A stretch of 61,706 nucleotides of DNA, filler included, from Basidiobolus ranarum (taxonomy: Eukaryota), in NCBI GenBank assembly GCA_040143965.1. It is 7 parts of 7 records of this genome, joined end to end, with 100 filler letters (N's around TTAATTAATTAA, not from the genome) between each part and the next. Parts side by side here need not be neighbours in the genome. Positions count along the whole stretch, not along the records: positions 52,991 to 61,706 come from JASJQH010007809.1; 6 more parts are not named here. The stretch is one strand, 5' to 3'. The notes beneath the pieces are model-generated. The model was not told the DNA's origin, made no database searches, and saw only the letters and a list, made by a program, of their open reading frames with translations. This document shows, piece by piece, positions 1 to 61,706 of the stretch. The position numbers and the translations under genes were made by a program. Numbering within the stretch: position 1 is the first letter of the stretch; each line of letters starts with the position of its first letter.

Positions 1-1850
1 CTATCAACGCTTCAGTAGGAGATGTTGATCCAAGGACCATGTTATATACGAGATGGTTTTGACAGGACATATCAGTATTATGAGTGACTAATAACTTGGT
101 TGCATGTTTGACGGTAACAGCCAGATTCTTGGCTCTTATATGTTTTGCCAAAGCTATTGAGGCCTTGATATGGCAAGTAGCAGATGTGCAATGGGAATAT
201 GATTAGCCTAGATGTCAGAAATATAATCTTGAGTAATTTACTAAACGTGCTTTTTGATTCTCAATTAATCCCGAGATACGCCATATTTACTACATCGTGT
301 ATAGGCCCTAGATTTCCAGTGAAAAACTTTTTGGAGCAGACAAGACCAAAAATGTATATCTCCATGTCGGAATAGAAAAATGAGGGTGGGGTCACTACAA
401 AATCGATATATTCTCCTCTGGAATTGACCTAGAACTAACTCGAGCTTCAAAAACTTCGGCGAATAGTGCACAATTACCCATATATCCTTACCCATGCATC
501 CAGTAGGAGTTGGATAACAACCATACAAACCACAGCTGTACAATGAATGACGAGGTATGGACATGGATACGGATACGAACACGAACACGAATATGGCTGT
601 AACTGTGTACAAGTGCCGGTGCGGGTGCATATTATGCAAATTTCCTTGCCATAATGACAATAATAATCAAGTATACCTGGTTTATCCGATATCGGGTTTG
701 GGCTACAGAAATAGACTCAATGTAATCAATAGAACTCTATTAGATCGAATAAAAGCTCCGAAACTTAGGCAACATTTTAGTGCAGTATTTCGATTGAGGC
801 GCCGCGATAACTAGGTTGTGGAGGAGTTGCCATGTTAATTTTTAGTAAGTAGCTTGATTTTCCGAGATTCTAGCACTAGTCTATATGAATTTAGATTATG
901 ACTCTCACGTCTCTGGGAGACTAGATTGGCCAACGATCTAGACTTACAAATGAAAAGCCGCTAAGACACATGACCCGTATGCGGTGTATAGAGTTCAAAA
1001 AAAGGTTCAAATGCCATTTGATACATACCTGATGTGTGCTTACTATCGCTCGATGAATTGGGCATTAAGGTGCCATCAAATGCAATAAGATTCAAATCTA
1101 GTCAACCTTCGTTTGCTGGACATCATACCATTTGCTCGGCCTATTTCTTAGCTACAATATTCCGCTTTACGCTTTAGGTTCTCTTAATCTGGGGGGCTCT
1201 AAATTTCTTTCGATCACAACAGTTAAGAGCACTAAATACAGCGTCCAGAACGAAGGCTAATTTTTTAGTCGAAAGTTGGAAATGGCTTGAACCCATCCGG
1301 GTCATATATAACTAACTATAGAATGACCAACAATAGTACGGTAGTTTACATTTAACAACTTCCGTGATTTTATTGATTCGCAAACATTATCAGTCACGTG
1401 GATTCCTGGTTCAAAATAATCATTGAAATGTGTATGTTGTTTATCTTAGTATCGAGCTGACGCAGCATAAAATCACTAAACTAACAAATACTGAAATAAT
1501 AATAATAAGCATAATAATGTTGAGTTCGAAATTTAACTGATAAATATCAACAAATCATTCGGTTTGTTGATCAAAGTTTCGCGAATAGTGCATTCATTCA
1601 CATATAATATATATACAACTTTTTTATTCGTTCCGAGGTAGGTCTGTTTCGCCATAAACGCGACACGCGCACAACACCACAACATCTTTTTCTTTACCAT
1701 AACTGTGTTTACTTTTTCACTTGCACCTTTTTTACCAGCAAGTATTATCAGTAATAGTATTCTCTATACATTACTTGCAAAGATTCTATCTTAAAATAGC
1801 GATATATTTCAAACCAAACCTACTTAAATTGTAATTTTCTTCTATCGAAG

Positions 1851-4800
1851 ATGGTTACCGTTGAAATTCCTCTCGTTAGTATACTTTTTGATTTATTTCT
1901 CTACAAAGCTATTCAATAATTATTGTATATTTATAATAATCACCTTTTGGATATAGCGCCCTTTGCCCGAAGTAGACATTGTCAATGGTGATGGTGAAGT
2001 CGTCTCCTCTAGTGTTAGAAGATCTACACGATCAAGAACCTTAAGAAAGCCCCAAACAACACGTATGTTTACAGTGTATACTTCCTATTTGAATCACATT
2101 AACTTACAGAGAAAATTGTCAACAGAAGAACTTGATTCTTCCGATGAATCTGCTTTTTCGGAACCTGAGTATGTTGCTCGGACCCCAAAACGTAAAGGTC
2201 GTTCAATTGGTTCTACTGGAGCTACCACGCCAAAAGCACCCAGTTCTACCCCCAGACGTGGCAGAAAACCTAAAAATCCGGGAAATGTTGCCGAGTCCAG
2301 ACGACGACCTAAGGCTACACATCGCTATAGAGAACAGTCTTCCACTGGAAGTGTTGACTCCACTCTTTATGGTAATTTAATATATATCTTCACAATTCTA
2401 TTGTTTATCTTGTTAATTGGAATTCGTCTACAGATGCTGTCTTAGTCCATGGTAGTGCGTTGACTACCACCGTATCCGATTGGATCGATTCGTATCAAAC
2501 TGACAACCTGGAAGCTTTGGTTCAACTAATTAACTTTTTAATTAAAGTAAGCGGTGTTTACTTTCAGATTATTGAATTTCAGTATTAGCTAACGCAACAT
2601 AGGCATGCGGATGTCCTGGCGCTATCACCCGGGAAGCCATTGAAAATAACGATGAAATAGTGGAATTGCTTCATGATTTACAAAATGATTTTGACCCGGT
2701 AAGGTTATTTCAATATTTACTGCAATAATATGATAGATTCTAAATCTCTATTATTGTCAATTTAGAACGCGAATACTGAGTATCCGCTCGTATCCAAAAA
2801 CAAACAATTCAAGAAATTTCGTAAAAACTTGATAGAGTTTTTCGATCGCCTTGTTCAACAAGGAAAACATTCTATATTGTACGACGGAATGTTTATGGAA
2901 ACATTAGAATCTTGGGTTATAGCTATGTCCAGGTACTAGAATCTCCAGACTGTTCTATTTTAATTACAATCCCGTTAATCATAATTTCCATTACAGCTCA
3001 TTGTTTCGCCCTTTTCGTCATACAGCCGCTATCATTGCCCTAAACCTAGTCACTTCTTTATGTAATGTTTGTCAAAATATCCAGGACGAGTTAAATGTTG
3101 CCAATAGACAACTTGCTACTGAACAGAAGAAAAGAAGAACAAAGAACGACCGTGAATCACAACTTGCCACTAAAACTGACGAGCTCCACAATAAGAAGAT
3201 AACGTTAGAGTCTTATCTGACTGATTTCTTTGATGGGTATGTCGATAAAATTATATATTTTTAAATCAACTTTGCTGACGCCATTTTCTTTGCAGAGTGT
3301 TTGTACATAGATATCGTGATGTTGATCCTATACTTCGTACTGAATGCGTTAAAGAACTCGGTAATTGGATTTCGAAATACCCTGATCATTTCATGGATGG
3401 AACATACCTTAGATATATTGGTTGGGTCCTTTCAGATAAGGTAATTTAAATATGTCAAAATGATCGTAAGGTATCATGCTAATACTCGCGTTGATAGTCT
3501 GCTAGCACTCGCCTCGAAGCCGTCAAAGCCATGACAAAGTTATATGGATTTGAGAATTTGATAGGAGGTCTTCGAAATTTTACCGAACGCTTCAAACCTA
3601 GAATTTTGGAAATGTCATTAAAGGAAGCAGATGCTTCTGTCAGAACTGCCACTATTGCTCTCATTACTCATATATCTAAACATGGTATGCTTGAGGATGA
3701 GGATCGCGATGCCTTATTCCCTCTTATATTTCAGAGTGAGTCGAAAGTACGACGTGCAATAGCTCCCTTTATAAACCAGTCGCTCTATGATGATATCATC
3801 AATGATGCCATAGCCGAATCTCAATCCTCGTTTAGCTCTGAATCGGAGGTCCGAGAATCACAGCAAAATTGGGTTGCGCTAAAAACGATTGCTAATTTCC
3901 TAGCTAAATTCAAGGATGTCATTTCATCAGAGGGGGAAAGTGTTGATCCCGCTGAAGAGGATGGCAATCCTGATAGAGTGATTGTGGATGGCAAAGCTCT
4001 AGAGCATCAGAGCAGAGTCTATGCTGCTGTCGAAGCACTGTGGGATGAGATGGAGATTCTAAAGAATTGGCAGTGTATGGCAGAATATCTGTCTCAAGAT
4101 CACTCTTCTTCAAACGCAACTAGCAAATCCTCCCTTGATCCTATCTTTAGATTATCGGAGGAAGAAGAAACTATTCTCCTTGAAGTTTTCGTTGAATCCG
4201 TAAAGTTATCGATTACTGGAAAAACTAAACTTGGTCGATTTGGCAGAGAAATTAAGAAAATCGAGATTGACAACGATGCTCGTGACGCTATATCTCGACA
4301 TTTAGTCAGCGCTCTTCCTACACTATTTGCCAAATTTTCGCCAGATGCTAATCGAGCAGCCCAAGTTGTGATGTTGCCCCAACTGATGAATTTAGATATA
4401 TATAACGAACTCCGTATGAACAAAGCTTATGAAGCGCTAATCGATGAATTATCAAAGATCTTTCTTAAGCATACAGATTCTACCGTACTATTCCGGACAT
4501 CTGAGACTTTTAAGCATTTGAGTAGTTTCGAAGGTTATTCATCTGAACAAGTTCTTAAACTTAGAGAAATGGAAGAATCTGTAATTTCGCTTGTTCGAGA
4601 AGAATGCAATCGCTCTGATATATCTACTACTGAGTTGTCAGATGATGAACAGCACATCCTCTCTGCCTCTTTACGCCGTTTAGAGCAACTTATTCGTTTT
4701 ATGGACCTTTCGGAATTGCTTCAAGAGGCGGATGGGGAGAGTCCAATCTACGAACTACTAGGCAAAGTTATCGATCGTAGTAGTATTTTAAGCGAAGCGG

Positions 4801-6314
4801 AAGATCCAGTAAGTGAATTTAAGGTTCCTACGAGACACTTGACTCTACCAAGTATTTAACCTTTTTTGAATATAGATCATTAATACATGTCTGGAAATTC
4901 TTTATCGATTTATTCTTTGGAAATGTTTTTCCGTTTCTAAAGAAAAAAATGCCAGCGAGCAAGTTATCGATGACTTGATTAAAAAGAGAGATTGGGTTGT
5001 CAGTAGGTGTACAAAGTTGATATTAGGCGATCGCAATGCGAACAGAAGTGTTAGACGAATGGTAATTTATTCTCATGTTTTGTATATATACATTTTTTAT
5101 TTACACCATTTTTTTTGTAGGCATTTCTTACTCTTGCCAATCTTCTATGGCTTTTCACTGGGGATCTCACTCATTCCTCCAATGGCGAACACTTTTCGAA
5201 ACTGGCCTTTAGATGCCCTGACCATATTCAAGAACAGCTTACTCGTTTTGTAGAAATTGAAATAGAAAATTGGGAGGACAAGATTTCCCATGAGGAGAGT
5301 AATGAAGATGCTAATGAGGAATCCGAAAATGAGGATGAGGACGTCGACCATAATTCAAAAAGATCTAAATTTGGAGATTCAGATCCTGTTGGAAAGCATT
5401 GCTTTATGGAAGTTATAGGCAACTTCGTTCGAATGCTTATGCTTAATATTTTTGACATCAAACATGCAAGCATTATTCTGCCACATTACAATCGATTTGG
5501 ACCAGTTTACGATGAGGTAATCAAGTCACTAATTGAGGATACCATGCGCGCCCTTCTTGTTCGCACAAGCATGACAAGTACTGTTTTAGGATTGTATCTG
5601 GAATCATTACAGAAGTCATTTGAAATCCAGCTTCGAACAAACTCGGCTAAATTCCCGCGTACCATGTCGTTAGCTCGTCTTTTTAGCAACACCACAAAGA
5701 TCGGAGGATTCTACATTCGCGATATGCTCGAATTTCACAAAAACAGCGTTGTATACATATTCTCGAAAATGGCTGGTTATCAACGAATTGGAAACCAATC
5801 AAATAGAAACGCAATGCTACAATTCTTTAAAGTGATGAAGTACTTCTCCGATGGGTTAAGAGCCAAGGATGTTAGTATGCTACTGAAACACTTGGAAGAT
5901 ACGATGGAGGAAAATTTCTTGGCTGTTCGAGAGGGTGCCAAGGAATGGGAGCCTTATTTTGCATATGTCAAACAGCTTGATAAAAAATCCATTGTCAATC
6001 AATTCGAGGCCGTTGTTGTTGAAAAAGCTCATATATCAGCACCAACTGCCGAGGACGAAGACGAAAGCAATCAAGAAAATCCCGGTGACGTAATGAGCGT
6101 GGATCAAGAAGCAGATACCGCATCGCCAGCAGATGAATCACCAACTCTAGAATTATCCGATAAAGAGCTTACACCAAGTGATGAGATTGAAGATGACAAC
6201 GAAGCATCTGGCGAGAACTCGGGTGTGACGGAATCTCGTGGAGTAAAGCGCACCTTGGATGATGATGAAGAAGAAGATGAAAGTGATGACGCGAAAAGAC
6301 TTCGACTTGAGTAA
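1851..6314 (+). CDS. SCC3: Cohesin subunit SCC3/Psc3/STAG, multi-exon
   Basis: Spliced exons give STAG-domain motifs: RPFRHTAAIIAL, VFVHRYRDVDPILRTECVKELGNWISKYPDHFMDGTYLRYIGWVLSDK and FTERFKPRILEM. There is a basic N-terminal tail and an acidic C-terminal tail. ATG at 1851, TAA at 6312-6314, about 10 GT-AG introns. Confidence 0.93.
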
Positions 6315-6641
6315 ATTTTTGTCATATTATAGCTATAAATTATGACCATACTTCGATGTGTTTTATTTTATTTCTCTCAAATCAGTGTAGATAAATTAAT
6401 ACGTGCTTGTCGCAAAAAGAATAAAATTATTGCAATACCATTAAAATGGATGAATTCCCAGCCTAAAATACGCTTTTACATCAATCACTCACCAGGGATC
6501 TTTTTAGCATCAATCAAACATGTGTGAGTATCAACAAATACCAATGAAATGTAAAGGAATCACGACCATCTGCTTAGAGGTGTATATATACGTATCCAGC
6601 CGTGCTATGGCAAAAATAAAGTGGATCTTCTCGAGACTAGG

Positions 6642-7082
6642 ATGCCACGTCGAGGTAGTACACGTAAAGATAGCACCAACCCTCGGAATGTATCCAACCG
6701 TGGCAAAGAGCCAGAGGAGGAATCTTACGTAGAGGACCAATGCCTTGAAAATAGTCAAACCATGAAAACAAGGTTGATATTTCCAGTTGACGAAGTAATC
6801 AGAAAGATGAAGATCTTTAGCGGTATGGAGGTAACTTTGGATGCAGGGATATATTTGACTTCTATGATTCAACACGTGATAGAAGATATATTAGATGAAG
6901 CGGTTTACAAAGTGCAAGATGCTAAAACTGGTCGTATCGTACCGAAAGATATCAATGAAATAATCAAGCATGACACCGAATGGTCCAAATTATTTAAGAA
7001 TGTCGTTATCGCTCAAGGAGGCATATGTAGTCGTGACAAGCTACCAATTCAAAATCTAAATGATAGTCCAGAGCACTACTGA
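6642..7082 (+). CDS. Divergent histone H2A-like protein
   Basis: RLIFPVDEVIR...GIYLTSMIQHVIEDILDEA...KTGRIVPKDINEIIKHDTEWSKLFKNVVIAQGG aligns to canonical H2A (GLQFPVGRVHR...VYLAAVLEYLTAEILELA...[30 protein letters not shown]). First in-frame ATG at 6642. Confidence 0.8.
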   Translation: MPRRGSTRKDSTNPRNVSNRGKEPEEESYVEDQCLENSQTMKTRLIFPVDEVIRKMKIFSGMEVTLDAGIYLTSMIQHVIEDILDEAVYKVQDAKTGRIVPKDINEIIKHDTEWSKLFKNVVIAQGGICSRDKLPIQNLNDSPEHY

Positions 7083-7681
7083 ACCATCCAAGCTCAAGAT
7101 CTGTTGTGAGTAGGCTCATTACACAGTATTCGAAGGTATCGAAATCTCGCATGGCATGTATAACGACAGGTATGCACATTAAGGAAATACAATATGGATA
7201 GATGGAACTTCTTTTGTTGGTATTGAATTCAGAAATCAGAAATGTTCAATAAATTTATTTGATGAGACTGAAGTATTAATTATATATATTTGCATAGCCA
7301 ACAGTTTATCCGTGTAATATCAAAATAATGGTATAACACTATGCGAGTTTCCCACTTGTAATCGATGGTACATTTAATTCGCACCTTTAATTCGCACTGA
7401 TATCCTAATGAACTCTCCACCCCTTGTCATGCCTCCTAAAACGTACATGTGCCTTTACACACAGTCCAATCAAAATTAAAACTCCACCTATACTTAATTA
7501 GTACTGAAATAACAATGTGAATTTCCATATAGAAGGGTAAGTGGGCTGAAGGTGTCCGCGTATTTGTACTTCACCAAACGCTCATTTTTCAAAAATTTCT
7601 CTTAGAAAGGTCTTTACACTAACGCATACTAGTCATCCGCTTGCTGTAAGCTGCTATTCTTCGCCACTTTCCAGCATAACT

Positions 7682-8140
7682 ATGGGGACTTCAAAACCAC
7701 GGTCTTTATATGTTGGACTTCTTCTTGTGTTTACCGGGTTCAACTTGTACCTATTCAGCCCATACCTTCAAGGTGATTGCACTTCCGAGTGCGAATCTTG
7801 CTACCGTTCGAAAGCAAGTGCAGTTTACTCCACCTCTTATGTCCTCGGTATCCAGGATAACCTCTGTGGACCAGACTTTCTAACGAAATGTGAAGCTAGT
7901 TGCAAGCTTACGCTGATAGTACTATTAAAATTTCTCAGTATACTTGTGATTCTGAGTGGAATCGCGACGAGCTTAAAGGAACAATTTAAGAATTGCTGGG
8001 ACAACCCAGCTTGGGATGCTCCGATACATATTGAGTTAGGTGAAAGCAAGTATTCTGGAAATTCTTTACACAACTCCACTTCTCTAATTAGCTCACAAAA
8101 TATTAGTTATTCACAATTATCCCAATCCGAGGAATATTAA
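7682..8140 (+). CDS. Small hypothetical membrane protein (two hydrophobic segments around a Cys-rich loop)
   Basis: 152-aa ATG-initiated ORF. Two hydrophobic stretches flank a loop with six Cys. No family recognised. Confidence 0.5.
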   Translation: MGTSKPRSLYVGLLLVFTGFNLYLFSPYLQGDCTSECESCYRSKASAVYSTSYVLGIQDNLCGPDFLTKCEASCKLTLIVLLKFLSILVILSGIATSLKEQFKNCWDNPAWDAPIHIELGESKYSGNSLHNSTSLISSQNISYSQLSQSEEY

Positions 8141-8505
8141 TATCCCATTGTACTTTTAATCACGCTTATCCGGAAGGGTGCCATCACTCTGACATGTATA
8201 AACTCATCACCCAGGGTAGAAATAAAGATTTATTCGAGTCAGGTGCCAAGAGAGATAATATCCAAATCTATATGTTGAGGTGTGTGCATCAGCATCAACA
8301 CGGGATCCATTTCAATCAATGTAACCATTGCAACCCCAACGTAGGAAAGAGAAAAAATTCAGGTGTTCCTGTCGCTCAGATAACCAATCAAATATCGTTG
8401 GATAATGAGTGAAGAAAAATCCTTTGAAACATGAAGAAACACTGGTTGTGAGATCAAGGAATCTTTAATACAGTTGTAAATTAATTAAATGTGATTGAAA
8501 CAAAT

Positions 8506-8739
8506 TTAGTTTTCTTCCTTTTTGTCCTCCTCGGTTTCCATATCATCTTCCTTATTTTCAGCTGTTTCAGAATCTTGAATGTCGGAGGTCCAGAGAGTAA
8601 GGTTGTCTCTCAACAATTGCATGATCAGTGTGCGGTCCTCGTAGGACTCTCCACACAAAGTGTCGAGGTCACCAATCCCATCGTCGAACGCTTGCTTAGC
8701 AAGATGACAGCCACGGGCAGGAGAGTTAAGAATCTCATA
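8506..8739 (-). CDS. 14-3-3 protein, 3' fragment (truncated by contig end)
   Basis: Reverse translation [53 protein letters not shown]...KKEEN* contains the 14-3-3 signature [14 protein letters not shown]. Not in the ORF track. Confidence 0.9.
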
Positions 8740-8740
8740 A

Positions 8741-8840
8741 NNNNNNNNNNNNNNNNNNNNNNNNNNNNNNNNNNNNNNNNNNNNTTAATTAATTAANNNN
8801 NNNNNNNNNNNNNNNNNNNNNNNNNNNNNNNNNNNNNNNN
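8741..8840. other. Artificial contig spacer
   Basis: N-run + TTAATTAATTAA (six-frame stop linker) + N-run, 100 bp. Identical spacers occur at 17579-17678, 26414-26513, 35245-35344, 44070-44169 and 52891-52990. Confidence 0.98.
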
Positions 8841-9180
8841 AAACCTTGGGTATCAAGAACTCTATAAAAATATTCAGGAGATTGTATCAAAGAGACTAGG
8901 GATTTCAAAGGTGACAGATTAGCATTCAAGTGGTAATTGTGTAAAATTTGAGTTATGTTTTTTGCACATTTGTTGATCCATAGTTCTCTGAGATTGTAGC
9001 CAATCATACACAACTTTTTAGCACAATCTTGAAATTTCACTCCTGAAACTGAAGAAATTGATTAAAATCAAATCTAACTTGACAATTTTATGATGGTAAG
9101 TAAATGGGTAACCCCAAATGGATTAGAATTGTGATGGTTTTCCCACAATAATAATCCTCAAATTTCTGTTAGGGGGATGT

Positions 9181-10762
9181 TAAAGCTGCTTTTCAAACAG
9201 TGAGCTTGCTGAGGAGATTTATATGGAGCAGCCCAATGTAGTTGTAGACCCAATAAACCCTACAAAAGTCTGCAGACCCCAGGAAATACTCTACAGCTTA
9301 AAACAATCTCCAAGTGCTTTGAATAGCAAGATAGATGCTTATTTGCAAATACTCAAACTCCAAAAGAGTAATGCTAACTATAGTATCTACTCCAAGCTAG
9401 ATAAGACAAACCCAGTTTTATTAGCCTTATATGTAGCAGACCTTATCATAGCAACCAATGACTTGAAGACTTTAGAGTAAACCAAATCTAGCTACTCTGC
9501 TGAGTTAAAAATGACCAATCTTGGTGTACTATCATACTATGTTGGAATTCAAATTAAGATAGATAGAACTACCCAAAAAAAATCTAAGCTAGTTAAGTTT
9601 ATCCTAGATATACTCAAGAAGTTAAAAATAAGAAGAATATAATCAAGTATCTACCCTTACTGAGACAAATTTAAAGTTGACCGAAAATTGCTCAAATCAG
9701 ATGTTTTTAGACTGAAATGAAGGCAAAAAACCTGCTTATCCATCTCAGATGGTAATTTTATGCATATCATGGCTGGAATATTGCCAGATATTGCATATTC
9801 TGTGAGGGGTATATGCCAATATCTTCAAAATTATGGATCTGATCAAATGATGGCAATTATGCAGATTTTCAGATATTTGAAAGATACTGTGGATCTGTAC
9901 TTAAAATATACATATTTTGGATCAAGCTTTGATCTGATGGGATATTCAGATGAGAATTGGGGAAGAGATACTGAATACAGGAGATCTACAACAGGATACT
10001 TATTTCTTTGTTGTAATGGAGCTATTTCTTGGAATTCAATCAAACACCCTACCCTAGCACTCTCAACAACAGAAGCAGAATACATAGCTGGATGTGAAGC
10101 AACAAAAGAAACAATAAGATTAAGAAAGCTCTTAACTGATCTAGGTTATTCTCAAGATTTGCCAACTACAATACTTCAAGATAATCCAAGTTCAATTAAA
10201 TTGGCTAAAAATTGAACATTCCATAATAGAAGCAAACAAATAAATATTTGACATCACTACATCAGAGAGATTATAGAGCATAAGTTTATTGATTCAACTT
10301 ATTGTTCTAAAGATGACATGCTTGCTGATTTATTAATCAACCATTAGCTAGACAGATATTTGAGAAATTTAGACCTTTATTATGATACATTTATATGACT
10401 ATTTAGTTGAGAAAGAGTGTTGAAATTAACAGTGCCTGAGCACCTATATATTCATATATAGTTTAGTAATTGGTTATCCTCTATTTCACTACCATACCAT
10501 CCCTTATTCTCAATTGGAATTTACTCAGAAAATTCTTACCAACTCAGAAGTTCTCAGATACAGATTTTTCAAACTTGTGCTAGAAGCCCCAAACTTTGCA
10601 CACATGTTCCTGGGGCCTCCTTAACACATTCTACATGTGAGTTTGTCTACAACTTGACAAAACTACACATGTCAACTTTATAAGCAATAAATCCATAAGT
10701 GAAGACCACTAATTTCTCTAATTCTCTAAACCACTTCCAACAGGCTCCCAAATGCTTCAATA
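9181..10762 (+). mobile_element. Degenerate Ty1/copia retrotransposon 3' half (RT-RNase H, PPT, 3' LTR)
   Basis: Copia motifs LYSLKQSP, LYVADL (degenerate YVDD), PDIAYSV, GYSDENWG..D...RRSTTGY, ALSTTEAEY and QDN..SIKLAKN, with many stops. Purine tract AGTTGAGAAAGAG (10405-10417) precedes an LTR starting TGTTGAAATT at 10418 and ending near 10762. Confidence 0.9.
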
Positions 10763-11627
10763 TATTGAATATCAAAGTTGGCTTTCCTGTCAGTTTATCT
10801 TTCTCTTGGTTTGGCATCTATTGCTGATTACTAGATTATACCCACTTGATTGAAGATAGAAATTTGATAGGTATATGAGTTTCAAATTTACTAGGTGTAA
10901 GCAAGGTTATGTGTGATATTTTAATGGTAAAGTTTGCATTTATTATGTCTCTTCATTAGCAATGTGAAGGTAAAACCCTGTGCAGCTTATGTTGCTGTTA
11001 TTACTATATAGCACTGTGTCAGCAAGTGTAAGCTCACCTTCCCTTTTCTAATGTGATTATTGTAGTGCATGTCTTTATTTTCTGGATTCTTAAATGGTAC
11101 CTTAAATATTAGCCTTTTTGCTCTTAGGCTGTACAGAATCCTACTCTTCTATATATCAGTATATCTATGATAATTCAGAAAACATGATAATTTTTACATT
11201 TATCCATATTTTTTGCACTTCTTCTCTTATATATAAGTGAGTATATAGTTGTATAATCTCTTATTCATCTTTAGTATTAATATGTTGTGCTCTCATGAAA
11301 GCTGAAGTATGCATATATAGAGTTAAAAATAAAACAGTAGCATTCTTGTTTCATTTTCACAAAGTCCATAGTTTACCAAATATCTACAAACCCTACTGCC
11401 CCATAATACTCAGTAGGTTCTTATCCTGTATCACTTTTTGAACCACTGAAATAATAATAAGTTTATTTTGACAATCCAGTAAGCCAATTGTGTCTTGTAA
11501 GAGGACAAATAAGAAAAATAAAAAGTATCAAAATGTTACCTATAGATTTCAATAGAAGAGGTATTGTCTTTTTCAGAAGTTTGAAGAAAATGAGTATTCC
11601 ATACAGCTATATTAAGGGTGTCAGATA

Positions 11628-11790
11628 TATTGGGAAAATATGGGCTGTTTGGAGGAACTTGAGAAAAGTGGAGCTGTGAATAGCTTTGTGAGATAATTGT
11701 TTATTGTCCAGAAATATAGCATTTATACATTTTGATGGAAATACAGAAAACTAATAATGGGGCTGTGTTCAGAACATCTGTGGGAGTAAA
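11628..11790. repeat. Dispersed repeat (family B)
   Basis: TATTGGGAAAATATGGGCTGTTTGGAGGAACTT... recurs at 35144-35244. A diverged inverted copy lies at about 14435-14580. Confidence 0.75.
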
Positions 11791-14592
11791 ATGAGCTATA
11801 TTTGGGTCAATTTGGATGAGTTTAAAATTTCCACTATGGAATTGCTAATTCTTACATTATTAACATGTATACATAATATATGTTCCAATTCTCATCTAAT
11901 TGATATTTAACTAAGTAATGTTAACTAACTTATATGTAATATATAAAATAATTAGGTGTATAAAGATTGAGATAGCAAATACGATCAAGACAATAATTTT
12001 CAAAAAGATATAGCAAGAAAGAAAACACTTTTTTGTCACTCAACCTCAACTATATATCTATGGTCAACACTTCATCTGCCAAAGAATATCCCAAGTTGAA
12101 GCTTCAATTTTTTTTAGCATAAATACTAAATTATAGTTGTAACACACTCATAATTACAAAACAGCTTGAAAGATTTGTATGTCTGCTACAGTTTATAGCC
12201 AATATGCAGCTATTTGATAGCAGAATATAAGTTTACTAATAAGCTAAAAAATATGTCACAATTATTGCATTGGAATTTATATCACTCACACTATAGAATG
12301 ACTTAGTATCTTGTCAGAACTTTGAAAGAGTCAAATGATTTTTAAAATGTTTACTTTCAATACATATTGATATGTGGTTTCTTATATCATATGATTATTT
12401 CTAACAGCTTTCCAGTAACAAAATTTGAGCTTCAATATTTACTGTAGGTGAGAGAACTATCTTTTTTATTGATATTTTGTCAAGATGATCATATTTTCAA
12501 AAGTATTGCGTGCCTTTGGGGTTAACAAAATAGAGAATTTTCGAAATAATGGTGTAGGAACTTTATACTCTGGCATATATGCCTACCTTGAATGGTGAGT
12601 AGGATATCCATACTATTTTGCTTGGTATGTATTACTCCACATACAATAACTTCTTCTATTTATCATTATGAGATATATAAGGTATAAAGCGAAATTTTTA
12701 AGCAGCACAACTAATGCTGTTATTTTCAGCTTGCTCATATTTTCTAACATCTATGTCAGCTTGCAACTGCTATATAGATAAGTATGAGTTTGCAGTGATA
12801 CTTCACAGACATACTTGTTTTACAAACAACCTTTATTCAATATTGTAGCTCACATTACTCATAATACTAAAAAAAACATGGGACAGAAATGTATTGATAG
12901 ATTCTTTGACCTTATCACTAAAATCTCTCTATCTATATTGCTAAAATACCTTGCTATCCATATTGATTGGTACAATCTTAATAATCAAGCTTGTGATAAT
13001 ACCAAAACATTGCTTGACTTTTCTTGAATTCCAATCAGCATATTCTTGTAAAGATAAAGCAACCTATTGGGCAATAATATTCAAGTTACATATTACATCC
13101 CATTTCTATTGAAATTGCATATGTATACATGTGATTAATTACTGTTGCTATTATTTCAGCTGACTACATTCAGTAAGTTCATCTTGAAACCTATCTCAGC
13201 AAAATCATTCCTCCCCAACTTATCTTCCAATTACTATATTTAGATATCTCTTCTATGAGAACTATTAATCTATTTTCTTAGTATTGATATTTTCTCTCTG
13301 CTGTAAAGCAGCATATATAGATGAAACATGACTTTTGGGATTAAATAAGTATTAACTAATAGGTTGCCCTCTGTGAGCCCAGTGTATGTTATTAGATTCA
13401 ATACTCCCCAGTCATTTCAATCAAAGTATAGTATATGTGGCATGTAGAGAATGCTAATTGTTTCCTTTGCTCAGTAGGGTTCTATTCAGCATTATAGAAA
13501 CTTTGAAACTTTCAATCAATTTCATCATCTCAAATATTTTCAATACAAATTAGTTGGATAAAAACTGTTTCCAAGCTAAAACTAATTTCTACTATTACAT
13601 ATCAGCAAATTGAACCACACACCAAATATCTGGCTATATTTTCACATATCATGATCAGCTCCTTCTTTGCCTTTTTGTACATTGTTGTATATATTATGGT
13701 TGTAGTAAGTGTAGCTTTTACTACCATTTATGGATTGCTCATTGCAGAGATGGTTGTAATGATTACATTTCTCTGTGGAGAAGTTAATGATGAAACAAGA
13801 TTGCATCACTCACAGTGATACAAGGGTTCCTTAAGAGAACAACAACCATAAAAGCTTTCAGTTGTCTATATAGTATCAAATAAGCAAAATGAACCTGATA
13901 TTCATAATCCATCCATTCCCAGCCAAAATTCTTCATTTGTGTACTCAAGATTTCAGAGTATTCAAATTTCATAGTTACTCTTGATGTTGATGATTTTCTA
14001 GTAGTTCATATTAGTTTATGGTGAATGATAGGCACCATAATCTGGTTATCTCCCATGTTGTTTATGCACCATTGCAATTGCTCATCATTTTGTCTGGAAA
14101 TTTCCAAACATTGAAATCTTCAGCAAAATGGGGTACTTTGCTCTCTATCAACATATTTGACAACTTTAAAAAAGAAATCAATTTTCAAATAACTTAGACA
14201 ATTTCAAACCTTTTACAGGTCCCCTAACTGTTGAAGTGCATCATCTGTCTTATATCTGTTATATATAACTTTTCACAACTAGCTATTTCCTGCATCACAT
14301 TTAAGTTACTAAATAGTATATATTCAAACATCATGAACTGCAAAGATGGAGTTTGCAACAGATTTGATGTTAATTATCTGGCAATTGGTAATATCAAAGT
14401 GTTCTGAAATTCAATAACAGGTGCTGAGCTAACTGCCACAGATGTTCTGAATGCAATTTAATTAATAACTCTCTGTTACTGTACCAACAATATCAAAGCT
14501 CAATTTTTAGTCAATAACTGAATTTGGTTATAAATGAGTTACAAGTCCATATTTCAATGGTCCTCCAAAAAGGCCATCTACAAACAGTACAA

Positions 14593-14943
14593 TGTTATAC
14601 AATTTTGGAAACCTGTTTTAAGTTCTTTTTCAAGAAAGAAAATTACAGACATTTACTTGTCAATATACTGATTTGAAACTGGAGAATTATGGTCTCATCA
14701 AGATGTAAGCTCATTGGTAGGTAGAATTTGCTGAGGAAGATCCCAGAAATATAGGTGCCAAGTTTGGGGCTTCTGGCACATATACCAAAAATATGTATTG
14801 ATGAGAATCTCTGAGTTGGTAAAAGATATGCCAAGCAAATTCAGATTGAGACTAACAGGTGATATCTTAGTAGAAAGTGGGAAAGCAAATCACTTAAGCT
14901 ATCCATGACTCTTGAGATGTTTTGGTAATTAAAAATTTCAACA
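14593..14943 (-). mobile_element. Solo copia LTR (same family as 10418, 33089 and 43551), inverted
   Basis: Ends in ...AATTTCAACA (reverse complement of TGTTGAAATT). Contains CAAGTTTGGGGCTTCTGGCAC and CTGAGTTGGTAA, matching the reverse complement of the other LTR copies. Confidence 0.75.
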
Positions 14944-15049
14944 TATGACACAAGTAGGAATAGCATGAGTGTTCTTGAACAGTGTCATCTAATATTCCTT
15001 TCTGCATCTGTGGCTAAGCTAAATTTGCAACACTAGAGATGTAGGTATA

Positions 15050-17480
15050 TGGAGGAAAGATGCTTCCTTCACTACAAGTAGTTAGTAATATGCTATCTGG
15101 ATATGAGCAAGTAATTCAAGCCAGTACACATCAGTACTTTAACAGTTATCTTTCTACTTTATGCCAATGTCTTAGGCATACATATGAGCATGATTCCTTT
15201 CTTGAGCAAATACTCATACCTTGAATACATGAAAGATGGATTTAGAGACATATGAAAAGATTTTTAGAGGTTTTGGTCCTTCAATACTTCAATAATACCA
15301 AAAACCACCACAAAACTTGAATAGCATTTTTGTTATCCTAGTGATCCACTCTGGTGATAGTACCAGCCACAAAGGAATCAGGTACCAGAATGGAAAGTTT
15401 TAGGAAAAATACTGGAAGGAGACACTTTTATTTGCAGGGAGGATAGTTGAATTTAGGTATGAGTACTTGGTTACTTTATATTGAGTAAGTATTCCAACAA
15501 GCAATCAGGATTAGAAATTAAAAAATAATTGTGGTGACAGAAATTCCTCAACTCCATGGTTGAATCTTTTACATATCAGCAGATATGATGATTAATTCAT
15601 ATAGAGCTTTTCCACTTTTCAATAATATGATTGAACAGTATTGGTAATGTAAGATGCTGCATCACTATTTTACTTTACCAGCAATGACTAGCTCACAATT
15701 GAATTAGATAACTGATACAGCTGATTCCTGACTTGACTCTAAGCTACCTAAGAGTAGTTCTAACAGAGTACTTCTTATTGTATTAGGAAGCTGTTAGCTA
15801 GTTAGCTTTGTATCTTGTGTATTCTACCAACTGTTTCTAATGATTTGATTTACTGATCAGGGTAGTTATATCTACCCATTTGATTTTTATCAAAGAATTG
15901 TCACTCTGGTAGCCACTGCATATATTTTGATGTACAATTACTTCCAATATCCACATGATAGTATGTCTACAAGTTTAAACTACTTATCATCAGAATATAA
16001 CAGGACAAAGATTTAACTACACAAATGTTGCTAATGAGACATTGTGAGTAATGGAGTAGCTTAACCTCACAATTGGTTCCTCATTAGGCTTAAAATACTA
16101 ACTTGCCAGATATGTAAAACAAGTAGGCTTAATATGCAAGTATCCAGATGGTATAGAAGTGTGAATCTTAGCTCCTATTGAATGTCATCTCTGATTTGAG
16201 ACAAAGTAACAAAGGTTGCCTGCTCAAGAATCAATTTACAAATCCAGTTAATAGCAAAACATGAAGAATAAGTAAAAGCTCTAATTCTGATTTACTGTCA
16301 TGGTTGCAGCAGTAGAAGCCTCAACCTTACTGCTATACAATGATTACAAATGATCATTATTTACATGGTCTCATTTATAGGCAGGCAACAAACCTATGCC
16401 ATTATCATAACTAGGATGGATATATTAAACCATATAACATGGTAACATGCTTTACTGACATAAAAGGTAATGTTTCATCAAATAGGCCACTAGAAATTGC
16501 ATGCCATTAGAATACCCTCTTTCCTGCTCTATCCCTTGCTGATTTACACTTAAGTAGAGCAAATGAATATTCCTTCATGCATTTGGGATTGAATCAGAAG
16601 TATTGCTAGAGTTCAAGTACCAAAGTAAATGACAGACATAAGCATATAATAAGGTAGCTTGATATTTTGTTAATACTATTACAACATCATATACCATTGA
16701 ACACATATCATCATAAGCCTATGCATATATCTAATAGCATTAAGCATGCTTCTATATTTCCTATAGCAACTGAAGGCTCTCCCTTTGAGTTAAACTGACA
16801 CAAAAAATAGCCTGGCTAGTATGCAGCATCTAACTCAGTGTGGTATCACTACAACTGCATACTTAAAGCTTCTGGGTTATACAACCAGAGGATGCCTATG
16901 CAATATACTATGTTATCAAATATGAGACCAATTTTAACTCTACAACATAAGAGATAGGCACTTTCTGACTTTACCCAATCCAATGTAAAGCCACTGAGTA
17001 TATTGGTACACAAATTATAGGGAAATATACTTTAAAATATAGATCTAGCCAAATGTGCAAGAGTATCTCATATTGCTGATTACAGACTATCCCTAAGCCT
17101 TGAATCAATAAGGTGATAATAACATATAACTAATATATACCTCTTGGTATTATTCCTTTGGCCTCATTTAATATAACAAGAATGACTTTTGAAGGTGAAG
17201 TGCACCAACTCAAAGAGTTACTTAATTTACCCAATTTCTACTCAACTTGCTTAGGGTTAGGGGCATGAAAAGCACCAGGTGGTGTGAACTTTATTAAGCT
17301 TATGTGCTAATCTAAACAAAGTGACAATCAAGACATAAATCCTATGAGATATTCAGAATAATTGGATCATATTGTACCTTGCTTGATGACCAATGTAATC
17401 CAGTTCTGAGGATGTCAATATAGTATTAAGGGGGACGGTTAGGAGGAGATGAAAGGGTTAGGGTTAAGGGGGAGACAGTC
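15050..17480 (+). mobile_element. Heavily decayed Ty3/gypsy-like pol relic
   Basis: Short remnants in gypsy order: LITDTAD (like L.TDASD, RNase H) near 15705, FTDQ (like FTDH) near 15849, TTSY (integrase-like) near 16680, and a purine tract near 17465. No long ORF; CpG-poor. Confidence 0.4.
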
Positions 17481-18127
17481 ACCAAAAGGTGAAATCTTTA
17501 TTTCAAACAAAACAATGAAGCCATAACTACTTTTGTAGTTTCTTAACTAATGTATGGAGATCTGGAGTATTTGTATGANNNNNNNNNNNNNNNNNNNNNN
17601 NNNNNNNNNNNNNNNNNNNNNNTTAATTAATTAANNNNNNNNNNNNNNNNNNNNNNNNNNNNNNNNNNNNNNNNNNNNAAGTCACTCAAAGTCTATGGCA
17701 GCAATATATATCTCATCACACATTGAGTACATGGATTGGGTACTAGACGTCTCTCTGCCATAATCACGCAGTGTTTAGTACTGAAGCCAATGGTAGCGGT
17801 ATCTTGCTTTTTAACTCCCTTGAACCAAATTTATGATCGACAAATAATATTATAGACAGCTAATACATTTGATCATGGACTAGCAAATGCCCATTATTGT
17901 ATTCTCAGTCTATTATTTATAACGATTATATAATCCCATGGTTTAGCCCTGGTTCACATTGGTAAACAGGAAGTCTTATGGATAATTTAGGGCCTACTAT
18001 TCGCTGATTGGTTAATTGTTGATGTGAAATGTAAATAGAGCCTTTATGATTAGATTGATTTCGAAAGCTTCGCGCATCATCAGTTACCACCCCTACATCG
18101 ACTTGCTCTAGCTTGCTACTTTTCTAT

Positions 18128-20778
18128 ATGAGCGACCTTCCGCGTAACCTCTATGTGGCGAAAAGACTAAAGGATAAGCGTATTTTTCGAGGTCAAGTTT
18201 ATTTTCTGGTTGAATGGGACCAAGACATAAATCAATGCGAGTTGGAGGATACATGGGAGCCTATGGAAAATGTTCTTGGTAAGGATCTTGTAAAAGAGAC
18301 AGCTTCTTTATTCGATGTTTTAAATGACGAACATGTCCATAACTACAATCAACTTGATAATCGAACTCCACGAAGTATCTCTAGTTCGGACGAAAGTAGT
18401 ACTCATATCGATACTCCACCTTCTTACCTCACCGAAAATCCACCAACCCAAAATAGTAGAGATGCCTGTCAAGAGTATACACCCTCTAAACACTATGACC
18501 GATCTCTTGGACTAAACAAATCTTTTCAAGATTTGTTTTCTCCCACTTCGAATACACCTTCGAGTCGATCCCCTGATTCTTGCGAACTCCCCAAGTTTAA
18601 TACACCAAGTTTCCTCTCGTCTTTCCAGGAGCCGATTATGTCAACTCCTAGGTCAAGATATAGGAATTTACCCATATTTGATACTCCTACTCGCCTGTCA
18701 TATTCGCCGGTAACTCCAGTAAGAAAATGTCTTTGGAAGCCATCCAATAACACAACCAACCCTGTTGCAAGTCAGCTATACTGTAAAGAATACACAAACA
18801 AGAATTCAGCTCATAATCAAATTACTAGCACTTCGCGCACACAGCACTCTCACGGCACTTCTTCTGATCCTTTTGAGAAATATCCTCAAAACACTCAGCC
18901 TACTAATAATGAATATGTCTCACAGTCTAGCGAAGAAATAATGGACGAGTTCTATACAAAATTACTAGAAGAGGCTGAGGCGGAGGTACAAAAGGAAGCC
19001 ATTATGGACAGTACAAATAAAGGATCCTTCGAATCACAGTTGTGTGAACCGCCATCCCCTGACTGGACGGATCATCAAGCATTTACATATTCGCCCTCTC
19101 CAATCTCCTCCAAACCCAAAGTAGGTTTATATTTTGAAACTGAAAATTCTATATACAATATGCAATTCTAATAGCCTTTCTTATGTATGAAGCGTAATTT
19201 CAAGAATGCCTTTGAAATACAATCATCCTCGGCTCACCCCTCAAATACATCCAAATCGCGCACTACAGGAAACACCAAGCGACACCATACTATGACAGAG
19301 TCTGCTTATGACCTTCTCTTAGCCACTACATCCGAAATTGAGTTACTTCGCGTAGACAAATCCAAAGAGCAAAAATTTTATCAGAATTTAATTGCGAAAT
19401 CTTCGTTAATATCAAATATTGAATTGAAAAATGAATTGATTGATTTTGTTGAGTTCAAGGATAGCGGTAGGGTTCTATTCTTTCTCTTAAATTTTGAACA
19501 TTTCTGACCGTTTAGCAGAGTCGCAATGGCCTATAAATGATTGGCGGATTCTACCACAATCAGAGTTATGGCTATTTAAGGTATCTGAAGTACAACGAGA
19601 AGCGTCCGAAACTCAGAAATGTGTTTGTTTGGTGTTGAACGTTCCAAAACGAAAGATTACTTCCATCCTCTTGCCTAGCTGGCTGATGCAACAAGATCAC
19701 CCTCAGCGTTCAAACTCAACTCCTAAGTGTGATGATGGTAAGTAGGGATCTCTTTCACTTCAATTATCCCTCATACACGCTAACATTCGAGCCACTCGCA
19801 GGTTGTGATGCTGGATCTCACCTATGTCAGCTTCAATGTTGTCACGGAAACCCACTCTCTATAGAGAATCTGTCACGTTTTATTGAAAGTCAAGTCAACT
19901 TTTCATGCAAAAACCTATCTAGTCCAAGCATACAAGAAATAATCGATAGCGCAGAAAAAATCTCGGAGACATTAAGCTTTTTATACAACCATTCCCCGTC
20001 AAGGTCAAATACCTTGATACAGGAGGATCCATCAATTATCTTGGAAACCCAACAATTCTCCAGAACTTCCACTTCTCTCGAGAGATTGGAATCCAGTACT
20101 CCTATACGGTATCTTATTTCTTTGTTCTTTACTTCTCCTATCCGTTTATTAAGCTGATTTTCCTCCAGCTCATTGACTCCTGAGTTAGTAGATGTAGGGG
20201 AAGATAGTGAAATCAGTCTTAGCTTTGAAGGGCCATTGTACTTCTCAATAGAACAATGTGATTCTGCTACCAATCATGACCTTTTCACTCAGGAAGATAA
20301 AGACACGTCTAAGAATTATCAAGAAAAATCTAAAGAGTGCCCATCGCGATTATCAGAACCGGTGGGCAGTCCCAGTTTTCTTGCAGGCCCCATATCATCT
20401 CCAGCTACTCTTGGCTATCGAGCGGAGTTAGACGACTTTCAACAGCAACAGTTCAGATCACCGGCTGATCTTTCAACATGTCGTACCCGTAAGTCTCCAA
20501 CAAACTCAAATCACTCTGACCGACCAAGCTCAGCTTTTAATGGGTTTGGCTCGACACGGTCTCAAAGGAATTCTATGAATCCAAAGCCTTCACAAAATAT
20601 ATCGTTATCCTTGGACTTGATCAGTCAAGATACAAGTCAGTCTCAACTTTTAAGTTTGGATTTCATGGACTTTCAAGTGTTACAACGTGCAGATCTGTAT
20701 CGTGCATACACCAAACTAAAGCGAGAGAATCAAAAGATTAAAGGTAAAACATGCGAGCCTGGAATTGCTCATAAGTGA
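18128..20778 (+). CDS. Chromodomain-containing protein, multi-exon, Ser/Pro/Thr-rich
   Basis: The N-terminal YVAKRLKDKRIFRGQVYFLVEW...EDTWEPMENV is a chromodomain. Consecutive + strand ORFs are linked by short GT-AG introns to TGA at 20778. Exon boundaries are approximate. Confidence 0.75.
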
Positions 20779-21495
20779 ACCTATTTTTGGAATTCCACTT
20801 GATGTACTGTAAATTTGGTGAGAATTTTTGTTGCATGTCAAATGCGTTGGAGATAACCTTGTAGCAATAATTTATATGACTTATTGGCCATGAGTGTAAA
20901 TGTCTTAATTTCTGTAACATAAGTCACTTAAAAACATGCTTCCCCTGCTCTAGATTTTACAAAGAAAATATATACTACTCTAAGTAACTTGGCATATATA
21001 CGAGTATCTACGGTTCTGTATCTTTCACTTTCCTCTATTAATGAAGAGGAGTAGGGCATCAATACATATATAACATCATATCAACAATCAAGGCAAGAGC
21101 TCAATGTAACCCGAATGCCTCGTGAAAGGCACCAGAAATCTGAAAAATAATTGTCAATGTTACGTTTGCATTTATTTCATTAACATCTGATTATTTATTG
21201 ATTCATCCTAAAAAAGGGTGTAGAATAGAGAAAATGGGGGAATTATATTTCTGGGCTTTACTCCTAATCTTATACACCCTAGTGATTATCAAGTTCTACT
21301 GGAAACGCAGCGAGTTACAGTTTCTCTGCTTTGTGGGAATCACCTCAATCATACTCTTGTTTACTTCCACGTACTTGATAAATACTTTGCTCAAAAGAAG
21401 CAGCCATAATTTATTGAAAGTCAAAATAGACATATTTTGAACCTCTGGATTGTGTATTTGGCGAAAAATATTGATAATAAATAGCTTAACAGGAT

Positions 21496-24263
21496 ATGAA
21501 TTCTGATCCCCCATACACAAAACCTTTAATTCAGGCCCCCCTTGGATCTTCTGCGATTCCTATTGTCGCTCCTACCGAAGAAACCCAAGAACAAAAGGAC
21601 TTGAAAAGTTAGTAAACTTTGTCACTTATATGCACTTAATCTAGAAAATATTATTGAAACTTTCAACGGCAAAAAGCCAAGGCTCCTTCTAGTGCTCCTA
21701 CTACTCCAAACGCCAAAACACGTACTTGCCGTAACGTGATAATTCATGGATATTGTAAATATGATGGAAAGGGGTGCGAATTCAATCATGATCTTAATGT
21801 ACGTTTCGCCATACCTATGAATAACATTTTAGTTTGAAATCCAGCTATTTCTGTTTACACGTGAATTCTCATTGCCTTTCTTTATTACTAGCCAACTGCT
21901 CCTTCCTTTATCTTTTCTCCAGATTCGTACGTTACTATTTTTTAAGTATATATTTTATGATCCGGGTTATTGATAAGGAGTATTGATGAAAAGTAAGTCA
22001 AAATTACGAGTATCCTCGCCAGCCTTCAATCCTACAGGTTCTTTAGCTTCTGCAACTATGCCAAATAGCCCTGCAGGTACGTTTCTTCTCAATTTAATAG
22101 AAAACCTTGCAATCTTTTTTATTTCTTTTTGGCACATTCTTATACAAAGCTTTTTTATAGTAACAGGCGAGAGAACTTCACAAACAAAGCATCATATATC
22201 AAATGATGTGGAATGGAAAAAGGGGTATGTAATATTTGATCTATGCAAAACTACGAGTCCATTCAACTCACGGTGGACTAGAGCCCATGAATCTAACATA
22301 GGCCATTACCAACATTATCCGCCTGTAGCATCTTACTCTGCTGTATCCTCATCGAATCCGAATACGAATGCTCTTTCCAACGATGTCAGCTCATTTGATT
22401 CGAATGACCAGGTAAGAAACGTAAAAAGAATCGGTGTATATTGTATATTGCATCTGACCACTAGGGTTAAAATTACAAACCCCTAGTCCACGGAAAATCT
22501 CCGGTCCCAGCTCCAGTACCACCTTTACACCACGCCGCTTCCTCAGGTCTCCAGTCTTCCATCTAGCCGGAAGACCATCCATTCGTTTTTCATTTCAGAT
22601 GAATTGCGTGAGAGACTACAAAAAAGAAACGAAGCTATTCATCACTCAAACCGTAAGAATAGGTGATGCTATCTTAACTAAGAGGTCAACCATTGATTCA
22701 TTTATCTTTCTATAGCTCACGATTTGACCACACCTTCTGAGGTGCATGTTTACCATTCGCTATACCCTTTGGATGATTCGAGCCATACAGAATCAAAGAG
22801 AATGTTCGGGTACCCCACTTCAGTATACAAGGCCACAAGCAGCATCGATGGACAGCCTTACGTTCTGAGGCGCATTGAGGGTTTTTTATTCTTCAACTCA
22901 TCTAATATATAGCTGATATTTACACATCCTTTTCAGACTTTCGTTTAACCAATGAAGCCGCTATGTCGACGATTGAAAACTGGCGTAAGATAAGCCATCC
23001 GAATATTGTCTCAGTTCGTGAAGCGTTCACAACCAGAGCCTTTGGAGATTATTGTATGTTTTTCGAATCATCGTTGTGAGTGTCACAGGTCTTAACTGCT
23101 TTTACTCTCAGCTCTGGTCCTTGTTTATGACTATCACCCATGTTCTTCTACGCTTGCCGAAAAGTATCTGAATCATCCCACATCTCGTGGCCAACAAAGC
23201 TCAAAAAATATTGTTGAGATGGAACTTTGGAGCTTCATCATTCAAATTGCATCGGCAATCCGTACACTTCATGCCGCTGGATTAGCTGCCTGTACACTTG
23301 ATCCCGCAAAGATTTTGATCACTGGAAAAAATAGGTATCAAGCCGCCTCAGTAATTTAGAAGAGAGTTAAAAGCTAATCATAGCCTTCACGTTTAGAATT
23401 CGACTTAATTGCTGTGGTATTTATGATATACTCTCCTATGCTAGTACTAGAAATACTGCACATTACCAAGTAAGTCAGCTTCAACATAAATCAACAGAAT
23501 CCCTTGCATCTTACTTACGCCTTATTTTCCTTAGCAAGAGGATTTGCTTCAATTTGGTCAACTGTTGACATGTTTAACATGCAGTTCCCTCAACGCTCTA
23601 TCAAGTCTCCCCATATCTATTGACTTTATTGCCCGGCATTATACTCCGGACGTCAAGAATGTGATTTTGTATCTAATCAGCAAGCCTTCTACTACAAAAA
23701 ATATCAATGACATTATTACCATGATAGCACCGAAAATGCTTTTGGAGCTTAACCCCATTCATCAGTGAGTTGCTGTGTTGTGTCGCTTGTTATAAACATT
23801 TAGCTATAACGATGCTAACCTCTGGCTTTACTAGGGAAAATGACTTTTTAGAAGCTGAGTTGTCTCGTGAGTTGGTAAACGGCCGGCTAGCTCGATTGAT
23901 GATGAAATTGGGCTTCATAAATGAAAAACCAGAGTAAGTTACGATATTCAAGTCCGTTTTAAGTAACCAATCTTAATGCCATAGTTCCTCCATAGGTTTG
24001 ACCTTGACCCGAGCTGGTCTGAAACTGGAGATCGTTACTTAGTAAAATTATTTCGAGATTACGTATTTCACCAGGTAGATGAAGATGGAAAGCCAGTATT
24101 AGATGTAGGACATGTTTTATCCTGCCTGAACAAGTTGGATGCGGGTCTGGATGAGAGAATTATGTTGATGTCGCGTGACGAGCAATCTTGCTTAATAGTA
24201 AGCTACAAAGAGCTAAAGAACTGCGTTGATCAAGCCTTCTCAGAGCTCTCTAGACACCATTAA
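21496..24263 (+). CDS. PAN3: PAN2-PAN3 deadenylase subunit PAN3
   Basis: CCCH finger [21 protein letters not shown], then pseudokinase ([36 protein letters not shown]) and C-terminal knob [23 protein letters not shown]...CLNKLDAG. Many introns. Confidence 0.95.
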
Positions 24264-25250
24264 AATTTTGAACAAATATGGGCTATGATATCGAAGTTAT
24301 CGAATTAGATACAGTTAATTTTAACTGGCCATGGCTGAAAACTCTTTCTCTTCACAACTTTATTCAGATGATAGCTTTACTCTTTAGTCACAATTTTTTT
24401 TGGTATTTGTCTCGTTATAACCTTTACATACATGTAACTCAGAAAACAAGCTCTCTTTTCTTTAGATGACCTTGAGAAATACTAGCAAAAATATTAAAAA
24501 AATCAATAAATTTTCGGGATATTTGGAATAACTGGTCGTTTCCGATAGCGCTGCTACAACTACTCAATTAATCGGCTTGAAATACAACGCTTCGCTCGCC
24601 TAGACGCTGTGGACATTTAGCATATTCAATGATACATTCAAATAAGTAATCAGCCAAATACTAGTGATAGCACTTAGACTGCGTATGTCCCTAAGATATC
24701 TTCGAATATCGGATACGTTGCCGATTGAAATTGTGGCCTCCATTTATTGGTTCAGATTTATCCAGAGATTCGGTGTTAGGAGTAATTATTTTGATTCTTC
24801 TATGCTCAAAATCCCACCACGCTTCGTGAATTCAATGGATCATATTAATCAGCGTTCGTCACTCTATGATACAAATTACTGACCTTATATTTTTTAAATC
24901 AACTGGATATACCATATATTCAAACAACTTAGTCGAGTCTACTACAGTTTGGACTTGAATAAAGTGGGTGTTCTATTTTATTGTATCTTTACAGTTAATG
25001 CTCTTTATTAGCTAGGTCATCTTCAGAGTGTTTCCTCTTCAATTCCTCTGACAACTTGAACAGAGTTTTATCTTTAGATCTGAATAACATCAATCTACCC
25101 ATATACATATTCTTCGCTTCACCCAACCTTTCCTTATTTTAGCCCGACTAATCTTTTCATTTCACTTTAGACCTAGAACAGTTCATTAAATCCTACTTTT
25201 TAACTCTAGCTACTTCCTATATTTCTCCTGTAAATTCACAACATACGGCC

Positions 25251-26413
25251 ATGCGTCTCGTTGTTTATGGAGGTGTAAGCTCCCTTCTCACGACTGCTGT
25301 GATTGCGGCTGCGTTCAGTCAGCGTAGTCATTTTTATGCGGCGTGCATTCAGCTTTCCCAATCTAGCGCAGCTATGATGGTATTTATCTATCAATTTCAT
25401 ACTGTTTATTATATAGCATTCGTTCAAATATTCAACAACTTATTTAATAACAGGTATTGCTTAATATGGGGATCTTTCTAACTATCTTGTTCGGGAAATT
25501 TTTACAATATGTGTTTTTCGGTGGCCTCCGTGCAGTTGAAGTTGAGGTAAGAACTCAGTTTTAGCTTACTACACTTCGGAAAAGAATCCACTCTCTTAAC
25601 CTAAAGTACCAAATAGCATCTTTATGAGAGAGCTTGGTTTGCAGTCACAGAGACGTGTTTGGCGATGACTATTTTCCGCGAAGAATTTGATACTCATTTT
25701 GTCGTGGTGTTCACTTCGTTGTTATTTATCAAAATCTTTCACTGGCTTTGTCAAGATCGGGTGGACTTTATGGAGCAATCACCTACCATCTCAGTGTTGT
25801 TTCATGTTCGCATGTCAATCTTGATGAGTATACTATGCATTATTGACTGCTTTTTGGTTCATTATTCAATTTCGGTGACGATGCAACACGGACCTAATAT
25901 GATGATCATGTTTGGCTTCGAGGTAACTTTCTCCATCTTATACCGATACAACCATCACATATACTCATCCTTGCCTTTAGTATGCAATTCTGGCTTCGAT
26001 GATTATCTCTACTTTGTGCAAATATATATTGCACACCATAGATTTACGTAGTGAGGAACCTTGGGAAAACAAATCGATCTATGTCTTCTATTTGGAGTTA
26101 GTTACAGGTAAGCCTCAACAGCACTATGATTTAATCATTCCTAAAATCCTTACACCGCATGTTTCAATTTCCTCCATGCCTATAGACTTCGTAAAACTTG
26201 CCACATATTTGGTCTTCTTTGCAATTATTATGGTATACTATGGCTTACCTTTACATATCATCCGTGATGTATACGTCACTTTTCGCTCGTTCGTTCAAAA
26301 ATGTCGAGACTTAATCCGATACCGCCAGGCTACTCGAAATATGAATGAAAGGTATAATCTATTCCTGGTGTTTGGGAATAGCCTTTGGCTACTAGTCTAG
26401 CCTTGTGCCTTTC
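25251..26413 (+). CDS. HRD1: ERAD E3 ubiquitin ligase HRD1/synoviolin, 5' part (truncated by contig end)
   Basis: Motifs FFGGLRAVEVEHLYERAWFAVTETCLAMTIFREEF, KIFHWLCQDRVDFMEQ, MFGFE, WENKSIYVFYLEL and GLPLHIIRDVY...RQATRNMNERY. Confidence 0.93.
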
Positions 26414-26513
26414 NNNNNNNNNNNNNNNNNNNNNNNNNNNNNNNNNNNNNNNNNNNNTTAATTAATTAANNNNNNNNNNNNNNNNNNNNNNNNNNNNNNN
26501 NNNNNNNNNNNNN

Positions 26514-26920
26514 CTTGGATTTTGGCAAATTTCCGTAAAGAATTCAGCCAATATATCCCCAACTTGCAGTCAACAAATGTCCTGCCACAAGTAGATGTCC
26601 AATGGATATCTCCGATCAAATATTCCTTCGCAGCCTTGGTGAAGAGTCAGTTTGATGGGCTTGTAATCCACGGTCAACCAGCGGGTCAGGAACAGCTGCG
26701 TGCTCTCTCGCTGGAAGGGGGATTCTCCATATTTGGGAATATCATGATGTTACTGGTTATTTACGTTGTTTGCATTTCACTCGCATTCTTGAGTCTCTAC
26801 AGACTAGTCAACAAAAGCAATGGTAAAGAATTCCGTTCACGTAAGGGTCTCAAGAAGGAGCTATTAGGTGAGCCTTGCGCCGAATTTCGCAACCAAAATT
26901 CCGAAACTTTGACATCATAG
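26514..26920 (+). CDS. ABCG/White-type ABC transporter, C-terminal fragment
   Basis: WISPIKYSFAALVKSQFDGL followed by a final transmembrane helix is typical of the end of the ABC2 membrane domain. The 5' end is lost at the contig edge. Confidence 0.6.
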
Positions 26921-27153
26921 ATGGATTGACAATGAAAGGAAAATTCCACCAATCATGGCCTTCTTTTTTGATTCTTCATCCTTCACTCCATTCATTTTGC
27001 CTGTTGACATTCCACCTGAATTTATTAGTCCTTTTAATGTTTAAGAATACATCACTTAATGGATACAATATCTGAACCTGGTGTTCATATGACCAATTCT
27101 CTTTAATATGATAATATACAATACATGCATACTGTCAAGCATTTGTCATATTC

Positions 27154-28500
27154 TCATACGGGATTAGAGCCCTCCTCTGATAAGGATGTGGTGGACTCTA
27201 CCAATGCAGGGTCAGTTGGCAATTGGGTGTATGTTTGACTGGATCGAGTGAGGTAGGAAAGAGTGATATATATGCATATCAATAGTAATGCAAATATCGA
27301 CCTGTTGAGCACGTCATACGTCACAATGCTAGGGTACGTTTCTATGGAAACATCGCAAATGACCTGGAACGTTTTGGAGATACCAAAGTAGGTAGAAACT
27401 GTTAAAGGATCATCACTAGATTGCCCGATGATCCATATAATATATAGGGAAAGTAGTGAGCTGTAAGCACCCAGGATTCCAAAATAGCCATTAATTTTCC
27501 CATATAATGGTGCATCTACAAGGTGGCTTAAGAGGTTCGACTTGTAGACTAAAATCCATGTTCCAAGTAAAGTGATTACTACTAAACCAAGTAATCCTCT
27601 TGTACGTCGTGTAAACCAGGTATCTAAGAAGAAACCAAAGGGGAAAAGAAAGAAGATGGAGAACAAGCCACGACATACTTCCACATAATGTAAATCTCTG
27701 GTTGCCTTTATGAGTTCTTGGCCAGTCTCACTAGAGTGGTGCATATGCCAAAGAAACATGGTTACTATGATCAATGCTCCTTCTACAGAAGAAAGATCCC
27801 GCTTGACCACAGTTAAATAATTTTTAAAAGTTCTTTTCTCCAAAGATCTTGGTTTACTCTCGTTCCAGCGGGTGACCTGTTTACTTGAAGCAATGATGAG
27901 GCTGAGTATGGTACTAAGGCCAATTCCTCCTAGGAAAACGTATGTCCAGAAGGAAACTTTGATGTTTCCTTGATTGTCAAAGGAATTCATCAAACTTTGT
28001 GGTAAAAACAAACAGGCCAATTTGACAGTGTTGACGACGGTGAAAAATAGAGCGATTACCTTACCCAGTTGCCCTTCGGTTGGATATGTGGTTAACATAG
28101 TGCCAACGGTAGTCCACAATAACGAGTTTCCAAGAGAAGAGAATAAGTAACCAAAAAGTACTATCTCCTTGTATCCAAAAAATGTATAGCTCAGGTGGCT
28201 TCCAGAATAAAGAAATAGGAAAACTCCACAATAGAGCAAGCTCTTACGAGTATCTAAGGCATGAAGTAGAATCCCACTAAATATTCCTCCAATTCCAAGC
28301 AGCAAGTGCTGCCAAAAGTACTTGTGTAAAACTGTCTCGAAATATCTCGAAAAAGTATTGTTCACTAGTTCAAGAATCAGAGTATTCTGAACATAACTTG
28401 AGTAAAGTGCTCCTAATAGAAATATTTGAATATATGGACCGCGAAGCCAAAATACTACAGCAATGGCGGCAAGAATTTTGCGTAATTTTTCCTTTAGCAT
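27154..28500 (-). CDS. UNC93-like MFS membrane protein (divergent)
   Basis: Intronless multi-TM ORF. LGNSLLWTTVGTMLTTYPTEGQLGK resembles the fungal UNC93-like motif LLW.AQG....YP.E..KG. Likely ATG at 28500. Confidence 0.65.
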   Translation of the reverse strand: MLKEKLRKILAAIAVVFWLRGPYIQIFLLGALYSSYVQNTLILELVNNTFSRYFETVLHKYFWQHLLLGIGGIFSGILLHALDTRKSLLYCGVFLFLYSGSHLSYTFFGYKEIVLFGYLFSSLGNSLLWTTVGTMLTTYPTEGQLGKVIALFFTVVNTVKLACLFLPQSLMNSFDNQGNIKVSFWTYVFLGGIGLSTILSLIIASSKQVTRWNESKPRSLEKRTFKNYLTVVKRDLSSVEGALIIVTMFLWHMHHSSETGQELIKATRDLHYVEVCRGLFSIFFLFPFGFFLDTWFTRRTRGLLGLVVITLLGTWILVYKSNLLSHLVDAPLYGKINGYFGILGAYSSLLSLYIIWIIGQSSDDPLTVSTYFGISKTFQVICDVSIETYPSIVTYDVLNRSIFALLLICIYITLSYLTRSSQTYTQLPTDPALVESTTSLSEEGSNPV

Positions 28501-29238
28501 GACCAAGAGAACAAGTACGTAAGATAAGTCAGTGTGATTAAGATATATGATAGGACGTTGAGGTGAGGGTGGCGGAAGGGAGGAGGGTAGGGGAGGGGCT
28601 AAAAAGGGGGTTCCGACCTCTTCTTTGGAAAGGTGGGACAAGCAGTTCTGCTATATCAAGCGATTATACTCTTATCAACAGGTATTTGATTTCTGTAGAA
28701 TATTTTTGAACATTCACAAAGGTTAGGAGCAGCATCATCGAAACATGCTAATCTGATCATGCTAGTACGGATTGTTGCAGCTGTCGCGCAGATATCCAGT
28801 CCCAGATCACTCATGTCAAATGCAGCAATAGGCACATAAAAATAAGCCTATGATTAATTACAAGATGGGTGAATCCAATAGCAATGTGACTATTATTGCA
28901 ACTGAGACGGATGTTCTGAATTGATGCTCGAGTTTTCTGCCCAGAAATATCCACCTACAGTCCAATTGCTTAATGCTCTGCAGAGCCAATGGTAAACAGA
29001 TCATGCTCTAGGCAAGAGGAACGTCGTCACATGGCTCCTTAGAGGGTGTAGGGTTTCTTCATTGTACAGAGACTGTGATTGAAGATATTAGGTATTTTTA
29101 TTGGATTCTCAAAATTACATGGAGTAGCAACTATTAACATTGCCTAAGAATAGAACCAATACTGACTGGCTGCGGGCCCGTGACGCTAAAACTGGGTAAG
29201 ATACAGATGGATGGGTGTTTATTCAAAACAATTGGTGC

Positions 29239-30054
29239 TTAAATGAAAAGCTGCAGGGAAATCAGGGCCATGGTCGAAATCATTCCAGCACTAAAGAGGC
29301 TACCTTCTTGGCGGGTAGCTGATGACACGCAAACAGTGCATATTGGGCCTGAACTAGGCTTGTACATCTTGAAAGCCACCTGGTACATCGCTAACCTACC
29401 AGCTTCCCAAGTAGCCTTAGGGCCACGTTCATCGAAAATTCGCAATTGGTAATCTGAGCTTTCAATCAGGGGAGCAACGGTTTGATTCCATGTGTTTGTA
29501 TCCCAAAGAAACTCAGTAGTCGTTCCCGTAAGGTTTACGGCAATTGGGAATTCGAGATTAAGACTAGGACGCACTACGTTAATATTCAAAGCTTGCGGAA
29601 GTATAGTTAAATATTTATCGTATTGCCATTTGAACTGAATACGATAGCCAATGGCAAGCATAGACGGTTGTTGGTAAACTTGCTGAGGTTCAGTTAAAGT
29701 CAAGCGACCAGGTTGTCCATCTATACTAGTAGGAGAAGGACTGGAGCTGCTACCAGAGCCAGTGGCTGACCCACTTCCCGAAGTGGCACTTGGGTTTGCA
29801 GAGATGACACTTCCCTGATTGGTAGGACTACTCGAAGGTGATGTGACAGCGTTACTGGGACTTTGATTTACCGATTGATTTGAGGTTGGAGTTGCGCTCT
29901 GTGAATTAGAGGCTAAAGGTAGAATTGTGCTTAGGGATTAGTTATGAAAGCCTGAAATGTCACGTAGTGTATACTTACTCTCTTGTGTCAAGCTTGGGGA
30001 TATACACACTAGCGTAGCTAAAGTTAATACTACAATCTTCTTGAGTGGTGCCAT
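29239..30054 (-). CDS. Secreted Ser/Thr-rich, probably GPI-anchored protein
   Basis: Signal peptide MAPLKKIVVLTLATLVCISPSLTQ and one intron (about 29914-29978). Then a Ser/Thr-rich linker, a beta-rich domain (IQFKWQY...FLWDT...YQLRIFDERG) and a hydrophobic C-terminus. Confidence 0.75.
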
Positions 30055-32579
30055 GGTCAAGGATTAGGTATAGGATGCGATGAGAAAAAGAGAAAACGAA
30101 GACAGGACAAGGCAATCGGATATAAGTGGTTGCTACTGTTGAAAACTTTAATGGAAGTAACAAAAAGCTGGGGTGGATGCTAGGTGAAGTAAAGTGCAGG
30201 ACAAATGTGAGAAGCTAGGCAAGAGAACTACAGGGAATGTGGTCGTATGTATCATATATATACGCCCCCTGAATGCTTAGCCATTGGTAAACTGAAAAGT
30301 CATATAGAGTCTATATGTACACTTCTGATAATTGATCTTACCTCCGCCACTTCTATATTTGAAACGATGGCTGCGAGAATCCCGTCAGATACATCCTCCA
30401 AATCCAATTAAATACGCCGATTTATTTATATGCTCCTGATTCTATTTACAACTCTCGGTTACAGGGATTGATTGGTGAACTCCATTTTATTTCGCCGACA
30501 TAATTAGATTGATTCATTCATAATGTGTCGTCCTATAGCAGCGTAGTTGTCTTCATGTACCTAAGACCGTAAGATTACAAATTCATTAGCGTTTCTAGGT
30601 ATTTTCTGTTGCTGGCTTGAGCCCGAGTGAACGTAGTTCCGAGAGGGTGGGCTAAATGGGACGGGACGTTGAGAATGGTGGTAGTTGATGATCCTTATCG
30701 CGCCTATCTTGATCCCAGACGTGTTGGAGCAGCGTATCTAGCTACAAGCATCTCCAGACGGCAGCGCTGCTTAGAAGTAGTATTTGAAGAGCCAGTCGCT
30801 TAAGGCGGTTAAACTTGTAGCTTGAAATGCGCCAATAGCTTGTGAGTAATTAACCAAAGCAATGTGTGTATAGGATGGAGCACTATCGGGTCATAGGACG
30901 AGTATTCGGTTCAGAATATGCTTAGGGTGCAGATTGTCTCGATAAGGTGGATTTTTCACTGATCAATGTCTCCCATTTTAGTCAGGCTTTGCTGGATTTC
31001 TGTATCGGTGAATTTCACCAGCCATCTCATTATCGCAGTGATCAGTTGTCCCGTTTGGCTGGATGGGATTCTGAGGCGAACAATTCGATTGACGAGATGA
31101 ACAATTCAAGAAAAAGTAGCGCTTGAATGGGAGATGCTTGCCGGAGGTCAATGTAACTGTCATTGTGTATAAAGGTGAAGCATTGTGTTCAGAGTTTGAC
31201 TTAGTGGCCGAGATATATTGAATTTGTAAAGCTAGTGGAAAGATCAATTATAGAAAATCTCCATGATTGAAGTGGCATTAGTGCTTTTCCTATGCTGCGA
31301 TGGGTAAATATATTCTCCGCTAATTGTGCTGTCTATGATGGCATTCCCAGCCAAGAGCGAGCTATTGAATCCCGATTTAGTTGGAGCAGGTGAGTTCCAA
31401 TAATTGACGATAGTTAACGAGATCCGACACCCTAGGCAGTTGAAGTTAACTTGGCTAACATAGAAGCGCGCGAGATAGATTATTTTACTGTATACAGAGA
31501 CCTTCAACACTAAACAGTCAGAAAGTACACTGGACACCAAGCAAAATAGCACTGGGGCCTTTTGAATCTACCAAGGCTTCCGAAGCTAACGATCAGCGGA
31601 CATGGACTGCCAAATTACAATTTCCAAGAAAGGCAGCGGCTAGGATGATGGCCGGACTATGCTTTACTCATAAAGTGCAGCTAATTTCATCGCAAGCACA
31701 GTTTAACCACCAGAGCCCTTGATAAACCATCCAAATGGGAATCGACTTTTGAGTACGTATTGGGTCTTTCAATTGCCATCATAAGGTGTTGGGTTGATAC
31801 ATAATCAAAATCAGTCTCGTGTAAATCTTGGGGAGACTCTGGTGCCACGAAATTCCCTGTATTGAAACAGTGTGCCAGACCTGTTTGAACGTTCCATTCT
31901 GAACGCCCATTTACTGTTCTATAGTATGGAATGAGTCATCTACTTCAAGCACAGTTCCCAGCCTAAATGTATCCTGGCATCCCCAGTGGCTAGATGATTC
32001 TATGTGTAAACACTAAGCATGCTATCTGAGGATGACTCAAGATATGCGCGCTTTACCTAGCTGGTGAGAAAAATCACCAGAAGTTTAATCTCCCATATGA
32101 GTGACAAGTCAGAATATGTGCTGAGTCCTTCCATCAAGCAACATAGATAATTGCATCTTTTACCGTGGATATCATTACTGAAATGTTGAATGCTTGACCA
32201 TGGAGAAAGCACGAGCAGCATGAATGATATGGACAGCTCAGAGAGTAATTGGGTGACCACTTTTGATGATGAGCATGCTGTGGTGCAAGCCAATGCTCAG
32301 CAACATGCAAAATAGAGATAATAGTATCAGGAAACGGATTTTCTGATCAAAGTGTTTCTCAGTGAAAAATGTGCTTCTTAAGATCCCCCTTCACGGCTTA
32401 TTACTATGATCCATAAATACAACCTCGGATATGTACCCCACTTATAAAAGGCATTTCCGTGAACTTAAAACCTGAGATCCCGCCACCATGTTCTCTCGGC
32501 CTTGACAGAAAGAAGATTCAGTTGAAATTCATGTCTAAGAAACTTGAGTTGCAATCACACTGTAAAGTGTCAATATAAG

Positions 32580-33050
32580 GCTCAGTTTTGAGAGCCTGTT
32601 GGAAGTGGTTTGGAGAAATAGAGAAATTGGCGGTTTTCACTTATTGAGTTGAAAGTTGACATTTATAGTTTTATCAAGTTGTAAACAAAGCAATATGTAA
32701 AATGCGTTACGAAAGATCCCAGGAACATGTGTGCAAAGTTTGGGGCTTCTAGCGCAAGTTATAAAAAAATCTCTATATCAGAGAACCTCTAAGTTGGTAA
32801 AGAAATTCTAAATAAATCCAATATCAAATAGTGGGTGATATCTTTGTGAAATATAGAACAGCTAAATACTAATCTATATATGACTATGTGGGCACTTTGA
32901 CTATACATATTTTAACCCTCTCCCTCAACTAAATAGTCATAATTTCAACACTCACCCTCAACTAAATAGTCATACAAAACCAACCCTAAGCAAGGTCAAA
33001 ATTTCTGAAATTTCTGCCTAGCAAATTGTTTGATTTACACATTATTAGGA
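32580..33050 (-). mobile_element. Copia 3' end (RNase H tail, PPT, 3' LTR) on minus strand
   Basis: Reverse complement of the family LTR (GAGCCTGTTGGAAGTGG...CAAAGTTTGGGGCTTCTAGCGCAAG). PPT complement CTCTCCCTCAACT at 32918-32930, duplicated just downstream at about 32951-32963. Confidence 0.75.
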
Positions 33051-33088
33051 TTAACATTTTTCAAACATCTATATACTCATATATAGCT

Positions 33089-35143
33089 TGTTGAAATTAG
33101 CATTGCCTAAACACCTATATAGTCATATATTGAACAATAACACTACCCTTTATTCTCAATTAAAGCATTCTCCAGAGTTCCCAGATGTGTAGATTTTTCA
33201 AACTTGCACCAGAAACCCCATACTTTGCACACATGTTTTTGGGACCTTCCTTAACACATTCTACATTCTAGCTGGCTTAAACCTTGATGGAGCTTTCAAG
33301 ATAACTTTCAACTCAATTGATCAATAAGTGAAAACCATCATATTTTCTGATTGTCCAAACCACTTCCAACAGGCTCCCAAATACTTTAACAGGTTAGGAG
33401 CCCCAAGCTTGCACTCTCTGTAATATCTACTTCTCAAATTTCATGAACTTCTCCCTCTTCTAAAAAATTGGATGGAGCCAAATGTTTTGTTTAAAAAATT
33501 AAAATAAAACACTGCTGCAAAAAAAAGACTTTGGGGCACAGTTGTATGAGAAGAAAACAATGTAAAGCCATCTGAAACCAAAGTCTGACTGCAGGTGACA
33601 GATGAACAAAGTGCTTTTAAAACAATTTGTCTTGATGTTGAAGACAATCAACTAGTTCAATGTTCAAGAGCCAAAACTGCCAAGAAGATATGGAAAGCCT
33701 TGGAAGACTTCTACCAAGCATTTTCTGCTGTAACAAGATGCTTCTAAGAAGACAATTCTTTAACTCAAAGATGATGCCAGGGGAAGATGTCAAATTACTA
33801 ATGAATGAAGCTACCATTTTGCATATGAAATGGAATCCATTGGAGTACCTACTACTGATTGGGAATTATGGTTACAGACCTGAATTACCTGCCACACAAG
33901 TTTCAGAGCCTACTAACAGTGCCAGAATCATAGACTGAAAATTTGACCTTGAATTATTAATTTGGCAGACTCCTGGATGAAGATTCACACAAATTAGGAT
34001 CCCACCATAAGAATGAACAAAATCCTTCAATAGGCTCTGGGAAACCTCCTATAAAGATCAAAAGCACTTTAAGAAGATAAGCAATACATTCCATGTTTAC
34101 CGTAAAAGAACTGGCTATTTAAGCAAGGATTGCTTTAAAAGAATTACAAAGAAGAAAAACATACTGAAGCTGGAAATATAGTTACAGAAGAAGATCACTT
34201 GTTCATATCCGATCTAACTATGACTATCAACAAGGATTCTCAGACATAATATACTGATTCTGGAGCATCCTGACATTTCATAAATCAAAAACTTTGGTTT
34301 GTGAATTGTGAAGAAATCTTAATTAGAAAGGTTTTCTTGAGAGAAGACCATACATTAAATGCCATTGGAATGGGAATAATTCAAGTCATTTAACTGGTGC
34401 TTTGGAAGAGAAAGTACATACTTTTAATGGTGTAGTACATGTTCCATATATTGCCAAGAATTTAATATCTAAATGAAAGTATATCTCAGAAAGGCTAAAA
34501 GTCAATTTTGACAAGTCAGTATGCACCATTACTGATTAAAATAGGAATTATTTAACTTTAGGAGAAAAGTATTGGAACTTATTCAAGCTACATATAGTCA
34601 AAGAGGTTTATGTGTAAATATAAGTTATATCCAGCAAGACAATATTCAATTACAGCAAAAGAGATTTGGCAATATTGGATTTGATCAATTGAGCACAATG
34701 ATCAAAGATTTCCTAATTTCTGGAATTTAAATTAATCCCCAACCAAAATGGAAATTTGTGAGGATTGTATATATGGAAAACAAGCCAGGTAGCTGTTCAA
34801 GAGCTCTAGTTTAATCAAATCTGTCAGAAAATTTGATTTGATACAACCAGATATGTGTGAACCCATGCAAAATTTATGATCATACAAATCAAACTTGGGT
34901 TTACATTATGGAAAGAGCAGAAGAAGCTCTCTGTCTTTAGAGATTTTAAAATGCATCCAGAGACTGAATTGGGAACTAAACCAAAAAAATACACACTGAC
35001 AATGGTGGAGAATATACTTCATCATTATTTCATCACTTAGAAAAGTTCATGGAAAGGAGGAAGAAACTACTGCCCCCTATTCATCTCCACAAAATGCAGT
35101 TGCTGAAAAAGCTAACAGGACTGTAATAGAAATGCCCTGATCT
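33089..35143 (+). mobile_element. Degenerate Ty1/copia 5' half (LTR, PBS, gag, protease, integrase)
   Basis: LTR 33089-33391 (TGTTGAA...TTTAACA) and mutated PBS GGTTAGGAGCCC. Then gag, DSGAS (protease), C..C.YGKQ, HTDNGGEY and TAPYSSPQNAVAEKANRT (integrase), with stops and frameshifts. Confidence 0.9.
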
Positions 35144-35244
35144 TATTGGGAAAATATGGGCTGTTTGGAGGAACTTTAGAAAAGCGGAGTGGTGAATTGC
35201 GTTGTGAGATTATTATTTATTATCCAGAAATTAATCATTTATAC
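35144..35244. repeat. Family B repeat interrupting the copia integrase
   Basis: Close match to 11628-11730. It begins immediately after the integrase core. Confidence 0.7.
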
Positions 35245-35344
35245 NNNNNNNNNNNNNNNNNNNNNNNNNNNNNNNNNNNNNNNNNNNNTTAATTAATTAA
35301 NNNNNNNNNNNNNNNNNNNNNNNNNNNNNNNNNNNNNNNNNNNN

Positions 35345-37524
35345 AGCTCCAAGATAAGGTCCCAGTTCCATTTGGTATACTCTTTCTCATTTAGAACCTG
35401 TGTATCATTCAACATATTTCTAAATTGCAAGTCATCAATCTGTTTGCCCACTCTAATTTTTGCTTGCTCTACTTGACGCTGCTCACGATTCTTTAGCTTT
35501 CCGGATCTAGATATTGATTGATGAGTTTTGTAGAAGTTGAGCTGAAAAAGACATGATTTGAAATACCTATCTGCGGCACCATTTACCGAATGCTGATCCA
35601 AGCGTCTCATATTATCGATTTGACTGAGAGCATCAGTAGCTACATGTCGAAGTTTCTCATCCCCGAAACTGGCCGCCATTTTGAACAAACGTGGCAAAGC
35701 CTATAGAGCACAGGTTGTTAGGGTTGAAAACACCGCCACAATTAATACAACACTCACTTGGATCTTGGGGCCATAAGAACCGGGTAGCAATCGATTTCCC
35801 AGTTGCAGTACTTGTGCAACTAGTATAGTAGCAATTTCGGAAGTATTTTTAGTCTCGCCTTCTATTAATTCGATAAGAATCTGGACAAATTCATTTTGAG
35901 ATGAGTATGCAAAGAACCAAACATAGCGGGGAGTACTGGGTTGTGTTACGGGTTACCTCAATTAAACCGGCGTCGACAAACATGATCAAAAGAATGGCCA
36001 AATGATGTTCTACCAGGTCTAGGCCGTCGTTAACCCTGGTGTTTCCAGAAGACTGAATGTATACTGTATAAAAATGAATGAGATTTCAAGAATAAAAAGC
36101 ATTCTCATGGAATGGATGGCATACTTTGATTCAGCTCCTTCATAGCTCTAGTCGGATTTTTGGGATATTTGAACCGAAACAATTCGAATAGCATTTCCAA
36201 TACGATTTTCTAAGAATTTCGGCATCAACCGTCTTGTTAAATACGGAGGCTTTGTAAGTGCAAAATGTAATAAAAACCTTTGTTTCCTTAAGTGGAGATT
36301 TCAGTGAAAGTATAATAGATTTGATCGCTTTCTTGTCATCCATGCATAGATAAATCAAGCCTATACATATATCAGTTTGTGGTTGCAAGTGGCTCTCATG
36401 TTAAAATAATCACACCCACCAGTCCATGATTTTAAAAATGTTGAAACAATTCGCGCATGGGATTTCAGTCTCTCTTCGTAACCCTGGACAAGGGTGTATG
36501 TGTCCGTAAAGCTAGATATAACCATCTATAGATAACAGATTGGAAGCGATTAGGAGCTTGACAATTGATATGCAAAATAGGGTATCAAGTACCTCCAAAT
36601 CAACCGCTGGTCGAATGTAAACACGAGAGTGTGGTTTGTCAACAACATAAAGTAATGTCATCACTAATGGGTCAATGATCTCTTTGGGACCATCCATCAA
36701 AGCCTGCAACACCACTCGGATACCCCCACAAGACACCACTAACTCAACATTTTGAATCACTAGGAGAGATCGAATTGCAACAATGAATCAATAAAACGCA
36801 CATCTCTTATAATCAACTCAAGAAAACTCTTACTTAGTTCGCACAGAGTTTCCAAGCAAACTAATCTTATTCTATCATCGGGTTGCTCGGCAATTGCTAT
36901 TAGTGCTCGGACTATCCCAGGCTTAATGAATTTGGATGTTTCTGGGCAGCTAAGTAGCCCTCGAGTTAATTTCAAAGCTTGCTCGCGCTCAGGATCAAAT
37001 TTTTGATCTCTCATCAACGTTCTACGCACAAATATTGATTGATAAGCGTCAAATAAACATCTTCAAATGCACAATATATTCAAGGAACTTTGTATACATG
37101 TATATAAAATAAAATACCTAATTATGAACAGGTCAACGTGTAGCTCGAGCATTATAGACGGAGAGTGAGGACTCAACAACAGGTATCGGCATAGACGGAA
37201 CCCCATCCACCGAATCTCTTTATTTTGTTCACCCAAACATAGACGTAGACTTTGAAAGGAAAGATTTACCTCATATTAGTATTGTTGCCAAACGGATGGT
37301 GACTCATCTCTTAGAAAATCCGGCTGGCTTAGTGCTGAAATATATACAAACCAAAATATTTACCTTTTCAAAACAGTCAATGTTTGGTCTTGGCTTAGCT
37401 TGCTAGCCTCATGTTTGACTAGTTCAGTTAGAACGTTTAAGTGTTCTAGCCGCTCTTGTCCAGGTATTTTCGAATCTCCAGATTTTTGTGCCAACTCTTC
37501 GAGGTTACTGTCAGCAATAGTCAT
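35345..37524 (-). CDS. RICTOR: TORC2 subunit RICTOR (Avo3/Ste20), 5' part
   Basis: RICTOR_N motifs GFRLCRYLL, EREQALKL.R, RALIAIAEQPDDRIRLVCLETLCEL, CGGIRVVLQAL, KSWTGLIYL and QVLNEKEYTKWNWDLI. Multi-exon; truncated at the contig edge. Confidence 0.92.
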
Positions 37525-38320
37525 TTGTCTTTAAAGCAAGTACAAGATGTATCTGGAACAGTAAAAACAATTTGGAATGAAATGCGGCTTGTTTGGTGTT
37601 GATGGAAATTAACGGCGAGTTAACTATTATTTCTTTCAGGACAAAATTTATGGTTTCCCTCCGAAAAATATATTCTTGTCTATTAATTATACGGGGTTTC
37701 GTAAAAGCATTCAAAAAGAGAGAGTTTACTGAGTTTGCCGAGTAGATTGGACCAATTGCTTAATACTTAGAGGAAACAAAAGCTATTTCACTATCAGTTA
37801 TCTCTTGCTCATAAGTCTACTCAACTTTTCAAGGGTCTTGTCAATGTTTAAATATACTTAACTATTCTGCTTATCTTTTATTAAAGATCTTGAGAATATT
37901 CCAAAAATTCACTCTACATGATGACGAAGACTTCAAGTACGTCTCTTCATTGCGGTTTTCGGCCTACAATTATACCTCGATCACCGAACGGCTTGAAGTA
38001 TTGAGTAGATTTTATCAAATCATATGCTTAATGATCCGCAATAATGATTAAGTATTCGTCAGATCACGCCGTCGCTTCTCAATGCCAGGTTGGTGGATAA
38101 GCATATATATAATGTCTGAATAATTTATCACATATAACCGTAATCATTATTTCCCAAAATTAATTAAATATCGTCTTGTACTTAGGTCAGATACAAGACA
38201 CTTGGCCAAAAACCAAAGCATTGAAGTAACTTTACATATCTCTACACCAAACAAAACTCTACTCGCCAAGCGCTCGATATCACCCCTGTCTTGTATCTAT
38301 ATCTGTAAACGATAGCGATC

Positions 38321-38841
38321 ATGGAATTATGTATAGATCATTCAGTGAAGAGGAAAAATCCTTTCGAAGAAGTCAGTAAATTGCGTAAAGATATGCGTAT
38401 TGAGAATGACAAAAGCGCATCCTTTGGTATAGAGCTTTCATTGTTTCATTAACAATCAATTTAACATTAACTCAATATTTAACTCTTCGCGAAATTCTAA
38501 AGGAACAATAGAAATATACGCACTAACCCCAGATCCAGTTGATCAAATTGCGAACTCAAAAGTATCGAAGGCCTCAGGTCCTACAACCACTTGTAGCCAG
38601 TGTAAAACGCTTTCACTTACTGCCAATTGCAGCTTTTGTGTGGAATTATTATGTGGCTGTTGTGGAATAAGATGTGAACGATGTGGGCTGAAATTCTGCT
38701 CTATGTGTATTATCATCAAGTTTGTACAATTAAAACACAAATACACTGTTGGTAATTGCTTACTGATAGAGACCTTTGGGCATTTCTAGATATGATGACT
38801 TATCCTCCGACTCGATCCTATGTCTAAGCTGTAAAGATTAG
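38321..38841 (+). CDS. SIVA-like Cys-rich zinc-finger protein (3 exons)
   Basis: Exons 38321-38426, 38503-38719 and 38790-38841 splice in frame to ...CSQC-x8-CSFC-x4-CGCC-x3-CERC-x4-CSMC-x14-CLSCKD*. This matches the six-CxxC spacing of the SIVA C-terminus. Absent from the ORF track. Confidence 0.7.
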
Positions 38842-40821
38842 AAATCTGGTGTCTCCTGGAGAGATACTTAATTTTCATCCTATAAGATACATTTGTTTAT
38901 GACCCTTATTGACCGGTCTTCTCTGTGTATCATCTTGAAAACTTTTTGGACCTTCCTTGCGTAAGTCTTTTGATTTTTAGTATAGTTTACTTTTGTTTGT
39001 ACCTCTAATATGACTTGTAATTCAAGATCTAGCAATACTATGTTTCTTTACATCCGAGAGGATTCTCTTAACCTACATCTGGTTGGTTTATTATTGAACC
39101 TGATATTCCCACGTTATGCCGATATCGGTTACTTTGATTTTCCAAGTGAAAAATCCATTAGCAGAAGAATATATTGTCGTTATTTGTGTTTGGGTATTCT
39201 AGAAATTTGTCTGAAAATACTGAAGAGTAAATAAATACACTAGTAGTTCCTATCAACTGTTGTGCACTTTATTGATCGTCTGAGGTTTGCAAATACTTCG
39301 TAGATGATCATTTCTGTAAATCATGTGAATTCAGAAAGCGACCATAGCATAAGCTCCTTTTCGTAAGTCAGGCGATCTGATTATATGATTTGTTGCTTAG
39401 TCATCTGATACTCAATTCATGATTCTTTTTTTCTCGAGTGTTCTATCAAGTGACTGCTTTTAGTTCACTTCTTTTGATAAGAGTGAAGTGCGTTTGTGAG
39501 GTTTGTTCTAAAGCACACAACCATAACATCTCTAAGTTTTGGCCCTTGCTGAGAAGTTTATAGGATGGCCTCCTCTGACTAGGAAAGATGGAATACTAAC
39601 ATATGTACAGATAATACCAGTACAATATATGCTTAAAAACAGTTTCAGAAAAGCACCTTTCAGGTTGAACCAATATATTGTATTTGGGAGAGAGCTAGTG
39701 GTTTTCGTCCTGAAAATGGCTTGAATTATATAGATAACCATAGATAAGACTCGTCACCTCCATCGAGAAACAATGCAAAACTGGAGTAAGCAAAAGGGGA
39801 TGAATAATCCTTCGACAGTTTGCTTAAACATGGTGTAATAGAATGTGTTAACCCCGCTCTCAAGTCTAATCAGGCTGATGTAGTTAAAACCCGTCGGATA
39901 AGTGTGCAGGAAGTGTAAGGATATAATAGATCGATCATTAGGATACGTTCAACAAGGTAAAGATTGGTGGAATTGAACTGATTAGGAGTACAAGTTAGTT
40001 TTAGGAGTGTATACCCTAAAGCATGGTAGTTATCTCCAGTCTTCCGTAGTAGATTTGTAATCTATATTAGTCATGATAGATATGGGTTAGGGTTGGATGT
40101 GATTACCAGAATTTGCCGGCAATACAAGGCCATATTACAGGTTGCCGTTTCTAGCTCCAGAAAATATGAAACTGGGACATTCTATATGCACACCCTACCA
40201 GTTTCGCCTTTTTGGTTTGCTACTATACACATTCGTGTGAATTCAGCTCACACTAGTCCCATGTTGCGAGCACGCCGGGCCATAGGTCTCTCTTTACGAT
40301 TAAGCAATATATCCTCATCTCAAATCCGCATTTGTAGCCGCCATGTTGCAGAAACATTACTGATGCTCGCCTGTTGGCAGAAGCATAGATCGACGAAATG
40401 GACGCCCAGACTGGTGATAACAGTAGTACACTAGTTCAACTTGTTTAAAAATGACAAACATTCAAATCTTTCCACTGTGAGAAATCCGAAAGCGGACAAA
40501 CACACAGTAAAAAATGCTTAAAATAGTAACTTCACACTGGTTGCCTACAATCGGATTGATTAGAAATCTCACTAGGTTTCATTTTTGTCATATTTTTCCG
40601 TCGAATCATATTGAGATTAGAAATAGCTAATATCATATGTGACTTCAAAAGGGGTATAGCTAAAGTCAACTAATTTTGGAATCACCATTTTGCTTACTCA
40701 TAAATATCATGATAAAGCTGAAAGATTTCACACGACTCTGGCCTCGGAAGTCAATTTTCATCCAGTTGACTTCGCACTTGCGAACTTTTCTAAATATTCA
40801 TTACCTCCTTTACGCTCAAAA

Positions 40822-42440
40822 ATGTCTACAAAAGCCCGATTGTCTTCTGAGATGGATACACACCATGTCATTGCATCTACAGAAAATCTAACGAATGCAC
40901 GGTCTAGTCGCTTTCGTTGGTTAATTCTTTTGTTTTCTTCCTTTTTAATCTTTGGAAGTTATTACTGGTACTTGAAATCACTATTTATCTTTTAATTCAC
41001 ATACTAACTTCGGTTTCTTGAAAACCATTAGCGGAGACACACCTGGTGTTAGTATTATTCACTACTTACCTTGCGTATAAATATTTAATATATTCCTCTT
41101 AATAATCCAACATATCTGTTTATTTTAGATTATCAGTGTTCAATTGCGTGACCACTTGGGGGAAAGTGCTGAGCTGTGGAATTATCAACTTGGAGTGCTG
41201 TACTCTATTGCTTCTCTTCCAAATATTTTCTTTCCCTTCTTTGGTGGGGTACTGCTTGACCGATTGGGACGAAGAATTAATCTGATCACCTTTGCAAGCT
41301 CTGTTTGCATTGGCCAAGCACTATTCGCAATCGGTGTCAGTGTTAAAGCATTTTGGTTGATGTGTATAGGAAGACTATTGCTGGGTATCGGTAACGGGTG
41401 CTTATCTGTAATTCAAGCAAAAATTACTGCTCAATGGTTCCGTAGCAGTAAGCTTGCCTTTGCCTTAGCAGTCAATGTGACTATTGGAAAAGTTGGGTCT
41501 GCCATTGCGGATGCTGCTACAGCAGGTCTAGAAAGACATCTTGGCCTAGACTTTACCAATTGGTTTGGGTTTATATTATGTTTGGTCTCTTTTGCGTGCG
41601 CTATGGGGCTTGTATATCTAGATACAGACCAGAGAAGGTTGAGCGAGGGAATACTGGTTTTGGAAGCTAACCAATCTTCCGAAGAGAGACTGAAGTTAAA
41701 AGAAGCTCTTGCACTGGGTTCCAGATTTTGGTTGTTATTGGTATATGCTGTTCTTCTATACGGTAAGGTATTTTCTATTACTTTTAGCATGACTCTAGTT
41801 TACTCAATTGTGTGAAATTGTTAGGTGCAATTACGTTTGGCTGGACTTCTAGTACCTTCCTGCAAGCCAAATGGTTTCCTAATGATGCTGTTAAAGCTGG
41901 GGCTGGTATGTGATATTACTAACTACTGCCGATCTATTGTATTTTAATTAAAAGCGCCTTGAATTTCTAGTTACATCGATTATTAACTGGATTTCTGCAT
42001 TCGGTACACCGGTATTTGGATTCCTGTTGGACCAGACTAGGCAGCATGTCACTAGTGCCTTTATTGGTGCAGTTCTCATTTGTATCGCGCATCTGATACT
42101 AGGTTTATCAACACTTACACCTTATGTTGGATACACCATCCTGGGGATTGCCTACTCTTTCTTTACTTCTGCTGTGTGGCCGTTAGTCCCCTTTGTCGTC
42201 GACGAAGTTCATTTGGGTACGGCATTTGGATTCAGCTCCAGTGCTTACTTCTTTTCGGCCACTATCTTCCCCCTGATCAATGCTAAGATTATAGCTAGAA
42301 GTCAAGATTTTACTCACCTGGAGATATTCTTCTCCGTCATTGCAGCCTTAGGTGCTCTCGATTGCCTTGTATTAGCTTGGGTCAAACGGAATCATGAGAG
42401 GAATCTGATCGTTGAAAAAGAAACTCGAAGCGATGCTTGA
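40822..42440 (+). CDS. MFSD1-like major facilitator transporter
   Basis: RWLILLFSSFLIFGSYYCGDTPG, LYSIASLPNIFFPFFGGVLLDRLG, WF...KLAFALA and WPLVPFVVDEVHLGTAFG. Includes a 16-nt micro-exon at 41031-41046. Confidence 0.85.
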
Positions 42441-43550
42441 TTTCCATTATTTCCACGAGGTTCGCTCGATTCGTTGTACATACTCCATTTTGCTTTGTTG
42501 TATTCAATTATCTCAGAAACACATCGAACTTTAGTCTACGCGATTCAAAGGGGTGTGAATATGAACCAAATCAAATATCAAGATCCTGAATTCGATGTTT
42601 AGAGATGTTTCTATTCTAACCCATGGCTAGTTAATAAATTGAATCCTATAGGTGCCTAGTGTTCGAATCGAGACAAGATTTGCACCTCACTAGAGTGCTG
42701 ATGCAATTGAGAAAGATCCAATCACGGATACTTCACATCAATAAAATACTAGCCGGCAAGCTGAATTTCAACAGCATCAACAATAGCAACTCTGTAGCCA
42801 CATTACCGGTATTATGGTCTGAATAAACGCTGACTATTGTAAGCGGTGAGAGAGGGAAGCAAATAGGGTTAGGGTTCATTACATACTATTTGATGGGATG
42901 AGGATGACTCGTGAAAATACCTCATTGTAGGCTGACTTGTGCATATTGGTTGCTATAATTACTTGTGCTTTTAGCATTCGAAACTTCATTCATCCCTAGA
43001 GTTTCTGATTCATGCATGATAACAAACGCGTATTTCGAACTGGAGGTTAAGGTGAGTAATTGCCAATATATCCTCATTTCCATTCAATTATCTCACCCAT
43101 CTTTGATCATATTTAGCAAGCGTGTTCAAGGATTAACCAGGTTTCCTCTAGTTTCTCAATTGAGCTTCTGGTTTTTAATTATACTCGTTGCTGTCGAAGT
43201 CAAATCATTTTAAGAAACTCTCAATCTAACCTCGCCTGACTTTTGTGGTCTTGGAAAAGTGGGAATGGCAAGTAACCCTCCAAAATTTATTCATTAAACT
43301 ACGAACATGGTGCATCAGTTTGTGGCAACTGCGTTCAATGATTCACATCAATCTTTCCCCATCAAACCACGGGTGGCCAGATATAGTGATTGCGGGTCAT
43401 TAAATACCATTGCTTGATCCATGATTATTTACTGCCTACTATGTTCAAAAGTTCCAGTACCCGAGTATTCGATATTTCTACTACCTTGGGTAGATGACCA
43501 TTTGCTAGTTGCTGTATTCTCTTATCCCGCTAACAGCATAACCTATTAAC

Positions 43551-44069
43551 TGTTGAAATTAGCATTGCCTAAACACCTATATAGTCATATATAGCTTAGT
43601 ACTTAGTTATCTTATTACTCACTAAGATATTATCCATTATTCTCAATCAGAATTTACTTAGAATATTTTTTACCAACTTGGAAGTTCTCAGATATATAGA
43701 TTTTTCAAACTTGTGCTAGAAGCCCCTGACTTTGCACACATGTTCCTGGGACCTTCCTTAACACACTCTATACATTAGTTTGCTTACATCTTGACAAAAC
43801 TATAAATGTCAACTTTCTACTCAATAAATCAATAAGTGAAACCCGCCAATTCATCTAATTCTCCTAACCACTTCCAACAGGCTCCCAAATACTTTAACAG
43901 GTTATGAGCCCCAAGCTTGCACTCTCTATAATGTCTACTTCTCAAATTTGTGGAAATCTTCCTTCTTCTGAAAAATTGGATGGAACCAATTATCAAGTTT
44001 GGAAAATTAAAATGAAAATGCTGCTGCAAGAAAAAGGACTTTGGGACACTGTTGTAGGAGAAGAAAACA
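43551..44069 (+). mobile_element. Ty1/copia 5' end: LTR, PBS and open gag start
   Basis: LTR 43551-43899 (TGTTGAA...TTTAACA) and PBS GGTTATGAGCCC at 43900-43911. gag starts at ATG 43931: EKLDGTNYQVWKIKMKMLLQEKGLWDTV. Confidence 0.9.
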
Positions 44070-45816
44070 NNNNNNNNNNNNNNNNNNNNNNNNNNNNNNN
44101 NNNNNNNNNNNNNTTAATTAATTAANNNNNNNNNNNNNNNNNNNNNNNNNNNNNNNNNNNNNNNNNNNNAAGAAATAAAATGGCGCGAGTATACAACCTA
44201 ACGAAAATCCATTCAAAAGTAACCGGTAATTTATCCCCCAAAAGCCCTGAATTGTAGGAATACCACGACAATATATCCGTAAAGGCTATAGTTGGGGATG
44301 TTGTCAGTTTACCTGGGTTGCATTTCTCACAAATAATCTCACAAATGATGATATGAAATTGTTCGCTGCCATAGATGCTATGGATATTGGTCACATATCC
44401 TTCGTACTACGTTTATGTCACCAGAAACAAACAGCAAAGAATGGCAACTGCTTGAAGATCGATCGGTAGCTAATAGCGTAGCTTAAATGGGTTTTCGATG
44501 TGGAGATAGTTTGAAGTAGAGAGTACTTGAGTCATGGAGTGAGTCACAATAGCTGGGTATAAATCAGCGTCCGTAGAATCTCTGCGGACATCTTAGCACT
44601 CAGCTAAAGTGGGCGATTTGCAAGTTTCCATGAATTATGATATGGTCGCACCCACCCCCACTCTTATTATGGAAGACTAGTAGAAAGCAATTACTAATCA
44701 TCCGCCAAATCTACCAAAAACCTGTAAGGTAAATTACCTGAAAGTATCATAGAAACTATTATGGTCTGTGAAACATTGATACCGACTTCAGGAGTGGCGA
44801 ATATTTTCGTCAGACGTCATCATAAATCACCATCGATTGAGTGCTTTCGTAACTGCTAAAGGAGTTGATCAAACTACCTTAGGGATGCCAAGTTACTTGC
44901 TTTGGCCAATGCTTGATTTGGTCCTGAGTTCTATTACTTGAACTAGTAAAAGTACTTGTCCCTGGAATACTGAGCCGTAATCGGCCGTGGTTCGGCTTAT
45001 TCGTTTCGGATTGATGACCCCTGGATACCTGTTCATTTATGCTCCAATAGGGATTTCAACTTTTGGTTTGGAACACCTCAAATCAACTTCCCTTGACGAG
45101 CGAACGTGTGTGCGAACCCAAGAGGTCATTGATCAAAGCCCAGGTGGGCGAGAGAGTATTGGCATATTCTATGCGGTCCTTGTAGTCATATAGAATATTA
45201 GTAGATAGCGCCCCGACATCGCCAAGCATCTTGTCTAGGATGAAGTAAAGCATGACTTGAACTCAGTTTTATGCTTTGATGCTATTTCTCCGACTTAACC
45301 CCCCTTCCCTTTCCCCATTAACATTTTCATGCTACAGAAGTAGATCGACTTAAAATTTATCCATGTACTAAGTCTAATCGCTGCCTGTCTGCTCCCCACG
45401 TAGCCGCTCTCATTTTATTTGTTGCATGTTGATTGGTTCTAAAATATATTTGATAAAGCTTACGATTTATAAATTCAGGCTGATTACTAATGCACCCTAG
45501 ATCTCTATCATCGTTTAATACATATAATATATATGAAAGTACTGTGCCATAGGTAAGAATCTAGGGTTACTATTTTGGTAAAAAACAATATTGAGTATGA
45601 TTGTGATCTATTTTTTGAAAACCCGGTTGGTCTTAGTAATTGACATTGGTGGTAGAAAACTAGATATATAGTGGCCCATATCTTTCACCTTTCATCTGTC
45701 CTTAACATTCTCATTACCTTTGATCGGTACATACGCAGTCCTCACACCCCTTGGTTCTCCTTCAATAACTTTTAACACATTGTTTCCTGTACCCTTTTCT
45801 CACTATAATTGACACA

Positions 45817-48424
45817 ATGCCTAACGAACAATTGATGAATTTCCCCAACTCTCGGGCTGAGCAATATACTGGCACACGATCATTCATGCCTACTAAGGAA
45901 GCCATCGTAACCATGAACCTCAAAGTAGAAGATGCCAAGGAGAAACGTCAAGAAATATGGAGAGCTTTTAATGATACTTTCACATTGTATGAAGACCTAT
46001 TCGATTCTATAACTGATAAAGCACACTACATGCGCGCCGACCCGCTCAGACATCCATTGATTTTCTACCTGGGTCACAGCGCTGCCTTTTACATTAACAA
46101 ACTTGTATTAGCCAAGATCCTCAAGTATAATGAACGCATTGATCCAAGTCTAGAATCCCTGGTATCAGTTGGAGTGGACGAAATGTCTTGGTAAGTTTAG
46201 CCTGAGGATCCACATTGTGAAGAAAAATCATTAAGCTTTTTTAATTATATATAGGGATGATCTCCTTTCTGATGACTATCCTTGGCCTGCTTTGGAGAAT
46301 GTACGTACTTTCCGCTCACAAGTTCGAAAATTAATCTCCGAAGTGATCCTTGAAAGACTCCCTTTGAACGACCATACTGTCATCAATTGGGAACATCCAT
46401 TTTGGCCGATCGTACTTGCGATAGAGCATGAACGCATTCATTTGGAGACCTCTTCCGTACTCATACGCCATCTCCCTCTCACGGCCCTTAATCTAAATTA
46501 TAATTCTTTCTTTAAGCAAGATTGTAAAGAATGGGATTCTATCAATCATTCAGAAGCAGATGTTGCATTTGTTCAGGTTCCAGCGGGTGATATCACTATC
46601 GGTCGTCCTATTAGTTCTGATAAGGCACGTTCTAAAGAGCACCTCGAAAATTTTGTTAACATCTATGGTTGGGATAACGAATATGGTCACCGCGCATCAT
46701 CGGTCCAGAGTTTTTTAGCGGGAGAAAAGTTAATCTCCAATGCTGACTTTTATCAATTTGTTCAAGATGGTGGTTACCACAAGGAAGAATACTGGTCTGA
46801 AGAAGGTTGGCATTGGGTCCAATATATCAAACCTGAAACACCTAGATTTTGGATAAAGAAAAGTGATGGTTCATATGTGCTGAGAAATATGCTAGAAGAG
46901 ACATCTACAATGCCTTGGAATTGGCCGGTAGAAACCAATGCTTTAGAAGCGAATGCCTACTGTCGTTGGTATAGTAAAAAATACGGCAAGCTTACTCGGT
47001 TACCCACTGAAGAAGAGTATAACCAAATGCTTCGATACGCCTTAGAACAGGAGCATCAGACTACCGGTTCCAATCCTATCGGACCTGATCATATGTTGAA
47101 TAATTGTAACATTGGTCTCCAAAAATCCACTTCCTCATGCCCAGTTGACAAATTCCGTACGGGGCCATTCTATGACGTTATGGGAAATGTTTGGCAATGG
47201 ACAAGAACTTGCATGTATCCATTTGCTGATTTTGATGTTCATCCGTTATATGATGATTTTACTGCACCCACTTTCGATGACCAGCATAATTTAATCAAAG
47301 GTGGCTCTTGGGCCTCCACTGGTAACGAGGCTACAATCTACTGCCGTTATGCATTCCGTCGTCATTTTTATCAACATGCTGGCTTCCGAGTTATTCAACC
47401 AATAGACCAAGAGAGCATTGGCATGAGTGAATCTAAACAAGAGCCCGACTTTGAGCCCAAAAATATATTCGTTACCGGAAATGGCCAAGAAACTTCTGGA
47501 AACCCATATGAAACTGATGTTCAAGTTAACCGTTATTGTGAAGGACATTACGGACCTCAGCCTCCTTTCCCTGATGTTCAATCTTTCCAAGCAGTTTCTG
47601 CTCGCATATGTGAGGCATTAATGCGTGGTTCTGAATTTGCTGAGTTAGACAATCAAGAGCAAATTCGCGCTTTAGACCTTGGGTGTGCAACTGGTCGATC
47701 CACTTTCGAGATGTCACATTACTTTGACCAGGTGGTAGGTGTAGACTTGTCAGCTAGGTTCATCCAAGTAGGTTATCAACTAGCCCAGCGAGGAAGTATT
47801 CGGTATAGCATGCCAATTGAAGGAGAGATTCACACTCTTCGTGAAGTAGTACTTGGCTCTAAAGACCTTCCATTGGATGGTTCAGATGGACTGAAATTAG
47901 TTGAACAACTCTTTGGCCCTCAGCCAATCGATCAAAGTCCGAATGATTGTAATGCGTTGGCAGATAAAGTGGTATTTCTCCAGGGAGATGCATGCAATCT
48001 GAACGCCACCAACCCAGTGTACTTCAACTTTCATTGTATTTTGGCAGCTAATATCATAGATCGCCTTTACAACCCTATTTCCTTCCTTGAAGCCATTCAT
48101 ACACGAATTGTTCCTGGCGGATTCCTTGTTATCTTATCACCCAACACATGGCTCCCTGATTTCACCCCACAAGAAAATTGGATCGGTGGTAAAAAGGTGG
48201 ATGGTGAAAACGTCACCACACGTGATGGGCTTGAACAAGTATTAAGCCCATGGTTTGATATTGTTCATATCAAGCCACACAATCCAGAATTCAAGGATGT
48301 ATTCGGAGGAAACAGTCCAGACGGAGAACTAGATTCATTCCATGTTCCATTTGTACTCCGTGAAACCCAACGCAAGTACGAATTTATCTTTGCTGAATGT
48401 ACCATCTGGAAAAAACGAGTTTAA
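45817..48424 (+). CDS. ovoA: 5-histidylcysteine sulfoxide synthase / methyltransferase OvoA (ovothiol biosynthesis)
   Basis: Two exons (45817-46190, 46255-48424; 64-nt GT-AG intron) give 847 aa. DinB-like domain: RHPLIFYLGHSAAFYINKL, GVDEMSWDDL, IEHERIHLETSSVLIR. FGE-sulfatase domain: YGWDNEYG, GNVWQWT, YDDFTAPTFDDQHNLIKGGSW, RYAFRRHFYQHAGFR. C-terminal SAM methyltransferase: ALDLGCATGR, GVDLSARFI, FLQGDACNL, FVLRETQRKY. Confidence 0.93.
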
Positions 48425-51400
48425 GCTACGGAGTAATTATTATGTCAACTTTAATGATGTTACCACATCCCCCATGTAAAGAAGAAAACTTATATCAGTG
48501 AGTCAAAACAAGAATAAAAAGCCAATTTAATAACATTACTGCCAGGTGTATGCGCATATACACCAGTATGGGGTAGTCAGGGTACTACGATTGAACCAAT
48601 AAAATTGCTCAGACAATCGTATGTTTGCCATTCTGGGTAGTTGCGAACCCATCATGGCGAGAAAGTCATTATTGGAGAGAAGTTTGAACTTGTTTATGAT
48701 TTGATAGATGTAATCCATGAAGCATATCGTGTTGTGCATCCATTTAATAGAGAAGTTTCGAAGATGCTTAATTTTTCTTGATTTTTTAAGCAATTATCTA
48801 GGAATGTCGTAGAACTTCACCATATGTAGTCAAAGTACATTGAATACTGGTTTGCAGAAGCTCTACTGCATTCTGGCTTTTCCTTATCAACCTGGTGTAT
48901 GACACATCTGCCTCTAATTCTATCCCGATAAGGAGTAGTGGTTGAATTTTAGACTTTTCTTCAGAATAAATGGGTTGGGTTATCATTCACTTAGAACTAT
49001 CATTCTGTAGCTTGAATGCTTAACATCCCTTATATTTGTTGATATTCAGCATAATAAACTTCTTTCATATCATGCTATTATATTTAACGTACAGAGGGGC
49101 TACATGCAACGTGATATCCCCATCAAAGTCAGGTAAGCTGTGGAAGTTGGCCAAGTGTAAGCCTTGGAACTGTCGCAAAGGGAGAGAATATGCTAGGCGC
49201 ATATCATGTACATAGGAAACATTTCTCTTGGTGAAATTCCCCATCAAGCTGAATTTTCTTATAAAGCTGGATAATGATTAACTGATGGTAGTGCCATCTG
49301 ATGGAATTCACTGAAAGACCTATGTGTTGAATATTGATACTGATCCAATTGATGAATACATCAGTCATCTGTTGTTTATACAGGTGGATATACTAAATCT
49401 GATTGATGATATGCACTAGGTATAGGTGTGGATTCCAACACATATTTAACAGGTAAAAGGATGACAATAGAGTTTAGATATTATCTTCATTAAGAATGTA
49501 TTCAAGTAGCACAACAAGAAGAACTTTTTCTACCCTTATAACGTTCAGCAGTGAATATTGCAAAACTAACCTGACACCAGATTGCACTGAGTTAAGGAAG
49601 AAGATAATAAGCAACTGACATTATAGTTATGTAAGCTGTGTAGGTAATCAAAGTACCCTTAGATGGATCAACAGATAGGATATTCCAGTCAGATTCAGTC
49701 ATTTTTGTGATCAGCTGTACATAAGCAATTACAGTTATTTAGTGAGTATCTCCCTGAAGAGCCGTTTGTTGGTCTTACGGAGTAAACAGTGTCCAGAGAA
49801 GTTTCAGCCATTACCCTACCCTGAGACAATTGGCGACTAACCTTTATTAGAATCCAAGGTCAATTATGGACGTAGACTGTGCTTCGAGGTTAAAAGTGCC
49901 CCTGCTTTAGGCTGAACAGCCCAAACATCTCGTTTCATAAAAAGAAGGATCCTTCTTTCGTATTATGAAGTTCCGAATTAGCTACCTCTACCTCGCGTAA
50001 CACCTTGGAATACCTGATTTGAAACGTACCATATACAATATCCACTGATCGAATGCTCGTTGATAGGGGATTCAGGAAACCCGATGATCTAAAGTTTGTT
50101 GAATACACTCTACCAGGAAGCAAACCAGATGGATACATCAAGCGTAGCAGGAACCAATGCATTTGTATAATGCATCTGTGTGGACCGGATCCTAGTATTT
50201 CCGGATTGGTTAACTCAGACTGCACAGACGCCATCCAAAGAGATCATTAGGTCTGCAAGTGTACACATTCAAAGATTAAAGAGGGTGTCTCAATATCACA
50301 GGGATTACTAGCTTGTTCACGGGATTTGCTCAGAAATTATATTGGCGACACCTTGTTAATACTGATAAGGGACACTTGCATGCACTGTATTTCATCCATT
50401 AAGATGGGTTTTTGATATGTTCCATTTCGGACATGACTCCAGAACATCGGCATATTTGTAGCAGTATGCACAATACCCATTGGAGGATGTAAATTACTCA
50501 ATCGAATTAAGTGCACTATAGCTACGTATATATTCATGCATTTACATTCACAGAAGCGCTGGCTCTCATTCGACCAATCTTCGATTCTGCAACGATATTC
50601 AAGTCATATTGAACCGTATCCAATCACTTTCATTGTTCAAGATTTTCAAGTGTTTATTGATTATTCCCAAGGGGCAGGTTCGTATCAAGTGCTATGCCTA
50701 TTTCGGCTTAGCTCCTATTCTAGGCAAGAAGATGGCAACACTTAACATCCAGTGAGGGCTTGACTAATTAATGTATTGTGGTAACCCTTCAGCCTGGCTA
50801 TTGGCACCAATCTGTTAAGTTTAGACTCAATTGGAAGGTGACAAGGCTATCAAATAATCGCCATATGACAATGAGTCTCTAACGTTCTCCTTCCGAGAAT
50901 ACGCCGCAATGATCCAAATCCCGTGTAACTCTGAGTGCTTAAGCGGCAGTGCTTCAACTAAACCTGGTCTCTTCTTAAGGCCCAGAAACGAAAGCAGGAA
51001 TCTGCAGTGATATTGAAATCGGTCGGTGAGGTGATATTCATTCGATAAACGCTACTCAACATCACGCTATGCAACGGTCTACCTACTGATCAAGATCTTA
51101 ATCCTATTGTTGAAACCTCCCTCACCTTGTCGCACATTGAAGTTATGATAATTCGAAGATAGGATAAAATTTAGTAAGCATTCATGTGAACGTGCAGGGG
51201 TAGAGATTCCACTACTCGTTCTGTGTCTCAAAGTGTAACATGTGCAATTGACTGGCATGCTAAAGACTTTCACTGGCATTAGGTGAGGGTGAGTTAGACC
51301 GCCATTACCATAATAACACTTAATCGGGTGAATTGAATATCTAGCCTTTGTATCAGGTTTAATACTGGACTCAGAATGCAGGATTGTATACTAAAGATCA

Positions 51401-52613
51401 CTAGTCCATAGAGAGATTGGTCTCATCTCCATAGGCCCCCATTCGCTAACTTTCCTTTGAGCCTTCGTAACTTGGTTTGCTTCATAGCTTCTCGAATGAG
51501 CCTGTGTTGATAAATAAACTAGGGTTGGATCCAAATGTACTAATATCTTAGGCGTAATCCGCAAGGGTTATAAGTACATATTACTATTCTTATCTATGAA
51601 AGGATCACCCGCATGAGTGCTAATGCGGGCTATTTTTCAACCTCCTGGCAATATAGACCTAGATTGTGGTGCTTTACACCTCACTAAACCATAAGCGGTT
51701 AGTTTCATCTATTCCATTAATCGTCAATGAAGTGTGGTCAATATTGAACTGTGTTGGTGAAACGTTCTCATATGACCATGGCATCGCAGTGATTGTAGCT
51801 TTGGCGAGTGTGTGCGTAGAAAGCCCTTGTCTCTCTTAACTGATCTCCAGCAGGTAATGTAACTTTAAATTGCTTCACATAAAGTGAGACATCCCATCAG
51901 TCTTCAAAACAACACCCAATCATGCCCTTGAGTTGAGAGACTGAGGATACTATCGCATTCCTAAGATCGCCTTAATAGTTTGAATGGGGAATCTTGAGAA
52001 AGTAGCCAAGTGCGTACAACATGAGTGGAGTGGTAGTATTTTAGATTTTTCGGAAGTAACTTGCGTATCACATCTGGTTGTGTACCAAATTCACTACCAC
52101 TGTACATGCCAGCCACCTCACCTGGACACTTCAGAATCCCAGTCGAAAGATTTGCTGTGATACGATGATACTGAAATAGCAGCATTTTGCTCTTTTCGGT
52201 CAAATTTATTGTAGCATCATTCTCTCGTCCCATTCGCTAGCTGATAGTTACAAACATGCGGAACACTACACCTATTTTCTATATAATGGCAAATTCGTAC
52301 ACCTTGGAACTAGATTACTCGTCCTCAATCTCTAGATTTCGTCCGTCTTTCATGAAATTCCCTCTTCTTGTTGCCTCCCTCGGATTGTATTTTTAAACCC
52401 AAACCTTTCACTGTCCCATTTTATATCTATCATAAGTCTAATTGATTCAATTCGCTTATTATCTCTTGGAGTCATTTATCTTCTCGTTCCTTCGACAGAA
52501 ACATTACACTATCTATATCTAGGGTCGGTCCATACGCTTAGCTTATGCAACAATAAGCCACTCCTTCCAATATTTATTACTTACTGCTTAATTCGATCCC
52601 TTTTCGCTTTGAC

Positions 52614-52890
52614 ATGACTGAAAAGGCTAGACAAGACGTGTCAAGGCTCGATATAGCCTTTCTTTTGAATACCTCAGACGATGTTACAGATCAAGGTATA
52701 TCGGTTACAATAGGATGCTCTAGTACTCTGCTCACTGGAAGAGATGGCTCAGCCTCACGAGACCCCGATGACGCACAGGATTATGAGCAAGTGTTGAGAT
52801 TGCCAAGTCAATCCGTATCTACAGACAGCTCACCCTCTTCATCCGATCCTGCATGCGATTCAAATAAAAGACACCAATGCTCACTGTGCT
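52614..52890 (+). CDS. Probable C2H2 zinc-finger transcription factor, 5' fragment
   Basis: N-terminal LDIAFLLN motif and Ser-rich linker, ending KRHQCSLC at the contig edge. Confidence 0.55.
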
Positions 52891-52990
52891 NNNNNNNNNN
52901 NNNNNNNNNNNNNNNNNNNNNNNNNNNNNNNNNNTTAATTAATTAANNNNNNNNNNNNNNNNNNNNNNNNNNNNNNNNNNNNNNNNNNNN

Positions 52991-53045
52991 GGTAGAATTG
53001 AAGCTTCCCAAGCTTTAGCCCCGGGTTCGATTCCCGGACGGCGCA
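52991..53045 (+). tRNA. tRNA-Gly(CCC), 5'-truncated by contig edge
   Basis: Identical to the 3' 55 nt of the full copy at 57700-57770. Anticodon loop TTCCCAA, T loop GGTTCGATTCC. Confidence 0.9.
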
Positions 53046-53253
53046 TCGTTTTTATGTGACTTTTATATATGTTACCTCAATTTTCTTTTAGTTAGATTAG
53101 CTGGACTTAAGTTCTAAGCCTCATTTGTATGAAAATATTTATATATGGCTTGTAGTACGTTAAATTCAACCAATTTTAATATGTCAAAAGTAAATTGTAT
53201 TTAACAAGTAATATTTTTCGGTCAATTTACAAATCATAGACAATAGCTACTCA

Positions 53254-53837
53254 CTATTGAAGGCGTTCAATATCTTCTTCATTTAAAACATTCTGCTCTA
53301 GCAATTCGTTAACACTTGGTCGGCGATTGATTTTGTTTTCTAACGAATCTTGTAACTGGCTCCGAGCTAACATCGCTTCTTGAGCTTGAAGTGCAGGAGC
53401 AGCTCTGGAGTCTATTATTAAGTATGGTTAAAATTTATGGTGACAGATCAATAGCGTAGAGATATTGATTAAACCTTTTAGAATATTATGTTGAACTAAA
53501 TCTTCTTTAGTGGGTCTATTTTGGATCTTATGGCCCAATTGATCATTAATTTTGGCACGCTCAAGATCTTTCATTGCTGCTTGAAGTGTGGGTGCAACAC
53601 TAGGGTCTAGAATAGCACGTAAGCTTGGGGGAGTAAGGAAAGGGGACAGACTCATTTAAACTCTACCTTTAATAATGTTTTTGTCGACTAACTCCTGGCT
53701 TCCAGGACGATTAGCAAGGAATTGCTCCAACTTCTGTTGATTATCTGTCGGGGATAAGAGCAAATACAAATAGCAAATCATCAATAACAAGTACGAAACA
53801 GTAGAGTGTGAATATCAACCAAGAATGACCTACCCAT
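53254..53837 (-). CDS. RPEL-repeat protein
   Basis: Three RPEL repeats across 4 exons: LEQFLANRPGSQELVDKNII, LGHKIQNRPTKEDLVQHNIL and LENKINRRPSVNELLEQNVL. Confidence 0.88.
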
Positions 53838-54936
53838 TATGATATGTAGTTCAGGTTAGGTTAGTTGAGTTAAGCTGTCTGTCTTGTTCGCTTTTATTGC
53901 TTAAGCAAGAGGAGATTGGAGGAATCGATGAGATAGAAAGGCACGTCTGAGAGGTCTTGATTGACGCCGAAGGTGATTTATATGATTTATACGCTGAATG
54001 CAATCCTAACATCCATTCATTATATTAAATATCCTCTTCACCAATCACAATTGGGTAACGTCTGATGGTAACGGTCACATGGATAAGGGGCAGGACTCGA
54101 AGTGCTGGGGAAGGTCGATTGTAGCACTGATGATATTAGGGTATTTTCGTATTGCTTTGATTGCCGTATATTAATGCATTTGGTGCTACAAATCAAACAT
54201 TCGTGACTTGTTACGATTTCATTACGTAGTGTTTTTAAGAGACCAGCTTTCGGATTTAGTCGAGTCAGGGTTAGGGTTGCATGAGCTACTGCATGTAGAT
54301 CTCTAGTTCCACAGGGTTAGAGGTTAATACGTAATGCAATCCTCCAACCTAGACCCTTATTCTTCATGTTTGGCGCTACCCAGCAATTTAAACATAGTCA
54401 GCTTTGAAAAACGCGAGAATTACGTATTACGTATCGATTCGTGGTATTTACCTCGACTTGCTGCGAAGAAATCATCGATTTTGTTGATAATATATGATTG
54501 GATCCTATGGACCCTAGCGCATTCATGAGCTTAAAGTTTACTAATTGGCATAGTTTCGGAGCTTTATAAGTATATAGATATATAAACATTCCCTAATTGT
54601 TTAATCCGATTACGTTGTTTGGGAAATCACGTGAACTGACGATATACCATTTGATTTACGCCTATTTCCATCAGATATGTATTCATCATATCTATTGTTG
54701 GACAGATTTCTCCATTTTTTAAGTAGATTTCGCTAATTGTTACTGGTTGTCAGTTTGGGCCACTGAAGACACATTCCTCTTTGAATTGTACCGAGTGTTC
54801 TTGTACTTTACTCTTATTTCTTTAAACGCGTACGAGTTGCTGGAAGTATTTATTATAGACAGGTAGATTCTCTGTGAGCCAAAGCTTACTATTTTTATAT
54901 TTAATAACCTCTATTTTCCCTCACTTAGCTACAATA

Positions 54937-56152
54937 ATGAGAGTAATCCCTGTACCTGTCTTAGAAGACAACTACTCGTATTTGATTATAGATGATAAAA
55001 CCGGCGAAGGTAAAAAATACACTACACCAACCATACAAGTTCGATGTTTTAAATATTTCTCGGCTTTCAATATTTAGCTATAGCTGTAGATCCTGCTGAG
55101 CCATCCAAGGTTCTTCAAGCAGCTGCACAAGCGGGCGTCAACATAAAAAGCGTGTTTACTACCCATCACCATTGGTATTCCAAACATTACCAAGTATTTT
55201 TTTTACTATAAAACCATTCTAACCAGCAGTTCTGTTGGGTAGGGACCACGCGGGTGGTAATGTAGAGCTATTGACAATCAAACCAGGACTTCTAATTTAC
55301 GGTGCTGATGCACGTATCCCTCAAATCAACTATGTAGTGAAGAGTAATGAAGAATTTCAGGTTATTTATTAGAAAACTTACTTTTAAGTGAGAAACCACA
55401 AGTTAACTTTCGACACTATATTTCTCTACAATAGGTGGGTTCACTAACTGTGAAAGGGTTGCTCACAGTCGGACATACTAAAGGCAGCGTATCATATTTG
55501 ATTCAAGATGGTAATGAAACAGCGGTATTTACTGGAGATACGTTATTTGTTGGTTAGTATTGATTTTTCACTCTCAATGTCGGTTCTGTTCACTATTTAC
55601 TTAGAATCTATATTAGCTGGTTGTGGGAAATTCTTTGAGGGAACAGCTGAAGATATGTACAATTCATTATGCAACGTTTTGGCCTCATTGCCTCCAGAAA
55701 CAAAAGTATACTGCGGTCATGAGTATACGCGGGCGAACCTTGGGGTAAAGGCAACTTTCCGAATGTAAATCTATCGAGTTTCACGTTTTAACTCAGTCCA
55801 TGATTTTACTAGTTTGCACTCACTATCGAGCCTAATAACACTGCTCTAATGGTAAGATGATTGTTATGTTGGATCTTTGGAAGGTTTGAAACTAACCTTT
55901 TTTATAGAATAAAATCGCCTGGTGCCAATCAAATCTCATTACAGTTCCAAGTACAATCGGAGAGGAATTGATGTATAACCCATTCATGCGAGTTCAGTAA
56001 GTATACTTGGTTACCATTTAGCAGATGGTTTTTGGCTAACAAAGGTGACCAACTCTCTTTACAGTGAGCCCGTAATTCAGCAACATGTGGGCTCGAATAA
56101 TCCAATTGATGTAATGTCTACTTTACGAGAGATGAAGAATAACTTTCAATAA
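54937..56152 (+). CDS. GLO2: Hydroxyacylglutathione hydrolase (glyoxalase II)
   Basis: [48 protein letters not shown] and [16 protein letters not shown], with 7 introns. An upstream exon is possible. Confidence 0.95.
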
Positions 56153-56947
56153 TTATGTTAGTTAAAGTCATTGCTTCATTATATATATATATTCGCTCAT
56201 GAAGCTACATCTCCCTATTCTCACCAAAACTTTTATTTATAAATCATCGAATTAGAATATTTCCCTTTACTGATATAATCTTCAACTCTTTATTTTCAAG
56301 CATCATTACAATCCCTTCAATTTATCATGATTTTAAGGGATAATGTATCATTCGAAAATCGAATCTGAAACTTGCCTCCATTGTACTAATAATGTTATAT
56401 ACTTGCTTTTAAATTGGCAATATGGAGATGTAAGACATCATTGGGCTCAGTATGATACCAATTTTAATTGTTATAATGATACCCAACCCAAATGAACATA
56501 GTTAAATCAATATTTTGCAGTCAGTATGGCTGGGACAAACTTTGGTGGTTGACTTTCTCAGCTCTATATAAGAACTGTTATTTTATAAGGTTATGATATG
56601 AAGTAAAAGATAACATTCAAGCTCATATTTAAGCTTCTATTTCCAACTTTTATCGCTGCTTTTCTTCGTAGCTTAATATATTCACTTAAGTACTTCAACG
56701 CTTTTTCACCTTTGGTCTGGATAGCAAGTGAGAAGGAAAAATATAGTATTTGAGTCTCAATTACTATTGATTCACTATATCTCTGCGAAGCTTTAGGAAT
56801 ACCTCATCTTTTGACTTGATAAAATTTGTCCATGAAACAAATTATTTTTCAAGTATTATGTGATATGCATCGTCAAGGTCAACTTCTCTTCGTAACTCAA
56901 CATAGACAAGTGGTTTGTAAGGTCGAGAAACAAACAAAAAGATATTT

Positions 56948-57040
56948 TTCAAGCTCATATTTGTGATTCTATAGTTCGTTTTATCATCACCAACCCGAAG
57001 GTCTGAGAGTGGTGCATGAATGTTAATGTCATCGCTTGAA
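56948..57040 (-). ncRNA. Box C/D snoRNA, snR55/SNORD33-like (copy 1)
   Basis: Terminal stem TTCAAGC/GCTTGAA, C-like box GCGATGA, guide CATGCACCAC, D' CAGA, UUCG hairpin, C' GTGATGA and D-like ATGA. The guide is antisense to the conserved 18S sequence GUGGUGCAUG; the D'+5 rule points to the U equivalent to yeast Um1269. Confidence 0.8.
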
Positions 57041-57045
57041 GTTTT

Positions 57046-57120
57046 AATCGCAACAGGGATTCGAACCCTGACCTTAGGGAGCCCACTGGATTGTAGGTAA
57101 CCACTAAGCCATATGCAATT
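57046..57120 (-). ncRNA. tRNA-like Pol III leader (copy 1)
   Basis: A box TGGCTTAGTGG, T arm/B box CAGGG-TTCGAAT-CCCTG and acceptor-like stem AATTGCA/TGCGATT. No canonical D-stem 3' strand or anticodon arm. Confidence 0.7.
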
Positions 57121-57699
57121 TCTGGAATATTTTGTAATTCAAATATTATTGGACATGCGATCTATATAATTGAAATTATGAAGAAAAATCTATCCTTCTA
57201 ATAATCTTGTATATCAATCATAACAAATGCTAAAGCCGCGTGATAGTTCACACTAATCAACAATAGAGTGAAAGCTGGATTATTTACCTAAATAATTTGA
57301 TACAGTAGAGACTAGCAACATTTTGGTTTAATGACATTTATTTGCATGAATTCGGCCATTGAAAATGCATTACATCAGTTATGAGAAGATGCACCCAGAA
57401 TGTCCGTATTAGATTTGTGACAGTAGTCACTTACACTTCATCTTATACGCTAACAACGAGTAATTCAATGAATATAATTTACATCGATTATGCCATGGCC
57501 ACCACAAAGTTAATGATTAGACATTTAAATGTTCAATCTCACATCTCACAATGTAAATTATTCCAATACTCCTGTAACAATATTTGTACCGATTGAATTT
57601 ATGCTTTACTTGTTCAAAAACACTTTTGCTAAGCAATAGCAACAATATGATTAACCTATCAAGGATATAAGTGTATTTTCATGAAAATGAAAATATATC

Positions 57700-57770
57700 T
57701 GCGCCGTCCGGGAATCGAACCCGGGGCTAAAGCTTGGGAAGCTTCAATTCTACCACTGTACTAACGGCGC
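57700..57770 (-). tRNA. tRNA-Gly(CCC)
   Basis: GCGCCGTTAGTACAGTGGTAGAATTGAAGCTTCCCAAGCTTTAGCCCCGGGTTCGATTCCCGGACGGCGCA folds as a cloverleaf with anticodon CCC. Confidence 0.95.
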
Positions 57771-57910
57771 TTTTATATTTTGTAAAATCATACCCAACTT
57801 CTCTATCTTACTTCTTTTACAAACTAGAATTAGTACATTAATTTCTGACTTTACCAATACGTAATTTAATAATTGTAATTACTTATATGACTTCTGGTTC
57901 TTTGATGATA

Positions 57911-58089
57911 GATTGTGGCACGAGTTATTGCGCTTCTCCCCATCAATAGACACGAAGGCCTGATTTCAGAGAGAACCGCACCCAACCCATTCCAAATGTT
58001 TCAATCTTCAATTTATATACGGCCTAGTGCTTAATCGACGGACTCCTACGCGGAGCCATCATCGCAAAGGTGCTTTTAGATAAATTGTG
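57911..58089 (-). ncRNA. Box H/ACA snoRNA, snR10/SNORA21-like (copy 1)
   Basis: Two hairpins, an H-like hinge AGATTGAAAC and ACA 3 nt from the end. The 3' pocket UGGGUG/CAAU fits LSU AUUG-UU-CACCCA (yeast Psi2923), 14 nt from ACA. The 5' pocket AAAAGC/CGU fits ACG-UN-GCUUUU. Confidence 0.78.
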
Positions 58090-58610
58090 ATAAATGCGTT
58101 GTAAGTTTTTAATTCTCACTTCACGGTGATATTTATGGTAGAAAATGATTATATGGGATTTTTCCCGATGAAATTTTTCCAAAATTTTGTTCCATAATTG
58201 ACCAAGTTCTATTTTCACAAATTTATGGACTATGTATTCCAAAATCCTACTGGTCAAATCTAATTTGTTGGAAGATAAACTTCAATGGTTGGATCATATA
58301 TGATAGAACCATTCTCAGTATCGGTACTATCGGATAGTGTATGATTAAGAGAGCCTAATGTCCTTTATTCTTGAGTTGACAGCAATTTACAGTATGATAT
58401 TGGATTCTTACATATTGGTAATGTTAAATAAGGATTAACAATTTTAATCGAATCCTATTATATATATATTCACAGATCTCAAAAATATTATCACTATGTT
58501 CTTCATACTGTAACAACACCAAATCATTATCCATCGCTAAGACTAACGTTCCCTTGTAGCTCAATACAGACAAAATAAGTCTGTAATGCCGAGAAACAAG
58601 CTAAAAAATT

Positions 58611-58703
58611 TTCAAGCTCATAAGTTTGATTCTATAGTTCGTTTTATCATCACCGACCCGAAGGTCTGAGAGTGGTGCATGAAGATTAATATCATCGCTT
58701 GAA
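58611..58703 (-). ncRNA. Box C/D snoRNA, snR55/SNORD33-like (copy 2)
   Basis: Same boxes, guide and terminal stem as copy 1. A T6 run follows (A-run at 58603-58608 on the + strand). Confidence 0.8.
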
Positions 58704-58708
58704 GTTTT

Positions 58709-58782
58709 AATCACATCAGGGATTCGAACCCTGACCGCGGGTTATCATTTTATAGGTGGTAACCACTAAGCCATATGTGATT
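58709..58782 (-). ncRNA. tRNA-like Pol III leader (copy 2)
   Basis: A box and T arm identical to copy 1, with a perfect 8-bp stem AATCACAT/ATGTGATT. The central segment differs from copy 1. Confidence 0.7.
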
Positions 58783-59130
58783 GTCAATGAATTATATGTT
58801 AGGATGGATGTTATTTAAATAAATTAATTGTTGTAGCTTGACCACAAAGCCCAAGGAGCCAGCTTCAAATCTCTAGGTATCGAATATAGACGAACTACTC
58901 ATACTTGCCGGATTAGATTTCTGAATTGCGTAAGGGCTCACAATTCATTGCCTTCATCGACATCAAATATGCCAAGCAGTTCCACCTATTTATATAGAGA
59001 AATATTGCGCCGTCCAATAAAGATATTTTGTACATCCTTAATTCTTTCTTAATACAGTTTTGTGTGAGTATTTATTAAAATATGATAATAATCTTCATAA
59101 TTTGGATGATTTTGTTGTAATTTCATAAAT

Positions 59131-59310
59131 TATTGTGGCACGAGTTATTGCGCTTCTCCCCATCAATAGACACGAAGGCCTGATTTCAAAGAGAACCGCA
59201 CCCAACCCATTCCTATTTGTTTCAATCTTCAATTTATATACGGCCTAATGCTTAATCGACGGACTCCTACGCGGAGCCATCATCGCAAAGGTGCTTTTAG
59301 ATAAATTGTG
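59131..59310 (-). ncRNA. Box H/ACA snoRNA, snR10/SNORA21-like (copy 2)
   Basis: Near-identical to 57911-58089; the differences lie outside the guide pockets. Confidence 0.78.
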
Positions 59311-59458
59311 AAAAATGCGTTGTAAGGATTCATGTTTAGTTACGTTCCATATATACTAGTATACATTGGTCTGGGGAATGTGGGAAACAGGATGATATTC
59401 TTAGAATTATAACTAAACTAATTTATTTTGACTCAATGATTGGAATATGTCTGATGAT

Positions 59459-59896
59459 TTACTCATTTTTCTCTAAGATTGTAAAAGCCTCGATTGATTT
59501 TTCATGTGGTTCCAGTCGTAGATTTGTAACATTAGCACTCAAAAATAACTTGTCTTGGTGATTGCCGTCTTCATTTACCGCTTTGAAAGCAAAGAATTCA
59601 CCACCTGGATGGTCTACTTGGAATGTATACTTCATCCCATCAACAGTCAGAGTCGCTTTGTCTCCTTCTTTAGTGCATAAGAAGTTATCTTGAAATAAGA
59701 ATGTGGATTCTTCCGAATCCGTGAGTTCTAGCTCTCCATTTTCGTGGTAAGAAACATATTTTCCGCCATGGTGACGAACAAGTCCGGTTTTGGGAAGGGC
59801 TAGGACAACGCCAACAAACCATAATGTTCAATATAATTGGATCTAAACCACAGAACCAAAAATATTAGATTAGTACTTACTTGTAGCAGGATTCAT
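59459..59896 (-). pseudogene. Small secreted protein gene with an apparent 1-nt frameshift
   Basis: ATG at 59896, an intron of about 40 nt, then an open frame of about 120 codons (LWFVGVVLALPKTGLVRHHGGKYVSY...EKNE*). It joins in frame only if one A near 59828 is removed. Confidence 0.5.
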
Positions 59897-60100
59897 CTCA
59901 AGGCGTCGAATTTTATCAATTATAGAGCTAAAGAAAGTCTATCGGTATCTTATATATTTCCCTTGTCTACACTTACGTCAACTGTATTATGACGAAGGCA
60001 TTTGTGATGCAATTTGCAAATATTAATAAGGTGTAGCCTTCGTCAAATTTATGCATATTTATGGAATTGTTTGCACTCAAGTGGTTTTTTTACATCCAGA

Positions 60101-60120
60101 GGGTTAGGGTTAGGGTTAGG
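60101..60120 (+). repeat. Short interstitial (TTAGGG)n tract
   Basis: GGGTTAGGGTTAGGGTTAGG. Confidence 0.7.
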
Positions 60121-60948
60121 CATGAATTGAAGTGATTGATAATATATTACTCATAATGCATGATCCGTGACTTTTCTCGTGTGAGTTTAATCTGGGTATT
60201 GGCTTAATTTAAACAGATTAGTGGAAATATAATTGATTGGGAAACACAACCTCAACCTACTGTCTAGTAAAAGAACTCCATGACGTGGTGAATTCTGCCT
60301 CATAAGGTATTTGGATGATAGATACTAGTGTCCAAGTAAAACCTCTGTAATGAGATCTAAATGCCCAGCTTTTCACAGTGGGTTCATTGGTGTGGTGAGA
60401 TTTAGGCCTAACCCTACCATGGCTTTGTTACACTCACAGATTTTCCATTGTGTATGTATGAGAATCGCTTGGCTATATAAATAGGTGAATCGAAGGCGTA
60501 GACAGACACTTCACGAAATTCTTATCGCAGCTACTATATTGGGTTTTCCCGGAATGTTTTCAATTGGCGTATACATGTAGCTGATCAGTATAGACTTAAA
60601 ATGTAACAGTCATACTAGGGAAAGCTATATTGATCATTTGCCTGGTGGTGTATCATCAACAGCGTATTGTAAGCGGTGTGTGCAGCATCCGTAGCGTATC
60701 CTAACCCTAAATCTACATTTTTGAGATGAAAAAAATCGATAAACAGTTCCAAAGAGAACCGATCTTGAGTTTGACGACATCCATACGCCGAAAATGGAAT
60801 TTTTTAGATGGGTTAACGTGATCTTGTTTTGTCGGCCTCCATGATTCATGTATATACGCCCATGCTATCGTAATATCTGTATTGATTGGGGTTCTCATGA
60901 GTGATGTTATATAAGATGTATGAAGCTCGGACTAGCTTCCCGCTCTCG

Positions 60949-61706
60949 ATGAAAATGAAAAACATATATTCAATCTCTCTATTCTTGCTGGTCATAGGAA
61001 ATATTGCATTAAACGGCACATCAGCTCCTACTGGTAAGTGAAAAAATCCCCCTTTTTTGCTCAGATTTTAATCCATATTTCAGGAACAAGTGATCTTGAA
61101 AATATTTCAACTTTGGAGTCGACTTCCCGGCCTACCAGTAAAACTAATTTACCAGATAATCCCAATGAGACATCTACAATAAAAGACCTCACTAGTTTAT
61201 CAAAGTCAACTGAAGTAGATCCTTCAAATAGTGAAAATACAACGCCTGATACCACATCTGTGCCCTCGACAACCGATAAACCAACACCCACTACGATGGA
61301 ATCAACTTCAACGACTGAAGAATCGGCATCTACCACGAAAGAGCCCTCGACAACGCAGAAAACAACCTCACTCACATCGGAGCCTTCGACAACTCCAGAG
61401 CCAACTCAAACTCCATCAGAATCTTCGATTGAACAGCCCATGCCCACTACATCGGAGACATCGACAACTCAAGAGAAATCCCCTACTACGTTGGAGCCTT
61501 CAACAACCCAAGAACCAACTCCAACCGTATCAGAATCTTCGACTGAACAGTCCACGCCTACTACATCGGAGCCATCGACAACCCAGGAGACATCCCCTAC
61601 CACGTTGGAGCCTTCAACAACCCAAGAACCAACTCCAACCGCATCAGAATCTTCGACTGAACAGCCCACGTCCACTACATTAGAGCCATCGACAACCCAG
61701 GAGACA
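60949..61706 (+). CDS. Secreted mucin-like Ser/Thr/Glu/Pro-rich protein, 5' part
   Basis: Signal peptide MKMKNIYSISLFLLVIGNIALNG and intron 61034-61083, then an open STEP-rich frame running off the window end. Confidence 0.8.
61375..61706 (+). repeat. 114-bp (38-aa) coding tandem repeat, about 3 units
   Basis: TCAGAATCTTCGA recurs at 61416, 61530 and 61644. Confidence 0.9.

Follow-up and report, generated by a model that had tools for sequence, protein, structure and literature searches.

Gene structure and intron

The window (the whole stretch of DNA analysed, 61,706 nucleotides) consists of seven equal chunks, each ~8.74 kb and separated from the next by a spacer (44 N + TTAATTAATTAA + 44 N), and one of these chunks carries, on the plus strand at 45817..48424, an intact gene for a predicted ovothiol synthase (OvoA), the first enzyme in the making of the antioxidant ovothiol. 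Its two exons encode a protein of 847 aa (spliced CDS 2544 nt, with no internal stops); the start ATG is at 45817, with an in-frame TAA upstream at 45766, and the parts of the gene are the following:

45817..46190, plus strand: OvoA exon 1; 374 nt; residues 1-124 and positions 1 and 2 of the Trp125 codon
46191..46254, plus strand: spliceosomal intron; 64 nt, GTAAGT...TATAG, phase 2 within the Trp125 codon (TG/G), between GVDEMSW and DDL
46255..48424, plus strand: OvoA exon 2; position 3 of the Trp125 codon, residues 126-847, TAA stop

The intron is 28% GC; its 64 nt are not divisible by 3, and unspliced reading leads to a stop at codon 125. The exon join is seamless both against the NCBIfam ovoA_Nterm profile (exon 1 occupies positions 2-93 and exon 2 positions 95-444) and against PDB entry 8KHQ (exon 1 covers residues 16-106, and exon 2 starts at 108). 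A preliminary description of this DNA had proposed an intact 847-aa gene with a GT-AG intron splitting GVDEMSW/DDL, and re-reading the gene model from the DNA bears this out; the motifs listed there are also all found (LGH at residues 85-87, HERIH at 183-187, and RYAFRRHF at 489-496). What was called an 8.7-kb contig in that description is one of the seven equal chunks, so its length is uninformative on contig size. No gene for an OvoB-like partner C-S lyase, an enzyme of class I/II aminotransferase fold, is visible on this chunk, as had been stated: none of the 43 flanking ORFs (at least 45 aa) reaches any Pfam cut-off. According to PMC8433421, a recognisable OvoB is also absent from metazoans except Hydrozoa.

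Domain architecture and family membership

The protein is made up of two halves, fused in the same polypeptide:

45817..47395 (intron included), plus strand: sulfoxide-synthase half (DinB_2-like + FGE-sulfatase fold); residues 1 to ~505; TIGR04344, PF03781
47498..48421, plus strand: C-terminal SAM-dependent methyltransferase half; residues ~540-847; TIGR04345; motif I ALDLGCATGRS

Exon 2 alone scores 433.9 bits with TIGR04344 (ovoA_Nterm; cut-off 400), to which exon 1 contributes a further 103.2 bits, and PF03781 gives 100.5 bits in the Pfam search. The C-terminal half scores 229.1 bits with TIGR04345 (ovoA_Cterm; cut-off 170), has Pfam matches to Methyltransf_31/23/11/25, and matches the PDB entries of OvsM (9BXH) and OvoM (9BXL). 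Pfam DinB_2 gave no score on either exon piece searched separately, because the domain straddles the intron; two full-length relatives, P0001 and P0002 (described below), score 24.0 and 25.1 bits with this model (cut-off 24.8).

Other members of the wider family were considered as well. The protein fails the EgtB equivalog model TIGR03440 (132.8 bits; cut-off 360) and the SenA equivalog model (134.5 bits; cut-off 420), and a Pfam search of exon 1, exon 2 and the relatives P0001-P0003 found no EgtD-type N-terminal methyltransferase (Methyltransf_33). Its best solved-structure match is a full-length OvoA, 8KHQ (E = 6.4e-135), compared with E values of only ~5e-11 for OvsA (8UX5/8U41). Fungal Egt1 and bacterial EgtB share with it the DinB_2 and FGE-sulfatase fold and the non-haem iron chemistry (4X8B, E = 1.3e-13), but its methyltransferase, unlike that of Egt1, is C-terminal and of the OvoA/OvoM type. 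These model and structure-match scores rule out EgtB, Egt1, SenA and OvsA as identities for the protein, and the earlier assignment to OvoA rather than EgtB/Egt1 is upheld.

Bacterial OvoAs (Erwinia tasmaniensis OvoA, and Hydrogenimonas thermophila OvoATh2, the protein of 8KHQ) have the same three-part architecture. The protein in the window is longer (847 aa vs 728 aa for OvoATh2), with ~30 more residues at the N terminus, an extended linker between the domains, and inserts of 33 and 21 residues; unlike the genes of its bacterial counterparts, its gene is eukaryotic and contains a spliceosomal intron, and no OvoB was found adjoining it.

Active-site residues and proposed chemistry

Alignment to 8KHQ showed that all nine OvoATh2 active-site residues to which PMC10696552 assigns roles (R62, Y68, H71, V102, H162, H166, Y406, F409, and T413) are identical in the window protein, as R78, Y84, H87, V120, H183, H187, Y457, F460, and T464, respectively. 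The three-His iron site, the catalytic tyrosine and the cysteine- and histidine-binding residues are thus those of the bacterial enzyme: the ligands H87, H183 and H187 align with H71, H162 and H166 of OvoATh2. R78, Y84 and H87 (codon 46075..46077) are carried by exon 1; the codons of H183, H187 and Y457 are 46427..46429, 46439..46441, and 47249..47251. The codons of R78, Y84, H87, V120, H183, H187 and Y457 were re-read from the DNA, and F460 and T464 were taken from the alignment. RYAFRRHF, among the motifs named earlier, does not hold the catalytic tyrosine, which the OvoATh2 alignment places at Y457 in HPLYDDF.

The proposed activity, product and unlinked lyase, which like expression of the gene are inferred, are as follows. 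Fe(II) would be held by the N-terminal half through H87, H183, and H187; the same half would take up L-Cys (R78, Y84, and the V120 backbone) and L-His, and O2 together with Y457 would lead to the C5-S bond of 5-histidylcysteine sulfoxide. A C-S lyase that depends on PLP, and whose gene would lie at another place in the genome, would then free 5-thiohistidine, and the C-terminal SAM methyltransferase half would methylate an imidazole N to give ovothiol A.

The product in vivo is uncertain to a degree, since OvoATh2 in vitro also has ergothioneine-sulfoxide-synthase (Egt1-like) and cysteine-dioxygenase activities, as PMC10696552 reports. An OvoA-like enzyme whose product in vivo is another one, by sulfurisation of hercynine (commonly made by fungi, according to PMC9103826), by formation of another 5-thiohistidine derivative or mainly by cysteine dioxygenation, would agree with those side activities, with the lack of a lyase seen near the gene, and with the two inserts in the methyltransferase domain. 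We consider this unlikely nonetheless: the Cys- and His-binding residues of OvoATh2 are all identical here, the C-terminal half scores above the cut-off of the OvoA-type methyltransferase model (229 bits against 170), and the protein scores far under the EgtB and SenA cut-offs.

Host and composition

Among the 120 best matches listed, the proteins closest to the window OvoA are two paralogues of Basidiobolus meristosporus CBS 931.73, K493DRAFT_48442 (P0001, 846 aa) and K493DRAFT_314731 (P0002, 833 aa), which share 85% and 80% identity with it over exon 2 and resemble it in length class, inserts and termini. The scaffolds that carry their genes measure 98 kb and 148 kb. The species is not the same as the window organism, from which it differs by 15% amino-acid divergence and a higher GC content: the OvoA CDS has a GC of 0.42, below the mean gene GC of B. 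meristosporus (0.4865; PMC7466969), so the host is a different species.

In composition the gene agrees with the remainder of the window (GC 0.424 and GC3 0.365, where seven other ORFs span GC 0.41-0.46 and GC3 0.34-0.43), and its RSCU correlation with those ORFs pooled is 0.72, compared with 0.20-0.78 among the ORFs themselves. Five of the 14 ORFs tested on other chunks have Pfam matches, including cohesin SCC3 and DUF7137. A fungal host, as judged from the best matches of the OvoA gene itself, is most likely, and the genes on the other chunks read as eukaryotic only; the earlier view of the host as eukaryotic and apparently fungal agrees with this. The Basidiobolus best matches, together with the host-like composition and codon usage, argue that the gene is native to a Basidiobolus-like fungus and is not contamination.

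Contaminating DNA of another eukaryote or of a bacterium, assembled or sampled with the fungus, would be in keeping with the absence of any other recognisable gene on the chunk (the flanking ORFs without a Pfam match), which leaves no neighbour that ties the chunk to the host. However, the spliceosomal intron rules out a bacterium, two orthologues are present on the 98-kb and 148-kb scaffolds of an independently sequenced Basidiobolus genome, and composition and codon usage agree with the other chunks, so that contamination is scarcely credible.

A clade of long OvoAs with two inserts

Two clade-specific inserts were identified in the C-terminal half:

47855..47953, plus strand: insert 1, within the methyltransferase domain; GSKDLPLDGSDG...NDCN, 33 residues; alignment A1
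48275..48337, plus strand: insert 2, before the C-terminal strand; PHNPEFKDVF...GELDS, 21 residues

Insert 1, which is unmatched in 8KHQ, is present in all eight long-clade rows of alignment A1 and in none of its four bacterial-type rows. Both inserts are found in the long clade and in a deep member of it encoded by two metagenome contigs (L001/L005), and in none of the four bacterial-type proteins aligned (~700-767 aa).

The main tree was a careful IQ-TREE run of 30 rows (support given as UFBoot/SH-aLRT), and further trees had 47 and 39 rows. In the 30-row tree the window protein groups with P0001 (100/98) and then with P0002 (100/100); adding L001/L005 and the predicted proteins P0003-5 gives a clade of eight rows (100/98), and adding P0006/P0121 one of ten (95/97). 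The same clades were recovered in the 47-row and 39-row trees. The window protein is therefore placed as the orthologue of P0001, with the P0001/P0002 duplication older than the split between the window organism and B. meristosporus. When L001 was searched reciprocally, its best matches were P0003, both Basidiobolus proteins, P0005, and P0004. The window protein belongs to a small, well-supported clade; the two inserts, with the shared intron described below, define a eukaryotic sub-family of OvoA of which we found no earlier description.

Another set of long eukaryotic OvoAs, of protist type (Hydra vulgaris LOC100215679, Amoebophrya, Dracoamoeba, and Namystynia; 1370-1929 aa), falls together with the window protein on one side of the deepest split (support 100). 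These proteins differ in their N-terminal extensions of ~420-710 residues, for which no Pfam match was found at E <= 1e-5 (P0189, P0200, and P0259 searched), and form a clade of their own when fully sampled (39-row tree).

At least 78 other metagenome loci occur among the matches listed, with a match length of ~1.8 kb, that of the short form. Separately, the ESM Atlas clusters obtained with P0001 are large and nearly all mainly bacterial, with one that is mainly eukaryotic (commonest taxon diatoms).

An intron shared with a recoded relative

The contigs L001/L005 read TAA and TAG as Gln. They contain 10 and 13 exonic in-frame stops, all of them TAA or TAG with no TGA, by which we rejected them as pseudogenes; one such stop sits at the family-invariant Gln of RRHF(Y/F)QHAGFR, and L001 terminates with TGA. 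A 78-nt block in these contigs was likewise rejected as a translated insert (it has GTAAGT...TATAG ends, and an in-frame TGA in L005). It is an intron that interrupts the same codon in the same phase (2) as the one in the window OvoA, which has no other, in a relative that is only 44% identical to the window protein and branches outside the group of Basidiobolus and P0003-5. The predicted proteins P0003-P0006 and P0121 run uninterrupted across the site, which would mean loss of the intron in those organisms, contigs that derive from transcripts, or two separate gains of an intron at one position.

The sharing of this intron with L001/L005 makes a recent transfer followed by intron gain unlikely. 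Of the origins offered in the preliminary description (transfer with later intron gain, or ancestral retention), the first finds no support as something that happened in this fungus, since a 44%-identical recoded relative has the intron too. We looked on other grounds as well at the reading that Basidiobolus took up the gene recently from a gut or soil bacterium and then gained the intron. Transfer candidates are common in Basidiobolus, and their introns are few (median 0, vs 2 in fungal genes; PMC7466969); the window OvoA has one intron only; and among the 120 best matches listed (of 7972 with E <= 0.001; 8000 scored), bacterial OvoAs at 42-44% identity follow directly after the first six. 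However, bacterial proteins among these 120 full-length matches reach at most 44% identity, and the top identity on full-length proteins among 150 cluster representatives is 46-47%. Five eukaryote-like long forms with both inserts fall between Basidiobolus and the bacteria, the intron is at the same codon and phase in an organism that lies outside Basidiobolus and P0003-5 and uses a different genetic code, the codon usage is host-like, and the P0001/P0002 duplication had already occurred when the window organism and B. meristosporus diverged. A recent import is thus very improbable.

The reading we favor, with a probability of roughly 0.7, is that the gene is intact and native to the nuclear genome of a Basidiobolus-type (zygomycete) fungus, and encodes a bifunctional OvoA that belongs to the eukaryotic long-OvoA clade and was not recently imported from bacteria.

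Occurrence in fungi and significance

The gene is not new to fungi: two copies are already in the public proteome of B. meristosporus CBS 931.73, machine-annotated. P0001 and P0002 carry automatic names only (one UniRef name begins '5-histidyl...'), and a literature search for Basidiobolus and ovothiol found no paper on them. The occurrence of OvoA in fungi has already been mentioned in print; an intact OvoA is nonetheless unusual for fungi. What is new is the long-OvoA clade to which the gene belongs, with its two inserts and the shared intron.

The public annotation and the printed mention limit the value of the finding. Even so, a zygomycete that is culturable and gut-associated and has an intact OvoA of its own offers a direct route to asking whether any fungus makes ovothiol, and lets the lyase that completes the pathway be tested in eukaryotes, most of which lack OvoB. 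The shared intron and the inserts also constrain when and how OvoA arrived in these lineages or was retained by them.

Deeper origin of the clade

The long clade as a whole may go back either to an old bacterial transfer or to an older eukaryotic gene. An ancient bacterial origin, in which the ancestor of the long clade would have received the gene from a bacterium and the inserts and intron would have come later, is a reading of somewhat less than even probability, and concerns the origin of the gene rather than its function. It would account for the position of the ten-row clade, which is sister to the insert-less, bacterial-type short forms P0126 (717 aa) and P0147 (767 aa; named 'MAG: ... 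[Bdellovibrio sp.]') with an SH-aLRT of 99 in the 39-row tree, and in a wider group with the short forms at 95/96 in the 30-row tree. The clade also lies within a radiation of ~700-aa bacterial OvoAs and apart from the half of the tree that contains Cyanophora (split at 100), and 806 candidates for bacterial transfer have been reported in Basidiobolus (PMC7466969). On the other hand, constraining the long clade and the protist-type OvoAs (17 rows) together costs 3.7 lnL, with a p-AU of 0.418, so a single eukaryotic lineage is not rejected. The deeper nodes are supported below 80, and P0147 is a long branch (1.5-1.9). The neighbourhood is unrooted and does not show which way a transfer involving the clade and P0126/P0147 would have gone. 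Among named metazoan OvoAs the tree set contained that of Hydra alone, and it had none from choanoflagellates or chytrids.

A more far-reaching proposal, which we hold to be doubtful, is that the long-OvoA clade is a fungal-stem (Holomycota) lineage. The L001/L005 organism would then be aphelid-like (Amoeboaphelidium is the one fungus-related lineage reported with a code in which TAA and TAG are Gln; PMC5304391), the intron would be inherited from a common ancestor, and ovothiol synthesis would be ancestral in fungi, with Basidiobolus and a few uncultured lineages retaining it and Dikarya having lost it. If this were true, ergothioneine would have replaced ovothiol in Dikarya, and ovothiol production by a fungus would be shown for the first time in Basidiobolus.

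As for the half of the tree that contains Cyanophora, P0141 has as its named relatives bacterial OvoAs of ~800 aa (from Competibacter, Contendobacter, Zoogloea, and cyanobacteria), and this half is therefore not purely eukaryotic.

Gene model of the window OvoA

The window is not a single locus: it consists of seven chunks of ~8.74 kb each, separated by spacers (44 N + TTAATTAATTAA + 44 N), and adjoining chunks need not be neighbours in the genome. What the preliminary description called an 8.7-kb contig is thus a sampling unit. One chunk carries a gene for OvoA, the enzyme that starts ovothiol synthesis:

8741-8840, 17579-17678, 26414-26513, 35245-35344, 44070-44169, 52891-52990: spacers between chunks
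44170..52890: OvoA-bearing chunk
45817, + strand: OvoA start codon (ATG), preceded by an in-frame stop at 45766
45817-46190, + strand: OvoA exon 1 frame, open from the ATG
46191..46254, + strand: OvoA intron (64 nt, GTAAGT...TATAG, 28% GC), splitting a Trp codon TG/G
from 46255, + strand: OvoA exon 2, ending in a TAA stop at 48422..48424

The spliced product is 847 aa long, and read-through of the intron meets a stop at codon 125 (TAA is a stop codon in this organism). The splice is confirmed externally, since matches to the NCBIfam OvoA N-terminal model (exon 1 covering positions 2-93, exon 2 positions 95-444) and to the OvoA structure 8KHQ (exon 1 to residue 106, exon 2 from residue 108) continue across the exon join; the intact OvoA with a GT-AG intron that had been proposed for this DNA is therefore upheld.

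Protein family and active site

Exon 2 alone passed both curated OvoA models (TIGR04344, 433.9 bits, cut-off 400; TIGR04345, 229.1 bits, cut-off 170). It failed the EgtB (132.8 bits, cut-off 360) and SenA (134.5 bits, cut-off 420) models, and with scores so far under the cut-offs either identity was rejected. Pfam predicted an FGE-sulfatase domain and class I methyltransferase domains in the window protein; DinB_2, which spans the intron, was detected only on full-length relatives, near threshold (24.0 and 25.1 bits versus a cut-off of 24.8). The top solved structure was the full-length OvoA of Hydrogenimonas thermophila (OvoATh2; PDB 8KHQ, E = 6.4e-135). For this structure, PMC10696552 gives H71, H162, and H166 as metal ligands and Y406 as the residue at the water in the oxygen site; cysteine is contacted by R62, Y68, and the backbone of V102, and F409 and T413 are near the histidine. 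In the alignment all nine residues are identical in the window protein (in the same order H87, H183, H187, Y457, R78, Y84, V120, F460, and T464), and seven of the nine codons were re-read from the DNA, the exceptions being F460 and T464. The SAM motif I, ALDLGCATGRS, is intact. Thus the motif-based OvoA call in the preliminary description stands, but it is Y457 of HPLYDDF, and no residue of RYAFRRHF, that corresponds to the catalytic tyrosine.

Given the curated models passed, the 8KHQ match, the nine identical residues, and the intact SAM motif I, the window protein most likely performs the reactions known for OvoA: cysteine would be joined to C5 of histidine in a step that needs iron and O2, yielding a sulfoxide, a separate PLP lyase would then cut this sulfoxide, and the C-terminal half would methylate 5-thiohistidine to ovothiol A. 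We infer the activity, product, and expression of this OvoA from its sequence.

Host genome and paralogues

The homology search scored 8000 matches (7972 at E <= 0.001), and the best 120 were listed. The best two of these are Basidiobolus meristosporus CBS 931.73 proteins (85% and 80% identity over exon 2), followed by four unnamed long proteins (P0003-P0006, 56-41%) and then by a plateau of ~700-aa bacterial OvoAs (42-44%). The GC content (0.424), GC3 (0.365), and codon usage (RSCU r = 0.72 versus their pool) of the OvoA gene are inside the range of seven other window ORFs. Other chunks contain eukaryotic genes, including cohesin SCC3, DUF7137, and MFS transporters with short GT..AG introns; Pfam matches were found in 5 of the 14 ORFs tested from them:

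3498-6314, + strand: multi-exon cohesin SCC3/SA gene (HEAT_SCC3-SA, 128 bits; SCD domain)

The long ORF that follows (5121-6314) gave no Pfam match. Together, the Basidiobolus top matches, the eukaryotic genes, and the matching composition make contaminating DNA very unlikely as the source, in agreement with the earlier case against bacterial contamination.

The host appears to be a Basidiobolus-like fungus other than B. meristosporus, judging from 15% amino-acid divergence and a CDS GC below the B. meristosporus mean of 0.4865 (PMC7466969). B. meristosporus has two OvoA genes, one on a 98-kb and one on a 148-kb scaffold. In the careful IQ-TREE, the window protein pairs with P0001 (K493DRAFT_48442) at 100/98 support and not with P0002 (K493DRAFT_314731), so the duplication predates the species split; the window gene is orthologous to P0001, and a second copy may exist elsewhere in this genome.

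A long clade with two inserts and a shared intron

Alignment with the nearest relatives delimited two inserts in the methyltransferase half:

47855..47953: insert 1 (33 residues)
48275..48337: insert 2 (21 residues)

The window protein, P0001-P0006, and P0121 (a further relative) carry both, and four ~700-767-aa bacterial-type proteins lack them. Among the best 80 of 550 confirmed metagenome contig matches, two encode long forms (proteins 93% identical):

L001:1021-3567 and L005:382-2771: metagenome OvoA genes

In both genes, the Trp codon that the window's intron splits is interrupted in the same phase by a 78-nt GTAAGT...TATAG intron. Within the exons, TAA or TAG occurs in frame 10 times in L001 and 13 times in L005, and TGA never does. 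One of these TAA/TAG codons is at the family-invariant Gln of RRHF(Y/F)QHAGFR, others fall at Gln positions of relatives, and the L001 gene terminates in TGA, which indicates that the source is a eukaryote reading TAA/TAG as glutamine. Read with table 6, L001 best matches P0003, the two Basidiobolus proteins, P0005, and P0004, with bacteria after.

The intron may be ancestral, or it may have been gained twice at one site. In the predicted proteins P0003-P0006 and P0121 the reading frame continues uninterrupted across this position, which may reflect intron loss or transcript sequences.

Origin of the gene

For the trees, we kept 65 of the 150 cluster representatives (both domains covered; 85 partial or single-domain ones were dropped) and added 14 bacterial matches hand-picked from the homology search. 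FastTree (86 rows), quick IQ-TREE with a mixture model (47 and 39 rows), and careful IQ-TREE (30 rows) were concordant. The last gave 100/98 for the window protein with P0001, 100/100 with P0002 added, 100/98 for the 8-row clade with P0003-5 and L001/L005, and 95/97 for the 10-row clade joined by P0006/P0121.

That Basidiobolus acquired the gene from bacteria recently and gained the intron afterwards, one form of the two options in the preliminary description, is close to excluded: the nearest bacterial full-length match has 44% identity among the 120 listed (46-47% among the 150 cluster representatives), several long eukaryote-like relatives lie between Basidiobolus and bacteria, the sole intron is shared with a deep relative that has a different genetic code, and codon usage is native. 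The whole long clade may instead descend from an old bacterial transfer, a reading favoured by its bacterial-type sister group (SH-aLRT 99): a short-form pair without inserts, P0126 and P0147 (the latter named as a Bdellovibrio MAG). Alternatively, it may stem from an older eukaryotic gene. A second eukaryotic group (Hydra vulgaris, Amoebophrya, Dracoamoeba, the diplonemid Namystynia, and relatives) formed its own clade once fully sampled, and forcing it together with the long clade cost 3.7 lnL and was not rejected by the AU test (p-AU 0.418). A Holomycota-wide vertical history is possible, since the UAR-to-Gln codes that PMC5304391 lists for ciliates, oxymonads, and ulvophytes occur also in the fungus-related aphelid Amoeboaphelidium.

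The remaining half of the tree holds Cyanophora and ~800-aa bacterial OvoAs. Two relatives of P0141 (P0315 and P0361; 1237-1249 aa) are such Competibacter/Zoogloea-type OvoAs fused to PF01594.

Relation to known OvoA genes

The common view of fungi as ergothioneine makers, invoked in the preliminary description, is also that of PMC8433421, PMC9890322, and PMC9103826, in which fungi have ergothioneine, and ovothiol belongs to marine invertebrates, protists, and bacteria. OvoA is nevertheless not new to fungi, as in-silico work cited by Castellano et al. 2016 (PMC4768315) reports it there, and the window gene adds to a known family in a genus already bearing machine-annotated OvoA. The original observation holds, its interpretation only in part. 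We found no publication linking Basidiobolus, or chytrids, with ovothiol; the main text of Tabima et al. 2020 and Ciach et al. 2024 does not mention a sulfoxide synthase, and their supplements may list the gene. What is new is a long clade of eukaryotic OvoAs, defined here by its inserts, together with an intron shared within it and a member with a reassigned genetic code.

Surroundings of the OvoA genes

The OvoA chunk is otherwise gene-poor: none of the 43 flanking ORFs (at least 45 aa) reached a Pfam cut-off. As noted before, no OvoB-like lyase (the partner C-S lyase) was found in the flanks of OvoA (upstream 1.6 kb, downstream 4.5 kb), which is not unusual, given that among metazoans Brancaccio et al. 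(PMC8433421) found OvoB-like sequences in Hydrozoa only. The ~4 kb 3′ of OvoA (48425-52556) contains no long ORF and no ORF with a Pfam match, and an ORF from ~52617 (MTEKARQ... to ...KRHQCSLC), perhaps the start of a zinc-finger protein, runs off the chunk end.

On the L001 contig, a gene encoding a PLP enzyme that resembles kynureninase (Pfam KYNU_C, 31.7 bits, cut-off 27) ends ~630 bp upstream of OvoA on the same strand; its 3′ part occupies 1-387 (+ strand, table 6). The OvoB fold is that of a class I/II aminotransferase, unlike the kynureninase-like enzyme, which could be a candidate lyase or a coincidental neighbour.

Follow-up and report, generated by a model that had tools for sequence, protein, structure and literature searches.

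Inspection of a 61.7-kb window of Basidiobolus ranarum DNA located two units on the minus strand, unit A (58782-58603) and unit B (57120-56936), in each of which a tRNA-shaped leader of 72-73 nt is followed by T+AAAAC, a box C/D snoRNA of 93 nt, and a run of six (unit A) or five (unit B) T residues. The organization of the sequence suggests that each is probably an RNA polymerase III (Pol III) unit driven by its tRNA-derived leader, which RNase Z/P would then remove. The two units are separated by 1663 nt. The window, that is, the whole stretch of DNA analyzed, consists of seven unlinked stretches of ~8.7 kb joined with N spacers. Given this construction, the description of the arrangement as “present twice” in an earlier sequence-only reading of the same DNA holds for the window, but its scope is one 8,716-nt stretch together with six stretches unlinked to it and not a genome. 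Every part that this reading had described for the two minus-strand units was recovered at its expected position. All features given below lie on the minus strand unless otherwise indicated.

The limits of leader A (58710..58781, 72 nt) and leader B (57047..57119, 73 nt) were defined from sequence, predicted fold, ARAGORN, and the Rfam tRNA model, and these analyses support the assignment of both as tRNA-shaped but non-decoding. In leader A, the acceptor halves (5′ half, 58781-58775; 3′ half, 58716-58710) enclose an A box (58773-58763, TGGCTTAGTGG), a degenerate anticodon/variable region (58755-58734), and a T arm (58733-58717) that includes the B box (58730-58720). The same order is found in leader B, with acceptor halves at 57119-57113 and 57053-57047, an A box at 57111-57101 (TGGCTTAGTGG), a middle region at 57093-57071, and a T arm at 57070-57054 containing the B box (57067-57057). 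The A box and the B box/T arm have the same sequence in both leaders. A type-2 (tRNA-type) Pol III promoter comprises an A box, TRGCNNAGTGG, and a B box, GGTTCGANTCC, that are 30–60 nt apart. Against these consensus strings, both units match at 11/11 positions in each box, and the distance from A box to B box is 32 and 33 nt in the two units. Across both strands of the window, TRGCNNAGTGG has only two matches, the boxes of leaders A and B. Likewise, a 17-nt A-box word and the 20-nt B box/T arm sequence GGTCAGGGTTCGAATCCCTG (58736-58717 and 57073-57054, with up to three mismatches allowed) each matched twice in the window, a count reached by 0 of 100 shuffles in either case.

Neither leader was called as a tRNA by ARAGORN with default settings. 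Leader A was called only when the search was relaxed to -ps95 and leader B only at -ps85, and the resulting calls had a broken anticodon stem in the former and a 6-nt “anticodon” loop in the latter. With the Rfam tRNA model (RF00005), leader A scored 16.7 bits (E=7), where gathering is set at 29, and leader B was not matched up to E=10. An above-threshold cloverleaf with a 5-bp anticodon stem and a 7-nt loop was thus found in neither leader. These results, obtained with ARAGORN and Rfam, agree with the sequence-only reading, which had called the leader a non-decoding tRNA mimic and had expected a pseudogene call or no call from tRNA finders. Given that the anticodon arm has been lost, the leader cannot decode. 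The acceptor stem is paired at 7/7 positions in copy A (ATCACAT/ATGTGAT) and at 6/7 in copy B (ATTGCAT/TTGCGAT), and an extra outer A-T pair lengthens the acceptor helix in both leaders. Unconstrained minimum free energy and centroid folds formed the acceptor helix and T hairpin in both cases, although the fold z-scores of −1.58 (leader A) and −1.99 (leader B) are modest in comparison with −3.33 for the tRNA-Gly discussed below. In folds of the predicted precursors (177/181 nt), leader and snoRNA formed separate domains. Upstream, leader B has an 11-nt word, TTACAAAATAT, in common with the genuine tRNA-Gly; the word ends 6 nt ahead of leader B and 4 nt ahead of the tRNA-Gly. Such sharing was reached by 6 of 1000 shuffles, with 10 pairs tested, and leader A does not have the word.

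The RNA downstream of leader A (58611..58703, 93 nt) is closed by a terminal stem, UUCAAGC/GCUUGAA, and carries a C box (GCGAUGA, 58698-58692), a D′ box (CAGA, 58668-58665), a C′ box (GUGAUGA, 58653-58647), and a D box (AUGA, 58621-58618), with the D′ guide, CAUGCACCACUCU, at 58681-58669. Its counterpart in unit B (56948..57040, 93 nt; repeat family D3, 93% over 128 nt) has the C box at 57035-57029, the D′ guide at 57018-57006, the D′ box at 57005-57002, the C′ box at 56990-56984, and the D box at 56958-56955. A 7-bp terminal stem and all four boxes of a box C/D snoRNA are present, the C box (GCGAUGA) and D box (AUGA) each being one base off RUGAUGA/CUGA. The two snoRNA bodies are identical at 88 of 95 positions, and all 7 differences fall outside the C, D′, C′, and D boxes and the 13-nt D′ guide. 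Boxes and guide unchanged between copies point to selection on the snoRNA. A functional D-box guide was rejected, as the 5 nt adjoining the D box differ between the copies.

Assignment of the D′ guide to the snR55/SNORD33 type is supported by its sequence. The guide presumably places a conserved 18S U five nt from D′. The stretch UCAUGCACCACUCU is identical to the consensus of snoZ221_snoR21b (RF00300), which scored 26.1 bits on snoRNA A and 28.0 bits on snoRNA B, below its gathering score of 44. The sequence-only reading had described an “snR55-like snoRNA” and proposed a comparison with Rfam SNORD33 (RF00133). The guide is as described, but the matches to this model (27.9 bits for snoRNA A and 30.6 bits for snoRNA B) also lie below the gathering score of 44. 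The SNORD33 alignment was rejected as a definition of the snoRNA boundaries: it wrongly takes the T arm of the leader as the 5′ stem, pairing leader GGUC with GACC after D′, and contains no C box. The full-length parse, with the UUCAAGC/GCUUGAA stem, was preferred.

The discriminator T and AAAAC linker (58704..58709 in unit A and 57041..57046 in unit B) are identical at 6/6 positions and constitute the zone in which RNase Z cleavage would be expected. At the other end of the snoRNA, a T6 run (58603..58608) follows 2 nt past the 3′ stem in unit A and a T5 run (56936..56940) 7 nt past it in unit B; both are candidate Pol III terminators, and a T run of at least 5 beginning within 15 nt is found at 3% of random window positions. 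TTTT is absent inside both units (170/171 nt), which gives mild support, given that it is also absent from 34% of random 172-nt stretches. With oligo-T at the unit end and none internally, the units have the termination signal of a type-2 Pol III gene. The genuine tRNA-Gly genes here end in T4 to T5 runs, and no T run was seen after the H/ACA snoRNAs of the cluster. The 5-nt linker and the oligo-T run after the snoRNA had both been noted in the sequence-only reading.

Comparison of units A and B, two paralogues from one genome, revealed abrupt changes in similarity along their length. Counted jointly, the D arm/A box, T arm, and linker have 40/41 identical positions. By contrast, the middle segment (22 versus 23 nt) retains 11 of 23 aligned bases with one gap, in keeping with the earlier claim that the sequence at the anticodon position is unrelated between copies, and the 9 nt upstream of the leaders are identical at a single position. 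The 3′ flank is identical at 27/38 positions, and similarity continues for ~40–70 nt past the T run at 71%. Such continuation is unexpected if a terminator ends everything and may represent residual homology. When the 3′ flank was used as a neutral proxy, the probability of at least 40/41 identities was 1.5e-5 and that of at most 11/23 was 0.016. The presence of identical tracts on either side of an unrelated segment argues against one gene-conversion tract. From copy A to copy B, the acceptor stem shows a C-G to T-G change, an A-T to G-C change, and an innermost T-A to T-T change that breaks the pair. The first two changes had been named in the sequence-only reading and are real, whereas the third had gone unmentioned there. 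As evidence, the covariation of the stem is weak, comprising two sequences and one doubly compensated pair, with 8.7% of simulations that placed 4 random substitutions in the stem also keeping at least 6/7 pairs.

Units A and B sit in an old tandem segmental duplication whose other members are an H/ACA snoRNA and a tRNA-Gly. An H/ACA-type snoRNA (Rfam Afu_182) is the first element of each block, at 59133..59329 in block 1 (66.8 bits; gathering, 65) and at 57913..58108 in block 2 (69.2 bits). Between the latter and unit B lies a genuine tRNA-Gly(CCC) (57700..57770; 59.2 bits), of which a non-functional 10-nt 3′ stub (59015-59006, 10/10 identical) is present in block 1. This arrangement supports an origin of the two copies by tandem segmental duplication and not by SINE-like insertion. 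A decayed third copy of leader and snoRNA (56605..56800, repeat family D6) has lost the A box, T arm/B box, C box, guide, and C′ box, with the D box/3′ stem and a T4 run left; its T arm is identical to that of unit B at 3/17 positions and its A-box region at 7/16. The leader boxes and, the D box/3′ stem excepted, the snoRNA boxes have thus decayed together. On the upstream side, an annotated gene for a 118-aa protein on the same strand ends at 59459. The next gene downstream, on the opposite strand, encodes glyoxalase II, an exon of which was confirmed via PDB sequences. Pfam searches with short exon fragments gave no hits, and a 122-aa ORF had a chance-level match only when compared with the PDB. 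In a protein search, a cohesin fragment showed 100% identity to an entry of B. ranarum and 82% to B. meristosporus. An intron of a coding gene was rejected as the location of the cluster, which lies between the 118-aa protein and glyoxalase II genes with no recognizable intron. An intronic snoRNA had been named at the outset as a finding that would count against the arrangement.

In the mechanism proposed, each unit would be an independent Pol III gene for an snR55/SNORD33-type box C/D snoRNA, which would guide 2′-O-methylation of a conserved 18S U in the GGUGGUGCAUG region. An internal promoter would lie in the 72-73-nt leader derived from a tRNA gene, with its intact A and B boxes as the binding site of TFIIIC. 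Transcription by Pol III would begin a few bases 5′ of the leader, run through leader, linker, and snoRNA to give a joint precursor of ~175–180 nt, and stop at T6 or T5. The leader would retain the acceptor/T-arm coaxial helix as a processing substrate; such a helix is the minimal tRNase Z substrate, and RNase P uses it as well. Cleavage by RNase Z would be predicted after the discriminator, and the remaining 4–5 nt would be trimmed to the snoRNP. The sequence itself shows the anatomy of the units, how conservation is distributed between the paralogues, and their location between genes, whereas transcription by Pol III, a joint precursor, and the identity of the cleaving enzyme are inferred. 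Put more specifically, and more tentatively, with a chance that we judge to be a little short of even, the leader may be a former tRNA without an anticodon arm that selection has kept only as a TFIIIC promoter and as a tRNase Z/RNase P minihelix releasing the snR55-type snoRNA, an intermediate between the plant dicistrons and the yeast SNR52-type leader.

The same element could instead act as a processing signal only. Here, Pol II would read the cluster of H/ACA snoRNA, tRNA-like element, and C/D snoRNA, and the mimic would serve as the entry point for RNase P/RNase Z that frees the 5′ end of the snoRNA. Parallels for such a role are MALAT1-mascRNA and the tRNA-like structure 5′ of Haloferax 5S rRNA. 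The conserved acceptor helix, T arm, and D-loop GG are exactly the parts of an RNase P/Z substrate, several snoRNAs share an orientation in a span of 2.4 kb, homology runs on past the T run, and the mascRNA model weakly matches leader B (18.6 bits, E=2.3). Since the two promoter boxes coincide with the D- and T-loop cores of a tRNA fold, the elbow recognized by RNase P, the same conservation would be expected in a Pol II transcript, and box conservation alone cannot separate a promoter from a processing role. Against this, T6 or T5 directly follows the snoRNA in both units, whereas none follows the H/ACA genes, and a genuine Pol III-type tRNA-Gly with T runs of its own intervenes between H/ACA gene and unit B. 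The sequence upstream of the leader, conserved at 1/9 positions, also argues against a purely processing role. In addition, the A box has been kept despite a poor D stem (2/4 pairs in leader A and 3/4 in leader B, counted by hand from the segments), which is more in keeping with a promoter element at the DNA level than with an RNA helix; tRNase Z is not known to need the D arm. The Haloferax tRNA-like 5S precedent is itself cited in excerpts of PMC2566860. Taken together, a role in processing only is unlikely but retains an appreciable chance.

It may also be asked whether the leader does anything at all. A tRNA-snoRNA pair or a tRNA pseudogene could have been duplicated, leaving an inert leader whose similarity between copies is residual or due to gene conversion, with the snoRNA, if expressed, using other signals. 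Both leaders are rejected by tRNA finders, the third copy is plainly dead, the comparison is one of paralogues only, and short identical islands can persist, since the tRNA-Gly stub of block 1, although non-functional, remains 10/10 identical. Such a remnant is nevertheless difficult to reconcile with identity at 40/41 positions in two tracts around an unrelated segment of 22–23 nt (P=1.5e-5 versus the flank rate) or with snoRNA boxes and guide that are intact in units A and B and decayed in the dead copy, and we regard it as doubtful, with a small chance of being correct. That the leader is the head of a many-copy tRNA-derived SINE or retroposed snoRNA element is very improbable, since, for all that the tRNA-derived A/B-box head, the body, and the T-rich end recall such an element, the leader has only two matches in 61.7 kb of seven unlinked stretches and none in the metagenome scans described below, its copies lie inside a tandem block that co-duplicated the H/ACA snoRNA and tRNA-Gly, its body is a bona fide guide snoRNA, and no poly-A tail or flanking direct repeats were seen at the unit ends on reading the alignment.

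A metagenome scan with the pattern B box ... GATGA ... CATGCACCAC, which does match both window copies, returned 0 loci, as did a scan with the leader alone and a free middle. Given these results and the comparison of only two paralogues, the arrangement is without support from an independent lineage. snoRNA genes are known for their flexible expression: some lie in introns, others are Pol II mono- or polycistrons, and rare ones are Pol III units. Literature searches on snoRNAs of Basidiobolus and on tRNA-like leaders in combination with a snoRNA, RNase Z, and Pol III found no description for this fungal group, and a term search of a fungal snoRNAome paper for Pol III, polymerase III, and Basidiobolus gave no match. 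The earlier view that the arrangement is not described in these fungi is in line with these searches, but degenerate tRNA-derived A/B-box leaders lying 5′ of Pol III snoRNAs have been described in C. elegans (excerpts of PMC2527325), and an A/B-box leader has been described for yeast snR52 (excerpts of PMC2566860), the only fungal Pol III snoRNA named in the papers drawn on.

If the preferred reading of a Pol III unit with a removable leader is correct, this leader of a zoopagomycete fungus, tRNA-shaped and non-decoding, would connect plant dicistrons with yeast snR52 and would show the reduction of a tRNA gene to a promoter and cleavage signal. The unit would also provide a compact natural Pol III cassette of leader, RNase Z site, and RNA of interest, of the kind used for guide RNAs, and annotators would be cautioned that tRNA “pseudogenes” adjoining snoRNAs may be functional promoters. 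Should other snoRNAs of early-diverging fungi share such leaders, Pol III expression of snoRNAs would be an old and recurrent fungal strategy and not a single yeast oddity.

With respect to known systems, the D′ guide core, CAUGCACCAC, and the predicted 18S U target are shared with snR55, SNORD33 (U33), and N. crassa CD34, and the Rfam alignment covers the guide. Yeast snR55 is a member of a Pol II polycistron. N. crassa CD34/snR55/U33 carries a D′ guide for 18S-Um1265 and is intronic (excerpts of PMC2780460), whereas the Basidiobolus cluster is intergenic. In the Yarrowia lipolytica tRNA-5S rRNA and tRNA-Trp-RUF70 dicistronic Pol III genes (excerpts of PMC2566860), as proposed here, a fungal Pol III fusion has a leading tRNA element that gives promoter and 5′ processing to a downstream non-tRNA; these differ in having a functional tRNA as leader and, in place of a snoRNA, 5S rRNA or RUF70 downstream. 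The C. elegans UM2 motif, for which joint UM2-snoRNA transcripts, uncapped and with an oligo-T end, were confirmed by RACE at 4/6 loci (Li et al. 2008, PMC2527325), also has upstream Box A-/Box B-like sub-motifs and was proposed to be a remnant of tRNA-snoRNA dicistrons. UM2 is, however, from an animal, belongs to a large family as opposed to the one snoRNA here, and has no acceptor/T-arm fold claimed for it in the parts of that paper drawn on.

A close parallel is provided by the plant dicistrons, Arabidopsis tRNA-Gly(GCC)-snoR43 and rice tRNA-Met-snoRNA, which are transcribed by Pol III from the tRNA promoter and released by RNase Z (Kruszka et al. 2003, via excerpts of PMC2566860, PMC2527325, and PMC2780460). 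Shared with these are an A/B-box tRNA-shaped element directly 5′ of a C/D snoRNA, a linker of a few nt on the same strand, a common terminator, and paralogous copies. By contrast, the upstream tRNA works in plants, whereas the Basidiobolus leader lacks an anticodon arm and is rejected by tRNA finders, so that a functional decoding tRNA is absent. The tRNA-snoRNA arrangement was called exclusive to plants in 2009 (excerpts of PMC2780460). In Saccharomyces cerevisiae, SNR52, RPR1, and ZOD1 are transcribed by Pol III and carry their A and B boxes in a 5′ leader that is removed, and Acker et al. stated that these leaders could not be arranged as a tRNA-like structure (excerpts of PMC2566860). As in SNR52, the Basidiobolus leader is non-decoding and would be the internal promoter of a C/D snoRNA, but, unlike the snR52, RPR1, and ZOD1 leaders so described, it does fold with an acceptor helix and a T arm. 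Given that its D′ guide is of the snR55/U33 type and not that of snR52, the Basidiobolus unit is an analogue of SNR52 and not its orthologue.

Two copies of a composite unit, each made up of a tRNA-shaped leader, a short linker, a box C/D snoRNA and a run of T residues, are present on the minus strand of the window, unit A at 58782-58603 and unit B at 57120-56936. The leader at the 5' end is 72 nt long in unit A and 73 nt in unit B. Its two ends are the 7-nt halves of an acceptor stem. Between the 5' and the 3' half lie, in order, the A box TGGCTTAGTGG, a middle segment and a T arm that reads CAGGG-TTCGAAT-CCCTG in both copies and has the B box GGTTCGAATCC inside it. Next come a discriminator T, the linker AAAAC and the 93-nt box C/D RNA, and the units end in T6 (unit A) or T5 (unit B). 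When coordinates, strand and component parts were re-read in the sequence, the two-copy layout described in an earlier sequence-only reading proved correct in every particular. Searching both strands of the whole window located the A-box consensus TRGCNNAGTGG at the two units only, and the B-box pattern GGTTCRANNCC was found in the window at both units and in two tRNA-Gly genes. Neither of the two long motifs built around the A box and the B box was present twice in any of 100 shuffles. The leader-snoRNA unit is a real structure and not a product of chance.

The leader is not a tRNA. Absence of a proper tRNA call had been anticipated, and both leaders were indeed rejected by ARAGORN at default settings, which found only the genuine tRNA-Gly(CCC) at 57770-57700, and by the Rfam tRNA model, which gave 16.7 bits (E = 7) for the leader of unit A (leader A), compared with 59.2 bits for tRNA-Gly, and, for that of unit B (leader B), found nothing at E values up to 10. 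With lowered thresholds, ARAGORN called leader A at -ps95 and leader B at -ps85; in the resulting drawings, the acceptor stem and T arm were good and the D stem weak in both leaders, and the anticodon arm was broken in leader A and carried a 6-nt loop in leader B. In unconstrained folds, the acceptor helix and T hairpin were formed in the MFE and centroid structures of both leaders, with fold z-scores of -1.58 and -1.99 compared with -3.33 for tRNA-Gly. Folding of the 177- and 181-nt leader-snoRNA precursors predicted that leader and snoRNA form separate domains.

The snoRNA has a 7-bp terminal stem (UUCAAGC/GCUUGAA) and carries the boxes C (GCGAUGA), D' (CAGA), C' (GUGAUGA, perfect) and D (AUGA). 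Its proposed likeness to snR55/SNORD33 is upheld by the guide match, but all Rfam scores fell under the gathering score of 44, at 28.0 (unit B) and 26.1 bits (unit A) for snoZ221_snoR21b and 30.6 (unit B) and 27.9 bits (unit A) for SNORD33. The alignment to snoZ221_snoR21b covers the entire RNA, with an exact match over the guide stretch UCAUGCACCACUCU. That to SNORD33 was rejected as a definition of the snoRNA boundaries, the T arm of the leader having been taken as a false 5' stem. With CAGA as D', the guide nucleotide five positions before it is predicted to pair to the U in the conserved 18S motif GGUGGUGCAUG, which we take to be the snR55/U33 site. Next to the D box, the sequence of the second guide region is not the same in the two units. 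The family link to snR55/U33 agrees with the entry for Neurospora crassa CD34, which is given there as an intronic snR55/U33 with a D' guide for 18S-Um1265 (PMC2780460).

In both units, the A and B boxes match the standard consensus strings in full and lie 32-33 nt apart. In each unit, a run of at least five T residues begins 2-7 nt after the snoRNA stem, against a background of 3% of positions with such a run within 15 nt. Given that the flank around it has diverged, the T run appears to have been maintained, not merely inherited, although the two copies are not independent. Since the genuine tRNA-Gly genes of the window end in T4-T5 runs, T5 should suffice as a terminator. The lack of an internal TTTT in either unit, a property of 34% of random 172-nt stretches, lends mild support to transcription by Pol III. 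An 11-nt word, TTACAAAATAT, is common to the minus-strand regions upstream of tRNA-Gly (57785-57775) and leader B (57136-57126), where it ends 4 and 6 nt before the respective element, and is absent upstream of leader A. A shared word of this length was reached in 6 of 1000 shuffles, ten pairs having been compared; the word is possibly an element of the Pol III start site or of the TFIIIB region.

The anatomy (boxes, fold, linker and T runs) fits well with the dicistronic Pol III model of the sequence-only reading, and from this anatomy, in two paralogues of one genome, and from precedents we infer the following mechanism. TFIIIC would bind the tRNA-derived leader at its A and B boxes, and Pol III would read leader, linker and snoRNA and stop at the T run. 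An acceptor/T-arm helix is the minimal substrate of tRNase Z; here, it would position the cut 3' of the discriminator. The 5' leader may be trimmed by RNase P, and exonucleases would remove the remaining 4-5 nt on the snoRNP. The main alternative is that the leader may be merely an RNase P/Z processing signal within a Pol II transcript, which would account for the conserved boxes because these double as the D- and T-loop cores of the tRNA fold. However, the T runs after the snoRNA make such a role less likely, as do the poor D stem, in which just 2-3 of 4 positions pair by manual count, and the unconserved upstream sequence, where units A and B are identical at 1 of 9 positions. Retention of the A box despite the poor D stem fits a DNA promoter element, as proposed in the Pol III model.

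Conservation between units A and B is distributed unevenly. Identity is 5/7 in each acceptor half, 17/18 across positions 8-9 and the D arm/A box, 11/23 plus one gap in the middle region, 17/17 in the T arm, 6/6 in the discriminator and linker, 88/95 in the snoRNA, where all boxes and the D' guide are unchanged, and 27/38 in the 3' flank. If the 71% identity of the 3' flank is used as the neutral rate, which is a generous choice, the probability is 1.5e-5 for at least 40/41 identical positions in the T arm, the linker and the region of the A box taken together, and 0.016 for at most 11/23 in the middle region. These values imply that both box regions are constrained and that the segment between them, which has probably been rearranged, is not. 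Because unrelated sequence separates the two identical tracts, they would be hard to attribute to a single gene-conversion event. The acceptor halves pair at 7/7 positions in unit A and 6/7 in unit B (8/8 and 7/8 counting an A-T pair one step outward). The C-G to U-G and A-U to G-C changes cited earlier as covariation are both present, but a third had been missed, the innermost pair being open in unit B; given that at least 6/7 pairs were retained in 8.7% of simulations that placed four random substitutions in the stem (14 positions), the apparent compensation is no more than suggestive. Similarity also runs ∼40-70 nt past the T run at ∼71% (58602-58560 and 56935-56900, minus strand; GTTTCTCG.C.TTACA.AC ... 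TTGTCT.T.TTGAG), exceeding that of other intergenic parts of the duplicated segments, and could reflect residual homology, some other element or a region for back-up termination.

Both units are parts of a larger, old tandem duplication. In the segment with unit A (block 1), an H/ACA snoRNA (59329-59133, minus strand; Rfam Afu_182, 66.8 bits) and unit A are separated by a 10-nt 3' stub of tRNA-Gly(CCC), GGACGGCGCA (59015-59006, minus strand). In that with unit B (block 2), the intact tRNA-Gly(CCC) on the minus strand lies between the H/ACA snoRNA (58108-57913, minus strand; Afu_182, 69.2 bits) and unit B. A stub in block 1 where block 2 has a whole gene indicates an ancestral repeat of H/ACA, tRNA-Gly and leader-C/D, and by this comparison block 1 has lost ∼60 nt of tRNA-Gly by deletion. 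A second tRNA-Gly(CCC) on the plus strand (52991-53046), its 5' end cut by the stretch start and a T5 run following it, is identical in its readable part to the copy at 57770-57700. The stretches between the genes of the two blocks align poorly, with many indels, and the two Afu_182 copies are 90-98% identical despite their diverged flanks. Rfam lists Afu_182 merely as "sRNA"; the pair look like H/ACA snoRNAs, having two hairpins, an ACA that lies 3 nt before the 3' end and a weak match (27 bits) to snR10. They are followed by no T run and have TATA-like words ∼35-40 nt upstream, which suggests a different polymerase for these genes. Downstream of unit B, its closest copy, lies a third, decayed and homologous unit (∼56800-56605, minus strand), identical to it at 7/9 positions in the 9 nt upstream and at 3/17 in the T arm. 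This copy has lost the guide along with boxes A, B, C and C', and retains only a T4 run and the D box with the 3' stem. Such a tandem layout with co-duplicated neighbours is unlike SINE insertions.

Six spacers of the form N44-TTAATTAATTAA-N44, ∼8.8 kb apart (8741-8840, 17579-17678, 26414-26513, 35245-35344, 44070-44169 and 52891-52990), split the window into seven stretches of ∼8.7 kb, and their recurrence identifies these as separate stretches, artificially joined. Both units lie in the last (52991-61706; 8,716 nt), and arguments from neighbourhood are valid only there. In agreement with an origin from Basidiobolus ranarum, a 442-aa cohesin (SCC3) fragment encoded in the window shares 100% identity with an NCBI protein under that species name and 82% with a protein of B. 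meristosporus. One border of the cluster is an annotated 118-aa gene on the same, minus strand (stop codon at 59459), the 122-aa ORF adjoining the cluster being 99% identical to this B. ranarum hypothetical protein. The other is a glyoxalase II gene in convergent orientation, on the opposite strand, with an exon (55502-55768) similar to human hydroxyacylglutathione hydrolase (E = 1.3e-14). Placed between these genes, the snoRNA lies outside any intron of a recognisable coding gene. Further along the plus strand, an open frame running off the window end (61038-61706) codes for a tandem repeat rich in Thr, Ser, Pro and Glu, the periods being 114 and 39/75 nt; its product had no match in a Pfam search and looks like a mucin-like or cell-wall type of protein. 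Another joined stretch holds a 511-aa ORF unrelated to the units (46889-48424, plus strand), with FGE-sulfatase and C-terminal methyltransferase domains (Pfam), an architecture that we take to resemble that of the ovothiol synthase OvoA.

A literature search for Basidiobolus with snoRNA found nothing relevant, and a term search of a fungal snoRNAome paper (PMC5824354) found no occurrence of "Pol III," "polymerase III" or "Basidiobolus." In Acker et al. (2008), the heterologous Pol III dicistrons then known are tRNA-snoRNA in plants and tRNA-miRNA, to which Yarrowia tRNA-5S and tRNA-RUF70 are added (PMC2566860); Liu et al. (2009) call the tRNA-snoRNA arrangement plant-exclusive (PMC2780460). 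Being without a working tRNA, the Basidiobolus units are not members of the plant class. Acker et al. also state that, in yeast, the leaders of snR52, RPR1 and ZOD1 that carry the A and B boxes could not be fitted to a tRNA-like structure (PMC2566860). The Basidiobolus units are not orthologous to SNR52, since they have a different guide and a leader that does fold. By analogy, they are predicted to work like the plant dicistrons and SNR52. In C. elegans, Li et al. (2008) describe a UM2 motif with joint transcripts confirmed at 4/6 loci and mention similar Drosophila cases (PMC2527325), and it is to the tRNA "remnant" idea proposed there that the Basidiobolus units come nearest. As modelled by folding, the distinguishing feature of the Basidiobolus leader is its retained tRNA acceptor/T-arm architecture.
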